A stretch of 64,000 nucleotides of DNA. Source: Cyanobacteriota bacterium. Its GTDB lineage: Bacteria > Cyanobacteriota > Cyanobacteriia > Thermostichales > Thermostichaceae. This document shows, piece by piece, positions 1-64,000 of the stretch (position 1 is the first letter of the stretch; every line of letters begins with the position of its first letter). A program made the translations under genes and the position numbers. Location: positions 32,001-96,000 of the forward strand of contig JANRIL010000005.1 in NCBI GenBank assembly GCA_033764955.1, given 5' to 3'. The notes beneath the pieces are model-generated. The model made no database searches. It was not told the origin of the DNA and was given only the letters and a program-made list of their open reading frames with translations.

Positions 1-2
1 CA

Positions 3-440
3 GAAGACTATTGCCCGTTGCGCCTTTCTCGTCTGGAGGCGATCGCCCAGGCTTTGAGTTGGTCTACGGCAACCTTAACCGTCTTTCGCGATCGCTATCT
101 GGCACTTTGGGGAGGGGATGTGCGACCTTTTTTCCTCACACCCCAGGCACCCTGGATTATTGAAAATGTTGCGGTGTTGCCAGAAGCGCGGGGGCGAGGC
201 TTTGGCAAAGCGTTACTCAAAGCGTTGCTGGAGGAGGGACGAGCGCAGCAGCATGACTTCGCCGGAATTATGGTGATCAATGGCAACGATGTTGCTCGCC
301 ATACCTATGAGTCCATTGGGTTTAAGCCCTATCAAACCTTCCACGCCGATTACTTTTCAGAACAATTCAATATCGAGTTTCCGGGAGTGACGAAGTTTGG
401 TCTGCGGCTTAATGAACAGGAGAATAGCCATGTCCTTTAA
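3..440 (+). CDS. GNAT family N-acetyltransferase (probably 5'-partial at window edge)
   Basis: VAVLPEARGRGFGKALL acetyl-CoA motif and N..A...Y...GF; frame is open back to position 3. Confidence 0.8.
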   Translation, partial: EDYCPLRLSRLEAIAQALSWSTATLTVFRDRYLALWGGDVRPFFLTPQAPWIIENVAVLPEARGRGFGKALLKALLEEGRAQQHDFAGIMVINGNDVARHTYESIGFKPYQTFHADYFSEQFNIEFPGVTKFGLRLNEQENSHVL

Positions 441-1125
441 AACCATTCTGGTGGCAGGTGCGAGTCGTGGCATTGGACTTGCGGTTGCAGACCATTTGAT
501 AGGCCAGTGCGATCGCCTATTAGCGGTATCTCGAACCGTGGCTCCGGTAGGGGAATGGGTACAGGCCGATTTGTCTAACCTGACAGGGATAGAAACGGTA
601 GTCAACGCGATCGGGGCGGATGCCTTAGATGCGTTGCTATATATGGGTGGAACCTGGGAAACCCACGCCTTTACCCCTCAGTATCGTTTTGAAACCTGTT
701 CTGATGAGGACATAATGCGCGTGATTGCTGTCAACCTGGTTGCTCCTATTCGATTGGTGAAAGCATTACTACCGGCCCTACGACGGTCAGATAATCCCAA
801 AATCATTTTTATGGGGGCGCTTTCTGGTCGAGATAATTTTCCAGCACGGGAAGTTGCCAATAGTGCCTCGAAGTTTGGACTGCGGGGAGTAGTGCATTCC
901 TTACGGGAAGAATTGCGATCGCAGCAGATTGGTGTAACGGTGATTAACCCTGGTAATGTTGGCACACCCGAAGTTTTGTCAGACCTCGCAGCCGCCCATC
1001 TGACGGGCGGTGAAGCTATTCCTCTCAGCGATCTTCTTTCCATCGTTGATTGTGTTCTCTCTTTGTCACGGGCTACTTGTATTAAAGAGATTGATTTACC
1101 TGCAATGCTCGGTGAGGGAGCTTAA
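430..1125 (+). CDS. Short-chain dehydrogenase/reductase
   Basis: GASRGIG Rossmann motif; NSASK at the YxxxK position; overlaps the GNAT stop. Confidence 0.85.
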   Translation: MSFKTILVAGASRGIGLAVADHLIGQCDRLLAVSRTVAPVGEWVQADLSNLTGIETVVNAIGADALDALLYMGGTWETHAFTPQYRFETCSDEDIMRVIAVNLVAPIRLVKALLPALRRSDNPKIIFMGALSGRDNFPAREVANSASKFGLRGVVHSLREELRSQQIGVTVINPGNVGTPEVLSDLAAAHLTGGEAIPLSDLLSIVDCVLSLSRATCIKEIDLPAMLGEGA

Positions 1126-1180
1126 TAGAGCTTAAATTTATGACACTGGCGATCATTGAATGAGTTGCTAGCTGCCAGCC

Positions 1181-1265
1181 ACCTAACACTGGGTTGGTAC
1201 GGACGGTAGAAAGGCTATCTGTGGGAGTTCAAGGTTATCTGCTGCTACACAACTTCGACCTTCTG
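1181..1265 (+). mobile_element. Degenerate orphan attC-like site
   Basis: ACCTAAC-ACTGGGTTGGTACGGACGG...AAGGTTATCTGCTGC resembles the reverse complement of the attC family in the 21-30 kb array; R' GTT box eroded. Confidence 0.55.
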
Positions 1266-1680
1266 CTACGACATCTACTTGCTCAAGAACCTTAAAGACG
1301 GCTTAGCAGTAAGTAGTGAGATCCGTAACGGGTAATTCACGAAAAGGCTGTAAATAACGGATCCTTTCCGAATCCATTCCTCTCCATGGGCAGTCTTGCC
1401 CCCAAAGCTCTGTACAACTGCGATCCTCTTGCCCGCTTTGAGCACTTGATGGAATGGAGATGCGTCTGCCCTTTCCCAACTATCGAAGAGCATGATTAGG
1501 GCTGACACTGGAGCCAACCGGAGGGGTTGATCGTCGTCCTCACCTTCGAGCGCTGGGGATCAAGGATGGCAACTCAGAATGGCTGAAGCATTGGCTGTAG
1601 GGTCAGCTAACTCTGTGGTCTTGCGTGATCCTGAGGAAGAGGGAGTGAGCTATTTCTAGAGAGCAGATTGGCTAATTGAA

Positions 1681-2469
1681 ATGGTTATGGGTGCTGGGCA
1701 GTCCTGGGATATGTGGGGAGTTTATTCGGTGTGGCGACGCCATGCGAAAGTTTATCAAAAAACCTGGCTGGTCAACTTTTTGCCGCCCGTCACCGAGCCG
1801 CTTGTCTACTTGTTGGCCTTTGGCTATGGTCTGACCCCGATGGTGGGATCCCTCACCTATTTGGGACAAGAGGTTTCCTATCTCTCCTTCATGGCTCCCG
1901 GCATGATTGCGGTGGCGGTTTTGTTTCAAGCTTTTTTTGAAGGAGCCTACGGCAGTTTTATCCGCCTGCATTATCAACGCACCTGGCACGCTTTATTGAC
2001 GGCTCCCATGGGTTATGCTCAGGTGTTTGTGGGGGATTGGCTGTGGGCAACCACACGAGGTCTGATTTCAGGGCTGATCACAGCCATGGTGACGGTGCTG
2101 CTGGGTCTCTATCCCTGGACAGGACTTTTGGGATCCCTGCCCTTCTTGTTGCTGGGCAGTTTATTGTTTGCGGCGATGGGTCTGCTCACCACAGGATTAG
2201 TGGAAACCATCGATCAGGTGAATGTGCCGATTTTTACGTTGGTAGTGCCGATGTTTGTCTTGTGTGGCACTTATTTTCCCCGCGATAACCTGCCCCTTTG
2301 GTTAAAAGGACTCACCGCCTGCCTGCCTCTATCTGGACTGGTGGATTGTTTGCGCTGGCCGCTGGGATTGGATGCCACCTGGCCGCTGCAATTATTCTGG
2401 CTGATTGGTTTAATGGCACTGTTGACGGGGTTGAGTTATCGACAAATTTTTCGCAAATTATTTCGCTAA
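1681..2469 (+). CDS. ABC-2 type transporter permease (NodJ-like)
   Basis: Six-TM pattern, YLSFMAPG and LLTAP motifs. Confidence 0.85.
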   Translation: MVMGAGQSWDMWGVYSVWRRHAKVYQKTWLVNFLPPVTEPLVYLLAFGYGLTPMVGSLTYLGQEVSYLSFMAPGMIAVAVLFQAFFEGAYGSFIRLHYQRTWHALLTAPMGYAQVFVGDWLWATTRGLISGLITAMVTVLLGLYPWTGLLGSLPFLLLGSLLFAAMGLLTTGLVETIDQVNVPIFTLVVPMFVLCGTYFPRDNLPLWLKGLTACLPLSGLVDCLRWPLGLDATWPLQLFWLIGLMALLTGLSYRQIFRKLFR

Positions 2470-2482
2470 GGTTGCCGCACCA

Positions 2483-2653
2483 TTAGGAACCAAATTTCTG
2501 TTTGGCCTGTTCATAAACCGCTTCGGTAATTTCTTCAAACCCTGCTTCTTGGGCAAACTTTTCAATCTTTTTGCGAGCGGCAGGCCGCACAAAAAACGGA
2601 ATCTCTTTCAAACGAGCTTCGGCTTCAGGAGTCCAGGAGGGGAGAGGGTTCAT
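2483..2653 (-). CDS. PCP reductase C-terminal-domain family small protein
   Basis: WTPEAEARLKEIPFFVRPAARKKIEKFA signature. Confidence 0.8.
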   Translation of the reverse strand: MNPLPSWTPEAEARLKEIPFFVRPAARKKIEKFAQEAGFEEITEAVYEQAKQKFGS

Positions 2654-2789
2654 AGGAGATGACCAAAGGGATCCCATCGAGTCAGAACAAATTAAGCTTT
2701 TGTTTGGGTTTGATTCTAACGAATTTTCTCCGGTTTGCTGTGGATTGGCGGCAGATCATTGGGGATGCCCCCAACCGGGGTCTCCTGGC

Positions 2790-4802
2790 TTAGTCGGGGG
2801 TGTTGCTATCGCCAGGCACTTCCCGAAACTCTAAAACATCCGCCCGTGCATCGGCGTGATCCACTTCTAGATTGATCCATTCTCCTGGCTGCACATGTCG
2901 ATGAAACCGAACGGGCACGCGAAAGGCCACTTCATCAATCATCACTAAAGCTAAGTTTTCGTATTCTCGCAAGTGTCCCAAAATGAGTGCCCGCCAGATA
3001 TGGGGAGGATGTTGGCGAAAATACTCAATGCTCCAATACCGCTTGGATTTGCGCTCCACCTGCACAGCTTCACTGCTGCTGGGTTCAAGAGCCAGAATCA
3101 ACTGCTGCACCTGTTCAGCCGAAAAGGGCAAGGGATCCCCGGCCAAAAACGCCTTGATCTGAAAGTGAGCGATCAAGTCGGCATAGCGGCGAATCGGGGA
3201 GGTGACTTGTGAGTAGGCACTCAACCCCAATCCGGCATGGGGAGCGGCGGCGATACCCATTTCGGCCTTAGACATGCAGCGCATCAGGGCAAAGGAATAA
3301 ACAGGTCCAGGGGGCAGTTGCGCCAGTTCTTCAGGGGGAGGCAAATCGGGGGGGGCTTGATGGCGATAGGGCAGCGGGATCCCCTGTTGTCCAGCAAACT
3401 GAGCGGCGGCTTCTCCCGTCAAAATCATCATTTCCGCCACCATCTGACGTGCCGGGGTATCTTCGATCACCCGCATCTGGGGGATCCCGTCCACTATTTT
3501 GATGTCTTGTTCCGGTAGGCCGATGGTAATAGATCCTTGGGCGGTGCGCCAGCGAAAGCGCAGGTGGGCGGCAGTGGCAAGAGCGGTCAATTCTTTCTCA
3601 GCCCCCAGTTCCAACATCTCATCGGCATCTTCATAGGTGAGGCGGTAGGTGACCTTCACCCAACTGGGCACAATCTGGCACTCCCCTAACCCCCCGTTCT
3701 CGTCCAAAACCACGCCAAAACTGAGGGCTTCCCGCACCTCCCCCTGCACCAAACTCATTGGCCCCGTCGAGAGGCGCTCAGGAAACATCGGGATCACCTG
3801 TTCCGGCAGATAAACGCTGGTTCCCCGTCGGCGTGCCTCCAGATCCAGAGGATCCCCCACCACCAGCCAACGGCTGGGATCCGCGATATGCACCCAAACT
3901 CGACAGCCCTGATCCGCCAACCATTCCACACTTAAGGCATCATCGATATCACGAGTGCTGGCATCGTCGATGGTATAGGTGTGCAGATGGGTCAAATCCC
4001 GCCGTTGGGTTCTGTCGACAGGTGGATCTGCTAGCAACTCGCTCACCCACTGCTCCAGTTGGGGGCTAAAGCGGGTGGGAATGCCCGTCATTTTTAGGGC
4101 GATGTTTTCATGCTTGCTCCAAATTTGCAGATCGACCAGAGTCGCAAAAGCAGCTTCGGGGGTAGCGGAACGTTGTAGAAAACTCAGGAGCTTGTGGGCT
4201 TGTTCCCGATCTGAGGATGCCTCGCCATGCAGGGCAAACCGTTCTAAGCACTCTAGCCGTTGCCGTTGTGCGGCAGTCCAAGCCAGCGCTTGCTGAGGAT
4301 GGGTCAAGGCTTGGCGCAGGCGCTGCTCAAATTCCGTCTGTTCCTGGGCTTTTTGTTGAGCCAACAGCAACTGGTGTTGAATTTCCCTCACCTGCTGCGG
4401 GGGACGAGGTTCAAAACTCTCCGCTTTTTGTTTGAAATAAACGCGATCATCCGCCAGCAGCCGGTAGGTGGCATAGATGGAAATGGTGGAGGTGTCGGAG
4501 AACAAAATCTGAGCAATATCGGCTAATTCCACCGTGCGATGGCTCTCCTGCAGCAGTTCCCAGGCAATGCCTAGGGCTTCCGGATCTAAGCGCTTTTCCA
4601 CTTCCTGCCAAAATTCTGCGAGATCTTGGGGGCGAAACATATCGCGGCTGGGCAAGCTGAAGGAAATCTGCCGCGGATGAACACTATGGGTTTGTCCCGA
4701 AGCCACCGTGAGCAGCAAATTTTTCTTGCCTTCCATGCCCTGCACAACGGCTAGCTGGCGTTCATTATGGTGACGAAACTCGACCAGTGTGCCTTTTTCC
4801 AC
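2790..4802 (-). CDS. RNB-domain exoribonuclease (RNase II/R family)
   Basis: TIDDASTRDIDDALS and TSPIRRYAD motifs; likely GTG start at 4802. Confidence 0.9.
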   Translation of the reverse strand: MEKGTLVEFRHHNERQLAVVQGMEGKKNLLLTVASGQTHSVHPRQISFSLPSRDMFRPQDLAEFWQEVEKRLDPEALGIAWELLQESHRTVELADIAQILFSDTSTISIYATYRLLADDRVYFKQKAESFEPRPPQQVREIQHQLLLAQQKAQEQTEFEQRLRQALTHPQQALAWTAAQRQRLECLERFALHGEASSDREQAHKLLSFLQRSATPEAAFATLVDLQIWSKHENIALKMTGIPTRFSPQLEQWVSELLADPPVDRTQRRDLTHLHTYTIDDASTRDIDDALSVEWLADQGCRVWVHIADPSRWLVVGDPLDLEARRRGTSVYLPEQVIPMFPERLSTGPMSLVQGEVREALSFGVVLDENGGLGECQIVPSWVKVTYRLTYEDADEMLELGAEKELTALATAAHLRFRWRTAQGSITIGLPEQDIKIVDGIPQMRVIEDTPARQMVAEMMILTGEAAAQFAGQQGIPLPYRHQAPPDLPPPEELAQLPPGPVYSFALMRCMSKAEMGIAAAPHAGLGLSAYSQVTSPIRRYADLIAHFQIKAFLAGDPLPFSAEQVQQLILALEPSSSEAVQVERKSKRYWSIEYFRQHPPHIWRALILGHLREYENLALVMIDEVAFRVPVRFHRHVQPGEWINLEVDHADARADVLEFREVPGDSNTPD

Positions 4803-5064
4803 CCGTGGCTCCTTATCCGGTAATGCTGCCTGTGGCCATGTTGGGGACAAGAAGCAGCCATTGGGATCCCTAAAAACCGTAGATCCAACCGTCATCTGAA
4901 GTCCATGGGTTTATTCTCCCTCACCAGGGAGCTAGGGACAATTGGGCTGAGGCGGAAAAGGGCTAGTTACTTATCGTCTTCCATTGTTGCCCAGAATACA
5001 TTTGACCTGTGAGATCTCTCCTAGTCTGGATGAGCCACGTGGATGGGTTCTTGAGGAGCTGCTT

Positions 5065-6171
5065 ATGAAAGGATTGCGAGGGGTGTTGGCGGTTGGGGTG
5101 GCAGGGGGGTTATCCTCTCTGTTGGTCAGTTGTGGAGAAAGCTCTAGTTCGGCTCCTCCCCTGGACGCCCCTCCCATCAGCCGCCTGTTGGTGGGTAATA
5201 CCCGTGGCAATAACGTGGTGCAGTTTGACCCTACGACGGGAGTTTACCTAGGGGAATGGATTGCGCCTGAAACGGCTGGCCTATTTTCTCCTGACACCCT
5301 CCTGCTAGGACCTGATGGCAACGGGGACAATATTGCAGATCTTTACATTGCCAGTGGTAACTTACCGGGCACCACAGCCACCCTAGGAGCTTCGGCAGTG
5401 TTGCGTTTTGATGGGGAGACAGGAGCCTTTATCGATACTTTTGTGGGGGATGATCCGACAACAGCAGTGGACGAGACAGGGGGATTGATCCGACCCTATG
5501 GCATGGCCTTTGGTCCGGATGGCTTGCTCTATGTCAGTAGCTTTTTGAGTGATGAAATTTTGCGCTATGACAGCCTGACAGGGCAGTTTATTGATGTGTT
5601 TGCGGTGGGAAATCAACAGCCTGGAGGTTTGAATGGCCCGAATGGACTGCTATTTGATAGTGAGGATAATTTATATGTCACCACCCAGGGCAGTGTGGCA
5701 GTGGATGGAGAAGCCGATTTTTCGCTGGGTCTGCCCAGTCAACTACTGAAATTTGATATTGTTACCGCAACTTCCGAGGTTTTGGCGAGTCCGGATCCTT
5801 CTCCAGAAAGTTTTGGGTTTGTTAGTCTATTGGGCTTGGCTTTTGGCCCGGATGGGCTACTGTATGTGAGTGATTTTGCCAATGATATTCGGGTTTATGA
5901 TTCCAACACCGGAGTGTTGATCGACACCTATTCCACCAATTACACAGGCACATCCCCTAGCAGCAATTTTATAGGAAGTCTGGCTTTTGGCAGTGAAGGC
6001 ACTCTGTTTGTGGTGGGTTTTGACAATGAGGATGACAACAACCCAATCGGTACTATCCTCCGCTATGACAGCGCAACTGGATCCCCTTTTCCCTCTCAGG
6101 GCAACGGCGGTGCCATTTTTGTGCCTGCCAATGCTGAGTTGGTGCGCCCGATTGGTGTTTTATTCTATTAG
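5065..6171 (+). CDS. NHL/beta-propeller repeat lipoprotein
   Basis: Lipobox LLVSC; repeated P.G.AFGPDG.LYVS blades. Confidence 0.7.
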   Translation: MKGLRGVLAVGVAGGLSSLLVSCGESSSSAPPLDAPPISRLLVGNTRGNNVVQFDPTTGVYLGEWIAPETAGLFSPDTLLLGPDGNGDNIADLYIASGNLPGTTATLGASAVLRFDGETGAFIDTFVGDDPTTAVDETGGLIRPYGMAFGPDGLLYVSSFLSDEILRYDSLTGQFIDVFAVGNQQPGGLNGPNGLLFDSEDNLYVTTQGSVAVDGEADFSLGLPSQLLKFDIVTATSEVLASPDPSPESFGFVSLLGLAFGPDGLLYVSDFANDIRVYDSNTGVLIDTYSTNYTGTSPSSNFIGSLAFGSEGTLFVVGFDNEDDNNPIGTILRYDSATGSPFPSQGNGGAIFVPANAELVRPIGVLFY

Positions 6172-6779
6172 CCTGAATAGCTAGCCCCAAGCTTAGATAA
6201 GGATTGACCTCGAAAAGGTTGATTAAGCTATCAAAAAGACTCAAATACTCAGCTCTCCAGCTATGCTGGGTGAGCACGGCTATTCCCCAGTTTTATAGAA
6301 TAATTTCTCTGAGAAAGCGAATGGATAAGTATGGGGTCAACTCTTCAGAGGGAAAATAAAATCCTCTAATCAAAGTAGGCAATAAAAAATATCAGATACT
6401 TTACTTTTGATTAGGATTATTCTCGTTCAGCAATCTAGCAATCACAAAAAAACAAGAAAATTTTTGTATCTTCTTTATTTTAAGTAAAATACCCAAAGCA
6501 CTCCTCCCATAGCTCATTTAACCTTTTCGTTTTTATCTGGTCTGGGTTACTTTAACAAAACGAATTTAGGATATTTAAGCTAGGACGCACTTATTTTTTG
6601 AAAGAATATACTGCCTTGAATTTATTAGATGATTAGTTGTCTTCTATTTTACTGTCAACCAACACAGCTAGGTTTCTCTCCCATCACGATCGACTGAGGA
6701 TCTGGGAAGGTCAGGCGGAAATGAAGTTTGTATGATCGTGCCAGCAAGGGTGTTGCTCACGTCCTTTTTGGGATCCCGT

Positions 6780-7601
6780 ATGGCTGTTCTGCCCCATCAC
6801 TTGATTGATAAATCGCAGCCCATCATTGAGTTGCAAAACGTCTCGAAGCGGTTTGGCTCGACGGTGGTGCTCGATCAGGTCAACATCCAGGTTTATCAGG
6901 GAGAAGCTTTGGGCATTGTCGGGCCTTCCGGTACTGGCAAATCCACGCTGCTGCGGATGATCGCGGGGTTAACCGAGCCAGATACCGGCAGGATCCTCTG
7001 GCAAGGGATCCCGCTGACGGATATCCTCAATCACCAAAAAGCCAGTCCCCTACGGATCGGCATGGTGTTTCAACAGGCGGCTCTTTTTGATTCTCTGACG
7101 GTGGATGAAAATGTTGGTTTTTTGCTCTATCAGCACTCCCGCTTACCTCGTCCCCGCATTCGAGAATTGGTATCCCACAAGTTAGAGGCGGTGGGCTTGG
7201 CAGGCATTCAAGACCGCTTGCCGGAACAGCTATCGGGGGGGATGCGGAAGCGGGTCAGCTTTGCCCGCGCCATCATGGAGGATCCCTCTAGCCCGCAAAC
7301 GGATCCGCAGGTATTGCTCTACGATGAACCTACCGCCGGACTGGATCCGATTGCCTCCACGGTCATCGAAGATCTGATCCGCGAGCTACAGCAAATCAAG
7401 CGAGTCTGCAACAGCTACGTGGTGGTCACCCATCAAGACACCACCATTCGCCGCACCACCGATCGGGTGATTCTGTTAGCTCACGGGAAAGTGCAGTGGG
7501 AGGGAGAGGTTGCGGCAGTAGATCAAGAGACTAATCCCTATGTCCGACAGTTTTTTAGCGGCAGTGTGGATGGCCCAATTCAGATGGCGGGACAGATATG
7601 A
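6780..7601 (+). CDS. mlaF: MlaF-like ABC ATP-binding protein
   Basis: GPSGTGKS, LSGGMRKRVSFARA, YDEPTAGLDP; upstream of an MlaD-family gene. Confidence 0.85.
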   Translation: MAVLPHHLIDKSQPIIELQNVSKRFGSTVVLDQVNIQVYQGEALGIVGPSGTGKSTLLRMIAGLTEPDTGRILWQGIPLTDILNHQKASPLRIGMVFQQAALFDSLTVDENVGFLLYQHSRLPRPRIRELVSHKLEAVGLAGIQDRLPEQLSGGMRKRVSFARAIMEDPSSPQTDPQVLLYDEPTAGLDPIASTVIEDLIRELQQIKRVCNSYVVVTHQDTTIRRTTDRVILLAHGKVQWEGEVAAVDQETNPYVRQFFSGSVDGPIQMAGQI

Positions 7602-8773
7602 TGCGTTCACGAGCAGTGCGAGAAGGAGCCGTGGGGCTGTTGATTTTAGGAGGAGCAGTCACCTTTGCGGGACTGTTTATCTGGATTTATAACCTACGCC
7701 TACAAACGGCTGGCTATCGCTTTACCTTGACCTATGAGAATGTATCGGGTCTTGCCGAGGGTGCTGCCGTGCGGCTGCGGGGGGTGAGCATCGGACGGGT
7801 AGAACGAGTGGATCCCCGTCTGGAGGCGGTCTATGTCGATATTTTTGTGGATAACTTGCAGCCGATTCCCCGTAATGCCGATTTTTACACCAGTCAAACG
7901 GGGTTGGTAGGACAGACGGTGATTGATATTTTTCCCAAAGCCTCCGCCACACTGCCAGTGGGTGCGAAGATGGATCCGACCACAGCCAACTGTGACCCGC
8001 AGGTGATGGTCTGTGCTGGCTCCACCTTAGCGGGCATTGCCGGCGTCGACTATGCCCAATTGATTACTCAGTTAGATCAACTGGCGGATCGGATCAACAA
8101 CGATGAGTTTTTTGAGAATCTCAACAAAACCCTGACTGGGGTAACGGAGGTGAGCCAGAGTGTGGCGAAGCTGTCCACAACGGTGGACGAAAAAATCGCC
8201 GCCCTCCCCCTCGAAGATCTCGATCTGGCGCAATTCACCGCAGCAGCTCAATCGATCCAAACTACCGCTGCTGATCTGTCTGGAGTCATCCGCGACAACC
8301 AAGCCATCCTGACAACTTCCCTGACGAATGTAGCGGCAGTCAGTGAAAGCCTGAAGAGAATTTCTAGCGGCTTGGAACCTGTGCTGACGGATCCCGAATT
8401 GCCCGCCACCCTCAAGCAAACCCTAGCTGAAGCCAAACTGGCGGCGGAAAATGCGGCGCGCGCCACAGCCAATTTGGAGGAACTTTCGGCTAGCCTCAAT
8501 GATCCGGGCACCCTGGCAACCCTCCGGCAAACCCTCGACTCCGCCCGCATTACCTTTGAAAATGCTCAAAAAATTACTGCCGATCTGGATGAACTGACCG
8601 GGGATCCCCAATTTCGGGAGAGCTTGCGGAATTTGGTGAAGGGATTGAGCGGGTTGGTTTCCCTTGACTCCCCCTCCACGGCTCCCACGGCTTTGCAATC
8701 CCCGTCGGTGGATCTCAACGCCGCTTCTCAACCGGTAGGATTTGTGTTGGCTCCTGGAGCCTTAGACCGTTAG
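7598..8773 (+). CDS. mlaD: MlaD/MCE family protein
   Basis: N-terminal TM, GL..GA.V.LRGV.IG.V MCE motif, helical tail. Confidence 0.85.
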   Translation: MMRSRAVREGAVGLLILGGAVTFAGLFIWIYNLRLQTAGYRFTLTYENVSGLAEGAAVRLRGVSIGRVERVDPRLEAVYVDIFVDNLQPIPRNADFYTSQTGLVGQTVIDIFPKASATLPVGAKMDPTTANCDPQVMVCAGSTLAGIAGVDYAQLITQLDQLADRINNDEFFENLNKTLTGVTEVSQSVAKLSTTVDEKIAALPLEDLDLAQFTAAAQSIQTTAADLSGVIRDNQAILTTSLTNVAAVSESLKRISSGLEPVLTDPELPATLKQTLAEAKLAAENAARATANLEELSASLNDPGTLATLRQTLDSARITFENAQKITADLDELTGDPQFRESLRNLVKGLSGLVSLDSPSTAPTALQSPSVDLNAASQPVGFVLAPGALDR

Positions 8774-8972
8774 CCATAATTCGTTACAAAATCAGCCAGT
8801 CCCAAGAGCGGATGGGGTTTGCTCAGAAAGACAGCAAAAGTGAGATCCCCCTTCCCACAAGGGTTTTTATCTAGACAGCCAAAAACCCCATTTGGGGGAA
8901 TCGTTCGGGAACAAAGACACTTCGAGATGTGTCTTAAGATTTTGTAAACATTGCAACTTACATAGGTTTACA

Positions 8973-9515
8973 ATGACTCGTCAATTGTTAGCTTTGTCTC
9001 TGACCCTCCTCTCTGCCTTAGCAGTTTCCCCCGTGTTAGCCCAGACCGCCACGACCCAGCCTGCCCCTGCTCAAGCGGGAGATGCCATGGCGAAGCCTGG
9101 GGATATCGTGACCGTGGCTAGCGAAGCGGGATCCTTCAAAACATTAGCAGCGGCTCTGGAAGCGGCTGATCTGGTGGAAACCCTGAAAGGAGAAGGCCCC
9201 TTCACTGTTTTTGCCCCTACCGATGAAGCCTTTGCCGCTTTGCCCGAAGGCACCTTGGAGGAGTTGCTCAAGCCGGAAAACAAAGAAAAACTGGTGGAAA
9301 TTCTGACCTATCATGTGGTGGCAGGGGAAGCCCTCTCTACCTCCCTCAAGGATGGTGAAGTAGAAACCGTCGAGGGTGCGGCTGTGGAAGTGAAAATCAA
9401 CGCGGAAGCCAAAGAAGTGATGGTGAACGATGCCAAAGTGGTGCAAGCGGATGTGAAAGCTTCCAATGGCGTCATTCATGTCATCGATAAGGTGATTCTG
9501 CCCCCTGAGTCCTAA
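8973..9515 (+). CDS. Secreted fasciclin (FAS1) domain protein
   Basis: Signal peptide; [10 protein letters not shown] and [10 protein letters not shown] motifs. Confidence 0.92.
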
Positions 9516-9591
9516 TATCCACTGTTAGCTCAGTCACCCAAGATCCCTTAATCCTGGGGATCCCAACCCATTCCTTCTAATCGTTGATGCC

Positions 9592-9619
9592 AGCCCTGTT
9601 CGCATGAGCAGGGCTATTT
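9592..9619. terminator. Probable intrinsic terminator between convergent genes
   Basis: AGCCCTGTTC-GCAT-GAGCAGGGCT hairpin followed by ATTT. Confidence 0.55.
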
Positions 9620-9657
9620 GATGGGGATCTGTAGGCAATACCCGATGAAAGCCCTGA

Positions 9658-10818
9658 CTAAAAATAGCGTCGCGGATTCACCGGTTGCCCCTTGACCCGT
9701 ACCTCAAAATGCACATGTGGTCCTGTGGATAGCCCGGTCGAACCGGAGGCCGCAATCGCCTGTCCCCGTTGCACGACCTGCCCCTTACCAACCACCAGCC
9801 GACTGTTGTGGGCATAGAGCGTGGTCAGCCCACCGCCGTGGTTGAGAATGACGGTGTTGCCATAGCCTCCATACCAGCCAGCATAAATAACGGTGCCACG
9901 ATCGGCGGCTCGCACAGTAGTGCCCGTAGCGACGCCAAAATCAATGCCGGCATGAAAACGCTGCGTGCGATAAACCGGATGAACCCGCCAACCAAAATTG
10001 CTGGTGACCGGTCCCCCGACGGGAGCCTGCAAGCGACCCGTTCCTTGCACGGGATCCCCCTTGGCGGTTTGCTGTGCAATCAACTGCTGAATCAACCCAC
10101 TCAGTTGGCGAGAATCCGCCTCCAGCCGTCCTTGAGCCGCTTCAAAGGCGGAGCGCTCAGTGGATAAGCGCCCGATCAATTGCTGCTGTTGAGCCGCCTG
10201 ATCTTCCAGTTGATCTTTTTGCTGAGCCAACTCCTGCAAGATCAGGGCAATCTCATTTTTTTGGCTTTCCAGGGCGATGCGTTGTTGCTGAACGGCTTGA
10301 GACGTGGTTTGCAATTGGCTAATCAGTTGCCGATCCGATTCGATCAACAATTGCAGTTGATGCCGTCGATCAAAAAATTGGTTGAGATCCTTGCTATTCA
10401 ACAGCAACGCCCACCAGTGTTCCGAGCCTTGTCGTTGCAGATAACGCAGTCGTGCCGCCGTCCCCGCCTGCTGCCGTTTTAGCTTGACCTCCAGAATATC
10501 CAGTTCCTTCTGGGCTTTTTCCAGGGCTTTCTGAGCCTGTTGCAGACGAAATTGTTGATCCTGGAGCTGCGTGTTGGTAACGCGGATATTATTTTGCAGG
10601 GATCCCATGCGCTGACGAGCCGCGTTTTCCTGCTGGCGCACCTGATCGAGACGGGTGGAGTTATCCTGGATTTGCCGTTGGATTTGCTGCTGTTGCTGCT
10701 TTAGGGTATCGACACTCTGAGCCTGGAGCGGCGGAGAAATCGCTAAAAACCAGGCTACCAGGACTCCCAAAAGCCACAGCCCTATCCTTCGGGTTCTCCA
10801 CAGCATGAACTTCCCCAC
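9658..10818 (-). CDS. EnvC-like coiled-coil M23 peptidase
   Basis: Long coiled coil; HAGID and GPHVHFEV M23 motifs. Confidence 0.88.
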   Translation of the reverse strand: MGKFMLWRTRRIGLWLLGVLVAWFLAISPPLQAQSVDTLKQQQQQIQRQIQDNSTRLDQVRQQENAARQRMGSLQNNIRVTNTQLQDQQFRLQQAQKALEKAQKELDILEVKLKRQQAGTAARLRYLQRQGSEHWWALLLNSKDLNQFFDRRHQLQLLIESDRQLISQLQTTSQAVQQQRIALESQKNEIALILQELAQQKDQLEDQAAQQQQLIGRLSTERSAFEAAQGRLEADSRQLSGLIQQLIAQQTAKGDPVQGTGRLQAPVGGPVTSNFGWRVHPVYRTQRFHAGIDFGVATGTTVRAADRGTVIYAGWYGGYGNTVILNHGGGLTTLYAHNSRLVVGKGQVVQRGQAIAASGSTGLSTGPHVHFEVRVKGQPVNPRRYF

Positions 10819-11239
10819 TCACACCTTAGCTGGCGCTCATCCTACCACGCGATTTTAAGACTGGTGGCGGGGAGAGGCTTACGGGCAAGCAAAATTCCGA
10901 AAAAAGTAGGGTGACGATTGTGACCGAGAATTGCAAAATAGAAGGAAATCGTCCGTACCATAAGCAAAAGCATAGGTATAGATTAAGATGACTGGCTCCG
11001 GAGCTAAGGAGGATTTTTCAGGCAAAACTACGCCATTTGTACGATTTAACTCCCACCGCTTCAGGGTTACGATAGGTACTTAAGATAGGGGTTAACAACT
11101 TTTCCCCTGCTGGCAAGGTATCCGCCTAGTCACCCAATGATGGGCTAAGGGTCAGGCCACGTTCCTCAACCTTCTCCCATGGATCAACCTACTGTCATTC
11201 GGGTAAATTTCGGGTAGTGGTAGCTTTTCGGACTGAGTC

Positions 11240-12886
11240 ATGCAAACGCCCAATTGTTTCTGTCTCAACCCTGCATGTCTGCAACCGGAGAACTTACCGG
11301 ATGCTGAGATTTGCAGCTCCTGCGGATCCCGGCTCCAGATTCGCAACCGTTACCGAGCCTTCAAAAAAATTGGTCAAGGGGGGTTCGGCGCAACCTTCCT
11401 AGCCCAGGATGGCGATCTGCCCTCCAAGCCATGGCGGGTGATCAAGCAACTGCGACCCGCTGAAAATTCCCCACAAATTGCCCAACTATCCCTAGAGCTA
11501 TTTAACCGCGAAGCACAGGTTTTAGAAAAACTGGGGGAACACTCACAAATCCCTAAGCTGTTTGCCTATTTTGAAGAAAATAGCAAGTTTTATCTGGTGC
11601 AAGAGTATATCCAAGGCATTACCCTCTCCCAAGAACTGCACCGCAATGGCGGCCCGATGAACGAGGAGCAAGTCCGCCAAATCATGCAGGAAATGTTATT
11701 GATATTGAGTTATGTTCACAGTCACAATACGGTTCACCGCGATATTAAGCCTGCTAACTTAATTCGCCGCAAAGCGGATCAGCGCTTGGTGCTCATTGAT
11801 TTCGGAGCGGTTAAAGAGTTGGGTCCACCCGGCAAAGAGCAGGCTGTAGAAGTCACAGCGATTCGTTCCCTGGGCTTTTCTCCCCCCGAACAAATCAATG
11901 GGCAACCGGTAGGTCCCCCCAGCGATCTCTATGCCCTAGCCGCCACTTGCATCAACTTGCTCACAATGGAGTCACCCGCCAAGTTTATTGATCAGAACCA
12001 AAACCGCTGGGATTGGTCTAGCCGTCTGCAACTGAGTCCTGAGTTTGATGCCATTCTCTACAAGATGTTGCAACCCGCCATCAATCTGCGCTACGCCTCG
12101 GCCACAGAGGTATTACGGGCACTGCAGGGCATGGGAGAAGAGGCTATCTCTCAACCGATTATCCTGCCCAAAAGCTATGGGCCAGCACCAACGGCGGCTC
12201 CTCCTTCACCGCTGATTTCCGGTCACTGGGGATCCCGTCGATCCGAAGGCTTTCAGCCTGTCCCTACTGTGCGCCCTCCCATAACGGGCAGTAGTGGCGG
12301 CTTTACCAGCGGCGGGAGTGGCCTCTCGATGAGCGGAGGGCGCACCAGCACCACAGGGTTTAGTCGTACCCAGCCCACCACACCCAGGGTTGTCTCCATG
12401 GCGGGAGCCGATCTGCGGGGGAAATCTTTTACCAACCAAAACCTTTCTGGTCGAGATATGCGGCGGGCGGACATCCGCGGTACGGATTTCTCCGGTGCCA
12501 ACCTACAACGCTCGGATCTGCGGGGCATTATCTTTAACAAGCCCCAGCCCCCTTGGCTACGTACCCTCAGTTGGATTTTTGGGCAAGCCAAGACCCTAAC
12601 GGGCATTGCTGCTGGGTTAGCCGCCCTCATGGGGGCGGGGATTGTGGCCTTTTTAGTGGTGTTTAAGTTGGTAGGGTACTTTTGGGTAGCCATCGCGGCG
12701 GCGGTGATGGGGGCGGTGATGGCCTGGTCAGCCATCTGGTCGCTGACGGGACGAGTCAGCCTCACCCGCTATAACGAGGAACATAGCAAACGCCATACCT
12801 CCCTCCGCAAGACTGATTTGCGGGGTGCTCAAATGGAAGATAAACTCCGACAATTTGCCCGCCATCAGGGAGCTATCCTTGACTAA
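11240..12886 (+). CDS. Ser/Thr protein kinase with pentapeptide repeats and TM segments (SpkB-like)
   Basis: Cys-rich N-terminus, GQGGFG, HRDIKPAN, DFG; A(D/N)Lxx repeats. Confidence 0.88.
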   Translation: MQTPNCFCLNPACLQPENLPDAEICSSCGSRLQIRNRYRAFKKIGQGGFGATFLAQDGDLPSKPWRVIKQLRPAENSPQIAQLSLELFNREAQVLEKLGEHSQIPKLFAYFEENSKFYLVQEYIQGITLSQELHRNGGPMNEEQVRQIMQEMLLILSYVHSHNTVHRDIKPANLIRRKADQRLVLIDFGAVKELGPPGKEQAVEVTAIRSLGFSPPEQINGQPVGPPSDLYALAATCINLLTMESPAKFIDQNQNRWDWSSRLQLSPEFDAILYKMLQPAINLRYASATEVLRALQGMGEEAISQPIILPKSYGPAPTAAPPSPLISGHWGSRRSEGFQPVPTVRPPITGSSGGFTSGGSGLSMSGGRTSTTGFSRTQPTTPRVVSMAGADLRGKSFTNQNLSGRDMRRADIRGTDFSGANLQRSDLRGIIFNKPQPPWLRTLSWIFGQAKTLTGIAAGLAALMGAGIVAFLVVFKLVGYFWVAIAAAVMGAVMAWSAIWSLTGRVSLTRYNEEHSKRHTSLRKTDLRGAQMEDKLRQFARHQGAILD

Positions 12887-13353
12887 GCTAAGCTCATATC
12901 CTCCGGGGGAAGCGGGATCCCTTGCAGGTAGCGGTTAACCTGGGCTTGCAGATCCGCCTGCATCACGCTTTTTCCCACCTGCCGCTCTCCCGCTTGGTCA
13001 TAAAACAACAACCCCTCCGCCTGCTGAAGCCCCAATCCCAAAAAGAGAATGGACAAAACCTCCAGGGGCACAACCTGTAAAGGGAGATTTTGCAGGGATA
13101 ACTCCTGCTGAGTAGTCTGGGCATCCGACTCATGACCATAGGCCAACAGCCAGCGCTGCCCTTCTTGGCTCCGCAGGGTTAGCCAACTTTCATCGGGATA
13201 TCGCAGCAAAAAATATTCCTGATAGTTCAGGGATCCCGCCACCTCCTGCAATACCATCACTACCTGTTCCATGACCGCCATCGGTAACTCCTGCTCATGA
13301 GCCGACTGCAAGAGGGTCTGAGCTTGCTCCGTCAAATCGCGCACCATTGACAA
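12883..13353 (-). CDS. Hypothetical cyanobacterial protein
   Basis: 156-aa ORF with host-like composition. Confidence 0.6.
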   Translation of the reverse strand: MSMVRDLTEQAQTLLQSAHEQELPMAVMEQVVMVLQEVAGSLNYQEYFLLRYPDESWLTLRSQEGQRWLLAYGHESDAQTTQQELSLQNLPLQVVPLEVLSILFLGLGLQQAEGLLFYDQAGERQVGKSVMQADLQAQVNRYLQGIPLPPEDMSLA

Positions 13354-13388
13354 ACTTCCTTGCTTAAAGCCATAATGATTTTCCTGCT

Positions 13389-13462
13389 GGGGTTGTAGTT
13401 CAATTGGTTAGAGCACCGCCCTGTCACGGCGGAAGTTGCGGGTTCGAGCCCCGTCAACCCCG
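13389..13462 (+). tRNA. trnD: tRNA-Asp(GTC)
   Basis: GGGGTTG/CAACCCC acceptor stem, CT-GTC-AC anticodon loop, GGTTCGAG T arm. Confidence 0.97.
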
Positions 13463-13539
13463 TAGATTCCACCAGCATCTTTCTTTTTAGCGAAAATCAG
13501 CTACCGTTAACGATATGCCTGATTCCAGGAGGGATCCTA

Positions 13540-14301
13540 GTGGCTATTATTGTGCTGAGAGCCTGGTATTTGGATTCTGTCTTATCCGTTGCTCAGGTAC
13601 AACATACCAACCCTGACTTGCGGCTAAGCCGAACGGGCTTGCTCAAGACGGCCATGCGAGCTGATTTTTTGGACGATGTAGAGCAGGTTAAACAGTCTCT
13701 CTGGTTTCAGCGATATCTGGAAGGGGAGTTGGTGGAGTTTTATATTGAAGGGAGTGGAGCCTATAGCATCTCTAACCTTGACCTGATCAGCCGAGAGATG
13801 TATTTCAACAAGCGTAACACCCTCACCACGATTGAACCGATGATTGTCTATTGTGGTCAGGCGGTTGATGACGAGTCGAGCCAAGCGATCAGCAGAGTAC
13901 TGACCACTTTGGTGGAAACCGTGAATCGCAAGCAATCCCCTTTGTTACCGTTGCAGCTAGAGGTGGTCATCGAAGATGGTGGCTTAACCCTTGATGCGGC
14001 TTTGGTTCGCAAACTCAAACATGCGCTGTTGGTGGTAGCAGATGTGACCCCCATCGCTGCACTACCGGATCAACGGCTCCTGCCCAGTCCCCACGTTTGT
14101 GTGGCGGTTGGCTACGCCCTGCAAAGCAAACGACCAGATCAGATCCTCCTGGTGCAACTGGAGCGGCAGGGCTATCAGGGGCGATTTCCCTTTGAGGTAG
14201 AAGGCAGTAGCTATCTCAGTCTCAAGGATGCCAAACAGTTGCAGGAACAGCTCACTACTACGGTGCTGCGCCAACTGCAACGAGCTAAGCTCATCTCCTA
14301 G
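13540..14301 (+). CDS. Conserved hypothetical cyanobacterial protein
   Basis: 253-aa ORF with AGGAGG RBS before GTG. Confidence 0.7.
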   Translation: MAIIVLRAWYLDSVLSVAQVQHTNPDLRLSRTGLLKTAMRADFLDDVEQVKQSLWFQRYLEGELVEFYIEGSGAYSISNLDLISREMYFNKRNTLTTIEPMIVYCGQAVDDESSQAISRVLTTLVETVNRKQSPLLPLQLEVVIEDGGLTLDAALVRKLKHALLVVADVTPIAALPDQRLLPSPHVCVAVGYALQSKRPDQILLVQLERQGYQGRFPFEVEGSSYLSLKDAKQLQEQLTTTVLRQLQRAKLIS

Positions 14302-14510
14302 CTAGGGGTTTGTCTGCCTGTTGGGTAGGGGATCCCTTGGGATTCTCGAACTGGGGGGATCTGTAAAGATGGGGATCTTTGATAAAAATAAAGTCTGGAT
14401 AAGATCTGGAAAAATTGAGGCTCGATTGGGTTCTCGCTTCCAACTTCTCTTCGCTCAACCTAACTTTCATCGTTCATGAACAACGACCATTGCATCACAA
14501 GGGGGATGGC

Positions 14511-15710
14511 ATGAGTGTGGCAGAATCATCATCGGTAGCACTGGAAAACAACACAGCGGCGGATCGGTTTCAAGATCTTCTCAACGGCTCGATCCTCGCT
14601 TTATTGGCCGGCATCCCTATCTCCTTTCTGGGGTTCTTTCTGCATTGGGATCCCACCCTGATCTTTTTGTCCTCAGCCCTCTCCTTGATTCCCCTGGCCA
14701 AATTTATGGGGCAGTTGACCGAAGAGATTGCCGCCGTGACCGGACCCACCATCGGGGGTTTGATGAATGCCACCTTTGGCAACACCACCGAATTGATCAT
14801 TGGCTTGATTGCCCTGAAAGCGGGCTTGGTGGATGTGGTGAAAGCCTCCCTAACGGGTTCGATTATCAGCAACCTGCTGCTGGTGGCAGGGTTTTCTATG
14901 TTTTTGGGGGGCATCAAGTTTAAGGAGCAAAGCTTTCAACCGGTGGTGGCGCGGGTGAATGCCTCCGTGATGAATCTGGCGGTGGTGGCGTTGCTCTTGC
15001 CCAGTGTGGTGAAACTGAGTGCCCAAGATTTGGGAGAACTTTCCATCCAAGAATTGTCCAGTGTGGTAGCGATTGTTTTGATTGCGGTCTATGGCCTGAC
15101 CCTCCTCTTCTCCCTCAAGACCCACAGCTATCTTTACGATATTCATGAGGCGGAAGTGGAAGCAGTAGAGGCAGCCGAATTGGCAGCACCGAATCCCGTC
15201 CTCCAGGCGGAGGGATCCATTCCCCAGGTATTAAAGGCTCCCGAACGGGTGGGGCTGTGGGTGTGGGTGTTGGGGTTGTTGGGGTTGACGGTGTTGGTGG
15301 CAATCGAGTCTGAACTGCTGGTGGATACTCTGGATGCTGCCCTTGAACAATTTGCTGTTACTCCCTTGTTTTTGGGGGTGATTTTTTTGCCGATCATTGG
15401 CAATGCCGCCGAACATGCCACCGCCGTCACCGTAGCCATGAAAAACAAAATGGACTTGTCCTTCTCGGTGTCCCTGGGATCCACCATGCAGATTGCCCTA
15501 TTTGTGGCTCCGGTGCTGGTGTTGGTGGGAGATCTGATTGGACAGCCGATGGATTTTAATTTCAGTATTGTCGAGTTGGTGGCGATTGCGGTTTCGGTCT
15601 TGTTGGTCAACTCGGTAAGCAGTGATGGACGCTCGAATTGGCTGGAGGGACTGTTATTGCTGGCTACCTATGTCATTTTAGGGACAGCATTCTTCTTTTT
15701 GCCTGCCTAG
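14511..15710 (+). CDS. cax: Ca2+/H+ exchanger
   Basis: GLMNATFGNTTE and GNAAEH alpha-repeat motifs. Confidence 0.92.
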   Translation: MSVAESSSVALENNTAADRFQDLLNGSILALLAGIPISFLGFFLHWDPTLIFLSSALSLIPLAKFMGQLTEEIAAVTGPTIGGLMNATFGNTTELIIGLIALKAGLVDVVKASLTGSIISNLLLVAGFSMFLGGIKFKEQSFQPVVARVNASVMNLAVVALLLPSVVKLSAQDLGELSIQELSSVVAIVLIAVYGLTLLFSLKTHSYLYDIHEAEVEAVEAAELAAPNPVLQAEGSIPQVLKAPERVGLWVWVLGLLGLTVLVAIESELLVDTLDAALEQFAVTPLFLGVIFLPIIGNAAEHATAVTVAMKNKMDLSFSVSLGSTMQIALFVAPVLVLVGDLIGQPMDFNFSIVELVAIAVSVLLVNSVSSDGRSNWLEGLLLLATYVILGTAFFFLPA

Positions 15711-15763
15711 CCGACCCGCCTAGAATGGCAGGTGATTATGTTTTGCCACTGGAGTAAGCCGCT

Positions 15764-16318
15764 ATGGAGAGACTAGGGATGTGGGCAAGAGGGTGGATCT
15801 GGCCCCTGTTGCTGCTGCTCAGCTTGACCATCACTCCTGTGGCGGCTTTTGCCCAGTGGGGGACAACCTTGCTACCGGAGGTGGGATCCTTAGCGCCTGT
15901 TTTTGCCCTACCGGATCAAGAGGGACATCTCCGGCATCTGGAGGATTTTCGTGGGGAGTGGGTGGTGCTGTATTTTTATCCGAAAGACTTTACCTCCGGC
16001 TGCACCATCGAGGCGCGTCGCTTTCAGCAGGATCTCAAGCAATATCGGGCTTTGCACGCTCAAGTGGTGGGCATTAGCGCCGACTCGGTGGATTCCCACC
16101 GTGAATTTTGTTCCGCCGAAAGACTTCAGTTTCCCCTCTTATCCGACTCGGAAGGCTATGTCAGTCAGGTTTATGGCTCCTGGATGGGGGATGTCGCCCT
16201 CCGCAATACCTTCTTGATTGATCCCGAAGGGATCCTGCAAGCGATCTTTCCGATTGTCTATCCGGCTCAGCACAGCAGCGAGGTGTTAGCCGCCCTGAAA
16301 CAACAACAATCGGCCTAA
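15764..16318 (+). CDS. bcp: Peroxiredoxin Q/BCP family
   Basis: YFYPKDFTSGCTIEA motif. Confidence 0.9.
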   Translation: MERLGMWARGWIWPLLLLLSLTITPVAAFAQWGTTLLPEVGSLAPVFALPDQEGHLRHLEDFRGEWVVLYFYPKDFTSGCTIEARRFQQDLKQYRALHAQVVGISADSVDSHREFCSAERLQFPLLSDSEGYVSQVYGSWMGDVALRNTFLIDPEGILQAIFPIVYPAQHSSEVLAALKQQQSA

Positions 16319-16935
16319 ATTCTGCTTCCCCCCTGCCAACGTTGAATAAGATCCGTATCAATCCCCAATTGATCCAGGGCTTTTACCACCACAAAATCAA
16401 CTAAATCCAAAATCGTCTGAGGCTGATGATACCAAGCCGGAATAGCAGGCACAATTTTGACTCCGGCTTCCGCCAGCGCTGTCAAATTCCGCAGGTGAAT
16501 CAGACTGAAGGGGGTTTCCCGTGGTACGACAACCAGCGGTCGCCCCTCTTTGATCTGGACATCGGCGGCTCGTTCCAGCAGATCCGAACTGAGTCCGGTG
16601 GCGAGTTTGGCAACCGTGCTCATGCTACAGGGAATGACCATCATCCCCAGGGTGCGAAAGGAACCACTGGCAATAGTAGCGGCGACATCCCCCCAGCGAT
16701 GACAGGTGAGGGATCCCGCGCCTGGGGGAACCGCCGCTTGCTCTCGCCAAAAAGCGGCTTGGGCTTGCGGATCGATGGGAACGTGGGTTTGATGTTCTGC
16801 CTGCCACACCTGAAAAGAAGCCCTGGAGGCCACCAGCTCGACGGCGTATCCTTGAGAAAGTAGGGCGGAGAGGGTACGCACCGCGTAGAGCATACCGGAG
16901 GCTCCGGCAACCCCGACAATAATGGGCTGAGGCAA
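16315..16935 (-). CDS. ubiX: Flavin prenyltransferase UbiX
   Basis: GASG, ASGS, PCSM, RAADV..KE, PRETP motifs. Confidence 0.93.
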   Translation of the reverse strand: MPQPIIVGVAGASGMLYAVRTLSALLSQGYAVELVASRASFQVWQAEHQTHVPIDPQAQAAFWREQAAVPPGAGSLTCHRWGDVAATIASGSFRTLGMMVIPCSMSTVAKLATGLSSDLLERAADVQIKEGRPLVVVPRETPFSLIHLRNLTALAEAGVKIVPAIPAWYHQPQTILDLVDFVVVKALDQLGIDTDLIQRWQGGSRI

Positions 16936-16967
16936 GGAAAACGCTCCGGCAGATGGGCTTCTTTAGC

Positions 16968-18185
16968 CTAGCTTGCGTTGGCAGGGTGAGTCGATCTCTC
17001 CCTACCTTGCCCCAAGTAGGTTTCCACGCAGCGCAAAAAGATTTCCACCCCCAGCCCCAGCGCGGTTTCATCAAAGTCAAAGCGGGGATGGTGGTGGGGA
17101 AAATCCAAGCCTTTGGCGGCATTGGCGGATCCCAAAAAGAAGTAGCAGCCTGGGACTTTTTCCAAAAAGAAAGATATGTCTTCTCCACCCATGGTCATTT
17201 CTGGATGGATCACAGAAGGGGATCCCAGTACCTGCTCAGCCACCGTTTTCACCAAAGCGGCGATGGTTGGATCGTTGACTACGGCTGGATAGTGCCGTTG
17301 ATAATCCAATTCAAAAGTAGCGGCATGAGCTTGACAAAGGCCAGCTACTACCTCCTCAATCCGGCGAGGCATTAACTCCGCCACCTCGGCATCAAACGTG
17401 CGAACAGTTCCCTTCAACTCAGCGGTGGGGGCAATCACATTAAACACATCTCCCGCCTTAAAACTGCCCACCGATAGGACAGCAGGCAAGAGGGGATTGA
17501 CATTGCGGGAAACAATCGTTTGTAGCGCCATCACCACTTGGGATCCCAGGACAATCGTGTCGATGGTCTGGTGGGGCATCGCACCATGTCCCCCGCGACC
17601 GTAGAGGGTGAGAGTAAAGTGATCGGCAAAGGCCATGGAAGGACCACTTTTTACCCCTACGCTTCCTAGGGGCAAGTTATTCCAAAGATGCAGCCCAATC
17701 ATCGCCTCCACATCGGGATCCCGTAACACCCCTGCCGCAATCATCGGCTTTGCCCCCCCTGGCTTTTCTTCGGCGGGCTGAAAGATCACCTTGACAGATC
17801 CGCTTAACTGCATTCGTTGTTCCTGCAAAAGCTTGACAGTTCCCAGCGCAATCGCGGTATGTCCGTCATGACCACAGGCGTGCATCACATGCTCATGTTG
17901 GGAGCGATAAGACACCTCGTTCATTTCTTGAATGGGTAAAGCATCCATGTCCGCCCGCAGTGCCAGGGTGCGCCCAGGTGAACCGCCCTCGATCAGAGCC
18001 ACAATGCCAGTTTGAGCAATCCCCGCTCGATAACTAACCCCCCAATGATCCAGCAACTTGCAAATATAGGCTGCCGTCTGCCGCTCCCCAAACCCTAACT
18101 CTGGATATTGATGGATACGCCGCCGCCAAGTCACCAAGTCTGGTTGTAATAATTGCACCGCAGGTCGCAGATCAGCAGCAAACAT
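16968..18185 (-). CDS. M20D amidohydrolase
   Basis: RADMDALP, MHACGHDGH, FQPAEE, HHPRF motifs. Confidence 0.92.
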   Translation of the reverse strand: MFAADLRPAVQLLQPDLVTWRRRIHQYPELGFGERQTAAYICKLLDHWGVSYRAGIAQTGIVALIEGGSPGRTLALRADMDALPIQEMNEVSYRSQHEHVMHACGHDGHTAIALGTVKLLQEQRMQLSGSVKVIFQPAEEKPGGAKPMIAAGVLRDPDVEAMIGLHLWNNLPLGSVGVKSGPSMAFADHFTLTLYGRGGHGAMPHQTIDTIVLGSQVVMALQTIVSRNVNPLLPAVLSVGSFKAGDVFNVIAPTAELKGTVRTFDAEVAELMPRRIEEVVAGLCQAHAATFELDYQRHYPAVVNDPTIAALVKTVAEQVLGSPSVIHPEMTMGGEDISFFLEKVPGCYFFLGSANAAKGLDFPHHHPRFDFDETALGLGVEIFLRCVETYLGQGRERSTHPANAS

Positions 18186-18444
18186 GGCAAGAACATCCTC
18201 AAAACGAAACCAACAACGCAACCCATCAAGGGATCCCCCTTGGTAAGTGGGCTTTTATCCTGGCACGTCCCGTGGCCTCGTTGCATCTCTGTCCATCCCT
18301 CAAACCACTAGCCTGGGGGGATAGGGGAAGATACCCAACGGAATGTTATCTAGTTAAGAAGTTTTCCTTAAGAAACGGCATTGACACTGTAACGAAACAT
18401 GACAATAATTGGACTATATAAACAAAGCTTTTAGGAATGTATCG

Positions 18445-18549
18445 ATGGAAATCCTTCAATTAGGGTCGATGACCTGGGTTTATGTGGCTATCTTTGGGGC
18501 ACTGATTTGGAGCATCTGGGGACGCTCTGAGGATGACATCATGTTCTAA
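18445..18549 (+). CDS. 34-aa single-TM protein, PetN-like (below ORF-track cutoff)
   Basis: MEILQLGSMTWVYVAIFGALIWSIWGRSEDDIMF with AGGAA RBS; MEIL.LG...WGR resembles PetN. Confidence 0.6.
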   Translation: MEILQLGSMTWVYVAIFGALIWSIWGRSEDDIMF

Positions 18550-18713
18550 GCCGATCTGAGCGTGACTGGCTCTCAATTCTGAATATTCTCAGCTACAGCC
18601 AACCTTGCGATGGATTTGGCATTAGCCTGAAAATCCCTCAAGCCCTTTGGCTTATTTCAGGTCAGGCAGTGGGAATACAAATATTTCGGGAAATAAAGGG
18701 ATCCCTCTTACCT

Positions 18714-20462
18714 CTACTGGAATTGCCGCAGGTGAAACTGGGCGTAGCGTCCCTTGCTGGCGATGAGCTGGTCATGATTGCCGATTTCGACGATCCGCCC
18801 TTCCTCAATGACAAAGATGCGGTGAGCATTGCGAACTGTGGAGAGGCGGTGGGCGATCACAAACACCGTGCATTTCTGCATCAAACGCTGGAGAGCCTCT
18901 TGAACAAGCGCTTCCGACTCATTGTCGAGGGCAGAGGTGGCCTCATCCAGGATTAAAATCTTGGGGTTAAGCAGGACAGCTCTGGCAATGGCTAAACGTT
19001 GTCGTTGCCCACCGGAGAGATTGGTGCCCCGCTCCCCCACCACCGTGGCATATTGATCGGGAAAGGCGGAAATAAAGTCATGGGCGTTAGCAATTTGAGC
19101 AGCTCGTATGACTTCCTCTAGATCAAAAGTTTCTTGTCCATAGGCAATATTGCTGGCGATGGTGCCAGAAAATAAAGTGATTTCCTGGGGAACAATGCCA
19201 ATTTGGCGGCGCAAACTCTTCAAGTTGACCGTTTTGACATCCCGATCATCAATCAAAATCCGTCCCTGTTGTGGGTCATAAAAACGAGGAATTAAGCTGA
19301 CCAGAGTGGATTTTCCAGCCCCAGAGGATCCCACTAGAGCCACAATTTCCCCAGGCTGAACCTGAAAATCAATCTGCTTGAGTACGGAATAGTCTGGCTT
19401 ATAGGCAAAGGTTACCTGTTGAAAGGTTACATAGCCTTTGACAGGAGGCAGATCAGGTGCATCGGGAGCATCTTGTACCTGTGATTTAGCATCTAACAAT
19501 TCAAAGATCCGATCAACCGACGCCTCTCCTTGCTTCAATTCACTGTAGTTATGAGTAATGTGAACAATCGGATCAATCAACAGAGCAATACCAGCAACAA
19601 ATCCTAAAAACTGGTTGCCCGTCAAGTTTCCTTGACTGATTTGCCAGCCCCCCAACCAAAATACTAACAACACACTCATGGCATACAAAAAGCCAATCAC
19701 TGGATCTTGCACCGATTTGAGTTGTTCGGTTTGAAAACGAGCCGCTCGATTATATTCAGCAATCGAACTAAATCGCCTGATTTCATAGTCTTCCGCCGCA
19801 AAGGCACGAATCAGGCTAATACCACTAAATACTTCCGTAAGCAAAGCCGCTAAATCGGAGACACGCTCTTGACTGAGGCGGGATTGACTCAGTAACTTTT
19901 CCCCAAACCAACTGATCAAAACTCCCATCAACGGAGCAACAACTAGGGTGGCTACGGTGAGCGTGACATTCAGATAGAGCATGTAGGCCAAAACCGAGAC
20001 AATCGTTAGTACGCTCGGAATAAAGCGATGGAAGAAATTTTGGACGACTTCCCCCAGTCGATCTAAATCTTCCGTCAGGCGATAGACGAGATCCCCCGTG
20101 CGGGTGGCCGAAAAATAATCCAAATCCAGCAATTGCAGGTGGGCGTAAACCGCCTGCCGAAGTTCCAAGACCATTTGTAGGGTTGCCTTCGCCATGAGGG
20201 CGTCTTGCCCGTATTGAAAAGCGCCCCGAATAATAAAAAAGATGATGCCGACCAGGGCAAGCTGACCGATTTGCCGGAGATTACCTTGCCCAACCGAGCG
20301 AGCCACTTGCTCGATCAAGTAAGCCAATGTCGGCATGGTTAGAACAAACCCAACCGTACATCCCAATCCAGCAAGGAAGGTGTTGAGATGTCCCTGAATA
20401 TAAGGAATCAGACGGCGATAGTTGCGACCAAAAGGCACGTTGGAGGGGTCGAAATGCCTCAT
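18714..20462 (-). CDS. ABC exporter, fused permease/ATPase (MsbA-like)
   Basis: TM domain plus GSSGAGKS, LSGGQRQR, DEATSALD. Confidence 0.9.
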   Translation of the reverse strand: MRHFDPSNVPFGRNYRRLIPYIQGHLNTFLAGLGCTVGFVLTMPTLAYLIEQVARSVGQGNLRQIGQLALVGIIFFIIRGAFQYGQDALMAKATLQMVLELRQAVYAHLQLLDLDYFSATRTGDLVYRLTEDLDRLGEVVQNFFHRFIPSVLTIVSVLAYMLYLNVTLTVATLVVAPLMGVLISWFGEKLLSQSRLSQERVSDLAALLTEVFSGISLIRAFAAEDYEIRRFSSIAEYNRAARFQTEQLKSVQDPVIGFLYAMSVLLVFWLGGWQISQGNLTGNQFLGFVAGIALLIDPIVHITHNYSELKQGEASVDRIFELLDAKSQVQDAPDAPDLPPVKGYVTFQQVTFAYKPDYSVLKQIDFQVQPGEIVALVGSSGAGKSTLVSLIPRFYDPQQGRILIDDRDVKTVNLKSLRRQIGIVPQEITLFSGTIASNIAYGQETFDLEEVIRAAQIANAHDFISAFPDQYATVVGERGTNLSGGQRQRLAIARAVLLNPKILILDEATSALDNESEALVQEALQRLMQKCTVFVIAHRLSTVRNAHRIFVIEEGRIVEIGNHDQLIASKGRYAQFHLRQFQ

Positions 20463-20666
20463 TATCATACACAATCTTGGACACCATCTTGGGTCGGCAG
20501 GGATCCCTGCGCGCCTCGCCTGACTAAGGGTGCTGCCAACCGTTACGAGGAGAGCGTGAATTTTATAGCATTGGCTTCCTTTGGTTTGGAAGGTCAGTAC
20601 TGTCAACCAAATCCCTAGCGTCAACAGCGCTAACTATCCAAACCAAGTCTCCAACCCCAGTAGCCA

Positions 20667-21200
20667 TCAACGGGACAACGGCAAAAAGTCATCAATCCAG
20701 TTTTTTAGCTTTTGGGCAATCGGGCGGGGATCCCCATCCTGAGCATAGGGTTTGCGGGGGCTGGTCAGATCAAACACAGGTAACTCCTCCCCCGACTGGA
20801 AGTGCAGATACACCTGGCAACGGTACAAAAAAGCATCCTCGGCATATTTATCAATGACTTCACGAGCCTCACGCCGTAGCCGTACCTCCCTAATCTGGGA
20901 GAGGGGACGGCGAAAGCGACGGCGTGGGATCCCTAGTCGGTGCTGCCAAAAAATCACCTGATCTCGCTGGCGATCTAAGATCAAGCTCTCCCCCCAATTC
21001 CAAGGGATCCCTAGCGGTAGAGCGATGATCAGGCAAAATCCCCCCAACAGCCAAGAGCGCCCTCCCCACTCCCACCCCACCCAAAGCAACAGCAATGCCC
21101 CTCCTAGCCGTAGCAAGAGTTGGCGGTGGCTGAAGGGCATGGTACGCAGCAAGAGTCGCTGAGGAGCAAGGACATGGCGAGAGAGATAGGCTATGGGCAT
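20667..21200 (-). CDS. Hypothetical membrane protein
   Basis: Two TM segments, host-type GGGATCCC sites. Confidence 0.55.
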   Translation of the reverse strand: MPIAYLSRHVLAPQRLLLRTMPFSHRQLLLRLGGALLLLWVGWEWGGRSWLLGGFCLIIALPLGIPWNWGESLILDRQRDQVIFWQHRLGIPRRRFRRPLSQIREVRLRREAREVIDKYAEDAFLYRCQVYLHFQSGEELPVFDLTSPRKPYAQDGDPRPIAQKLKNWIDDFLPLSR

Positions 21201-21316
21201 GAGCCGAATCCGTCAGAAACTACTCTCATATTCCCTGATTCTTCGGGAGGCTTCTCCTATTTACCTGGGATGGTTGCGTTGGATCTAAACGGGATAGCTA
21301 GCACGTAGATAGGCTC

Positions 21317-21417
21317 GAACTCAGCACCAGATGCTCTCAACCGTCCGCTGCCTTTGAATGGTTAGGCTATGTCGCTTAATCGCTTGACTTTGTTCTGGTG
21401 CATTGGGATTGTTATGG
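21317..21417 (-). mobile_element. Two truncated attC half-sites at the distal end of the array
   Basis: CAACCGTCCGCTGCCTTTGAATGGTTAGGC (ends 21367) nearly matches the arm of attC 25855-25941; CTGGTGCATTGGGATTGTTATGG contains the GNAT stop. Confidence 0.65.
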
Positions 21418-21891
21418 GGAGGAATTTCCCAGTGCTTTCCGGAAAATGATTTTGTCGTCTCCAGCCTTGTAAAATTCTCGAATTCTCGCTTCCTCGTCAT
21501 AGCCACTTTTGCGGTAAAACCCACGAACGTACTCAAATTCCTCCAGTCCGGACGTTTCTACCAATAGCACACGCTCACCGTACTTAGTCAGCATTTGCTC
21601 AACATGGTTCAACAAAGCCGCTCCACGTCCCTGTCTTTGGTAGTTGGGATGAATAGCGATTAAATGGAGAGTCCACGTTCCCTCTGTCATACGTTCTGGT
21701 GCAACGTAGGCAACACCCACTAGCTCATTATCGTAGTCGCTAAACCACATACCTTGGCTGTCTGTTTCATCACTGAAATGCTGGTTTAGCATTTGAGCCA
21801 GTTCTTCAATTTGATTTGACTCGAAAAGTCCAGTCGCCTCTGCCAAAGCAAGTAATGCATTCGTGTCATCGGGCGTAGCCAGTCGAATCAT
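21412..21891 (-). CDS. GNAT N-acetyltransferase (cassette)
   Basis: QRQGRG motif, FYRKSGY; stop lies in an R'' box (CCATAAC). Confidence 0.85.
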   Translation of the reverse strand: MIRLATPDDTNALLALAEATGLFESNQIEELAQMLNQHFSDETDSQGMWFSDYDNELVGVAYVAPERMTEGTWTLHLIAIHPNYQRQGRGAALLNHVEQMLTKYGERVLLVETSGLEEFEYVRGFYRKSGYDEEARIREFYKAGDDKIIFRKALGNSSP

Positions 21892-22049
21892 AATGAGTTC
21901 TAGTCAAGGCTTATACTTTTGCTTTCATTATTCAAGCACCAACATTAAAATCCTCCATTGCCTCAATAAGAAATTCCTGAGATATTTGGAGCTAACAGAT
22001 AACCTTTTAGCTACCGCCCCAACCGTTGATTTAAGCCGGATAAGATATG

Positions 22050-22141
22050 TATTAACAGCGTTGCCCATTACCCGCCGCAGAGAACCTCTGTCTGATAACT
22101 GACCAATTTTCAGCAGTCGGCATGCATGGGTATGGTTATGC
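22050..22141 (-). mobile_element. attC site (partly degenerate)
   Basis: TATTAAC...GCCCATTACCCG...CGGCATGCATGGGTATG-GTTATGC imperfect inverted repeat; R'' matches the cassette start at 22720. Confidence 0.7.
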
Positions 22142-22192
22142 ACCGATCGCCTACGGACGGCTACTACAACAATGGGATCCCATTCTCAATGC

Positions 22193-22636
22193 TCATGAAT
22201 TGGATCGCCCTAGATCGAATAAGAACATCACATGGTCGCTTGGTGGTTCTGGACTGCCAATAGTTGCATAAAGGCTCATCGCTGCCGTATTATCGCGATC
22301 GGTCAACACCCAAGCGAATTCACAATTTAACTCCCGTCCTACCATAAGTATTGCATTCATCAATTGCTTCCCGATACCTTGCCGCCGATAGTTTTCTGCA
22401 ACACCAATTTCATTAATCCACAGTTCTGGACAAGGCTTGTCAGGATGAACATAATGAACAGCTGATACAAACCCGATGACAAGATTGCCATCAGTTGCGA
22501 CACCTAAATGGTGGCGAGGATCGCCGAGAAACTCAATAGCTCGTGGGATATTGATTGGGTGATCGAATACATCCGGATCGACGTTTTTGAGAATATCCAC
22601 ATCGCTGTGGTTGAGAATTTTGATTGTGATCGCCAT
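22193..22636 (-). CDS. GNAT N-acetyltransferase (cassette)
   Basis: ELWINEIGV..YRRQGIG, N.AA..LY. Confidence 0.85.
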   Translation of the reverse strand: MAITIKILNHSDVDILKNVDPDVFDHPINIPRAIEFLGDPRHHLGVATDGNLVIGFVSAVHYVHPDKPCPELWINEIGVAENYRRQGIGKQLMNAILMVGRELNCEFAWVLTDRDNTAAMSLYATIGSPEPPSDHVMFLFDLGRSNS

Positions 22637-22713
22637 AGTATCTTCTATGTAGATTCCCCTCACTTTAATAGATTATGGCCGATTCCCTGGCTCAGTCATC
22701 CATTGGACGAGCT

Positions 22714-22801
22714 GCATAACGTTCCGGTTGAGCGGCTGCCGATAACCTTTGCCACCTTACTAATCAACTTTATTCAGTCCGCTCCAACCGGGCTGGCAGG
22801 C
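22714..22801 (-). mobile_element. attC site with mutated R'' box
   Basis: GCATAAC-GTTCCGGTTGAGCGGCTG...CAGTCCGCTCCAACCGGGCT-GGCAGGC (GTTAGGC expected). Confidence 0.8.
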
Positions 22802-23181
22802 ACGCTTCGCCGCCAAGATATAAAAGTCAAAACCCAATACAAAAAGCCAACCAGACCGCCGCCATAAATAAGACCTAAAGATAGCACCGAGTTAAATGTA
22901 TAGTCTGGGTGATGTTCCAATAACTTGTGTAGCCCAGCATGAACTATAAGAAATGTAGTAAATGCAATCCGTGACCAGTGCCGAATACTTAGAGATTCGT
23001 TATTTGTTAACCACAGGAGTGCTGCAATCAATGGTATGTGAATAACCACAAAAGTAAATGATGCAATATGTTCAGGCAAGCTTCGTAGTATAAACAGCAA
23101 TCTCCATTCTGATTGCGTCATGGCATCAAGTTCGTGAGTGATGAGCGTCGCAAAGCCTAAGTGAAAAAGCAGGTTCCCCAT
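22774..23181 (-). CDS. Small four-TM membrane protein (DUF6713-like; cassette)
   Basis: THELDAM..EWRLL motif, hydrophobic; reads into attC. Confidence 0.65.
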   Translation of the reverse strand: MGNLLFHLGFATLITHELDAMTQSEWRLLFILRSLPEHIASFTFVVIHIPLIAALLWLTNNESLSIRHWSRIAFTTFLIVHAGLHKLLEHHPDYTFNSVLSLGLIYGGGLVGFLYWVLTFISWRRSVPASPVGAD

Positions 23182-23272
23182 AAAATATTAGATTCCTCTG
23201 TTTGGACTTTACAACTGGGGGAGTGGCTAAGATTTTTACAAAGCATGATACTTCTCTATCATAAATTCTGCT

Positions 23273-23327
23273 GCCTAACGACCTAGCTCCCCACGCCCGC
23301 CAGATCAGGTGCAGCGCCTGGTTCGGC
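23273..23327 (-). mobile_element. Short (55 bp) attC of a different family
   Basis: Minus strand GCCGAAC-CAGGC-GCTGCACC...GGGGAGC-TAGGTC-GTTAGGC. Confidence 0.75.
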
Positions 23328-23342
23328 ATGCCCACTACAACT

Positions 23343-23686
23343 CTAACTGCTTGGGCGATTGACGGGAATCAATTGTCCATGAAGATCAGGTATTGGCTGG
23401 ATTGTGTTGTGAATCCGTCTCGCCTGCCCTGTGAAGTCGGGATCAACGGTGCAGACAATAACGCGCCCGCATGCCTCGAATCCTGGTTATGCAGGCGGAT
23501 GAAGTCTCTCCGGTTGAGGGTCAGTACTGCTCGATCTCCCGAGATCGCGAGTTTAAGCACTTCAGGATCAGCAACTGCCTCGCTCGCTCTCCCTCGTTCT
23601 TGGATCGTGACCACGTCGTGTTCCAGAGACCGCAGCCCCTCAACAACCGGGATCGGAAAGTTCTCATTAGAGTACATGCGAGCCAA
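23343..23686 (-). pseudogene. DUF5615 PIN-like toxin, frameshifted
   Basis: NENFP, D..VL, LTLNRRDF, HAG; an extra GC at 23463-64 shifts the frame away from VIVCTVDPDF...VNRPSS*. Confidence 0.75.
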
Positions 23687-23688
23687 GA

Positions 23689-24064
23689 CTACTCCTCTTC
23701 GTTCTCGCGGATCTCCTTCTCGATCTCAATCCGGTGCCTGGCAGCATACGACCATGCTTGGACAAGGTCAACAGCTCGCAGAGTGGGGTAGCTGCGAAGG
23801 ATGTCGATCTCAGAGGCTCCAAGTTGCCGCATTCGCTCAACCGTCCACACCGGGATTTGCGTGCGGATAAAGCGAGCCGCCCCACCACAGACGCTTGGAG
23901 TCGCAACGATCGAGGGGTGCTCTTGGGCGTGGTGCTGCGGAAGCCATCTGAACATGAACGGATGGAATGGGAGCATCTGCTACGAGAGAGCGAAGGTAAG
24001 TTCTTCGCTCTCAACTGGGTTCAGTTCAGCGATCTGAATCCATAATTCGGTTAAGCTTCAGCAT
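23689..24064 (-). pseudogene. DUF433 antitoxin, N-terminus apparently disrupted (intact core ORF 23689-23976)
   Basis: TPSVCGGAARF.RTQIPVW...YPTL core; in-frame TAG at 23980-82 and an out-of-frame ATG near 24064. Confidence 0.65.
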
Positions 24065-24121
24065 AAATCTACCTGAGCTTCCGTGCTCTATTATCAGTCC
24101 GCCACAGATCAACGGAAAGCC

Positions 24122-24180
24122 ACCGAACGGTCGCGCTCACCCGCCGTGAGTCATCTATCACGCTCACAGGATTGTTATGC
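24122..24180 (-). mobile_element. Internally deleted attC site
   Basis: R'' GCATAAC and L'/R' arm GGTGAGC-GCGACC-GTTCGGT are present, but the L'' partner is missing. Confidence 0.65.
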
Positions 24181-24209
24181 CGTTCGTAAGTGGATCTAAT
24201 TAGACGTTG

Positions 24210-24641
24210 CTAACTGAGAGCAGGTGGTGCAAGACTTGGTGCAACTTCTGGATTGGGCAAAGCAGGTAAAGGTTCTTCAGAAGTTGGCATATCAAGATGC
24301 TGTGTGTAAATCACTTGATAGAGTTGGGGTTCTGACTTAACCACAAGCCCTTGAAGACGCTGCAAATGATCAGCAAAACCAGGGCTATTTCGCATCGCAA
24401 CATAATCTTCCACAGAGGTGAAGTGAGCATAGTTAGCTGCCCGTGTGCGATCCAGACTAACGTGTAAATTAGCTGTGTAACCACCTGGGAATTGACCCTT
24501 TAATCGCTTATACTCACTAACCTGTGTAGCGACAAATTGTTCCGTCTTATCAGGATTAAGTGTAAATATATTGATCAGTACAATGCCATTGCCGACGTGA
24601 ATAAGGTTAACCGGAAATCCATTTTCTAACTGTATGTCCAT
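24210..24641 (-). CDS. Antibiotic-biosynthesis-monooxygenase (ABM)-like protein (cassette)
   Basis: LINIFT...ANLHVSLD..RAANYAHF ABM-like pattern. Confidence 0.7.
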   Translation of the reverse strand: MDIQLENGFPVNLIHVGNGIVLINIFTLNPDKTEQFVATQVSEYKRLKGQFPGGYTANLHVSLDRTRAANYAHFTSVEDYVAMRNSPGFADHLQRLQGLVVKSEPQLYQVIYTQHLDMPTSEEPLPALPNPEVAPSLAPPALS

Positions 24642-24664
24642 AAATCTACTCCTGCGATACTAGC

Positions 24665-25399
24665 TTATAGAATTCCGCCATTGACTTGAATTGTTTGACC
24701 ATTGACCCAACGAGCATCATCAGATGCCAGAAATGCAACCACATCTGCGATATCAGTAGGCTGTCCAAGCCGTCCTAGTGGAGTTGATTGGATCAACTGG
24801 TTTAAGGCATCAGCAGGCATAATTAATCCATCCGTTTCAGTAACGCCTGGTGATACCAAATTCACAGTGATACCCCGATGCCCTAACTCTTTAGACAGGG
24901 CAAAACTAAATTGTTCGATCGCAGCTTTACTAGCAGCGTAGACTCCTCCCATCGGAATACTTTGCTTGGTTGCACCACTAGACAGGCTAATGATGCGTCC
25001 ACCATCACTAAGATGCTTTGCCGCTTCTTGCAAGGCAAAAAATGTTCCCTTAGCATTGGTGTTGAAGACCCGATCGAAATCAGATTCAGTCATGTCAATT
25101 GTCGGTTTGTAAACAGATACGCCGACATTGTTGACTACGATATCAACTTGACCAAATATGTCGAGAATCTGAGCAAATAGATTTCGGGTATCTTCAATAC
25201 GACTGGTGTCTGATTGAATCGCGATCGCTTGCACTCCATTGCTCTGAATGCCAGCAACTACTGCTTCTGCTTTTTCTCGGTTGCCTGCATAGGTGATTGC
25301 AACTTTTGCACGCTCACGCCCCAATCGTTCGGCGATTGCTCGCCCAATCCCCCGCGATGCGCCCGTAACCAACGCTACTTTCCCTTGCAATGAAGACAT
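24665..25399 (-). CDS. SDR oxidoreductase (cassette)
   Basis: TGASRGIG, YAASK, PG.TET. Confidence 0.92.
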   Translation of the reverse strand: MSSLQGKVALVTGASRGIGRAIAERLGRERAKVAITYAGNREKAEAVVAGIQSNGVQAIAIQSDTSRIEDTRNLFAQILDIFGQVDIVVNNVGVSVYKPTIDMTESDFDRVFNTNAKGTFFALQEAAKHLSDGGRIISLSSGATKQSIPMGGVYAASKAAIEQFSFALSKELGHRGITVNLVSPGVTETDGLIMPADALNQLIQSTPLGRLGQPTDIADVVAFLASDDARWVNGQTIQVNGGIL

Positions 25400-25517
25400 C
25401 ACTTTGTTTCCTTATTCTGAAACACTGAAATTGACCAATAACAAGGTATGCTTTTACTGATTTTTTGGGAAGTACTTACTTTTTTGTAAGTCCCTATTGC
25501 TCATCAGGTATAAAATC

Positions 25518-25850
25518 ATGCAGCCAGAGCAAAACGACGGCACACTATTTGTACAGGCGACACTAAAAGTTCTGGGTGGAAAGTGGAAGCTTTTAATTTT
25601 GTGGCATCTAAAAGATTCAGCAAAGCGGTATAGCGAACTGAAGCGCTTAATTCCTGAAATCACTGAAAAAATGATGATCCAGCAACTTCGCGAACTAGAA
25701 CAAGATGGAATTATTAGCCGTAGAATGCTTTCAGATATGCCACCAAAAGTCGAATACGCTTTCACAGCCTATGGCATAACGCTCATACCCATCTTTAAGC
25801 CCTTGTGCGAGTGGGGGCAAGAGCATCTAAAACGTATCAGTACTGATTGA
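25518..25850 (+). CDS. HxlR-family transcriptional regulator (cassette, divergent)
   Basis: GGKWKLLILWHL, LRELEQDG, PPKVEY. Confidence 0.9.
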   Translation: MQPEQNDGTLFVQATLKVLGGKWKLLILWHLKDSAKRYSELKRLIPEITEKMMIQQLRELEQDGIISRRMLSDMPPKVEYAFTAYGITLIPIFKPLCEWGQEHLKRISTD

Positions 25851-25854
25851 GACA

Positions 25855-25941
25855 GCATAACGGCTCAAATCAGCGGCAGCAGACAACCTTTACGACTCTA
25901 CCAGGGGCTTTCAACCGTCCGCTGCATTTGAATTGTTAGAC
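25855..25941 (-). mobile_element. attC site (intact)
   Basis: GCATAAC-GGCTCAAATCAGCGG...CCGCTGCATTTGAATT-GTTAGAC; R'' complements the cassette start at 29751. Confidence 0.9.
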
Positions 25942-25996
25942 ATCGTTTAACCTGTAGTATCTTTACAAGGGTTTGAATAACAACTCTCGTCAAACA

Positions 25997-28588
25997 TCAT
26001 ACTTGCACTTGCTGCTGCACCTGTAAAGATGCTTGAGCTTGGACAAATGAGTTGTAAATAGCAATTTCCGAGTTGACAATCTCAAAACTAATAGTTAAGG
26101 CGTAAGGTACTTGAGCAGTTAAATCATTATTCCAGCCTTTATGCGCTACAATCGCTATACAGAAGGTATCTCGCAAGTCGAAAGATTTGACTACTGCCCA
26201 ATCTTTTTGAATTGTTCCAACTCCTCTGGAGGTATCCTTAACTCGTCTACTATGATTTTTTTGCTGCCCAAGCGTCCAATCGAATAACCCCGATCCATCT
26301 TCTTGATCTTCAGAGGCTTCGTATTTTTCAAGAACCCTAGCTAGAAACTTATCTGGTGATTCTTCTTTTTGGCTACATTCCCAATGTAACCAAGTAGATA
26401 AATATTTACGTTTGTTGCGTCGTGTTCGACGTGGTTCAGCTTTGTAAGAAAGCGTAATCTCAACAAGAATATCAAAAGCTTCTGCCGGAGACTGTAGCTC
26501 CTCTGGAATAATTACTTGGTAGATATGTGCTTGCCGCGCTCGGATGAGACTGTCCCCATTAGTAATCAATGTCACACGGTTAGGTGCATTACCAAGTGCA
26601 CGTTCAAGATTGGGCAAACCATATCCCATCATACGAATGGCTGGTGAAAGATCGAGTTCATTATTTGTCCATGAAGGTAATCGTGCTGACTGCACAATCA
26701 AAGCTTTATAGAGCAAACAGCTTTCCTGAGGAAAATTAGATGCTAATGCTGCTGCAATATGAGTAACTTTAGGTGCTGCGAAGGAAGTCCCTATGCTATC
26801 TGCTGCGATCGCTGGTGCTCCCCCCATCGTTGTCCGTACTAACTCAGGGCAAACATCTTTAGGTGTAGAAAAGCTGGGTGGATTTCCTTCATCCTTAACC
26901 CAATCACCTCCATATTCAACGACTTCAGGTTTTATCGAATCCCAAATGCCGTAGCCTGTGCAAGAAAATGCTGAAGGATAATCTTGTGATGCTACAGAAG
27001 TGAGAGGTGGATTATTGTAGGTGCAGTGAGCAATTGATCCCACTGTTAAAGCTTGAAAACTTTGAGCAGGATTCGCGATACGAGACGAATCCTGCAACAG
27101 AAAGTTTGGATATGTACATCCTTTTTGGAAATATTCTGTGAGCGTTCCACGAGTGATACTAAGCCCTACACCTCGCCCTCTAGGAAGGTTTCCTGCTGAA
27201 ACAATAAATAGAATATCGTTTAGCCATGTAAGGTAATCTATTTCAGCCGCCCAAGCACTCATGTAAGTTCTTCGACAAGGTGCAGAACTATTAATTGAAT
27301 GATTAAAGATGCGAGTGCCTGTTTGACCATGATAGAAATCCACAATGTACTTTAAGACATCTGGCATGTATAGTTTGTCCGGAAGCAGGCAATTCTGCCC
27401 TAAAACTCTAGCGTTCTGAAGCCAACAAATTGCCCTCTGTCGTCCAGTACGTGGAACTCCTTGAGGATATAAAACTGCTCCAGCGACTCGGGTGCCATGA
27501 CCACCGTCTGATACACGGTCTATTGTTTGGTCAGTCTCATAAGGAATCCAAGATCGCGAGTTAATACTATCTATAGCAACATGCAATAAGCGGTGACTTT
27601 CTTGAATACCACTGTCAACGATGCAGATTTTTGGAGCCAATGGAGATGGTGGATCAAGGTTAAAAGAGGATTGGTCAGGTGTTTCTAAGGTGCGCTCGAT
27701 TAATGGCTCAGCGGCCTGTTCTCGCTCTATGACCTCAAAAACATAGGGATAGTTCGTAACTAAATCTTTCAAACCCTTGCCAGAAATTTCGATCCGGCTA
27801 GAGAAGCTGTCAGGCAGCAGTGCAAGATGCGAACGATCATCATGATCACCAAGCAGAAGAAAATTTCCACCAAGATCTCTTACAAAATGTTCAAAATCAT
27901 TTTCTCTATCAAGTTGCAGCCTTTCCCATTCCTGTAAGGTTTGGTCACGCCTATCAGTCCATCTAGCAATCCTATGAGCATACCTCTCAGGATCTTCATT
28001 CTCATCTTGACGAGGGTAGTCCGAAAACCTAGAATTTAGGCCGACACAGGCAATACTGACATCAACCGTGTAAGTTTGACCATCTAGAATCTGATCCCAC
28101 TTAGAAAGTAAATCTGGTGAAAGAATATATTCTAGACGCTCAAACTTACCTTCTAGAATTTCCCAGATCTCAGCGACCTTCCCTCCGCCATGTTCTTCAG
28201 CAATAAACTTCTCGATTTTTTCCTGAAGTTTAGTCAACTCAGCATCAGCCGAAGCACCAAGGATATAGCCATCCTCAAGCTCAAGAATAACTTCGATACC
28301 AAAGCTCTTGAGGGTGTCTGCATCAAATGATTTTGGATCTACTTGAAGCAGAAACGAAGGAAGATTTGGAATGTCTGGCATTCCTTCTTGCTGACGTTTC
28401 TCCAAGGTAGCCTTCCAATCAGAAATAATTGATGATACAGAAGACTTAAGCCTCCCACCATGTCCACCTGCATCTCCTCGATTGGCATTAGAGCGATCAG
28501 ATCGCCGGGGTGGCCTTCCAGGACGTGCAAAATCTGTTTTTGTGAGTCTTAGTGGAATGTGCTTGAATTGTTCCGATCGCTCAGGCAT
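25997..28588 (-). CDS. S8 subtilisin-like serine protease (IetS-like)
   Basis: Triad IVDSG / GHGTRVAG / GTSFAAP; overlaps the AAA gene by 8 bp. Confidence 0.9.
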   Translation of the reverse strand: MPERSEQFKHIPLRLTKTDFARPGRPPRRSDRSNANRGDAGGHGGRLKSSVSSIISDWKATLEKRQQEGMPDIPNLPSFLLQVDPKSFDADTLKSFGIEVILELEDGYILGASADAELTKLQEKIEKFIAEEHGGGKVAEIWEILEGKFERLEYILSPDLLSKWDQILDGQTYTVDVSIACVGLNSRFSDYPRQDENEDPERYAHRIARWTDRRDQTLQEWERLQLDRENDFEHFVRDLGGNFLLLGDHDDRSHLALLPDSFSSRIEISGKGLKDLVTNYPYVFEVIEREQAAEPLIERTLETPDQSSFNLDPPSPLAPKICIVDSGIQESHRLLHVAIDSINSRSWIPYETDQTIDRVSDGGHGTRVAGAVLYPQGVPRTGRQRAICWLQNARVLGQNCLLPDKLYMPDVLKYIVDFYHGQTGTRIFNHSINSSAPCRRTYMSAWAAEIDYLTWLNDILFIVSAGNLPRGRGVGLSITRGTLTEYFQKGCTYPNFLLQDSSRIANPAQSFQALTVGSIAHCTYNNPPLTSVASQDYPSAFSCTGYGIWDSIKPEVVEYGGDWVKDEGNPPSFSTPKDVCPELVRTTMGGAPAIAADSIGTSFAAPKVTHIAAALASNFPQESCLLYKALIVQSARLPSWTNNELDLSPAIRMMGYGLPNLERALGNAPNRVTLITNGDSLIRARQAHIYQVIIPEELQSPAEAFDILVEITLSYKAEPRRTRRNKRKYLSTWLHWECSQKEESPDKFLARVLEKYEASEDQEDGSGLFDWTLGQQKNHSRRVKDTSRGVGTIQKDWAVVKSFDLRDTFCIAIVAHKGWNNDLTAQVPYALTISFEIVNSEIAIYNSFVQAQASLQVQQQVQV

Positions 28589-29624
28589 GAGAAGCTAAAA
28601 CGTCTTGAATTGATTCTTCTAGATGCTCTTGGATGACTAACTCTTCTCGATCCAGAATGGCTCGTTTCGCAGCATCTTGGGCAACCCTGACAACCTGTGC
28701 AGCAGAGAAATTGATCATCTTCTGAATAATCGAGTTCCAATCGATTGAGCCAACTTCAACCGAAGAGAGTGTCTGCTTCAGGATAACCTCAATTTCTCGC
28801 TCTGTCGGTTTTGGCACTTCAATAGCATCATCAAATCTTCGCCATACAGCTTCGTCTAGAAATTTAGTTAGATTAGTTGCAGCAACAAGCAAACCATTTG
28901 AAACCTCGTACTCGTCAAGTAGTTGAAGGAACGTGTTGACTACACGTTTGATTTCACCAACTTCCTGGCTATCTTCACGGGACTTAGCAAGCGCGTCACA
29001 TTCATCAATAAAAAGCAAACAAGGCGATGCAGCAGCTGTTTCAAATACTTCACGCAGGTTGGTCGCAGTTTCTCCTAAGTATGAGGATACCATTGCATCA
29101 AAGCGAACCTTGATCAAGGTTAAACCTGTGTTCCAAGCAATCCGTTCGGCTCCCATCGTTTTGCCGCACCCTGGAGAACCATAAAGTAAAATCTTTTGGC
29201 GATACCGTAAACCATGATGAGCAAGCCGATCACGAGCAGCATATTCCCGTTCAATACGGCGGAACCGTACTTCCACAGCATCAGAAAGGATCATATGATG
29301 CCGCAAATTCTCACGGGGAATCGTAACAATAAACGGATGATTGAATCTATGCTTGCTCGATAAGAGGGTGAGAGAGCGTGTGTCAGACGCTTTTGCAGCT
29401 TTCTCTAAGGACGCTGAAGGATTTGCTCGTACAGAACCTGATGATGATTTTTCAGATTTGGCAAGATTGGTGTTTTTCCGCAGAATGCCTTCGAGTTGGC
29501 TAGCAAGATTGATATGCCCTAGCTTGCGTTCTTCCTCTACTACGATGGCCAGCATACTCTGTATCGCCCGTGAGTCGTCACTGGCAACAGCACGGAATAA
29601 ACGTTTTAGCACCTCTCCCTTCAT
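28581..29624 (-). CDS. AAA+ ATPase (IetA-like)
   Basis: GSPGCGKT Walker A, LFIDECD Walker B, AATN, RRFD. Confidence 0.9.
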   Translation of the reverse strand: MKGEVLKRLFRAVASDDSRAIQSMLAIVVEEERKLGHINLASQLEGILRKNTNLAKSEKSSSGSVRANPSASLEKAAKASDTRSLTLLSSKHRFNHPFIVTIPRENLRHHMILSDAVEVRFRRIEREYAARDRLAHHGLRYRQKILLYGSPGCGKTMGAERIAWNTGLTLIKVRFDAMVSSYLGETATNLREVFETAAASPCLLFIDECDALAKSREDSQEVGEIKRVVNTFLQLLDEYEVSNGLLVAATNLTKFLDEAVWRRFDDAIEVPKPTEREIEVILKQTLSSVEVGSIDWNSIIQKMINFSAAQVVRVAQDAAKRAILDREELVIQEHLEESIQDVLASHA

Positions 29625-29744
29625 TCTTCGACCCGTCGCCCACAACCATACAGTTCCACTCTTACAATACCTAAACCTCCCGAAATCTTATGAAAACTTT
29701 ACAAAATTAAAATGTGTGCTCTTTGATTTGGTGTTGGCAATGAT

Positions 29745-29831
29745 GTCTAACGTTCCGGCTGAGCGGCTGCAAGTAACCTTTGCAACATAACCAGTATCTT
29801 TCAACAGTCCGCTCCAGCCGGGTTGTTAGCC
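29745..29831 (-). mobile_element. attC site (intact)
   Basis: GTCTAAC-GTTCCGGCTGAGCGGCTG...CAGTCCGCTCCAGCCGGGTT-GTTAGCC; extrahelical bases place the top strand on minus. Confidence 0.92.
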
Positions 29832-29859
29832 CCTTGACTGGGCTTTGCTGAGCAGATCT

Positions 29860-30255
29860 TTAAGCAATATGCCTAAACTCAAATTCTCCATTTACAACCT
29901 CAACTAAGATGATTAATCCACGCCCTACTGATTTAGCAAATTTGAGAGCCAAGTAAGCTTCTACAACATTTTTACCAATACCTACAGAAAATGTGGCGAC
30001 TAATCCTGAATGGATTTTAATAAGCTTTTCGATAAAAGATTGGTAACTTTTCACTTCAACTAGAAGACTGTCACCTCCTTGTAAATATGTTTTCCCTCCA
30101 ACACTATCAGCGGCTAAGCGGATACTATCGACCGACTTATTAACGGAATGACTATATTCTATTAATTCATCCAGTTTATTAGATATGATCAGTTTTTCTA
30201 TCTTGCGACCTACCAGATCTCCATCAATAGCAACGAAAAAAGATTCTATAGTCAT
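29860..30255 (-). CDS. mCpol (minimal CRISPR polymerase/Cas10 palm-like) nucleotide synthase
   Basis: VAIDGDLVGRKIE, GGDS, FSVGIG, AYLALKFAK motifs in a 131-aa standalone protein. Confidence 0.82.
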   Translation of the reverse strand: MTIESFFVAIDGDLVGRKIEKLIISNKLDELIEYSHSVNKSVDSIRLAADSVGGKTYLQGGDSLLVEVKSYQSFIEKLIKIHSGLVATFSVGIGKNVVEAYLALKFAKSVGRGLIILVEVVNGEFEFRHIA

Positions 30256-31268
30256 CGTCCTGAAAGCTTACTCCAAAATTCTTGACTAGCTCTTGCACAC
30301 CGGAAGCTTTCCAAAGCGAGATTAATACAAACTCGAACCTCATTAGCTTCAAACTTGTGAGATGAGATACCTGCATGAGCCGAAATATTTCTGAACATTC
30401 TCAAAGGTGTTAATAAGCCAGGAACCGTCAACACAGAATCTAAATTCTTATCAACGTAATCTCGGTTTCTGCTGCTTATCTCAGAGTATTTCCTGAAGAA
30501 GAAAGTGACTGCTCCCAGAGGGTCTTTTTGTTTCTTCAAATCAATATCGAAATCATTGGAAAATCTCTGTGCTGGCGGATAGTGCGTTAAAAAATCTAAA
30601 AGATCATTTATAAAAACCTCGCTTGAAGTTGTTGCATCCACTACTGCGCTGCGAAAATTGTCGCCTTGAAAAAAAGAGAATATACTTTTTCTCAAATCAT
30701 TACTTATTCTCTGAAGAAATGAACTTTCAGAAACCCCAGAAAATATTTTGTCAATTTCTTCAAGGTAAAAGATTAAGTCAAAATAGCTTAGCCGTGACAG
30801 ATCGGCAATTCCTGTAAATGGGGGTAGTTGAACATATTCATAATGTTCTCCCCAAACAGGTTCATCCGGTATTTCTCTTGGAGGAAACAATAGAGAGATG
30901 TAGTAAATATTTTCTATCTTTAGCAAACTTGCAGTGAGATAGAGTTGGGCAGTAACAGATTTTTGTCCATTGGTTAAGTCTACGTATTTAAGAGAATCTT
31001 CCTTGAAAACAGCAGTAAAATCTTCTGCCTTTCCAATTCCATCAGTGCTTAAGGGCACTTTTTCTATTCTTATTTGATTGCCTAAAAATGCTTCATATAA
31101 ATTGACCTGCTCAGTAAAAAGATTGTCCTTAAGAGCTTCAGACGAAGAGAAAAGGACAACTTTTAATATTGGAGTACTTCTATTTTTCTTTATCAAACTT
31201 TTTATAGTAATTGCTACAAGCCTAACTGTGTTAAGGTTTGTGTTTCCGCAAGTGTATAAAACAGACAT
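30252..31268 (-). CDS. CARF-HEPN effector (putative cyclic-oligonucleotide-sensing RNase)
   Basis: N-terminal Rossmann-like region with YVDLTNGQKS CARF motif; C-terminal RNISAH (RxxxxH). Confidence 0.78.
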   Translation of the reverse strand: MSVLYTCGNTNLNTVRLVAITIKSLIKKNRSTPILKVVLFSSSEALKDNLFTEQVNLYEAFLGNQIRIEKVPLSTDGIGKAEDFTAVFKEDSLKYVDLTNGQKSVTAQLYLTASLLKIENIYYISLLFPPREIPDEPVWGEHYEYVQLPPFTGIADLSRLSYFDLIFYLEEIDKIFSGVSESSFLQRISNDLRKSIFSFFQGDNFRSAVVDATTSSEVFINDLLDFLTHYPPAQRFSNDFDIDLKKQKDPLGAVTFFFRKYSEISSRNRDYVDKNLDSVLTVPGLLTPLRMFRNISAHAGISSHKFEANEVRVCINLALESFRCARASQEFWSKLSGR

Positions 31269-31344
31269 ACTATGCGCTCTGCACTCAATTTATGTTGATT
31301 CTGCCAATCATCTCTCAACTACGTCACAACAGACAAGGTGAAGG

Positions 31345-31380
31345 GGGCTAACTAGTTAGTATACGGAAATTTTCCGTATA
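31345..31380 (-). mobile_element. Candidate attI site
   Basis: Minus-strand GTTAGCCC at 31352-31345 exactly complements R'' of attC 29745-29831; adjacent perfect palindrome TATACGGAAA-T-TTTCCGTATA. Confidence 0.75.
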
Positions 31381-31398
31381 ACCTCCCATTTTAGGTTT

Positions 31399-31427
31399 AC
31401 TATACTGAAACTTTCTGGTTAACACAA
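31399..31427 (-). promoter_or_regulatory. Candidate Pc cassette promoter
   Basis: TTGTGT-17 nt-TATAGT pointing into the array. Confidence 0.45.
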
Positions 31428-31551
31428 CCATTGGGTCTAATATGCCGATTTATTCTGGGTAATATCCCCTAAAAGCGTGTTATGCCGAAATATGCATGGT
31501 TTTGTGGCAAGACTGATACTTAAGGCCAAAAAGAAGCAAGTAGAAATACTT

Positions 31552-32532
31552 ATGCCTTTGGGTGGAGAGATCCAGCCACCTAGAAAATTGCTTGATAGAG
31601 TCCGTGATGTGATTAGACTCAAGCACTACTCCTATCAGACTGAGAAAACTTATATACAATGGATTCGGCGTTTCATTTCGTTTCATAACATACGACATCC
31701 GACAGAGATGCGCGGTGCTGAGGTTAACTCATTTTTGACTCATCTTGCTGTCTCTGAGAATGTTGCAGCTTCCACTCAAAATCAGGCACTCTCGGCCATT
31801 CTGTTCCTTTATCGAGAGGTAGTCCACACTGAACTTGCTCTGAATTGGGATGCTGTTCGAGCTAAGCGTTCTCGATATCTACCCACGGTCTTGACTACTC
31901 AGGAAATTTTCTTGGTCTTACAACATATGTCGGGTGTTTACTCACTATTGACGAGATTGCTCTACGGTTGTGGTTTGCGTCTAAATGAAGCACTTCAGTT
32001 GCGTGTCAAAGATATAGACTTTGCCCAGCACCAGATTATCGTACGAGATGCCAAGGGGATGGAAAGTCACACTACAATGTTACCCTCAAGTATTGTTCAA
32101 AAATTAGCTGAGCATTTGCAGGCTGTAAAGGGCTTACATCAGCAAGATTTGGAACGAGGTTACGGGGTAGTTCATTTGCCGTTTGCTCTAGCCCGACAGT
32201 ATCCCAATGCGGCTAAAGAATGGATTTGGCAGTATGTTTTTCCATCAGATCGGATCTCTCAGGATCCTCGTGGTGAGGCAATGCTCCGTTATCATCTCCA
32301 TGAAAGTGGCTTGCAAAAGGCGATCAAACAAGCCGTGAAGGTCGCAGGTATTCAAAAAAGGGTAGGGTGCCATACTTTTCGGCATAGTTTTGCCACCCAT
32401 TTGCTGCAAAACGGGTATGACATTCGCACGGTACAAGAGCTTCTGGGACACAAAGATGTCAAGACAACCATGATCTACACTCATGTATTGAATAAAGGCG
32501 GTCGTGGAGTGAGAAGTCCACTGGATGATTGA
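31552..32532 (+). CDS. intI: Integron integrase
   Basis: [38 protein letters not shown], plus the IntI-specific insertion ([20 protein letters not shown]). Confidence 0.96.
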
Positions 32533-32801
32533 AGCGTTGGGATCCCCTGCGGATGAGGGATGACTTCCAGGCACGGAAGCAAGATAAAGGTGTGGGATCC
32601 GGAGTTAGGTTATTCGATGCAGGTATCTAGATTGAAACGGGGCGATATTACAAGGGTGTTGAATCAGTACTACTATGGATGACGGCCTTACACACGGTCT
32701 AACAGTCCCGTTTGCCCACCGATCGGATCCCGTTGGCTAAGTGAGTCCGCAAGGTTATTAGCGACGGGTGAATGGGGGCGGTATTGAATTGATGACAGAC
32801 C

Positions 32802-34499
32802 TTAGGCAAACAGATTCAGATCCGTCACCGCCCCCAAACTGCTGCTAGAGACCAAGCGAGCATACTTGGCTAGCACCCCTTTTTGATAGCGGGGAGCCGG
32901 AGGTTGCCACTGAGCGCGCCGTTCGGCCAGCTCTTGATCGCTGATGTTGAGTTGCAACAATCGAGCAGGGGCATCAATCGTAATCGAATCTCCCTCCCTA
33001 ACCAGGGCAATCGTACCTCCCACGGCGGCCTCAGGAGCCACATGCCCCACCACCATGCCATAGGTTCCCCCAGAGAAGCGTCCATCCGTAATTAAGCCCA
33101 CGCTATCCCCTAGTCCAGCTCCGATAATCGCCGAAGTGGGTGAGAGCATCTCCCGCATACCAGGGCCACCCTTCGGACCTTCGTAGCGCACAATGATCAC
33201 ATCCCCCGCTTGGATATTGCCCGCCAAGATCGCTTGCAGACAGTCTTCTTCCGACTCAAAAACACGGGCTGGTCCGGTAATCTGGGGATTTTTCACCCCC
33301 GTAATCTTAGCCACCGCTCCTTCTTCCGCCAGGTTGCCCCGCAAAATCGCCAAATGTCCCTGCGGATAAATGGGGTTGTGCCAAGGGCGGATCACGTCTT
33401 GATCGGCGGCTGGCTCGGCAGGAATGGGATCCAACAATTCGGCTATGGTTTGTCCGGTGATGGTGAGCGCCTCAGGGTGCAACAAGTCATGCACCAGCAG
33501 CATTTTCATCACCTGCGGGATCCCGCCTGCTCTGTGCAAATCGGTGGCAACATAGCGACCCGAGGGCTTGAGATCGCAAAGCACTGGGGTACGGGCGCGG
33601 ATCGCCTCAAAATCATCCAGCTTCAGATCCACACCCGCTGCATGAGCAATCGCCAGAAAGTGCAGCACCGCATTGGTGGATCCCCCCACCGCCATAATGA
33701 CCGCCAGAGCATTTTCTATCGACTGACGGGTGATAATGTGGCGAGGCAAGAGTTGTTTCTGAATGGCTTGGGCTAGCACTTGGGCGGATTGAGCCGTGCT
33801 CTCAGCTTTTTCAGGATCCTCCGCTGCCATTGTCGAGGAATACATCAAACTCATGCCCATCGCTTCAAAGGCTGACGACATCGTATTGGCGGTATACATC
33901 CCCCCACAGGATCCCGCCCCTGGGCAGGCGTGGCGCTCTACAGCCAACAGCTCGCTCTCCCCCATTTTGCCCGCGCTGTATCGTCCGACGGCTTCAAAGG
34001 CACTGACAATCGTCAGATCTTGACCTGCATAGTGTCCCGGCTTAATCGTGCCCCCATAGACAAAGATGGCTGGGATGTTGAGACGAGCCATCGCAATCAT
34101 CGCTCCCGGCATATTTTTGTCACAGCCACCAATTGCCAACAACCCATCCATACTTTGGGCATTCACCGCTGTTTCAATCGAGTCGGCGATCACCTCCCGC
34201 GATACCAAGGAATATTTCATCCCCTCCGTGCCCATGGAAATGCCATCACTGACGGTAATGGTGCCAAACATTTGGGGCATGGTGCCCGCCGCCTGTAAAG
34301 CCGCTTCCGCTCGTACCGCCAGGGTTTGAATCCCCATATTGCAGGGAGTAATCGTACTGTAGCCATTGGCTAACCCGACAATCGGTTTGTCAAAATCCTC
34401 ATCCTGAAAGCCCACCGCCCGCAGCATGGCGCGATTGGGAGAACGCTGCACCCCCTGGGTGACAGTGCGACTTCTCAAGTTGGCAGGATGGCTGGACAT
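32802..34499 (-). CDS. ilvD: Dihydroxy-acid dehydratase
   Basis: [30 protein letters not shown]. Confidence 0.97.
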
Positions 34500-34650
34500 A
34501 ACCGATAACCCTCAGACAAAACGTGGCCGATAACAACCGATTATTAGGCTACCGCACCGATGTGGCTAGCCGGCTGCCTTTTTGGGGATTCTTCATCTCA
34601 GATGGTGAGGATGTCGGGATCCCTTTGTTGGTAGCTATGGGAGTGAAAAA

Positions 34651-35481
34651 TTAGCCCAAGAGGGTTTTGCTGGTGGAGTCCTGCATATCCCCAAAGCGGC
34701 TCAAGAAAAATTCTAGGGTTTGTTCCCGAATAAACCCTTGCTCAACCAGGGCACGGCCAAAATAGATCTTTTGCCGTTTTTGCAGGCGGAGGGCTTCCAC
34801 AATCTGGGTTTCGGTCACCAATCCTGCCGCCCGCATATATTCACCAATCGGGTGTTTCACCCCCATCGGCAGATCTGGCTTGTTTTGATCTTGTAGCAAA
34901 AATTCGATGGTCTCCAGCCTGACCCATCCCTGAGCAATCACTGCCTCTCCTAGCAACATACCGGTGCGTTGTTGCAAACTACAGGCTTGCTCCATTTGCT
35001 CCGGCGAGACCAACCCCATCTCTACTAACAACGTCTTGAGGATCTGATGACGCTGGTGATCAACAGGGGTGGGAATACGAATTTCATGAAAATTGGCATA
35101 GACCCTCGTGCCAAAGCGGATCGGATCCCCATCCTGCAAAAAGTGGGATCCCTTGAGCCGTTGTCCACGCACAAAGACCCCATTGGCGCTGGGCTTATCG
35201 TGACCATCCCCATCCCGCAGTTCATAACTTTCCCCCGGCTGATCCTCGGCCACCGTCAAAATCCCGTGAAACCGAGAAACATAGCGATCCGCCAGATGCA
35301 AGGTGCAGGTGGGATCCCGGCCAATCACAAACATCGGTTGATTCAAATAAATAATCTGGCGAGGGGAATTTTCCTCTCCGGGCAGACCGATATTTTCTCG
35401 AATGATCAGTAGGCAAGGCCGTGATCGCTGCGCCAGATCCGCCTCAGATAGGAGTGTTTTGGCATACTCCAGACTATACAT
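34651..35481 (-). CDS. FHA-domain protein with C-terminal MshEN-like repeats
   Basis: IGRDP, VSRFH, SANG FHA motifs; LGE...QGWV and IGEY..AGLV...QIVEAL..Q repeats. Confidence 0.72.
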   Translation of the reverse strand: MYSLEYAKTLLSEADLAQRSRPCLLIIRENIGLPGEENSPRQIIYLNQPMFVIGRDPTCTLHLADRYVSRFHGILTVAEDQPGESYELRDGDGHDKPSANGVFVRGQRLKGSHFLQDGDPIRFGTRVYANFHEIRIPTPVDHQRHQILKTLLVEMGLVSPEQMEQACSLQQRTGMLLGEAVIAQGWVRLETIEFLLQDQNKPDLPMGVKHPIGEYMRAAGLVTETQIVEALRLQKRQKIYFGRALVEQGFIREQTLEFFLSRFGDMQDSTSKTLLG

Positions 35482-35764
35482 TTAGAAGTTCACTCGTTGA
35501 CAGCTAGGGTTAACCAGAGAGTTGACCAGCCAGAGGGGAGACTGGTTGCTTGAGCAGTTGTCTTCGCCAATACAAAAATTCAGTGAGATATCCCCCCAAG
35601 GACTCATGACAAATGGACTAAACCTGGCTTATTTTAACGCTTGCAAACATTGTTCTCACTCTCCTCAACAAATCTATTTTCAAAAGTCATAAGGTGGCAC
35701 TAAGATATTTCTGGCGATCAAGTTCGGGTCAGCAGGTAGACGTGTTTACTGTCCAAATGGGTTT

Positions 35765-35795
35765 TCCGAACTGGAAGCTACTCACACAGTTCGGA
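35765..35795 (+). promoter_or_regulatory. rbp 5'-UTR hairpin
   Basis: TCCGAACTG-N13-CAGTTCGGA just upstream of the rbp start. Confidence 0.55.
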
Positions 35796-35806
35796 GTTTT
35801 TAGGCC

Positions 35807-36121
35807 ATGACTATTTTTGTGGGAAACCTCTCCTTTAAGGCAAGTGAAGAAGATTTGCGGGATGTCTTTGCCGAGTATGGCGGTGTCAAGCAGATCAAGT
35901 TACCGGTAGACCGTGAGACGGGTCGCAAGCGGGGCTTTGCCTTCGTTGAGTTAGAAAACGAAGCCGACGAGCAAAAGGCCATCGATGAATTGGATGGAGC
36001 CAATTGGATGGGGCGAGATCTGCGGGTCAACAAAGCCCAACCTCGCCAAATGGATGGCGGTGGTGGTGGACGGGAAAGCCGTGGTGGCGGCGGTGGCTAT
36101 CGTCCCCGCAACAATTTCTAG
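35807..36121 (+). CDS. rbp: RRM RNA-binding protein with Gly-rich tail
   Basis: IFVGNL (RNP2) and RGFAFVEL (RNP1). Confidence 0.93.
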   Translation: MTIFVGNLSFKASEEDLRDVFAEYGGVKQIKLPVDRETGRKRGFAFVELENEADEQKAIDELDGANWMGRDLRVNKAQPRQMDGGGGGRESRGGGGGYRPRNNF

Positions 36122-36276
36122 GCAACTCTATTCAGCTAGTCATATCAGCTAGTCATAATAGTTGATGGATAGGGATCCCCACCACTGTCCCTTTAATGGG
36201 CTGAGGAGAAAAGGGATCCCTTTTGTCGATCCTCTACTATGGGGAATCCCATCCATAGGGGGCTTCTCTGACTTTC

Positions 36277-37455
36277 TTAGGTGTTACCCTCGGAAGGTTG
36301 CGGTGAGGCTAAATCAGCAGGGGTAGAGGGGGGCAGAGGATCCCCTCCTAAGTAGCCAAAGAGTTGCTCCATTAGCTCTTGACGTTGAGCGGGGGAGAGG
36401 GGCGACGAAATCGGGAAGTTAGGGAGAGCCAGGGTGACGCGCTCAATCAACTCGCTCCCCCCTTGCTTTTGTTGGATCCCCCAGGCTCGCTTGACCATAT
36501 TTTCGGCGGCGCTCAATTCTAACCCTGACTGGTTGACCAGCCAATGGGTCAGCGCTTCCAGATCGGGATCAAACCGGAAGCGATACATATAAACCAACAT
36601 ACCCACCCCTAAGATGATGCCGATAGCGCTAGCTAGATAAGCCACCTTGATGGGAGTGTTGCCCAGATAAGCAACGGCAGAAACCCGCAAGACTTCATAA
36701 GGGATCCGAATCAGGCTGTAGCCAATCAGATAGCTCCACAACCAGGTGCCATCCTTGAGCTTGGGCTTTTTCCAAAACATGCCCATCAACAATGCAAACA
36801 GGAGCAGGTTAAGCAGGCTCTCGTAGAGAAAGATGGGATGGAAAAGTTCCATATCCCGAAAATCAATATCACGGGAGCGATCCACCACCCGCATCTCCGG
36901 TGGAATAAACTGGGCAATCGGCCAGGCACTGTCTGCGGCGATGGGGGATCCATAGGCCTCAGAGTTAAAGAAGTTGCCCCACCGTCCGATGGCTTGTCCC
37001 AAAATCAAACTGGGCATCAAAATATCGGCATATTTCCAGCCGTTGATGCCGGTGAAGCGGGCATAGAAATAGAGAGCCAGACCCGCGGCCAAAATGCCAC
37101 CGTGGATGATGATCCCCCCCTGCCAGATAGCCAAAGCTGACCACGGACTCGCTCGAAAATCATCCCAATGGGTAGCGACATAATAGGCTCTTGCTCCCGC
37201 AAAGCCCGTCACAATCAGCAGCAGCGCCAACTGCTCCACCCGCTCTCCCGCCTGTCCGGGATCCCGTTCCAGACGCCGCTGTTCTGCCAGAAATTTAGCC
37301 AGCAATAGGCCAACCAAGACGGCAGTCGCCATCAAGAGACCATACCAACGCAGCCCCAGCCCCCCCACCAGAGGGGTATCGGCAGGAAACTGAAAGACAA
37401 ACTCGCCGGGTGAGCGCAAAACCAATCCGCCGACAGACACAAAATTGGAGAGCAT
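36277..37455 (-). CDS. lgt: Prolipoprotein diacylglyceryl transferase with C-terminal extension
   Basis: RWYG, GARAYYV, HGG, GRWGNFFNSEAYG, HP.FLYE. Confidence 0.92.
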   Translation of the reverse strand: MLSNFVSVGGLVLRSPGEFVFQFPADTPLVGGLGLRWYGLLMATAVLVGLLLAKFLAEQRRLERDPGQAGERVEQLALLLIVTGFAGARAYYVATHWDDFRASPWSALAIWQGGIIIHGGILAAGLALYFYARFTGINGWKYADILMPSLILGQAIGRWGNFFNSEAYGSPIAADSAWPIAQFIPPEMRVVDRSRDIDFRDMELFHPIFLYESLLNLLLFALLMGMFWKKPKLKDGTWLWSYLIGYSLIRIPYEVLRVSAVAYLGNTPIKVAYLASAIGIILGVGMLVYMYRFRFDPDLEALTHWLVNQSGLELSAAENMVKRAWGIQQKQGGSELIERVTLALPNFPISSPLSPAQRQELMEQLFGYLGGDPLPPSTPADLASPQPSEGNT

Positions 37456-37782
37456 CCCTCACCATCACCTTACGAAACAACAACAGAATACCCCCCATTC
37501 TTCTGTCGGATCCCATCCTCAAGACAGAGCTAAGGAGTGCTTACCCACCTTATCCTGCCAGTCCGATGCCCCATTGCACAAATTCTTCCAGCCGCCACCC
37601 AGATGAATTCAGCCAGCTTCCGCCATCGCTACTCCTCCAGATTCTCGCGGTTCTCAAAGGGATCCACAAACCAATCTGTGACCAAGACCTGCTATCGTAT
37701 TGCAGGTGTTTAGGTGGAAGGGGAATCTGGCAGTACGGGTTCACCCCCTCCCCCTCTCAGGCCAGCGGGCAAGCCACAACCT

Positions 37783-38511
37783 ATGAAATATCAACGCATC
37801 TTATTAAAGCTCAGTGGGGAAGCCCTGATGGGGGAGCAAGCCTTCGGGATTGACTCGGAAGTCCTCCAGTCGATTGCCAATGAGGTCGCCTCCGTGGTGC
37901 GGGCAGGGGTGCAGGTGGCGATTGTGGTAGGGGGAGGAAACATCTGGCGAGGCCGCAAAGAAGGAGCCGCCCAGGGCATGGATCAAGCCTCCGCCGATTA
38001 TGTGGGGATGTTAGCCACGGTGATCAATGCCCTCACCCTACAAGATGCCCTGGAACGGAACGGTATTCCCACCCGCGTGCAAACAGCAATTGCCATGCAA
38101 GAAGTCGCCGAACCCTATATCCGCCGTCGCGCCATCCGCCACCTGGAAAAAGGACGGGTGGTGATCTTTGGGGCCGGATCCGGCAATCCGTTCTTTACTA
38201 CCGATACGACCGCCGCCCTACGAGCTGCCGAGATTGATGCTCAGGTGATTTTTAAGGCCACCAAAGTGGATGGGGTGTATGACGCAGATCCAAAACTGCA
38301 TCCCCAAGCCAAACGCTACGAAACCCTTAGCTATCAAGATGTCTTAACCCAAGACCTGCGGGTGATGGACACCACGGCCATTGCTCTGTGCAAAGAAAAC
38401 AACATTCCCATTGTCGTGTTTGATCTGACCACCGCCGGCAATATCTATCGTGTGATTTGCGGAGAACCGATTGGCACCACCGTCGGATCCCTGCCGGTCA
38501 CGATGGCCTAA
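37783..38511 (+). CDS. pyrH: UMP kinase
   Basis: [23 protein letters not shown]. Confidence 0.97.
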
Positions 38512-38618
38512 AAGATGGATTTTTAAGCCAGTGAACCGGATCCCCTGCCCAGAGATTGCGCTTGTCAAAGCAGGATAGCGATGGATAGGATCAGGGTTAC
38601 GGTTTGGAGACGAGTACC

Positions 38619-39137
38619 ATGATTGAGATGCAGGTTGCGGGGATTGCCGTCGATGCTTCCAACCAAAGTCCAATCGTGATCTTGCGGGATCCGAGTGAAC
38701 GGCGTGCCCTGCCGATTTGGGTGGGTCGAGCTGAAGCCAACGCGATTTTGCAGGCGCTCGACGATCAAAAGCCCCCCCGCCCCATGACCCATGATCTGCT
38801 GCTCAATTCTTGGCAAACCTGGGGGATCACCGTCGAGCGGATTGTCATCCATGCCCTGCTCGACAACACCTTTTATGCCGTGCTCACTACCGTAAATGGC
38901 GATAAAAAGCAAGAGATTGATTGTCGTCCCAGCGATGCAATTGCGATCGCTCTGCGCGCCAATGTGCCGATCTGGACGGTGGAAGAAGTGATTGCTGAAG
39001 CGTCTATTCCCATGAACCAGGACGCCGATGATGCCGAGCGGGAAGCCTTTCGCAGCTTTCTAGCCGATGTCAGTCCCAAAGATTTTATCCATCGCGCTCA
39101 GCCCCTATCGGATCCCTCCGCGGATCCCCAAACTTGA
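38619..39137 (+). CDS. Bifunctional nuclease family (DUF151)
   Basis: LPIWVG..EA, RPMTHDL, DCRPSDAIAIA. Confidence 0.9.
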   Translation: MIEMQVAGIAVDASNQSPIVILRDPSERRALPIWVGRAEANAILQALDDQKPPRPMTHDLLLNSWQTWGITVERIVIHALLDNTFYAVLTTVNGDKKQEIDCRPSDAIAIALRANVPIWTVEEVIAEASIPMNQDADDAEREAFRSFLADVSPKDFIHRAQPLSDPSADPQT

Positions 39138-39358
39138 GGTTTGAGAGCCTGTCTGCCTAGCTCCCTATGGTCGGATGTAGGTACGGGATCCGCCGCTTCA
39201 GCTCCTTCGCTAGGGGTGGGATCCCGTATTTCGCCGGCAAAAGAGGGGTGTTAACATTTAGTTAATGAACCTGTTCATTGCCTCGACTCACTTATCGTTC
39301 ATTAATGTTTCATTGATGTTCATGCCGCATTTTGGCTCTCGTTACTGGAGTATCACTC

Positions 39359-39721
39359 ATGGCGAACCCAATCAACTTTTTGCCAGGTTTTGAAGGACTA
39401 CAGGCTCCCAGTACAGAAAATACTCTCTGGGAATATCTGCAAGCCCAGGATCCACAAGTATTTCAAGATATTGCTCAATCCTCTTCTCCCGAAGTATTAG
39501 AAATTCTCGGTCACAACATTCGTAGTCTGGTGGGTGCTTTACCCCCTGAACAGTTTGGGGTGCAAATCGTCACCAATCGAGAAAGCTTAGCCAAGATGCT
39601 GTCGGGAGCGATGATGGGTGGCTACTTTTTGCGAGTGATGGAGCAACGCCTGCATCTGGAGCAAGCGATGGGGCAAGCTCCGGCTCATCCTGAGTTACCG
39701 GACAATCGTCCCCAAGATTAA
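39359..39721 (+). CDS. DUF760 family protein
   Basis: L.EYLQ, I..NI..LVG.LP..QF, MM.GYFLR.MEQRL.LE. Confidence 0.85.
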   Translation: MANPINFLPGFEGLQAPSTENTLWEYLQAQDPQVFQDIAQSSSPEVLEILGHNIRSLVGALPPEQFGVQIVTNRESLAKMLSGAMMGGYFLRVMEQRLHLEQAMGQAPAHPELPDNRPQD

Positions 39722-39744
39722 TGGCTGAAGGCTTTGTCTATCTC

Positions 39745-39774
39745 CCCCCTCCCAAAAGTGGAGAGGGGGTTTTT
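39745..39774 (+). terminator. Intrinsic terminator
   Basis: CCCCCTCCCA-AAAG-TGGAGAGGGGG followed by TTTTT. Confidence 0.65.
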
Positions 39775-39832
39775 CATCTCAATCAAACTCAATCGAACTC
39801 AATTGAAATGGCCTTATTTCCAAGTGGATTGG

Positions 39833-41236
39833 CTATGCCGGTAAACCCATCACGGAGCGGTAACGGGCTTCTACCTCCCCAACCATCTGTGAGTGACGAT
39901 GGGGATCCCATTGGCTCTGTTCAAAGAATTGCTGCCGCAGATCCTCCACATTCAGCGTGGTCACCTGCCCCTGCTCCACCCGCAGCCGCCCCCCCACCCA
40001 AACGTGACTGACCGCCTGTACCGGACGCCCCCAGATCAGTAGCCCAATCGGATCGGTGCGGGGCAAGAGCGAAAGCTGCCGCAAATCATAAAGCACCAGA
40101 TCCGCCAGTTTGCCCACCGTCAAGGATCCCAGTTGATCCGCCATATTCAAGCCTTTGGCTCCCCCCAGAGCCGCCATCTCCACACTTTGGCGGGGGGTGA
40201 TCCAGTGGCGATAGTCAAAGTCAGTGATGTTGTGCAGCATCGAGCCAATTTTGATGGCTTCTAACAAATCCTGACCATCGTTGCTCGCCGATCCATCACA
40301 GCCAAAGGTGACATTCACCCCCGCCTGCCGATATTTCAGCAAGGGGGCAATGCCACTGCCCAGGCGCAGGTTACTGAGGGGGTTATGCACCACCGTCGAT
40401 TGGGTTTCCGCCAAGATGGCGATATCAGCATCCGTCAGCCAGACACAGTGAGCCAAGGAAGTACGGGATCCCAGATAGCCCAGATGCTTGAGGTGCTCCA
40501 CGCCACTATGGCCATACTTTTCCTCCGCCAGCATTTTTTGGGCTTTGGTTTCCAGCAGATGAGCATGGCGGCACAACTGATGCTGATCACTCAGGGCAAC
40601 ACACCCCTCAAACAAGGCATCACTGCACAACTGCAAGCCCGTGGGAGCCGTCATGATCTGGATCCCTTGCTCCGGTTGATGAAAGCGCTGCACCGCTTCT
40701 TGGAGCATCTGCAATACGGCTGGGGTAGAGAGATAGTAGGGATCCCCTGTCACCGCTGCTCCCCCCGTCGGAATACTGCTGGGCACAGCTTGATCCTGAA
40801 TCAAGGGGCCAATAAAGGCACGGATCCCCACTTCCCGATAGGCACGGGCAGCAGCAGCAATCGTTTCCAGTTCCTGTCCAGGGATCAGCACTAAATGATC
40901 CACAACGGTGGTTCCACCGGAGAGCAGGGTTTCTACGGCGGTGCCCAGAGCACTCAAATAAATTTTTTCGGGATCCAGGGGGCTAAATTCGTGCAGTTGA
41001 GCAATCCACAGCTCTAGCGGATAGGGAGGCACCAAACCCCGTTGCCACATTTCTGAAGAATGGGTGTGAGCATTAACAAACCCCGGCAGTAAAAGATGGT
41101 CGTGGGCAGGAATCGCTTGCCCAACCACCGCTAGGTCGGAGCCAATCGCGGCGATCCGCTCATCCACAATTTGCACATCCACCGTCTGATAGCCTGCTTC
41201 CACAGGGATCAGCACATTCTGAAGGGTATAGCTCAT
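39833..41236 (-). CDS. Metal-dependent amidohydrolase/deaminase (ATZ/TRZ-like)
   Basis: PGFVNAHTH, HLLET, AHCVW, GCDG. Confidence 0.85.
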   Translation of the reverse strand: MSYTLQNVLIPVEAGYQTVDVQIVDERIAAIGSDLAVVGQAIPAHDHLLLPGFVNAHTHSSEMWQRGLVPPYPLELWIAQLHEFSPLDPEKIYLSALGTAVETLLSGGTTVVDHLVLIPGQELETIAAAARAYREVGIRAFIGPLIQDQAVPSSIPTGGAAVTGDPYYLSTPAVLQMLQEAVQRFHQPEQGIQIMTAPTGLQLCSDALFEGCVALSDQHQLCRHAHLLETKAQKMLAEEKYGHSGVEHLKHLGYLGSRTSLAHCVWLTDADIAILAETQSTVVHNPLSNLRLGSGIAPLLKYRQAGVNVTFGCDGSASNDGQDLLEAIKIGSMLHNITDFDYRHWITPRQSVEMAALGGAKGLNMADQLGSLTVGKLADLVLYDLRQLSLLPRTDPIGLLIWGRPVQAVSHVWVGGRLRVEQGQVTTLNVEDLRQQFFEQSQWDPHRHSQMVGEVEARYRSVMGLPA

Positions 41237-41415
41237 AAGCTCCAAAAAAGGGGTAGCGTCTCACAGACAGGGTCGCCGCCAGTCGGGGATCCCAAGCTGG
41301 GCAAACCCATATAGTCTAGACGATCCGCCCACTTAAAAAAGGACTCCTCTGTAACCGAGCCCATCGGCAAAACTATTGATCTGGGAAGCTGACCCGAATG
41401 AGCCGGGGGATCCCC

Positions 41416-41844
41416 TTAGGGAGCGGAGCGTTGCGCCGCAATTGCCAACTCCACATCAGGAATTTGTTGCAGCGTATCCATCACCCGCACCACATCCCCA
41501 TAAAGTTTTTCGGAGTCAGCGTTGATCACCACTAGGCGAGATTTTTTAGCCGGATTTTCCGGCTTGGTTTCGGCTAACACTTTTTCTACGGCTGCTTTTA
41601 GCCCATCAATAGAGACCTCCTGACGATTGACCGCGATCACCCCGTCTTTGGTCACACTAATGGTGGCATCCGGTTGCAACTTGCTCTGGGCTGTCGAAGC
41701 ATCCGGCAGATTGACATCAAGCGCTTCGGAGCGGGTTAAGACCAAACTGGCAATGATAAAAAACACCAGAATGGAAAAAATCACATCGATCAGGGGAACG
41801 ATGTTGATCTCGGCAGGTCTAGAATTCTCTTCCGGGATTCGCAT
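41416..41844 (-). CDS. exbD: ExbD/TolR family protein
   Basis: INIVPLIDVIF, VNLP, INAD. Confidence 0.88.
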   Translation of the reverse strand: MRIPEENSRPAEINIVPLIDVIFSILVFFIIASLVLTRSEALDVNLPDASTAQSKLQPDATISVTKDGVIAVNRQEVSIDGLKAAVEKVLAETKPENPAKKSRLVVINADSEKLYGDVVRVMDTLQQIPDVELAIAAQRSAP

Positions 41845-42547
41845 AGGGTTCCTTCTTGGGGGATTCTAGGGAGGATGGGTAGGGTTGGGATCCGGTGGGG
41901 GGAGGCACATAGCCCTGGGAACGCCGCTCAAAGTATTGACGATGGAACAGTTCCAGTTGTCCGCCATATTCTTGAATCTTGGACAGTTGCCGCACATAAA
42001 GCGAGCGAAAAATATTGGCAATAAACACCGTGGGCAAGGCCACGATCAGCCCTCCCGCTGTGGAGTAGAGCGCTTCTGCAATCCCACTCCCCACCCCTTG
42101 GGTGTCGGTACTGCCGATGTCCCCCAATTCAATGGATCCTAACGTGGTGATAATACCCGTCACGGTGCCAAACAAACCCAGTAGCGGGGCCAGGGTGATC
42201 ACCGTATCAAATACGGTATTGAAACGCTTGAGCAAAGGAATTTCTGCGGCTAGGGCTGTTTCGAGGGACAGGCGAAAATCTTCGGGAGGGGCATCGTTAA
42301 TTTCCAAACCCGCCATAAAAATTCGTGCAATCGGCAGATCAGCGTTTTGCTCCAACTTAAACAAAGCCGCCCGTGGATTGCGGTGATAGATCGCCAAACA
42401 CTCCCGCACCACCTGCTCCTGCCGCCGAGTGATTTTTTGCCAAAATAGGGCACGTTCAATACTACAGGCCACTGAAAAGATGGACAGTAGCAGGAGGGGC
42501 ACTGCGTAGTACCAGCCTGTTATAAATTGCTCACGGAGTACATCCAT
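41819..42547 (-). CDS. exbB: ExbB/TolQ family protein
   Basis: APLLGLFGTVTG, GIAEALYSTAGGL. Confidence 0.88.
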   Translation of the reverse strand: MDVLREQFITGWYYAVPLLLLSIFSVACSIERALFWQKITRRQEQVVRECLAIYHRNPRAALFKLEQNADLPIARIFMAGLEINDAPPEDFRLSLETALAAEIPLLKRFNTVFDTVITLAPLLGLFGTVTGIITTLGSIELGDIGSTDTQGVGSGIAEALYSTAGGLIVALPTVFIANIFRSLYVRQLSKIQEYGGQLELFHRQYFERRSQGYVPPPTGSQPYPSSLESPKKEPYANPGREF

Positions 42548-42828
42548 TGGTTTTCTTCACCCTCCAACCACAATGGTTCAGCTATTTGACTTTAACTCTC
42601 AATAAACACTCGATCAATCAAAAGATCTTGGCTGCTTGGCCTCATCTGGCTCATCCTGTCATAACACTTTCTCTGGATTCCAGGAACAGGCGGATGCGCC
42701 AGCTTTGCTTCCTCCCTTCGCACAGGGAGGGCTGGATCGTTGCCTCCCTTCATGGGCAGAGCGGTAGGAATTTCCCCCAATCAGGTTTATCGTGGAGTGG
42801 CATGGCTAGGCACTAGGTTAGGGGAATT

Positions 42829-44160
42829 GTGGTTTATAACATTGGACTGCTGGGATTGGGAACCGTGGGATCCGGGGTGGTGCAGATCCTCCAGACACCT
42901 CAGCAGCGTCACCGCTTGATTGCCTCCATGCAGATCAGTCGGGTGGCGGTACGCTCGTTAGATAAACCCAGAGACGTCGGGATCCCAGCCTCCCTGTTGA
43001 CGATCCATCCCGAAAAAGTGGTCACGGATCCGGAGATCGATATCGTTGTGGAGTTGATGGGGGGTCTGGAACCCGCCCGCAGTCTGATTTTGCAAGCGAT
43101 CCAGGCAGGCAAGCATGTGGTGACTGCCAATAAAGCTGTGATCGCTCGCTACGGAGCCGAGATTTTTCGAGCGGCGGAAGCGAGGGGGGTTTATGTGTTG
43201 CTAGAGGGAGCAGTCGGGGGAGGGATCCCGATTATTCAATCCTTGAGCCAGTCTTTAGCCGCCAATCGCCTGCAATCGATTCAAGGCATCATCAACGGCA
43301 CCACCAATTTTATCTTGAGCCAGATGAGCCAGTCTCAGACCTCCTACGAGGAGGCATTGCAGATAGCCCAGCAACGCGGCTATGCGGAAGCGGATCCCAC
43401 GGCGGATGTGGACGGCTGGGATGCCGTGGATAAAATTGCCATTTTGGCGAGTTTGGGATTCAGTGCCCAGATTGACCGCGACGCCATTCTATGTGAGGGG
43501 ATCCGGTCGGTGACGGATGCCGATATTCGCTATGCCCGTGAGTGGGGGTTTGTCATTAAGTTGTTAGGGATAGCCCAACGGTATCAGCCGACAGCCGGAG
43601 CGGGGGGAGACTCCTCCGCCATTCTGGATGTGCGAGTTCATCCGGCGCTGTTGCCCCTCTCTCATCCCTTAGCCAGCGTGCATCAAGTGGATAACGCCAT
43701 TTTGGTGCAGGGGGATCCGCTTGGGCAGGTGATGCTGGTGGGGCCAGGAGCGGGGCGGGGAGCAACGGCGAGTGCGGTTGTCTCGGATCTGCTGCTGCTG
43801 CTAGCTCAGCTACCAACCACCCCATCCCTTTCCAACCCTCTCTTGCGTTTTCCTGTCCCACAAGCGGTGGTCTTGCAGAAACGGGAGGACTGGCGTTCTG
43901 AGTTTTATGTGCGCTTGATTGCCCAGGATCAGCCGGGGGTGATTGGGGTGATTGGCAGTGCCTTTGGCCGCTGGGGGGTCAGCCTGGAGTGCATCATGCA
44001 AAAGGCATCCCATGAGGCGACCGCTGAGATTGTCATCCTCACCCACACCGTTTCGGAAGCTAACTTTCAGCAGGCAATTGAGCAAATTCGTCAGCAGGAG
44101 TTGATCCTGTCGATTGCTTCCGTGTTGCGGGTGCAACGGGAAGTGGTGGCCGATTACTAG
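42829..44160 (+). CDS. hom: Homoserine dehydrogenase
   Basis: GLGTVG, VVTANK, GYAEADPTADV, C-terminal ACT domain. Confidence 0.95.
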   Translation: MVYNIGLLGLGTVGSGVVQILQTPQQRHRLIASMQISRVAVRSLDKPRDVGIPASLLTIHPEKVVTDPEIDIVVELMGGLEPARSLILQAIQAGKHVVTANKAVIARYGAEIFRAAEARGVYVLLEGAVGGGIPIIQSLSQSLAANRLQSIQGIINGTTNFILSQMSQSQTSYEEALQIAQQRGYAEADPTADVDGWDAVDKIAILASLGFSAQIDRDAILCEGIRSVTDADIRYAREWGFVIKLLGIAQRYQPTAGAGGDSSAILDVRVHPALLPLSHPLASVHQVDNAILVQGDPLGQVMLVGPGAGRGATASAVVSDLLLLLAQLPTTPSLSNPLLRFPVPQAVVLQKREDWRSEFYVRLIAQDQPGVIGVIGSAFGRWGVSLECIMQKASHEATAEIVILTHTVSEANFQQAIEQIRQQELILSIASVLRVQREVVADY

Positions 44161-44181
44161 CGGAGGTGAAGGGTTGCTCGA

Positions 44182-46092
44182 TCACGACCCAGGCTGGCAA
44201 GCGGAGGGGGGGACATCCAAGCTGGGATTAGCATCGAAAAAGCCGACGGGCTTGAGCATAAAGCCGAGGCTGGCCACGGGCATGATCGGCCAGTCTTCGG
44301 GGCGGGGAATATGATGATGCCCAAAGCTATACCAAAGGACAAGATTGGTTGATTCCAGAGAGCGGTTGGCTGCGCTCCATTCGGGGATCCCGGCACCACC
44401 AGGGTGCTGATTGGGATAATCGCCGGATGGGTAGCGCTGATCGGGATGATAGGGGGTAGCCCAGAGGTGGCGGGTCATGAAGGCAGCCCGCTTCAGGATG
44501 GGGGCATCCGGTTGGGCAAAGGGTAGGGCATTTTCGCCGGGAACCAGTTTGTAGGCCACTGCTTGCCCCAAGCGGTTGTGAACATGGGGGTTGACCACCT
44601 TCCAATAGCGGCAACTCAAGGGATCCACCAAGCGTTGGGCAGACTGTTCGCTGGGCAGCAGGGTTGATTGAGCCAGGAAGGCATTGCCATAGGGATTGGC
44701 CGCCCCGGCGGGGGCAGCAACGGTGTTCACTTCGTAGAGGGAATTTTCGTTGCCATCCACCTGCATATCCAGGCGGGCACAAAAGAAATGTTGATGAACA
44801 AGGGCATTCAGTTGGGGTGCCACCAAGCTGCCGTAGAGAGGATCCTCTGCGGGCAAAGCGGCGGCGGGCAGCAAAATTCCCGTCAGCTTCACCTCCAGTT
44901 GCAGGCTGCCATCCTGATAAAAATACCAGTAGAAACCATATTCATAGTTATCGACTGTGGTGATGAAAGAAATGACTAGCCGCCGCGAACGGCGAACTTC
45001 CGTGTGGTGATTCCGCCAGTCGGTGTGTTTCCAGAGTAGTCCGGCGTCTTCTTCGTGCAGGCAGATAGCCTGGGGAATGATGGATAGGTCGCCGCGGCTA
45101 TCGGTCATCACGGCATCAAAATAAGTAATGTCCCCCAGACAATCGCAGCCCAATTTCAGACTATTGGCTAAGGCTCCAATGCCATGCTCCCCCACATCAA
45201 AGGCATTTTTGCGGAAATGTTGGGGTCGGGGATCCCCGTAGGGCACAACCATTTCAGCAATGGAGGCGCGATAGATAATCGGACGTTGCCGCCCCTGATC
45301 TTGATAGCTGATGGTGTGTAGGACTAAGCCCTCCCGTGGGGTAAAGCCGACGCGAAACTGCCAGCGCTGCCAGGAAACCTGATAGCCCTCCACCCGAAAA
45401 CTGGGGCCTTGCGGCTGCACAATGTGTAAGGGTTTGAGATCCTCCCGAAACTGAGGCATAAAAGCCGCCGCATAGTTGCCCGCTTCGGGGGGAATCGGTA
45501 CGACCCCATAGTCCTCAATGCGAATCACCTGCATTCGATTCAAATCGACAACGGGAATCAGACCCTCAATCGGACGGGCATAGCCATTGCTGCCGGGACT
45601 ATGGCGTAGCCAGCACAGGGCACGCGCCAGCCGGATCCCCACCTCCTCAGCCAACCCAAAGTTCCCCACCGCCCAGGGATCCACCATCACCAGATCAAGG
45701 TCGTGGATGCCCCGCTCCTGCAATTTCTCCCGAAAGTGGGCGTCTGCCTTGACTGCCTGTTCACATTCCGCCAATTCATCGGCCATGATGTTGGGCTGTA
45801 CCCCAGGAATGTTCTGCCAGGAAGTGACCGCCTGTTGGGTGAGGGAAACCACAGCTTCATAGGTTGAGCCAGTGGCGTTATCCAAAAGGATCAGAAAAGC
45901 CTGCCGCTCGCTGGCCTGCCCCGCTTGAAAGGCTTGCACCAGGGATTTGGGGGGTTCCTGCAGCACCACCGTGGCAAAGCGGAACTGGGATCCAACGGCG
46001 CGTTGTTCTCTTAGAATCTGAACTGCCAAAGCTACTTCAGCGGGGGAGAGGGGATCGAGGGGATGGGCAAAGGGAGGGAGGGGATGGGGCAT
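44182..46092 (-). CDS. tynA: Copper-containing primary amine oxidase
   Basis: TVDNYEY TPQ consensus, HQH Cu ligands, H.PRPEDWP. Confidence 0.93.
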   Translation of the reverse strand: MPHPLPPFAHPLDPLSPAEVALAVQILREQRAVGSQFRFATVVLQEPPKSLVQAFQAGQASERQAFLILLDNATGSTYEAVVSLTQQAVTSWQNIPGVQPNIMADELAECEQAVKADAHFREKLQERGIHDLDLVMVDPWAVGNFGLAEEVGIRLARALCWLRHSPGSNGYARPIEGLIPVVDLNRMQVIRIEDYGVVPIPPEAGNYAAAFMPQFREDLKPLHIVQPQGPSFRVEGYQVSWQRWQFRVGFTPREGLVLHTISYQDQGRQRPIIYRASIAEMVVPYGDPRPQHFRKNAFDVGEHGIGALANSLKLGCDCLGDITYFDAVMTDSRGDLSIIPQAICLHEEDAGLLWKHTDWRNHHTEVRRSRRLVISFITTVDNYEYGFYWYFYQDGSLQLEVKLTGILLPAAALPAEDPLYGSLVAPQLNALVHQHFFCARLDMQVDGNENSLYEVNTVAAPAGAANPYGNAFLAQSTLLPSEQSAQRLVDPLSCRYWKVVNPHVHNRLGQAVAYKLVPGENALPFAQPDAPILKRAAFMTRHLWATPYHPDQRYPSGDYPNQHPGGAGIPEWSAANRSLESTNLVLWYSFGHHHIPRPEDWPIMPVASLGFMLKPVGFFDANPSLDVPPSACQPGS

Positions 46093-46162
46093 AGCAAGCA
46101 ATGACCAGTGGACAAAAATTACCCCCAAATCTTAGCGTTAGGGGGCTGGGAGCGGATGGCCG

Positions 46163-47101
46163 ATGACAGGATTAATTGTGGTGTGTGGCCCGACGGCTAC
46201 GGGCAAATCGGATCAGGCGCTGCGGCTTGCCCAAAAATTGGCATCCCCGATCATCGGAGCCGACTCCCGACAAATTTATCGAGACTTTAATATTGGCACT
46301 GCCAAACCTTCTCCCCAGCAGTTGGCCGCTTGGCCTCATTATTTGATTGATTGGGTGGATCCGCGAGAGACGGTTACGCTGGCGGAGTATCAACGGGAGG
46401 CTAGTCGGATCATCCAAGCCACCCAAGCCCAAGGAAGGATCCCGATTGTGGTGGGGGGGACGGGGTTGTATATCCAATCGATTACCGCCGGCCTACAAAT
46501 TCCCGCCGTCCCTCCCCAGCCGGATCTGCGGGCGCAGTTACAAAGCCTGCCCCAGTCTCTTTGTTATGCCTATCTACAACAGGTGGATCCACAGGCCGCC
46601 AACAGGATTCACCCCCACGATGGCGTGCGTACCCTGCGCTCCCTAGAGGTGTATTACACAACTGGGCAACCCCTCTCCCGTCTGCAAGGTTGGCAACCAC
46701 CGGACTATCCGATCCTCTGGCTGGGGTTGACCTCTGCCAAGCCGGATCTGGACAAGCGCATTCGGCAACGGGTGGCTGCGATGATGGAGCAGGGCTGGAT
46801 CGAAGAGGTGATGGAGTTGCAAGCACGCTACGGTCGGGATCTGCCGTTGCTGCAAACCCTGGGCTATGGGGAAATTGGGCAGTATTTAGCAGGCGGGATC
46901 CCCCAGCGGGATCTGGAGCCTCTGATTGGGCAGCACACCCGTCAATTGGCTAAACGGCAACTCACCTGGTTTCGGCGAGTGCCAGCGATCCACTGGTTCG
47001 ACTGCCAAGATCCCCATCTGGAGGAGCAGATGACGGCACGAGTTGAGCAGTTTTTCGATCAGCAGGGCTGGTCGATGTCGAACGATCCAAATAAAGGTTA
47101 A
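46163..47101 (+). CDS. miaA: tRNA dimethylallyltransferase
   Basis: GPTATGKS, DSRQIY, IGTAKP, GGTGLY, AKRQLTWF. Confidence 0.96.
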   Translation: MTGLIVVCGPTATGKSDQALRLAQKLASPIIGADSRQIYRDFNIGTAKPSPQQLAAWPHYLIDWVDPRETVTLAEYQREASRIIQATQAQGRIPIVVGGTGLYIQSITAGLQIPAVPPQPDLRAQLQSLPQSLCYAYLQQVDPQAANRIHPHDGVRTLRSLEVYYTTGQPLSRLQGWQPPDYPILWLGLTSAKPDLDKRIRQRVAAMMEQGWIEEVMELQARYGRDLPLLQTLGYGEIGQYLAGGIPQRDLEPLIGQHTRQLAKRQLTWFRRVPAIHWFDCQDPHLEEQMTARVEQFFDQQGWSMSNDPNKG

Positions 47102-47143
47102 ATGGTGGGGTGGAACGGCTCATCATTCTCAGGAGTGTCATCG

Positions 47144-47689
47144 GTGGAGCGGCAACCCCTCGATCTGAAAACCCGTATTGGTCGGATCCCCGATTTTCCC
47201 AAACCGGGGATTGTCTTTCGGGATATCACCCCCCTGCTAGGGGATCCCGTCAGCCTGCGGGTAACGGTGGAACAGTTGGCTGATTCCTATGCCGATGTGA
47301 CTTTGGACGCGGTGGTAGGTATCGAATCGCGGGGATTTATTTTGGGAGCTAGCTTGGCCTACCACCTGGGGGTGGGGTTTATTCCGGTACGCAAGCCGGG
47401 GAAGCTGCCCCCACCCGTCTTCAGTCAACGCTATAGCCTGGAATATGGAACCGATCAGTTGGAGTTACGTACCGACAGCCTAGCCCCTGGTCAGCAGGTG
47501 ATCATTGTGGATGATCTGATGGCTACGGGAGGAACCGCCGCCGCCACCGCGCTACTGGTGGAACAAGCCGGAGCACATCTGCGGGGGTTTGGCTTTGTGA
47601 TTGAATTAAGCTTTTTGCAAGGTCGCCAACAGTTGCCGGCAGGGATCCCTATCACCAGCTTGATTGACTATGCCACCCCTGACGAGTAA
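47144..47689 (+). CDS. apt: Adenine phosphoribosyltransferase
   Basis: [22 protein letters not shown]. Confidence 0.95.
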
Positions 47690-47760
47690 AAATACACTAC
47701 CTCACTGGACTCCGTGAAGGTAGATTAACCAGGGAGATGGACTGGCTTAGACAGGGAAGA

Positions 47761-47843
47761 TGCGGAACCGGGGACTTGAACCCCGAAGGCATTGCTGCCA
47801 CTAGAACCTGAATCTAGCGCGTCTACCATTCCGCCAGTTCCGC
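47761..47843 (-). tRNA. trnL: tRNA-Leu(CAG)
   Basis: GCGGAAC/GTTCCGC acceptor stem, TT-CAG-GT loop, long variable arm. Confidence 0.96.
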
Positions 47844-47941
47844 GTTCTTTAGCGATCTATGAGCATGACTGATGCTAGGCTTCCCTGTCAAGCGCATAGC
47901 TGACCAATCGCTAGCGAACCCCTCCCCTACCATCCCATGAT

Positions 47942-48718
47942 TTAGGGATTGGCAAAGCCGCCTAATGGAGATCCCTGGCTGAGATGGCTAGCCGATTGAG
48001 AAAACATCTGAAAGGCGCGGCGAATTTCCTGCTCACTGTGTCCTGGGGTCAAAATCCACTCATCGCGGATCCCCATCTCTCGAAAAACCTGGCGAAAATC
48101 AGTAGCGCCGTCGTCAATACCCATCGCGGCAATGATGTGGTTTTCCGCCCGCAGCATATCCTGTACAATAGCGGCCACATCCTGAGCGGTAGAGTGGTAG
48201 GATCCGGCATCCCCGCCATCCGTAATAATTAGGGTCACGGTTCGCACCGGCACGCCATTATCGCTAAATTCTTGAGATTTGGCGAGAACTGTGCCCAACA
48301 AAATGACGGTTTGATCGTAGAGCGGTGTGCCCAAATTGGGATCATAGTTTTGCGTATTCATGCGAACCGCTTGACCCAAAGGACAATAAGGAAAGAGGAC
48401 AAAACCATTCAGATAGCGGGTATGAACCAGCATGTGATCCTGTTGTTTGGAGGCTGTCAGGGCATCCAAAACGGAATTATGGCCACCTCGCACGGCTTGG
48501 ACATTGCCGCTAAACCGAATGGATCCCGAATCATCCGGCATCATCGTGACCAAAACCACATCACTAGCCGTTACCTGATCAACAGAAATACCCAAACCCG
48601 CTTGAATTTGAGCACCAATATCGATCACATTCAAAGCTTGCAGAGAAGCCGATGAGAGGATCCCTTCATTCTGGGCATTTTGAAAAAGATCCTGAATATT
48701 GGGGGTCGATAAACTCAT
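47942..48718 (-). CDS. vWA-like (TerY/YegL-like) protein
   Basis: DDSGSI MIDAS, GTPLYD, IITDG. Confidence 0.75.
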   Translation of the reverse strand: MSLSTPNIQDLFQNAQNEGILSSASLQALNVIDIGAQIQAGLGISVDQVTASDVVLVTMMPDDSGSIRFSGNVQAVRGGHNSVLDALTASKQQDHMLVHTRYLNGFVLFPYCPLGQAVRMNTQNYDPNLGTPLYDQTVILLGTVLAKSQEFSDNGVPVRTVTLIITDGGDAGSYHSTAQDVAAIVQDMLRAENHIIAAMGIDDGATDFRQVFREMGIRDEWILTPGHSEQEIRRAFQMFSQSASHLSQGSPLGGFANP

Positions 48719-48877
48719 GAGTTAGCTCCTTAAGGGTAGAGAGAAATAATTGGTGAAAAGGGATCCCTAGAGGCTGCCGTGGGTAAGGGATCCCATAGAC
48801 AGAATCCTTCATGATCCAGTCTAAAAAAGGGCAAGCAGCAGCCTTAAGTTATATTTTTGACAAACTTTGTTGATGGT

Positions 48878-49927
48878 TTAGCCAGGAAAACCAGGCCAAC
48901 TAGCGATGGGATCCGTCGATTTCACGATATACATACCCGCATCGGCAAATCGTTGGAAAGCAGCATCCGCTTGATCGGTAAAATCAATCACTCCAGGTAC
49001 TACAACCGGAGAGGTACAATCCTCCAAAAGATAAACTTTACGAGCTAACTGGGGATCTTGTGCCAAAATCTCTGTCAATAGATCATCAATCGTCCAAGCT
49101 ACACAGTGACTTTTGGCCTGTCCAGCAATAATCACCGCATCAAACTCCAATAATCGCTGAATGAAACGGGTATTTTTTTGAGCAATTGGACGACCATCCG
49201 ATCCATCCAAGACTTCGGGGCGTAGAACCGAATAGTTTTCGGTTAACGGATTTCCTCCCTTGATCTCAAAGTTGGTCTGGCTATGGCGGGCAATGGCATG
49301 AAAGAAGATAGCTTCTTCCACAGCAGAAACAAGAGCATGACCAATACCACCTAACATAGAGTGATAAGGCCAAACTGTCAGGGGATATTTTCCTTCATCA
49401 CTCAGTTTTTTGGCATAGTGGATAGCATGATTTTGTAAGGCCATATAGTTTCCTCTTGCCAAACTATAGGCAACAGCTGGATTGACTTTCCATACGCCCT
49501 TTTGCACATCCTCTAGGGTGATCATAGTGGCTGCCGGAATAGGATGTTCACCCGCATCATTCACCCAAAAAATAGGGTGAAAAATCTGCATGGTTGTATG
49601 GGTATCCATCGTCGGGGCAATTTCGCTAATAGAGGCCAGATTCTTGTAGATAAACTCGCACAAACGGCGGTTATCGTCGATAGCTCCGGTGCCAGAACGC
49701 CCCCCCACGTACAATTCAAAATCGGGGAGACAGAAGGTGTTTTGAGCATCAATCACCATCAGGCAAATGCGGGTTTTATCTTTCGCTGCTGGCGAGATCC
49801 CCATGCGTTTTGCCCAAGCTTCCGCTTCGCTGGCCCGCTGCTGATAGGGTACTCGCCACACCTGATTAACCAGATTAGGTTGAAAATGGCTGGGAATGGG
49901 AAGTGGTTGGAGAAGTGTTGTATTCAT
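48878..49927 (-). CDS. Large nicotinamidase/isochorismatase-family cysteine hydrolase
   Basis: VIDAQNTF, DTH, WPYH, IKG, AGQAKSHCV (D-K-C triad). Confidence 0.82.
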   Translation of the reverse strand: MNTTLLQPLPIPSHFQPNLVNQVWRVPYQQRASEAEAWAKRMGISPAAKDKTRICLMVIDAQNTFCLPDFELYVGGRSGTGAIDDNRRLCEFIYKNLASISEIAPTMDTHTTMQIFHPIFWVNDAGEHPIPAATMITLEDVQKGVWKVNPAVAYSLARGNYMALQNHAIHYAKKLSDEGKYPLTVWPYHSMLGGIGHALVSAVEEAIFFHAIARHSQTNFEIKGGNPLTENYSVLRPEVLDGSDGRPIAQKNTRFIQRLLEFDAVIIAGQAKSHCVAWTIDDLLTEILAQDPQLARKVYLLEDCTSPVVVPGVIDFTDQADAAFQRFADAGMYIVKSTDPIASWPGFPG

Positions 49928-50001
49928 GGTTAAAAGTGGGGTAAAGAAAAGATCGGTGAATTGTTGATGGGCAATCAAAACTGAAGTGTGGATAGATGAA
50001 A

Positions 50002-51924
50002 TTAGGAGCTATCCATTTTTAGCAACTGAATATGTTGGGCTTGCACAACGTATAATCCCTGAGAACAGGCCAATAGTGAGCAGTCCTGCTGAACAAATGG
50101 CTCCGTATCAGAAAATGTCTGGGTCACTCGTAAGTAAGTTTGATCCGGTTCGACACGAACAATTCCTTCGTCAATGGCAACGAAAAGCATAGCACCATTG
50201 GCCACTTTGCCTCCCAACGATCCCAGCCAACTGCCATCTCCTTTTTCCGCTTCAGCCATCGCCAGAAGGGATCCTTTCTGATTGATCAGAAAAGCTTGAT
50301 GAAGCACTTTTCCTTGCGTGGCATGGGCTACTAAAAACCAACAATGAGTGGGGCTAAAATAACAACCCATTTCTAGCAGTTTCCCCACTATTCGTGGAAT
50401 TTTTATCTGATCATTAATTCCACGCCGCTCCACATCAAATAGGAATGCACACTGTAAATCAGCCGCCTGATAAAATCCAAAACCAAAATGGGATCCCACC
50501 CAAATCTGGGTTTGTTGAGCCAAGACATCACCGATGTAAAAGGATCCAAACTGCCCATGCAATAATGGCTCATCCCGCCATAATTTTCCTTGATCGATCC
50601 AATAATGGTGATGGGTATTGACTGCCAATCCTGGCTGAAAAGTCGCGCTATCAATGGAGAGCCGTAAGGGATCCCGTTGCAGAGATAATCCAATGGCGAG
50701 CTGATCTTGAACAATCCAGGTTTGTTTGGGTTGCAGGTAAAAGTGGGCAGGAATGCGTTGCTCAGATAACAAGACCACCGATCCATCTTCCCGTTGAAAT
50801 TTTCCCGATTGGTAACTGAGCCATTGCAGTTGATCCTGATGAACGGCTGCTGCCACAATCAATCCTGTTGTTTGGGTAACTTGCGTGGCAATCACTCGAC
50901 CTTTTACCCGAATGACTTGAGCGATCGATCCTGGTAAAACACAGTGAGGACAACAATGGCGAGCATGTTCTGTCTGACAAGTTGGGCAGGTTTGCCACTT
51001 CAGGTTTTGCAGTAATGCTAGTGGAAAGAGACCGCGATAATCTTTCTGAAAAACCTGATGAAAATAGTTCAGTAACTCATCCGGCAGGCGCTCATAGGGG
51101 AGCGCAGGTTTGGGATATTTCACCTGTGGATGAAATATGGTGATGCGATGTAAAGGTCGCTGTTGGTGTGGAATAGCAGGACTACCGGTTGCGGGTTTAT
51201 AGACGCCTCCATAGGGATCCACATACAACAAGCTTTGCATGACCATAATGGTGAAAGCATACCAGTCAGATAACTGAGAATGTTGCTGTTGTAAAATCAG
51301 ACTTGTAGCTTGCGGATCACACAACAAAGGATCCACAAATTTATGGGTATAGAGGCCACAAACAAATGAATCAAACTGAAAGGAGTCGGCATCGATCAAA
51401 TAGGCTTGTTTGCCCTTAACCAAAACATTCATATCATTAAAATCACCAATCACTACATGGGCAGCGTGCAATTGATGAACGGTTTGATGTAAGTCTTGGA
51501 GAATTTCCAACATCAGGGAATGAGGGATCCCCATTTGATGGCGAAAGCTCCGTTCGGCATAACGAAATAGTCCTTCCGTGGGGTGGAGAAGGGGCATGAC
51601 ATAGCCCAAGATGGTTTGTCCGGAGGAATCAGTTACGAATGCGTTGGGAGTAATGACCTGAGTCGGCAAATGAGTAGGAAATCGTCGTAGTTTTTGCTGA
51701 TGCTCTTGCAGGCGATACTCAGCACTCTTTTGCTCAATGACAGAAGCTTGATAATCAGGATGATCCGGTTGTTTAAATAATTTGAGGACTTGTCCTTGCC
51801 CCAACCGATAAACCTCGGCTTCCCCTCCCTGTCCAATTAACTGGCTGGGTTTTAAGGAAATTTTTTTGCCATTTAGATAAAGCGGTTGCCCTATAGTTGA
51901 GAGATTCTTTTGTTTCGTGTTCAT
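50002..51924 (-). CDS. YegI/TerY-P-like Ser/Thr kinase with Zn-ribbon and beta-rich C-terminal domain
   Basis: GQGGEAEVY, VIGDFNDMNVLV, LIDADSFQ; CPTC..H...CPHC. Confidence 0.8.
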   Translation of the reverse strand: MNTKQKNLSTIGQPLYLNGKKISLKPSQLIGQGGEAEVYRLGQGQVLKLFKQPDHPDYQASVIEQKSAEYRLQEHQQKLRRFPTHLPTQVITPNAFVTDSSGQTILGYVMPLLHPTEGLFRYAERSFRHQMGIPHSLMLEILQDLHQTVHQLHAAHVVIGDFNDMNVLVKGKQAYLIDADSFQFDSFVCGLYTHKFVDPLLCDPQATSLILQQQHSQLSDWYAFTIMVMQSLLYVDPYGGVYKPATGSPAIPHQQRPLHRITIFHPQVKYPKPALPYERLPDELLNYFHQVFQKDYRGLFPLALLQNLKWQTCPTCQTEHARHCCPHCVLPGSIAQVIRVKGRVIATQVTQTTGLIVAAAVHQDQLQWLSYQSGKFQREDGSVVLLSEQRIPAHFYLQPKQTWIVQDQLAIGLSLQRDPLRLSIDSATFQPGLAVNTHHHYWIDQGKLWRDEPLLHGQFGSFYIGDVLAQQTQIWVGSHFGFGFYQAADLQCAFLFDVERRGINDQIKIPRIVGKLLEMGCYFSPTHCWFLVAHATQGKVLHQAFLINQKGSLLAMAEAEKGDGSWLGSLGGKVANGAMLFVAIDEGIVRVEPDQTYLRVTQTFSDTEPFVQQDCSLLACSQGLYVVQAQHIQLLKMDSS

Positions 51925-51937
51925 GGTTTGCTCCCGT

Positions 51938-52813
51938 TTATCCAGGTTTCTTTTGTCGCAAAACAATCAACGTTGTATCGTCGGGAAGTAATCCTGAGTG
52001 CCTGATTAACTGGCGAGCTGCCCAGTCAGGAACCGTCACATCACGGTTAATCAGATTGAGGTGACGTTGCAGCATTTGGGGGTTTTGAAAATAGCGATCT
52101 TCCTGCCAAAACTGGCTGATGAATCCGACCCGATCATGACGACCTGGCAAAGGATGATCAGCTTTGCTGAGGAGATCATTGACACCATCTGTGCCAATTA
52201 ACAATGAGTGCAGAGCTTGGGTAGGGATCACCCTCACCACTTGTATCGGATAGTGCAACCCCAATAATCCATAGCCTAAATAGGGAGGGCTATTATCTGC
52301 CTCTAAGGTCAGCACTTCATGATTTAGGATAAACACCCCATCACCTAAAGCAAATAACACACTGTGACTGGGGGTAATCACACAACCCACGAGGGTAAAT
52401 AAGAAATAATCCTGTACCATTTGTCCGCGATTTTGACCCATTAAATCAGCCAAACTAGCGATTTGTCTCAAGACTTCGCTTTGCACCCATTCCCAATCCA
52501 GCTCCCCCCATTGCAGTGCCATTGCAATCGTTTGCAGCAACAGCCGGGATCCCACTTTGGCTCCGATTTCGCTATGTTTGCTGCTGCCACATCCGTCACA
52601 AACCAGAGCAATCAAAAAATCCTCGGTTTTGAGCACCTGATAGCTGTCTTGGTTGTTGCGCCCCAGACGACGATGCTCAGTTCCTACCACCGAACCACAA
52701 GCCCATTCCAGAGGATCCCAGATCGGACGACCCTCCGCCACCGCTTTAGAATCAAAAGAACTTGCGGCTGAATCGTGCGGGTTGGGCAGGGGGGAACAGT
52801 CAAATCCAGTCAT
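51938..52813 (-). CDS. PP2C-like phosphatase (YegK/TerY-P-like)
   Basis: NNQD, VCDGCGS, GDG, GTDG, DDTT. Confidence 0.85.
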   Translation of the reverse strand: MTGFDCSPLPNPHDSAASSFDSKAVAEGRPIWDPLEWACGSVVGTEHRRLGRNNQDSYQVLKTEDFLIALVCDGCGSSKHSEIGAKVGSRLLLQTIAMALQWGELDWEWVQSEVLRQIASLADLMGQNRGQMVQDYFLFTLVGCVITPSHSVLFALGDGVFILNHEVLTLEADNSPPYLGYGLLGLHYPIQVVRVIPTQALHSLLIGTDGVNDLLSKADHPLPGRHDRVGFISQFWQEDRYFQNPQMLQRHLNLINRDVTVPDWAARQLIRHSGLLPDDTTLIVLRQKKPG

Positions 52814-52838
52814 AGTATGGGGAAGGGAGAGGATTTAT

Positions 52839-52859
52839 TTTTGGTTAAATTTACCATAA
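52839..52859. promoter_or_regulatory. Candidate NrtR box upstream of the PP2C operon
   Basis: TTTTG-GT-TAAATTT-AC-CATAA, 21-bp near-palindrome with GT-N7-AC core. Confidence 0.6.
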
Positions 52860-53026
52860 CATGCCGAATGAAGGCTGTCTAGGAGGGGAGGCAAAATCTT
52901 CCCGAGCTTTTTCCAGAAAGGCGGAATTATGGGATCTCTAGCTGCAAGCGGAGGAGATGTCTGACTGTCGCACCGATGAGGCTGAGATGCTAATTCCGTC
53001 TCATTTTTTTGAGAAATGCCTTTACT

Positions 53027-53047
53027 TTATAGTAGTTTTAACTATAA
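53027..53047. promoter_or_regulatory. Candidate NrtR box upstream of pncB
   Basis: TTATA-GT-AGTTTTA-AC-TATAA, perfect 7-bp arms with GT-N7-AC core. Confidence 0.75.
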
Positions 53048-53081
53048 GCTGGGATTACCTTCTGGATAAGGATGTGGTTGT

Positions 53082-54428
53082 ATGTTGACGCCCGAATTAT
53101 CGTTAGCCCCTCAAGACTATGGATTGCTAACGGATCTCTATCAGTTGACGATGGCGGCTTGTTATGTCGGGGAGCAAGTGGAGCAACAGCCCGCTGCCTT
53201 TGAGCTGTTTGTCCGGCGATTGCCTGCTGATTACGGCTATCTGATGGCGATGGGATTGACTCAGGCGGTGGAATACCTGCAAAATCTCTCCTTTACTGCT
53301 GAGCAGGTGAAGGCGCTGCAAGCCAGTGGTGTGTTTGTGGATGCTCCCGAACGGTTTTGGTCACTCTTGGAAAACTGCCGTTTCACGGGAGATCTCTGGG
53401 CGGTGGCGGAGGGGACAGCCATATTTGCCAACGAGCCACTGTTGCGGATCGAAGCCCCGCTCTGGCAGGCACAACTGGTAGAAACCTACCTGCTCTCTAC
53501 CCTCAACTACCAAACCCTGATCGCCACTAAGTCGGCTCGGATGCGTGATGCTGCTGGCGAATCAGCCGTTTTACTGGAATTTGGCACACGGCGAGCCTTT
53601 GGCCCACATGCCGGCATGTGGGCGGCGCGTGCCGCTCTGGCAGCGGGGTTTGATGCCACCTCCAATGTCTTAGCAGCCTTAAAGTTGGGGCGCAAACCTG
53701 CCGGGACGATGGCTCATTCTTTGGTAATGGCACTAGCGGCTCTTTCCGGCGATGAAGAAAGCGCCTTTCAATCCTTCCGACGTTATTTCCCTCAGTCCGC
53801 CCTCCTGATCGACACCTATGATCCCATTCAAGGGGCACGCACCGCAGCCCAACTGATGCACCGCGATCTGCATGAGTCCAGCAGCGATGGGGAAATGGGG
53901 GGGGTACGGATTGATTCCGGCAATCTGGAACAACTTTCACGACAGGTTCAGGAAATTTTGCCCCAGGGATCCCCGATTTTTGTGAGTGGCGATCTGGATG
54001 AATACGAAATTCAACGATTGCAGCAATCGCAAGCCCCGATTGCCGGATATGGCGTGGGCACACGACTGGTCACCGGTGGCTGCATTAACGGTGTCTATAA
54101 ATTGGTGGAAATTAACGGCATTCCCGTGGCCAAGGGTTCGATTGCCAAAGCTACTATTCCTGGACGCAAACAGATTTTTCGCGGATCCGATCACGACTAT
54201 CTGGGCAGCGCCAACGAGGATCCCCCCCCGCACACCAGCCCCCTCCTGCAACCGATCTTGCAACAGGGAGTCTTGCTCAATCCCCTACCCTCCCTGGAAG
54301 CGATCGCTCAGCAGACTCGCACCTCCCTGCACCAACTGCCCCTCTCAATCCGCCAATTACGGGATCCCAACCCCTGGCCTGTTCACCTCACCCCCACCCT
54401 ACAATCCCTCAAGCCCAAAAATGCTTAG
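53082..54428 (+). CDS. pncB: Nicotinate phosphoribosyltransferase
   Basis: LLTDLYQLTM, EFGTRRA, GTMAHS, LIDTYD, VRIDSG, GVYKLV. Confidence 0.93.
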   Translation: MLTPELSLAPQDYGLLTDLYQLTMAACYVGEQVEQQPAAFELFVRRLPADYGYLMAMGLTQAVEYLQNLSFTAEQVKALQASGVFVDAPERFWSLLENCRFTGDLWAVAEGTAIFANEPLLRIEAPLWQAQLVETYLLSTLNYQTLIATKSARMRDAAGESAVLLEFGTRRAFGPHAGMWAARAALAAGFDATSNVLAALKLGRKPAGTMAHSLVMALAALSGDEESAFQSFRRYFPQSALLIDTYDPIQGARTAAQLMHRDLHESSSDGEMGGVRIDSGNLEQLSRQVQEILPQGSPIFVSGDLDEYEIQRLQQSQAPIAGYGVGTRLVTGGCINGVYKLVEINGIPVAKGSIAKATIPGRKQIFRGSDHDYLGSANEDPPPHTSPLLQPILQQGVLLNPLPSLEAIAQQTRTSLHQLPLSIRQLRDPNPWPVHLTPTLQSLKPKNA

Positions 54429-54481
54429 GGGGGATCCCAGCGGCACTCATCCCTGCCAGCCCTCCGACTAGAGGGGACTTT

Positions 54482-55036
54482 TCACGGATGACTTTTTGTG
54501 AAGACAAAGGTTTGCTCCCTACACACTTCTCCTCGAAACAGGACGGTTTCTTCCCTGAGGAGGGTCATACCCACGGCCTCCAGTAGACGAATCGATCGAT
54601 GATGGCGGCTGTCGGTGATCCCTAGGATGGTTTGAACCCCGCCGGAAGCAAACAGATGGGTCATTAAGCTTCCTAGAGCTTCTCTGGCATAACCGTGACC
54701 CTGAGCTTGTCTAGCTAAAGTAAAGCCTACCTCTACTCGGTTGGGTTGTTCTGCCCAGAAGTGAATACCGATATCCCCCAGCAATAGGTTGGAGAATCGG
54801 TCAGCTATAGCGATTTGAAACCATTCCCCTAACTTAGCGATGCTGCCGGTCTGCATTTCACGAATGAATGCCTGTCCTTCTTCCCTAGCAAGCGGAAACC
54901 AACTTTGGTAACGTCCTATTTCGGGATCCTGACGATAAGCCAAGAATACTTCTAGATCAGAATCAGCAAATCGCCGTAAAGTGAGCCGTTGAGTAGAGAA
55001 AGGCAGAAAATCATCAGATAGTACAAGGTTTTTCAT
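54482..55036 (-). CDS. RimJ/RimL-type GNAT
   Basis: T.RL.LRRF, EVGFTL, QGHGYA, SIRLLE.VGM. Confidence 0.85.
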   Translation of the reverse strand: MKNLVLSDDFLPFSTQRLTLRRFADSDLEVFLAYRQDPEIGRYQSWFPLAREEGQAFIREMQTGSIAKLGEWFQIAIADRFSNLLLGDIGIHFWAEQPNRVEVGFTLARQAQGHGYAREALGSLMTHLFASGGVQTILGITDSRHHRSIRLLEAVGMTLLREETVLFRGEVCREQTFVFTKSHP

Positions 55037-55066
55037 TCCTGGAATGTTGAGCTATACCATACAGGT

Positions 55067-55663
55067 ATGCTAATCACGGTTGCCGGTTTTAAGGGAGGAG
55101 TGGCGAAAACCACCACCGCCATCCATCTGGCTTGTTATCTCAGCCAGAGGGGTTCTACGCTGTTGATTGATGCGGATCCCAATCGTTCCGCCCTCAGTTG
55201 GAGTCAACGGGGAGAAGGATTGCCCTTTCTGGTTTTGGATGAAGAAGCGGCGGTTGGCAAGATTGCTACCCATCGTCATACGGTGATTGATACGCAAGCC
55301 CGCCCCAGCCCGGATGAGTTAGAAGATTTATCCACCCACTGTGATCTTTTAGTTTTGCCCTGCACCCCCGATGCCCTCGCTTTGGATGCGCTCCTGCTCA
55401 CGGTCGAGGCTCTTAAGCCTTGGGGATCCGGTCGCTATCGGGTGTTGTTGTCGATTGTTCCCCCTTGGCCGAGTGGCGATGGAGCGGAAGCCCGTACCTT
55501 TCTCAAGCAAGCCGGGATCCCGACCTTTCGGGGGATGGTTCGACGGTTTTCGGTCTATCAAAAGGCGGCTCTGCTAGGCTTGCCTGTGTATGCAGTGCCG
55601 GATCCGAAAGCCAAAGTCGCTTGGAGTGACTACCTCTCGATTGGTCAGGAGTTAGGGCTATGA
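55067..55663 (+). CDS. Short ParA/ParF-type ATPase
   Basis: FKGGVAKTT deviant Walker A, IDADPN, IDT. Confidence 0.88.
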   Translation: MLITVAGFKGGVAKTTTAIHLACYLSQRGSTLLIDADPNRSALSWSQRGEGLPFLVLDEEAAVGKIATHRHTVIDTQARPSPDELEDLSTHCDLLVLPCTPDALALDALLLTVEALKPWGSGRYRVLLSIVPPWPSGDGAEARTFLKQAGIPTFRGMVRRFSVYQKAALLGLPVYAVPDPKAKVAWSDYLSIGQELGL

Positions 55664-56085
55664 GCAAATTTGCCAAACTGTTTCGCGCCTCTGCCGATCC
55701 TCCAGATGCAGAGCCTCCACCACTGCCTAACCCTATCCAACAACCTCCGCCCCCCCTCCCTCCTGTCAGAAAAGCCAAGGATCCCGTCCCCCCCAACCCC
55801 AAAGGGATCCCTCCCAAAAAAGTCAGCGCCCAAGCTTACAAAGTTACCAAGAAAATCGGCGGCGAAGCGGATCGGGATCCGGTTGAGTCCCTCGTCACCA
55901 GCCTGCACCGCACCGCTTATCCAGAAGATCAAGTTTGGGATGGCGACATGGATGAGCGAGTCACCACCTCAGTCCGCCGCGTTACCTATCAACTGGTGAA
56001 GATAAAACTGTTGCAGGAAGGCTCTGACCTGGAATTTGCTGAGCTAATTGAATATTTATTGCGAGCATGGCTGACTCAACCTTGA
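55660..56085 (+). CDS. ParA partner with Pro-rich N-terminus and RHH-like C-terminus
   Basis: ATGA overlap with the ParA gene; V...TY..VKIKL...EF.ELIE.LL..WL tail. Confidence 0.55.
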   Translation: MSKFAKLFRASADPPDAEPPPLPNPIQQPPPPLPPVRKAKDPVPPNPKGIPPKKVSAQAYKVTKKIGGEADRDPVESLVTSLHRTAYPEDQVWDGDMDERVTTSVRRVTYQLVKIKLLQEGSDLEFAELIEYLLRAWLTQP

Positions 56086-56145
56086 AAACAGAAGGAGCCA
56101 AGCCCCATGATCACCCTCCTGACCCATTGGGGGCGGTCTTTTGGA

Positions 56146-56331
56146 CTATTCTGGCTGCCCTGTGCTGTCAGTAATGCAGTGAATCTGATGCATGCCATCC
56201 AACGCCAGGGATCCACTTCCCTGATCCTGTTGTTGGGATAGCTGGCGTGCTGTTGTTGCTGATTTGTCTGATTCCAGGAATTTGGGGATGGTGTTGGCTG
56301 CCGCCGCTACTGGATGTGGACAGGATCCCAA
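56146..56331 (-). pseudogene. Possible decayed C-terminus of an agmatine deiminase
   Basis: PKF...IHCIT motif near the stop; rest degenerate. Confidence 0.3.
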
Positions 56332-56432
56332 CGCTGCTCGCTCTGGTTGACGATAGGCTGCTTCAGGATCCCAAACAAAACAACACCGATGGCGTTAGAT
56401 TTTGGGTATTTAGCTGTGTAAAATTTATACGG

Positions 56433-58019
56433 TTATCGCTGGTGGATTTGCTTTGTCAAATCCCTCACAGTAGTCCAAAATTTATATAGATTTTCTAGCT
56501 CGGGTTCCTGGGGAGCTAATTGCCTCACTTGATGTAACAGGTCGCAGGCTTCAGCTCTACGCCCTTCCAACCACAGTTTGCTTGCAACATTCAGGATCCT
56601 GCATGCACGGATCACATTCCCCCCTTCTTCAACCTGTTCTTTCAATTGCTCGTCATAAAGACCCACTATCTGTAATCGTTCAATACTGGTGTTCAGAATC
56701 TCCGCCTTCGCTTCAATATCAGTTACGTGCTTCTTTGGGTTTGGTTCACCAAAAGAGAAGCGGGGCCATAGGTGATCCGCAGTGATGTTTGCATGGTACC
56801 TAAGGACAAACTTAACAACTTTACTAGAGGCTTCAACTAGCAACTCTCTGTCCTGATGAATGCATTCTTCACCGCACATTTGATAAAAAGCCTTAGCTAG
56901 GTGGTGCACACGAATAACACTTTCGAGGGAGGTCATATCCCCATCTAGTGTGTTTCTGAGGCGTGCTTTAATCCTTTCTTTCACAAAATCTCGTTGACTA
57001 GGTATTTCTGCAAGTTTCAGATACCTGTCGATTTCAGTTGGCAGCTCACAGTAATTAGAGATGTAGTCAAAGTAATCAAAAAGAAGCTCGAGTTGTTTAA
57101 GGCTGTTGGAACTCAAAACATTAAGAATACTCGCGAGTCGGTCGTAGCATTGCTGGAATGAGGGTCGCTTATCTGGGTCAGCAGCAAGCATTGCTTTCGC
57201 CAGTAGCACCAGTTCTTGAGCTTGAGGATTCTGCGAGGGAGAAAAATGCCGTTCCCCGTCAATCGACCATTTCTTCAGCTTGGATCCCCTCCACTTCCAC
57301 ACTTTCGTTGCCGAGTTTTTTGTTGCGGGATGGTAGCCCTGAAATAGCTCTGCAATCACAACACCTACTGCAAACACATCAGGTGCGAATGTTTTATAGG
57401 GGCTGGGATCATACTGTTCAGGAGCCTTGTAAGCATTAGTGCCACCCAGATGGTTATCGCTCCATGCATTTGCCACTCCAAAGTCTGCGATCCGAACTGA
57501 ATACCTCAACGAAAGATCAACGTGAGAAGGTGGAAAATCGCAGAATTTCTTACTCAAATCTATGTACAGTAGGTTCTCGGGTTTTATATCCTGATGGTGA
57601 ACCATACCGCGCCTGTTCGCAACTATCATTCCCTTCACTATCTGCAACGATAGGCAGACTACACTTGTCAGGCTTAGCTTCTTACTTTCCAACTCACTGC
57701 TTATTAACTTCCTGAGATCACCATCACAATATGGCATGCAGATAAGTGGAATACCATCCCAAGTTTCGGTGAAGTATGGATTGATAACAAGTGGGTGCCC
57801 TGCAAAGCTAAACCAGTTTCTAGCCTCACGGTCAATCCGTTCAGTGTCAATGGAAAGGTTGCTTTCGAGTTCCTGGATCGTCTTGTATGCAATATACTTG
57901 GGGTGAGCGTCCTGTTCGATGATGTAGACCAATCCGCCTCTTCCTTTTCGACGGTCAACGATCTTACCTTTGAAGACTCTTGTCTCTAGCAACTCCCGAG
58001 TATGTTCATTCCAGGACAT
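56433..58019 (-). CDS. Stand-alone Hanks-type Ser/Thr kinase of foreign composition
   Basis: G.GG.VY, AYK, HQDIKPEN, DFG, APE; helical C-terminal half. Confidence 0.85.
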   Translation of the reverse strand: MSWNEHTRELLETRVFKGKIVDRRKGRGGLVYIIEQDAHPKYIAYKTIQELESNLSIDTERIDREARNWFSFAGHPLVINPYFTETWDGIPLICMPYCDGDLRKLISSELESKKLSLTSVVCLSLQIVKGMIVANRRGMVHHQDIKPENLLYIDLSKKFCDFPPSHVDLSLRYSVRIADFGVANAWSDNHLGGTNAYKAPEQYDPSPYKTFAPDVFAVGVVIAELFQGYHPATKNSATKVWKWRGSKLKKWSIDGERHFSPSQNPQAQELVLLAKAMLAADPDKRPSFQQCYDRLASILNVLSSNSLKQLELLFDYFDYISNYCELPTEIDRYLKLAEIPSQRDFVKERIKARLRNTLDGDMTSLESVIRVHHLAKAFYQMCGEECIHQDRELLVEASSKVVKFVLRYHANITADHLWPRFSFGEPNPKKHVTDIEAKAEILNTSIERLQIVGLYDEQLKEQVEEGGNVIRACRILNVASKLWLEGRRAEACDLLHQVRQLAPQEPELENLYKFWTTVRDLTKQIHQR

Positions 58020-58170
58020 GCACTAATTCCTCTTGATTTCACATGAATGTAGATCGACGGTTTGAGTGGAGAGATTTGGTCTGTAATAAATACATAGCTA
58101 GGCATTATACAGAAAGCATGAAGATATATAGCAATCTTATGAAAGTCGTGAGAGAAAAGATCTTCCAGGA

Positions 58171-58220
58171 ATCCCCCTGGCCTATCAGCACCCCCCTTGG
58201 TAAGGGGGGCTTGGGGGGAT
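58171..58220. repeat. Cyanobacterial C6TT...AAG6 palindromic short dispersed repeat
   Basis: ATCCCCC...CCCCCCTT-GGT-AAGGGGGG...GGGGGGAT nested inverted repeat. Confidence 0.6.
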
Positions 58221-58566
58221 CGGTTTTCACAAATTACCTAAGCTTGCTATAGTTGACTTACTTAACGATAAGAATAGCAAAGGCTCTACAAAGCTCTTCA
58301 AACATGGGGTTTTACTAGATTTAGACGTCTCATTCTTACCTGAATCAACCATAACTACAGTAACATTATATTGATTATCGAACCTTCCTAGATATAACCC
58401 TTGAGAGCCAAACTATCAAGCAGTTATCTGGGTATTCCCTGCTAAGAAGACTTTATGGAGAAAGCCAGCCATATCCTCAATCCATCTCTCAAAAATAGAG
58501 TAGGTTGATGTGGGTGTTGCTTTAGACACCCAACTTCTGGCTCAGGCGGCAAGCTAAGGGATCCCC

Positions 58567-58971
58567 TCAAATGGACTGGCGCTTACGGAGATTACTTTCC
58601 CATTCCTGCAACTGTTCTTGACGGGCTTCTACCTCGGCTTCACGGCGGCTTAATTCTTGGCTTTGGCGGGTTAGGGACTGCCGCCATCGCTCGATCTCCG
58701 ACATATCCAACATTCGTTCGCTGGCTTGGGAGAGGGTATGCAGGATTTCCACCAATTTTTGCGAGGCTTCTTCGATATGCAGGATATGGCGATCATCACT
58801 CAGCTCCAGCAGCAATAAAACCCCTACGTTATAGCCACTGGCTTCACTGGAACTGACGGACTCCTGGGTTTTGGACGGGATCCATACTTGATCATGGGTG
58901 CGATGAGCCAAAAGTTGTAACTCAGCCTGACCAAACAGACCTTTTCTTTGCACTTTGGCGAGATACAGCAT
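58567..58971 (-). CDS. Short protein resembling the HmpF N-terminal region
   Basis: MLYLAKVQ...L.LLA...W and EIE.W.QSLT.Q.QEL.RR motifs. Confidence 0.65.
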   Translation of the reverse strand: MLYLAKVQRKGLFGQAELQLLAHRTHDQVWIPSKTQESVSSSEASGYNVGVLLLLELSDDRHILHIEEASQKLVEILHTLSQASERMLDMSEIERWRQSLTRQSQELSRREAEVEARQEQLQEWESNLRKRQSI

Positions 58972-59070
58972 GGATCCCACAGGGGGCGAAATAATGTTTG
59001 GCTGCTTCTCATCTTAAGGGTTTTTGTCTGACCTACAGAAATTAGCCGCAAAAATCCTCAGCAGTTGCCC

Positions 59071-60180
59071 TTAGCGATAGCCAGCAGCCCGTTGGTAGCG
59101 CATCCCTGCTAATTGCTCAATCCAACCCTCTAATTCCATCATCAACAACTCGCTAGCGAGGGTGCTGATATCCAGTTGGGTTGTCTGAGCCAGAGTATCT
59201 AGGGGAATCGGATCTCTGGTGAGGGCTTGCCAGATCATCGCTTGGTGAGGGCTAAAGGAGGGCATGGTGGTTGGGGAGGAAACCTGGAGAGGGGATCCCA
59301 GTTGGTGGAGGAGTTCTTCAATACCGAGAATCATACTGGCTCCTGTTTGAATTAAATTCAAGCAGCCACGGGCTTCGGGAACATCAATATTGCCGGGTAG
59401 CACCATGACATCTCGGCCATAATCATTGGCAAGGTAAGCCGTAATCAAAGCACCCGATTTAGCGGGAGCCTCCATCACCAGGGTGGTTTGGCAAAGTCCG
59501 GCAATAATGCGATTACGGCGAGGAAAGTTTTCTTTGGCGGGCTGGGTGCCGGGAGGAAATTCACTGAGGATCGCCCCTTGCTTTTGAATCTGCTGATAAA
59601 GTTGGCGATGCTGAGCAGGGTAGACAACATCCACGCCTGTGCCTACGACAGCTAAAGTGGTTCCCCCCGCCTGTAGACAGGCTTGGTGGGCAATACCATC
59701 GATACCAGCGGCTAATCCTGACACCACCACAAAACCCGCTTCCCCCAATACCGAAGCAATTTTTTCCGTCCAGCGACGGCCATAAGGGGTCGGGGAACGG
59801 GTACCGACAATCGCCACCGATGGTTGCCAACGGGGGGTTTCTCCCCAGACATAAATAATTGGAGGGGGATCCGGAAGCTCCCACAACAGATCGGGATAGT
59901 CCGCATCCGCAGGGGTCAAAAATGGGATCCCTGGACGCATCACTTGCCCCAAAATTTGATCTGGGTCTAGCTGTTGTCGCTCCTCTTGAATGGTAATGCT
60001 TAACTGCAATCCAATTCCTTCTACGGTCATTAAGGCAGCACCATCAGCAAGCCATGCCCGCTCCAAAGAACCAAACTCCTGAAACAAGCGTTTTAAGCGA
60101 TGGGGGCCAATACCTTTAATCTGGTGCCAAGCCAGCCAGTAGGGGCGATCCGAGGTTGGGCGGACAAGTTCTTTCACCAC
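59071..60180 (-). CDS. dprA: DNA-processing protein DprA
   Basis: VAIVGTR, VSGLAAGID, FPRRNRIIAG, SGALIT. Confidence 0.95.
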   Translation of the reverse strand: MVKELVRPTSDRPYWLAWHQIKGIGPHRLKRLFQEFGSLERAWLADGAALMTVEGIGLQLSITIQEERQQLDPDQILGQVMRPGIPFLTPADADYPDLLWELPDPPPIIYVWGETPRWQPSVAIVGTRSPTPYGRRWTEKIASVLGEAGFVVVSGLAAGIDGIAHQACLQAGGTTLAVVGTGVDVVYPAQHRQLYQQIQKQGAILSEFPPGTQPAKENFPRRNRIIAGLCQTTLVMEAPAKSGALITAYLANDYGRDVMVLPGNIDVPEARGCLNLIQTGASMILGIEELLHQLGSPLQVSSPTTMPSFSPHQAMIWQALTRDPIPLDTLAQTTQLDISTLASELLMMELEGWIEQLAGMRYQRAAGYR

Positions 60181-61079
60181 AGATCCCTGCCAGAGAGGGT
60201 GATTTTAGTGTGGCGGAGATTCGTCAAACAAGCAACCTAAACCGAATAGAACCATCAGAAAATGGGATCCCGTCATAAAGTTTGTGGTTGGCTAAAAGCA
60301 GAAGCCATAGAGTTCTTCAATATAAGAATAAATCAGTTAGTTATCTACAATCTATAGCTTTCTCTGGTCAACAATAATATTATTTGATTAGACTTTCAGT
60401 CTTTATCTAGATTAAGTGCTTTGACCTAATTTAACAATTAACCAGAAAGATACTTACTCATTGCTTATAGAATTAAATGGCTTCATAATTTATATTACTG
60501 ATTTGTTTATTTTTATTTATCCATTCAAGAAATAAATATGAAGATTAACCAATGAAAACTAGACTAATTTTGGATAGTACAAATTCAGAATTATAGAAGA
60601 TCTAAAAACAAAAAATACTCAGTCTACTCGGCCTGAAGTCTTTTTGGGAAAAGATTTTAGAGTATTTCTTACATTAGATTAATTAATAAAAACAAACTTC
60701 TTAAAATTATTTATTTCTAAAGTTTTGATTTGCTTTGCCTGCAAAATAAATGGATAAGATAATTTCGGGTTCATTTTTTTGAAAACAAAAATGAAAATCT
60801 ACTCTGAGGACTCTTGAATACCTTTGTTTGAGATCAGCTTGAGACCAGAAGCATTGAAAACAAATCATTAATAATCTTGATATCTTATTGGCGATCTGCC
60901 AGATCTAAGCCTAGACTGGGGTCAGAGGCTTTCTTCCCAAAAATGTATCCAGAAGCTCCATTTGTTGAAACCAGATTATGCATTCCCAAATGGGCAAAAA
61001 CTTGATTGACGGATAAACATAGGTGGTGTTTGATAGAGTCCATAGTTGTACTAGTCCACCACTTGTAGGCCATCGTTCC

Positions 61080-61601
61080 ATGTCTCCTCAGCTTGAAGTT
61101 CCCGTCGCACCCAGAACCCAGAGCTTAGTCATTCAGGGGGTTTTGCAGCTTTATACCAACCCCAGCCGAGGGTCATTCACCTCGGTTATGGCTCAGGCTT
61201 TTCGGGTAGCCGGACAAGGTACACCCGTGCTGATCGTGCAGATCCTCAAAGGGGGCATCGAGCAGGGACCCCAACAGGGATTGCAACTGGGTAATGATCT
61301 GCGCTGGGTTCGTTGTGGGTTGCAGCGCTGTGTAGACACGCCCCACCTTGCTCCAGAAGAGGCTCAGGCGCTCGCAGAACTTTGGCAGTTTACCCGTGAT
61401 GCGGTTGCCTCCGGTCATTATGGGTTGGTGGTGTTAGACGAGCTGAGTTTAGCCCTTAAACTGGGGCTGATCCCAGAAAATGAAGTCCTCGATTTAGTCG
61501 ATAATCGGCCCATCTCGATGGATATGGTGATCACAGGTCCAGAGATGCCCGTCTCGTTGTTAGAACGAGCCGATTTGATTACCCAACTTAAGCAACGCTA
61601 G
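61080..61601 (+). CDS. Cob(I)yrinic acid adenosyltransferase-like P-loop protein
   Basis: QILKGG, LVVLDEL, ITG...P..LLERAD.IT; lacks the canonical GKGK. Confidence 0.75.
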   Translation: MSPQLEVPVAPRTQSLVIQGVLQLYTNPSRGSFTSVMAQAFRVAGQGTPVLIVQILKGGIEQGPQQGLQLGNDLRWVRCGLQRCVDTPHLAPEEAQALAELWQFTRDAVASGHYGLVVLDELSLALKLGLIPENEVLDLVDNRPISMDMVITGPEMPVSLLERADLITQLKQR

Positions 61602-61663
61602 CCCTTTCTCCAAGCTTGTCTCTCTAGGCTGTTAATCGCTGTTTCTCACTCATCTCGTCAATC

Positions 61664-62263
61664 ATGCTGAAAAACGACCGATGGATTATCGAGCAAGCTC
61701 GCCAGGGTATGATTGACCCCTTTGAGCCTCGTTTGATCCGCGCCGTCACGCCTCTGGAGGGGGGATCCCAGCGACCTGTTTTGAGCTTCGGTCTATCCTC
61801 CTACGGCTACGATATTCGGCTAGCCCCCACTGAGTTCAAAATTTTTCGTCATATCCCCGGCACGATTGTCAATCCCAAACGGTTTAACCCTAATAATTTA
61901 GAGGCGGTGGCACTGCACCACGATGAGGATGGAGATTATTTTATTATTCCGGCTCATTCCTATGGATTAGGCGTCGCCCTAGAACGGCTACAAATTCCTG
62001 CCAACATCACAGTAATTTGTATTGGCAAAAGTTCCTATGCACGGGTAGGTTTGATTGCTAATCTAACGCCTGCTGAAGCTGGCTGGCGAGGCTATTTGAC
62101 CCTAGAATTTTCCAATGCTTCCAGTGCCGATTGTCGGGTCTATGCGGGAGAGGGAGTCGTGCAACTGTTGTTTTTGGAAGGGGAGCCCTGCGATGTCACC
62201 TATGCCGATCGAGTAGGTAAATATCAAGATCAGCCTCAGCAGGTTGTGGTAGCAAGAGTGTAA
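61664..62263 (+). CDS. dcd: dCTP deaminase
   Basis: GLSSYGYD, GKSSYAR, TPAEAGW.G. Confidence 0.95.
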   Translation: MLKNDRWIIEQARQGMIDPFEPRLIRAVTPLEGGSQRPVLSFGLSSYGYDIRLAPTEFKIFRHIPGTIVNPKRFNPNNLEAVALHHDEDGDYFIIPAHSYGLGVALERLQIPANITVICIGKSSYARVGLIANLTPAEAGWRGYLTLEFSNASSADCRVYAGEGVVQLLFLEGEPCDVTYADRVGKYQDQPQQVVVARV

Positions 62264-62517
62264 ATGTCGGTGAGATGGGGGAATCAAGCAGAGAAAAAAA
62301 GATGGGATCCTATCCTTATTTTTACTTCACACCCTATCAAGCGGATATTCCTCAGGCATGACAGCAACTTCGTCAACAGGAATTTTGGTCAGGTCGCTAC
62401 GATCCGCCTGCCAATTTCTCGGATCCTCTGGCTTGGATGGTAAGTTTTGCCTTTCCTCCCGTCTCAACATCTCCGGCTCCAGGATCCCATCATTACTCGA
62501 TGGCTGAGGCCATTCAA

Positions 62518-63216
62518 TTAAGAAGTGGGCAAAAGAATTTCAATGCCATCGGAGGTGGCAATAATAGCTTGGTGCGCCATGCCAATAAACAGGCCATGTT
62601 CAATTACCCCCACCGTACCTTTGAGGGCATCAGCAATCTGGGCAGGATGAGCCATCGCCCCAAACTGACAATCTAAGATGTAGTGCTGTTCATCAGTAAT
62701 GAAGGGATCCCCTGCGGCGGTGAGGCGTAAGGTGGGCTGACATCCCAAAGCCGCCACTCGGTTGTAGGTACTTTTCCAACCAAAGCGAACGATCTCGACA
62801 GGCAGGGCAAAGCGGGTGCCCAATTGCTCCACTTTTTTGGAGGCATCGGCAATAATGATCAGGCGGTCGGCGCTGGCTTCCACCAATTTTTCCCGCAGCA
62901 ACGCCCCCCCTGCCCCCTTGATCAGGTTCAGGGATCCCAATTCAATTTCGTCGGCTCCATCAATCGCCAGATCCAGGTGGGGTTGTTCCTCTAGGGTGGC
63001 TAAGGGGATCCCTAGCGACTGGGCTTGCTCGGCGGTGCGGATGGAGGTGGGCACGCCCATCACGGTTATCCCCTCCTGCTGTATTCGTTCGGCAATCGCG
63101 CTGACCGCAAAAGCAGCCGTCGATCCGGTTCCTAGCCCCACTACCATACCCGACTGAACTTGATCGGCGGCGGCACGGGCGGCCATTTGTTTCAACTGAT
63201 CTTGAGAAAAGGACAT
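62518..63216 (-). CDS. rpiA: Ribose-5-phosphate isomerase A
   Basis: GLGTGST, DGADE, IKG.GGAL.REK. Confidence 0.96.
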   Translation of the reverse strand: MSFSQDQLKQMAARAAADQVQSGMVVGLGTGSTAAFAVSAIAERIQQEGITVMGVPTSIRTAEQAQSLGIPLATLEEQPHLDLAIDGADEIELGSLNLIKGAGGALLREKLVEASADRLIIIADASKKVEQLGTRFALPVEIVRFGWKSTYNRVAALGCQPTLRLTAAGDPFITDEQHYILDCQFGAMAHPAQIADALKGTVGVIEHGLFIGMAHQAIIATSDGIEILLPTS

Positions 63217-63394
63217 AGGCGGCTAGGGCATCCTCAGCGACAACACAACCAGTGGGAGCCAGAAACTTTGCCAATCCGCTTGGCTCGATCCGATTTCTCC
63301 TCCAACCATCTCTTATTCTAGGGGGGAGGGATCCCCTCGTCTCACTTCCCTGCCCAGCGATTTTTCCCAACCTGATTGTTGCGAGGAACGACTC

Positions 63395-63835
63395 ATGGCT
63401 GAATCATTCAATGTCGATACGGTGATGGAGGCCGTCTTGAGCAAGCTGCGTGCCTTGACCGAGACGGGACAAACCTTCGGGCAACCCATCACCATCGGCG
63501 ACACGATTATTGTTCCCTACATGTCCCTCTATTTTGGGTTGGGGGGTGGGGGCGGGGGGAACCTGGCGGAGAGCCGCGAGGCCAAACGACCTAGCCATAC
63601 CCTCTGGGGCGGAGCAGGGGGGGGGGTCAGAATCGAACCGATGGGTTTTTTGGTGGTGCGAGGGGAGAAAGTGGAGTTGCTCACCCTCCAGCCGCATCCC
63701 CAAAAGGAGAGCAAAACCGGACAGTGGAGCCAATTGGCTGACAGTGTATTGCCCCTTTTGCAACAATGGTTGGCCAGCCGCAGCGAGGCCAATGCAGGGT
63801 GGCAGGAGACCAACGGCAACCCTCCCTCTTCCTAA
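63395..63835 (+). CDS. GerW/YtfJ family protein
   Basis: FGQPI..GD..IVP....FG.GGGGG and GGAGGGV.IEP.GFLV. Confidence 0.75.
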   Translation: MAESFNVDTVMEAVLSKLRALTETGQTFGQPITIGDTIIVPYMSLYFGLGGGGGGNLAESREAKRPSHTLWGGAGGGVRIEPMGFLVVRGEKVELLTLQPHPQKESKTGQWSQLADSVLPLLQQWLASRSEANAGWQETNGNPPSS

Positions 63836-64000
63836 CGGGTTGGGGAAACAGTCCCTTTCACAGTTGGCTCAGGGATCCCTTGTCCACCCGCTTCTCAAAG
63901 AGCATCTCATAGGGTTGATATCCTACTTTTTGATAGAGCTGATTGGCTACCTGGTTATTGCAGAGGGATCCCACTCGAATTAGGGCTAGACCCCGATCCA

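Follow-up and report, generated by a model that had tools for sequence, protein, structure and literature searches.

The question raised by this locus is whether the gene units that lie beside ilvD, with a tyrosine recombinase gene at one end, form a complete integron, the relic of one, a recently arrived mobile element or a chance association. We addressed it in the window, meaning the whole 64-kb stretch of DNA that was analysed. The observations are best explained jointly by a complete integron beside ilvD in which cassettes 1 and 2 are the latest captures, the distal part is older cargo and the platform itself is foreign, a reading to which we give a probability of roughly 0.85. A first-pass annotation of this DNA had proposed that the integron is complete and that both attI-proximal cassettes carry defence cargo, and our analysis supports that proposal. 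Cyanobacterial integrons and integron-borne defence cassettes are both in the literature already, and the kind of system is not itself new; the locus clearly adds a further case to a phenomenon described only recently.

The intI gene (31477-32532, plus strand) has no frameshift, and its product matches PF00589, PF13495 and TIGR02249, the last at 451 bits (cutoff 265). Its ORF begins with GTG at 31477, and the true start is likely to be the ATG at 31552, which yields the 326-aa form found in relatives. A phmmer comparison aligns residues 39-350 of IntI with residues 6-318 of the VchIntIA structure 2a3v (E 5.9e-87), the sole gap being one residue inside the IntI-specific segment (190-215). All six catalytic residues are kept (R168, K193, H299, R302, H325 and Y334); we take their counterparts in 2a3v to be R135, K160, H267, R270, H293 and Y302. 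Moreover, these RKHRHY columns are invariant in an alignment of 22 cyanobacterial IntI proteins. The profile score, the end-to-end alignment and the invariant columns establish the identity of the enzyme and bear out the earlier claim of an intact IntI with its catalytic residues and the IntI insertion. Recombination activity is something that we would predict of this protein. A genome scan found no relative of it above 76% identity, and none above 85% was found for the flanking ilvD.

The array contains three repeats of about 90 nt, on which a covariance model (R1) was built, and a generalised model (R2) returned 100 distinct hits across 80 other IntI loci, among them 18 evenly spaced sites of 64-119 nt in one Pseudoxanthomonas array. 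Because 84 of the 100 are upstream of intI and on the strand that encodes it, which is the geometry seen in the window, we identify the repeats as attC sites. Base pairing is compensatory at five of 21 pairs among the three window sites. In an alignment of 33 sites, which includes one reverse-strand row and leans to structure because it was fitted to the model, 95.8% of cells are paired, a share that falls to 25-40% on sliding the partner column, double changes occur in 13 of the 21 pairs, and the covariation score is reached by none of 500 shuffles. Only attC1, attC2 and attC5 are intact (76-108 bits). The first of these (29743-29833, plus strand, the folding bottom strand being window plus; R1 108 bits, R2 94 bits) has its R'' box GGCTAAC at 29831-29825 and its R' box GTTAGAC at 29751-29745 on the minus strand, and its DNA fold (z -3.4) has an R stem and an L stem separated by a spacer, with two bulges of one base each in the 3' arm. 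The boxes of attC2 (25853-25943, plus strand; R1 100 bits, R2 86 bits) are GTCTAAC (R'', 25941-25935) and GTTATGC (R', 25861-25855), also on the minus strand, and its L stem differs from that of attC1 by compensatory changes. The attC2 fold is canonical yet weak (z -0.75), with an energy not beyond that of shuffles, and this counts against our preferred explanation. In attC5 (22712-22803, plus strand; R1 101 bits, R2 76 bits; fold z -2.45) the L stems are intact and R' is GTTATGC (22720-22714), with two non-canonical R-box pairs and an R'' box degraded to GCCTGCC, which has lost its AAC.

The candidate attI region (31346-31470, minus strand) contains three 22-nt palindrome-type elements at 31462-31441, 31422-31401 and 31381-31360, spaced by 40-41 nt, and then an L/R simple site, CTAAC-TA-GTTAGCC, with the inverted repeat CTAAC-TA-GTTAG. 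Judged from its sequence, the attI crossover probably falls at the G|TT at 31352. The GTTAGCC of this candidate site complements the attC1 R'' box GGCTAAC at every position. The layout of palindromes followed by AGTTAnnC is also found elsewhere in cyanobacteria, and of 26 profile hits 23 lie no more than 450 nt upstream of intI. A consensus scan for promoters found none on the cassette strand; its single site, against 1.9 expected, is on the opposite strand, and this weighs against our preferred explanation. Of the attI and Pc candidates put forward earlier, the listed boxes are present but a consensus promoter on the cassette strand is not; we presume that a promoter near attI drives the cassettes. 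By eye only, a TATAGT was spotted at 31406-31401.

Cassette 1 (29751-31351, minus strand; 1,601 nt, GC 0.375) consists of a Csm6-like CARF-HEPN gene (30252-31268, minus strand), an mCpol gene (29860-30255, minus strand) that overlaps it by 4 nt, and attC1. The mCpol protein exceeds the cutoffs of PF18182 (73.2 versus 26.4 bits) and NF033576 (59.6 versus 40) and carries IDGD and GGDS motifs, and the PADLOC model PDLC01967 (CARF_HEPN_mCpol) matches both ORFs in split form. The AlphaFold model of the CARF-HEPN protein (pLDDT 93.7) finds Csm6/Csx1 as its top PDB matches (E 4.8e-07), and across 30 homologues no variation is seen in R293-x4-H298 or D97/G101 and almost none in K103. The cassette 1 protein shares 81-84% identity with proteins of Ancylothrix and Planktothrix, which are distant filamentous cyanobacteria. 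We infer that cassette 1 encodes a cyclic-oligonucleotide signalling defence that would act against phage, with mCpol as a mini Cas10-type nucleotide cyclase and its partner as a soluble Csm6-like CARF-HEPN RNase.

Cassette 2 (25861-29750, minus strand; GC 0.437) contains an IetA AAA+ ATPase of 354 aa (28581-29645, minus strand; PADLOC 264 bits, Pfam AAA), an IetS S8 protease of 863 aa (25997-28588, minus strand; PADLOC 188 bits, Pfam Peptidase_S8) and attC2, and the two ORFs overlap by 8 nt. Because the NCBIfam scores are far under the equivalog cutoffs (IteA 230 bits versus 510; IteS 107 versus 900), these proteins are divergent members of their families, although the neighbouring AAA+ ATPase and S8 protease that define IetAS are both present. 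Pfam, NCBIfam, PADLOC and the structure match agree with the first-pass annotation that both attI-proximal cassettes carry multi-gene defence systems, and the cassette described there as about 3.9 kb measures 3,890 nt. In cassettes 1 and 2 alike, the start box is an exact 7/7 reverse complement of the cassette's own R'' box. This complementarity of attC R'' with the start R' box is the signature of IntI-mediated insertion, in which IntI, as a tyrosine recombinase, would recombine the folded attC bottom strand (window plus) with attI at G|TTAGCC (31352), so that circular cassettes would enter directly beside intI. On this model cassettes 1 and 2 would be the most recent captures and, each having an intact attC, should remain excisable.

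The distal array begins with a region (22720-25860, minus strand; 3,141 nt) that had been divided into cassettes 3-5, and in which Pfam matches and reading frames identify hxlR (25497-25850, plus strand), an SDR gene (24665-25402), a 143-aa ORF (24210-24641), DUF433 (23689-23976), a frameshifted DUF5615 toxin gene (23343-23686) and DUF6713 (22774-23181), which runs into attC5. It also includes two putative junctions, the proposed attC3 (24122-24180) and attC4 (23273-23326). Neither shows a fold (z +0.9 and +1.3), both are missed by the two covariance models at E<=10, and the sequence profile gives them E 2.2 and 34; the chain of R-box matches across them arose in 7 of 3000 Markov-simulated sequences and is thus rare by chance. 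Cassette 6 (22058-22719, minus strand; 662 nt) has a GNAT acetyltransferase gene (22193-22663; Pfam Acetyltransf_1), a start box GTTATGC that matches its R'' box GCATAAC at 7/7 positions, and a degenerate attC6 (22048-22143; R1 24 bits, E 1e-4; R2 22 bits, E 2e-3; nhmmer E 7e-4). Cassette 7 (21307-22057, minus strand) is the last unit, with a second GNAT gene (21412-21891) and a half site, attC7 (21307-21367; nhmmer E 1.1e-5, model positions 29-89), which aligns over the R''-L'' arm only and lacks the L'-R' half; its 40-nt arm shares 88% identity with the matching arm of attC2. The array terminates at 21307 and numbers 5-7 units. Where about seven cassettes had been proposed, five are delimited by the models, and the attC3 and attC4 junctions are without attC structure.

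All boxes listed in the first-pass annotation occur at the positions given there, with a more varied outcome for the sites built from them. Its match between start and R'' boxes in five cassettes holds at 7/7, with a model-supported attC, for cassettes 1, 2 and 6, but attC3 and attC4 are structureless and the R'' box of attC5 is degraded. Likewise, among the sites that it listed, covariance scanning recovers attC1, attC2 and attC5 as intact, attC6 as degenerate and attC7 as a half site, and does not score attC3 or attC4. The attC6 described there, with R' GTTATCA, must be replaced by a longer site whose R' is GTTAATA at 22058-22052.

The composition of the element bears on its origin. Cassettes 1, 2, 6 and 7 and the attI-intI segment have GC contents of 0.375-0.464, compared to 0.52-0.54 in the flanks, and the host palindrome GGGATCCC is missing from 22174 to 32539 (10.4 kb; 13.9 expected, Poisson 9e-7), a single copy being present in cassette 6 at 22174. 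Composition thus sets the whole platform, together with intI, apart as foreign to this GGGATCCC-rich genome. Such observations are also consistent with an integron that is no old chromosomal resident but came to lie beside ilvD by recent transfer, as part of a mobile element such as one derived from a plasmid, which we regard as improbable, if the strongest of the competing explanations. The attI-intI segment has a GC of 0.437 and no GGGATCCC; and no ilvD lies near intI in the other 80 IntI loci. Further support comes from a 58.5-kb Kovacikia minuta plasmid that carries a 68%-identical IntI and five attC sites, and from the inverted attC-like relics that flank the element, one being attC7 and the other a decayed relic at 32695-32788 (minus strand, opposite to the array; R1 20.6 bits, R2 22.4 bits; E 1e-3 and 2e-3). 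The latter lies 160 nt past the intI stop codon, contains GGATCC, gives nhmmer E 0.034 and has no fold signal (z 0.07). Against a mobile origin, the interval from 21300 to 32800 shows no gene for a transposase, for conjugation or for replication and has no clear terminal repeats, and the 1.06-kb intI taken by itself would be expected to hold only about 1.4 copies of GGGATCCC (at 1.34 per kb), so that their absence there is not significant.

A Vibrio-type sedentary chromosomal integron has tens of cassettes, homogeneous attC sites and vertical inheritance in its lineage. This assignment was rejected given the 5-7 units found here, the foreign composition of intI and a locus that is not conserved among the 80 IntI loci.

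The distal half shows decay in the degraded R'' of attC5, the degenerate attC6, the truncated attC7 and the frameshift in the DUF5615 gene, which speaks against an array that is dynamic throughout. With their recombination sites decayed, the distal genes are probably fixed in place; hxlR and SDR, the broken DUF433/DUF5615 toxin-antitoxin pair, DUF6713 and the two GNAT genes would represent older cargo. The same decay, together with the stemless attC3 and attC4, the attC relics beyond the array and the empty promoter scan of the cassette strand, might instead suggest that a once active integron has become a fixed genomic island, in which an IntI of intact sequence no longer mobilises cassettes and which behaves as an ordinary defence island. 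We consider this somewhat less probable even than a mobile origin, given that IntI retains every catalytic residue without a frameshift, that attC1 and attC2 remain whole and the R boxes of their cassettes correspond exactly, and that cassettes 1 and 2, whose composition is the most foreign within the array, appear to have been inserted recently. The last alternative, that the 90-nt repeats represent some widespread class of genomic repeat (REP- or HIP-associated) and that a tyrosine recombinase lies beside a defence island by chance, draws on the two weaker copies beyond the array (1179-1268 and 32695-32788) but is effectively refuted by the position and orientation of the hits in 80 independent IntI loci, by the finding that 3/3 strong copies (>=76 bits) in the scanned 64-kb window are inside the array beside intI, and by invariant AAC/GTT boxes, bulges and compensatory L stems that suit attC.

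Read as a complete integron, the locus resembles those catalogued with IntegronFinder (Cury et al. 2016, 10.1101/030866), which as described there combine an IntI bearing the specific segment with an opposite-strand attC array, a G|TT crossover and co-oriented, mostly promoterless cassettes, and which are reported from Cyanobacteria too. Compared with them, the array is small (5 model-delimited units) and decayed at its distal sites, and its cassettes are large (0.66-3.9 kb), two being multi-gene. Ghaly et al. 2021 (PMC8352920) present a Cyanobacteria-specific covariance model in which attC sites are alike enough in sequence and structure to be treated as one taxon-specific family, and R1 and R2 lead to the same finding. 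Like Panoptes, cassette 1 pairs a stand-alone mCpol (PF18182) with a cyclic-nucleotide sensor/effector in an operon of two genes. However, the effector in the accounts of Panoptes is a membrane protein, 2TM-beta in type I (PMC12657218) and CARF-TM in type II (PMC13577387), whereas the predicted partner here is a soluble Csm6-like CARF-HEPN RNase, and assignment to either type was therefore rejected. Coupling or fusion of mCpol to HEPN RNases is described as less frequent in PMC12657218, where the choice between an inhibiting and an activating signal is still left open.

Phage-defence cassettes, some with two genes, are known from sedentary chromosomal integrons acting as anti-phage biobanks (Darracq et al., 10.1101/2024.07.02.601686), and mobile integrons likewise carry defence systems in their cassettes (10.1101/2024.07.02.601719). 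Darracq et al. describe integron defence systems as streamlined and unusually small, long cassettes recombining poorly; the main text of that paper contains none of the terms IetAS, mCpol or "cyanobacteri". In contrast to such small systems, IetA (354 aa) and IetS (863 aa) in the 3.9-kb cassette are full-length, the PADLOC profiles having 330-395 and 749-855 positions, respectively. Elsewhere, a defence system occupies the first cassette of two further cyanobacterial integrons: one (L028) encodes mCpol and CARF-TM, and that of the Kovacikia plasmid encodes a type II C5 methyltransferase and an unassigned 278-aa ORF. The first-pass annotation saw in the present integron a rapidly updated anti-phage platform of this lineage, which it may be; these two cases lend that idea indirect support, as do the low GC (37-44%) and missing host palindrome of cassettes 1 and 2 and the 81-84% identity of the cassette 1 protein to those of distant cyanobacteria. 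Tentatively, and with more doubt than confidence, we suggest that cyanobacterial integrons are a distinct working class in which a palindromic attI, an attC family of about 90 nt and IntI move long multi-gene cassettes. Its attI may have three to five 22-nt R'-spacer-R'' palindromes about 41 nt apart, and its attC family may be common to several orders. If so, full-size defence systems such as the 3.9-kb IetAS, a 2.2-kb type II methyltransferase cassette (probably restriction-modification), fused PARIS and mCpol systems could pass between distant cyanobacteria via chromosomes and plasmids, which would contradict the rule of obligatory miniaturisation for integron defence cassettes.

The element in this window is a real, complete integron, and the first-pass proposal to this effect is borne out by the model score of its integrase and by model-supported attC recombination sites. 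The intI gene is a 351-codon open reading frame on the forward strand (31477-32532), the product of which matches PF00589 and PF13495 in profile searches and scores 451 bits against the "integron integrase" model TIGR02249, for which the cutoff is 265. Residues 6-318 of the VchIntIA structure 2a3v align with IntI residues 39-350 (E 5.9e-87), and the sole gap in this alignment is a single residue within the IntI-specific segment. By counting along the alignment, we take R168, K193, H299, R302, H325, and Y334 to be the catalytic residues; the six catalytic columns are invariant across 22 aligned cyanobacterial IntI sequences. Because its relatives have annotated lengths of 321-347 aa, the sequence suggests that the real start of intI is the ATG at 31552. 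The closest relative, P0003, is 90% identical to IntI, and all others are at most 77% identical.

The core evidence for the recombination sites is a set of three alignable repeats of about 90 nt (attC1, 29743-29833; attC2, 25853-25943; attC5, 22712-22803; all on the forward strand) sharing one common structure, in which a 5-bp AAC/GTT R stem is joined through a one-base spacer to a 16-bp L stem bearing two single-base bulges, both on the 3' arm. Five of the 21 pairs are changed on both sides among these repeats yet still paired. The folding (bottom) strand is the forward strand of the window because the cassette genes lie on the reverse strand. A covariance model built from the three repeats (R1) finds 53 sites at E ≤ 1 in 80 other IntI loci, which come from the matches listed by a search with an IntI alignment and exclude both the window's own genome and P0003. 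When 33 attC sites are aligned by fitting to the model, with one reverse-strand row included, 95.8% of cells are paired, compared to 25-40% with a slid partner column, double changes occur in 13 of the 21 pairs, and the covariation score is reached by none of 500 shuffles. A second covariance model derived from 31 attC sites (R2) acts as a general attC detector, giving 103 hits at E ≤ 0.01 in the 80 loci. These correspond to 100 distinct sites: 84 share the geometry of the window, being upstream of intI and on the strand that encodes it, 9 are downstream and on the opposite strand ("inverted-integrase" geometry), and 7 are upstream but on the opposite strand. R2 also recovers a Pseudoxanthomonas array of 18 evenly spaced sites, of which 15 are 64 nt long, and so is not restricted to the 90-nt type. 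Loci L038, L047, L056, and L067, which are from Acidobacteria, Actinomycetota, Omnitrophota, and Spirochaetes, show the inverted-integrase arrangement, their attC matches lying downstream of the integrase gene and on the strand opposite to it.

In the window, R2 assigns 94 bits to attC1, 86 bits to attC2, and 76 bits to attC5. The attC7 site (21307-21367; nhmmer E 1e-5) is a half site, 40 nt of which are 88% identical to the corresponding arm of attC2, and attC6 (22048-22143; R2 22 bits, nhmmer E 7e-4) is degenerate, with GTTAATA at 22058-22052 as its R' box. The first-pass annotation gave attC6 shorter limits (22093-22141); this segment is the inner part of the longer site and folds no better than shuffles. 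An Rfam gathering scan of the window, using a library that holds no attC family, returned two tRNAs only.

A cassette opened at G|TT has its own R' box at its start, which is therefore expected to complement its terminal R'' box. Such pairing is complete (7/7) for cassette 1 (start GTTAGCC, terminal GGCTAAC), cassette 2 (GTTAGAC, GTCTAAC), and cassette 6 (GTTATGC, GCATAAC), the terminal boxes of which all lie within model-supported attC sites. All of the start/terminal matches noted in the first-pass annotation do exist, and cassettes 1, 2, and 6 end in supported sites, but attC3 and attC4, which it also listed, lack attC structure. Neither attC3 (24122-24180) nor attC4 (23273-23326) stands as an attC site, since neither folds more stably than shuffled sequence (z +0.9 for attC3 and +1.3 for attC4) and both are missed by R1, R2, and a sequence-only profile. 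Boxes between attC2 and attC5 form a chain that begins GTTATGC ... GCATAAC, continues 52 nt further with GTTCGG ... CCGAAC, and finishes 47 nt beyond that with GTTAGGC, the variable part of which complements GCCTGCC, the degraded R'' box of attC5. Simulating the 3,053-nt region 3000 times with a first-order Markov model yields a comparable chain in 7 runs, the test having been set post hoc, and on account of this rarity we retain the attC3 and attC4 places as probable old junctions that are real but have decayed L stems, rather than as functional attC sites. The rear part of the array is in decay.

At the other end of the array, the crossover box GTTAGCC (31352-31346) lies within the inverted repeat CTAAC-TA-GTTAG, and three palindrome-type elements of 22 nt, spaced by 40-41 nt, come before it, the last of these being a perfect palindrome. 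Most cyanobacterial IntI loci have several TTAnnCnGAAAnnTTCnGnnTAA-type palindromes with the same layout in the upstream 330 nt, and the last palindrome is followed after 5-7 nt by AGTTAnnC. This recurrence upstream of intI supports the assignment of the palindromes and crossover box at 31346-31470 (reverse strand) as a candidate attI. An attI profile obtained by iterated nhmmer from the window's unit, with --incE set, gives 26 matches at E ≤ 0.01 in 1.03 Mb, and 23 of the matches, in 14 of 81 sources, are within 450 nt upstream of intI. Outside the palindromes, only 14-15 of 41-42 positions are identical between units, and Tandem Repeats Finder reports no repeats in the attI region. The conserved architecture, three to five 22-nt palindromes about 41 nt apart and then AGTTAnnC, is present upstream of intI in L001, L002, L004-L006, L010-L013, L015-L017, and L021 as well as in the window (31346-31470); the half-sites resemble R'/R'' boxes, with GAAA..TTTC at the centre. 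These palindromes could be accessory IntI-binding sites or the sites of a regulator. None of the literature titles listed concerned a cyanobacterial attI, and a consensus promoter scan of 31150-31700 gave nothing above chance, with none on the cassette strand.

Both cassettes at the front of the array are intact and carry defence systems of predicted function. Cassette 1 (29751-31351) encodes a 338-aa protein and a 131-aa mCpol in genes that overlap by 4 nt. The latter matches PF18182 (73 bits), and both proteins match the fused PADLOC profile CARF_HEPN_mCpol (positions 4-216 and 351-460), in agreement with the first-pass view of this attI-proximal cassette as defence-type. The family of the 338-aa protein is small, a search of 1.84 billion proteins giving 82 representatives at E ≤ 1e-3; across 30 homologues there is no variation at D97, G101, R293, or H298 and next to none at K103 or N294. 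These residues fit the HEPN R-x4-H motif and a CARF motif. A structure model obtained from the family alignment (pLDDT 93.7) has Csm6 and Csx1 as its best PDB matches (E 4.8e-07), with a TM-score that is low over the whole chain (~0.3) and 0.5-0.6 against CARF-only chains. An N-terminal TIR domain is present in two of the homologues. Proteins from Ancylothrix and Planktothrix share 81-84% identity with the cassette-1 protein, and a search of plasmid sequences with the CARF-HEPN protein gave no match. The pairing of mCpol with HEPN RNases is described as a rarer, untested arrangement in PMC12657218. Cassette 2 (25861-29750) is 3,890 nt long, matching the multi-gene defence-type cassette of ~3.9 kb noted near attI in the first pass, and encodes IetA (354 aa; PADLOC 264 bits) and IetS (863 aa; 188 bits) in genes overlapping by 8 nt, both proteins scoring below the NCBIfam equivalog cutoffs. 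Further into the array, hxlR (25497-25850, forward strand) is divergent from an SDR gene (24665-25402, reverse strand), so that this unit brings its own regulator and presumably has its own promoter. The remaining cargo comprises a 143-aa ORF, DUF6713, two GNAT acetyltransferases, and a DUF433/DUF5615 toxin-antitoxin pair, of which the DUF5615 (PIN-like) toxin gene (23343-23686) is frameshifted near 23486 and has its C-terminal part in another frame.

The integron differs in composition from its surroundings. The palindrome GGGATCCC, described in the literature as the HIP variant of Synechococcus OS-A and OS-B' from hot springs (PMC4390886), occurs 72 times in the window versus ~1 expected from base composition, and is absent from 22174-32539, where 13.9 copies are expected (Poisson probability of none, 9e-7). 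GC content is 0.375 in cassette 1, 0.437 in both cassette 2 and attI plus intI, and 0.52-0.54 in the flanks. An attC-like relic outside the array (32695-32788, reverse strand), 160 nt past the intI stop codon, and the half site at 21307-21367 place attC remnants in inverted orientation on either side of the block of foreign composition; the relic is oriented against the array, as in the inverted-integrase geometry. In contrast to the cassette-1 protein, the flanking ilvD gene has no relative above 85% identity in the best 120 of at least 8000 matches, and tblastn places ilvD near intI in none of the 80 loci. Searches of these loci using ilvD, other flank genes, and all cargo gave no common context or cargo except for ABC-transporter paralogues, a weak SDR match in L076 (26% identity), and the mCpol of L028 (31% identity). 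A second, decayed attC-like relic outside the array (1179-1268, reverse strand; R2 33 bits, nhmmer E 1e-8) comes after two forward-strand genes, one for a GNAT protein, truncated at the edge of the window, and one for an SDR. Of the 8 GCGATCGC (HIP1) sites in the window, 4 fall in this 1.3-kb segment (1-1268), which lacks GGGATCCC and resembles a two-gene cassette of HIP1-type cyanobacterial origin that has become stranded 30 kb away from the integron.

Among 41 ORFs from 13 other cyanobacterial arrays, PADLOC matches (E ≤ 1e-5) are found in L028 and L016. Within 6828-10000 of L028, the first cassette encodes mCpol and CARF-TM, which is the type II Panoptes layout, and the second pairs a small ORF with the gene for a protein bearing a Tse2-type ADP-ribosyltransferase toxin domain. 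L016 has a PDC-S70 candidate and a methyltransferase, and matches to Pfam further include an Mrr-type nuclease (L006) and a number of toxin-antitoxin genes. In addition, the 58.5-kb plasmid pB of Kovacikia minuta (L081, 4537-12954) carries a 68%-identical IntI and five attC matches, with a type II C5 methyltransferase and a 278-aa ORF in the first cassette and a fused AriAB (PARIS) protein (676 bits) in the third. Overall, PADLOC matches occur in 4 of 15 arrays, and in the first cassette of 3 of the 15. First cassettes span 0.85-3.5 kb from the start of the intI match to the first attC match; in the Pseudoxanthomonas array, sites are mostly 0.33-0.7 kb apart.

Integrons in Cyanobacteria (10.1101/030866, PMC2426708), a Cyanobacteria-specific attC model (PMC8352920), and defence cassettes in integrons (10.1101/2024.07.02.601686; 10.1101/2024.07.02.601719) are already on record. 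In the present integron, full-size defence systems of two genes each form cleanly and completely delimited cassettes with intact recombination sites, in a phylum where integrons have hardly been studied, and the exact boundaries make cassettes 1 and 2 easy to clone and test, the mCpol/CARF-HEPN system of cassette 1 being experimentally uncharacterised. The main text of 10.1101/2024.07.02.601686 makes no mention of IetAS, mCpol, or Cyanobacteria and stresses miniaturised systems and the poor recombination of long cassettes. The full-size 3.9-kb IetAS cassette does not fit this pattern; should it prove mobile, recombination would tolerate longer cassettes than assumed, at least for this IntI clade.
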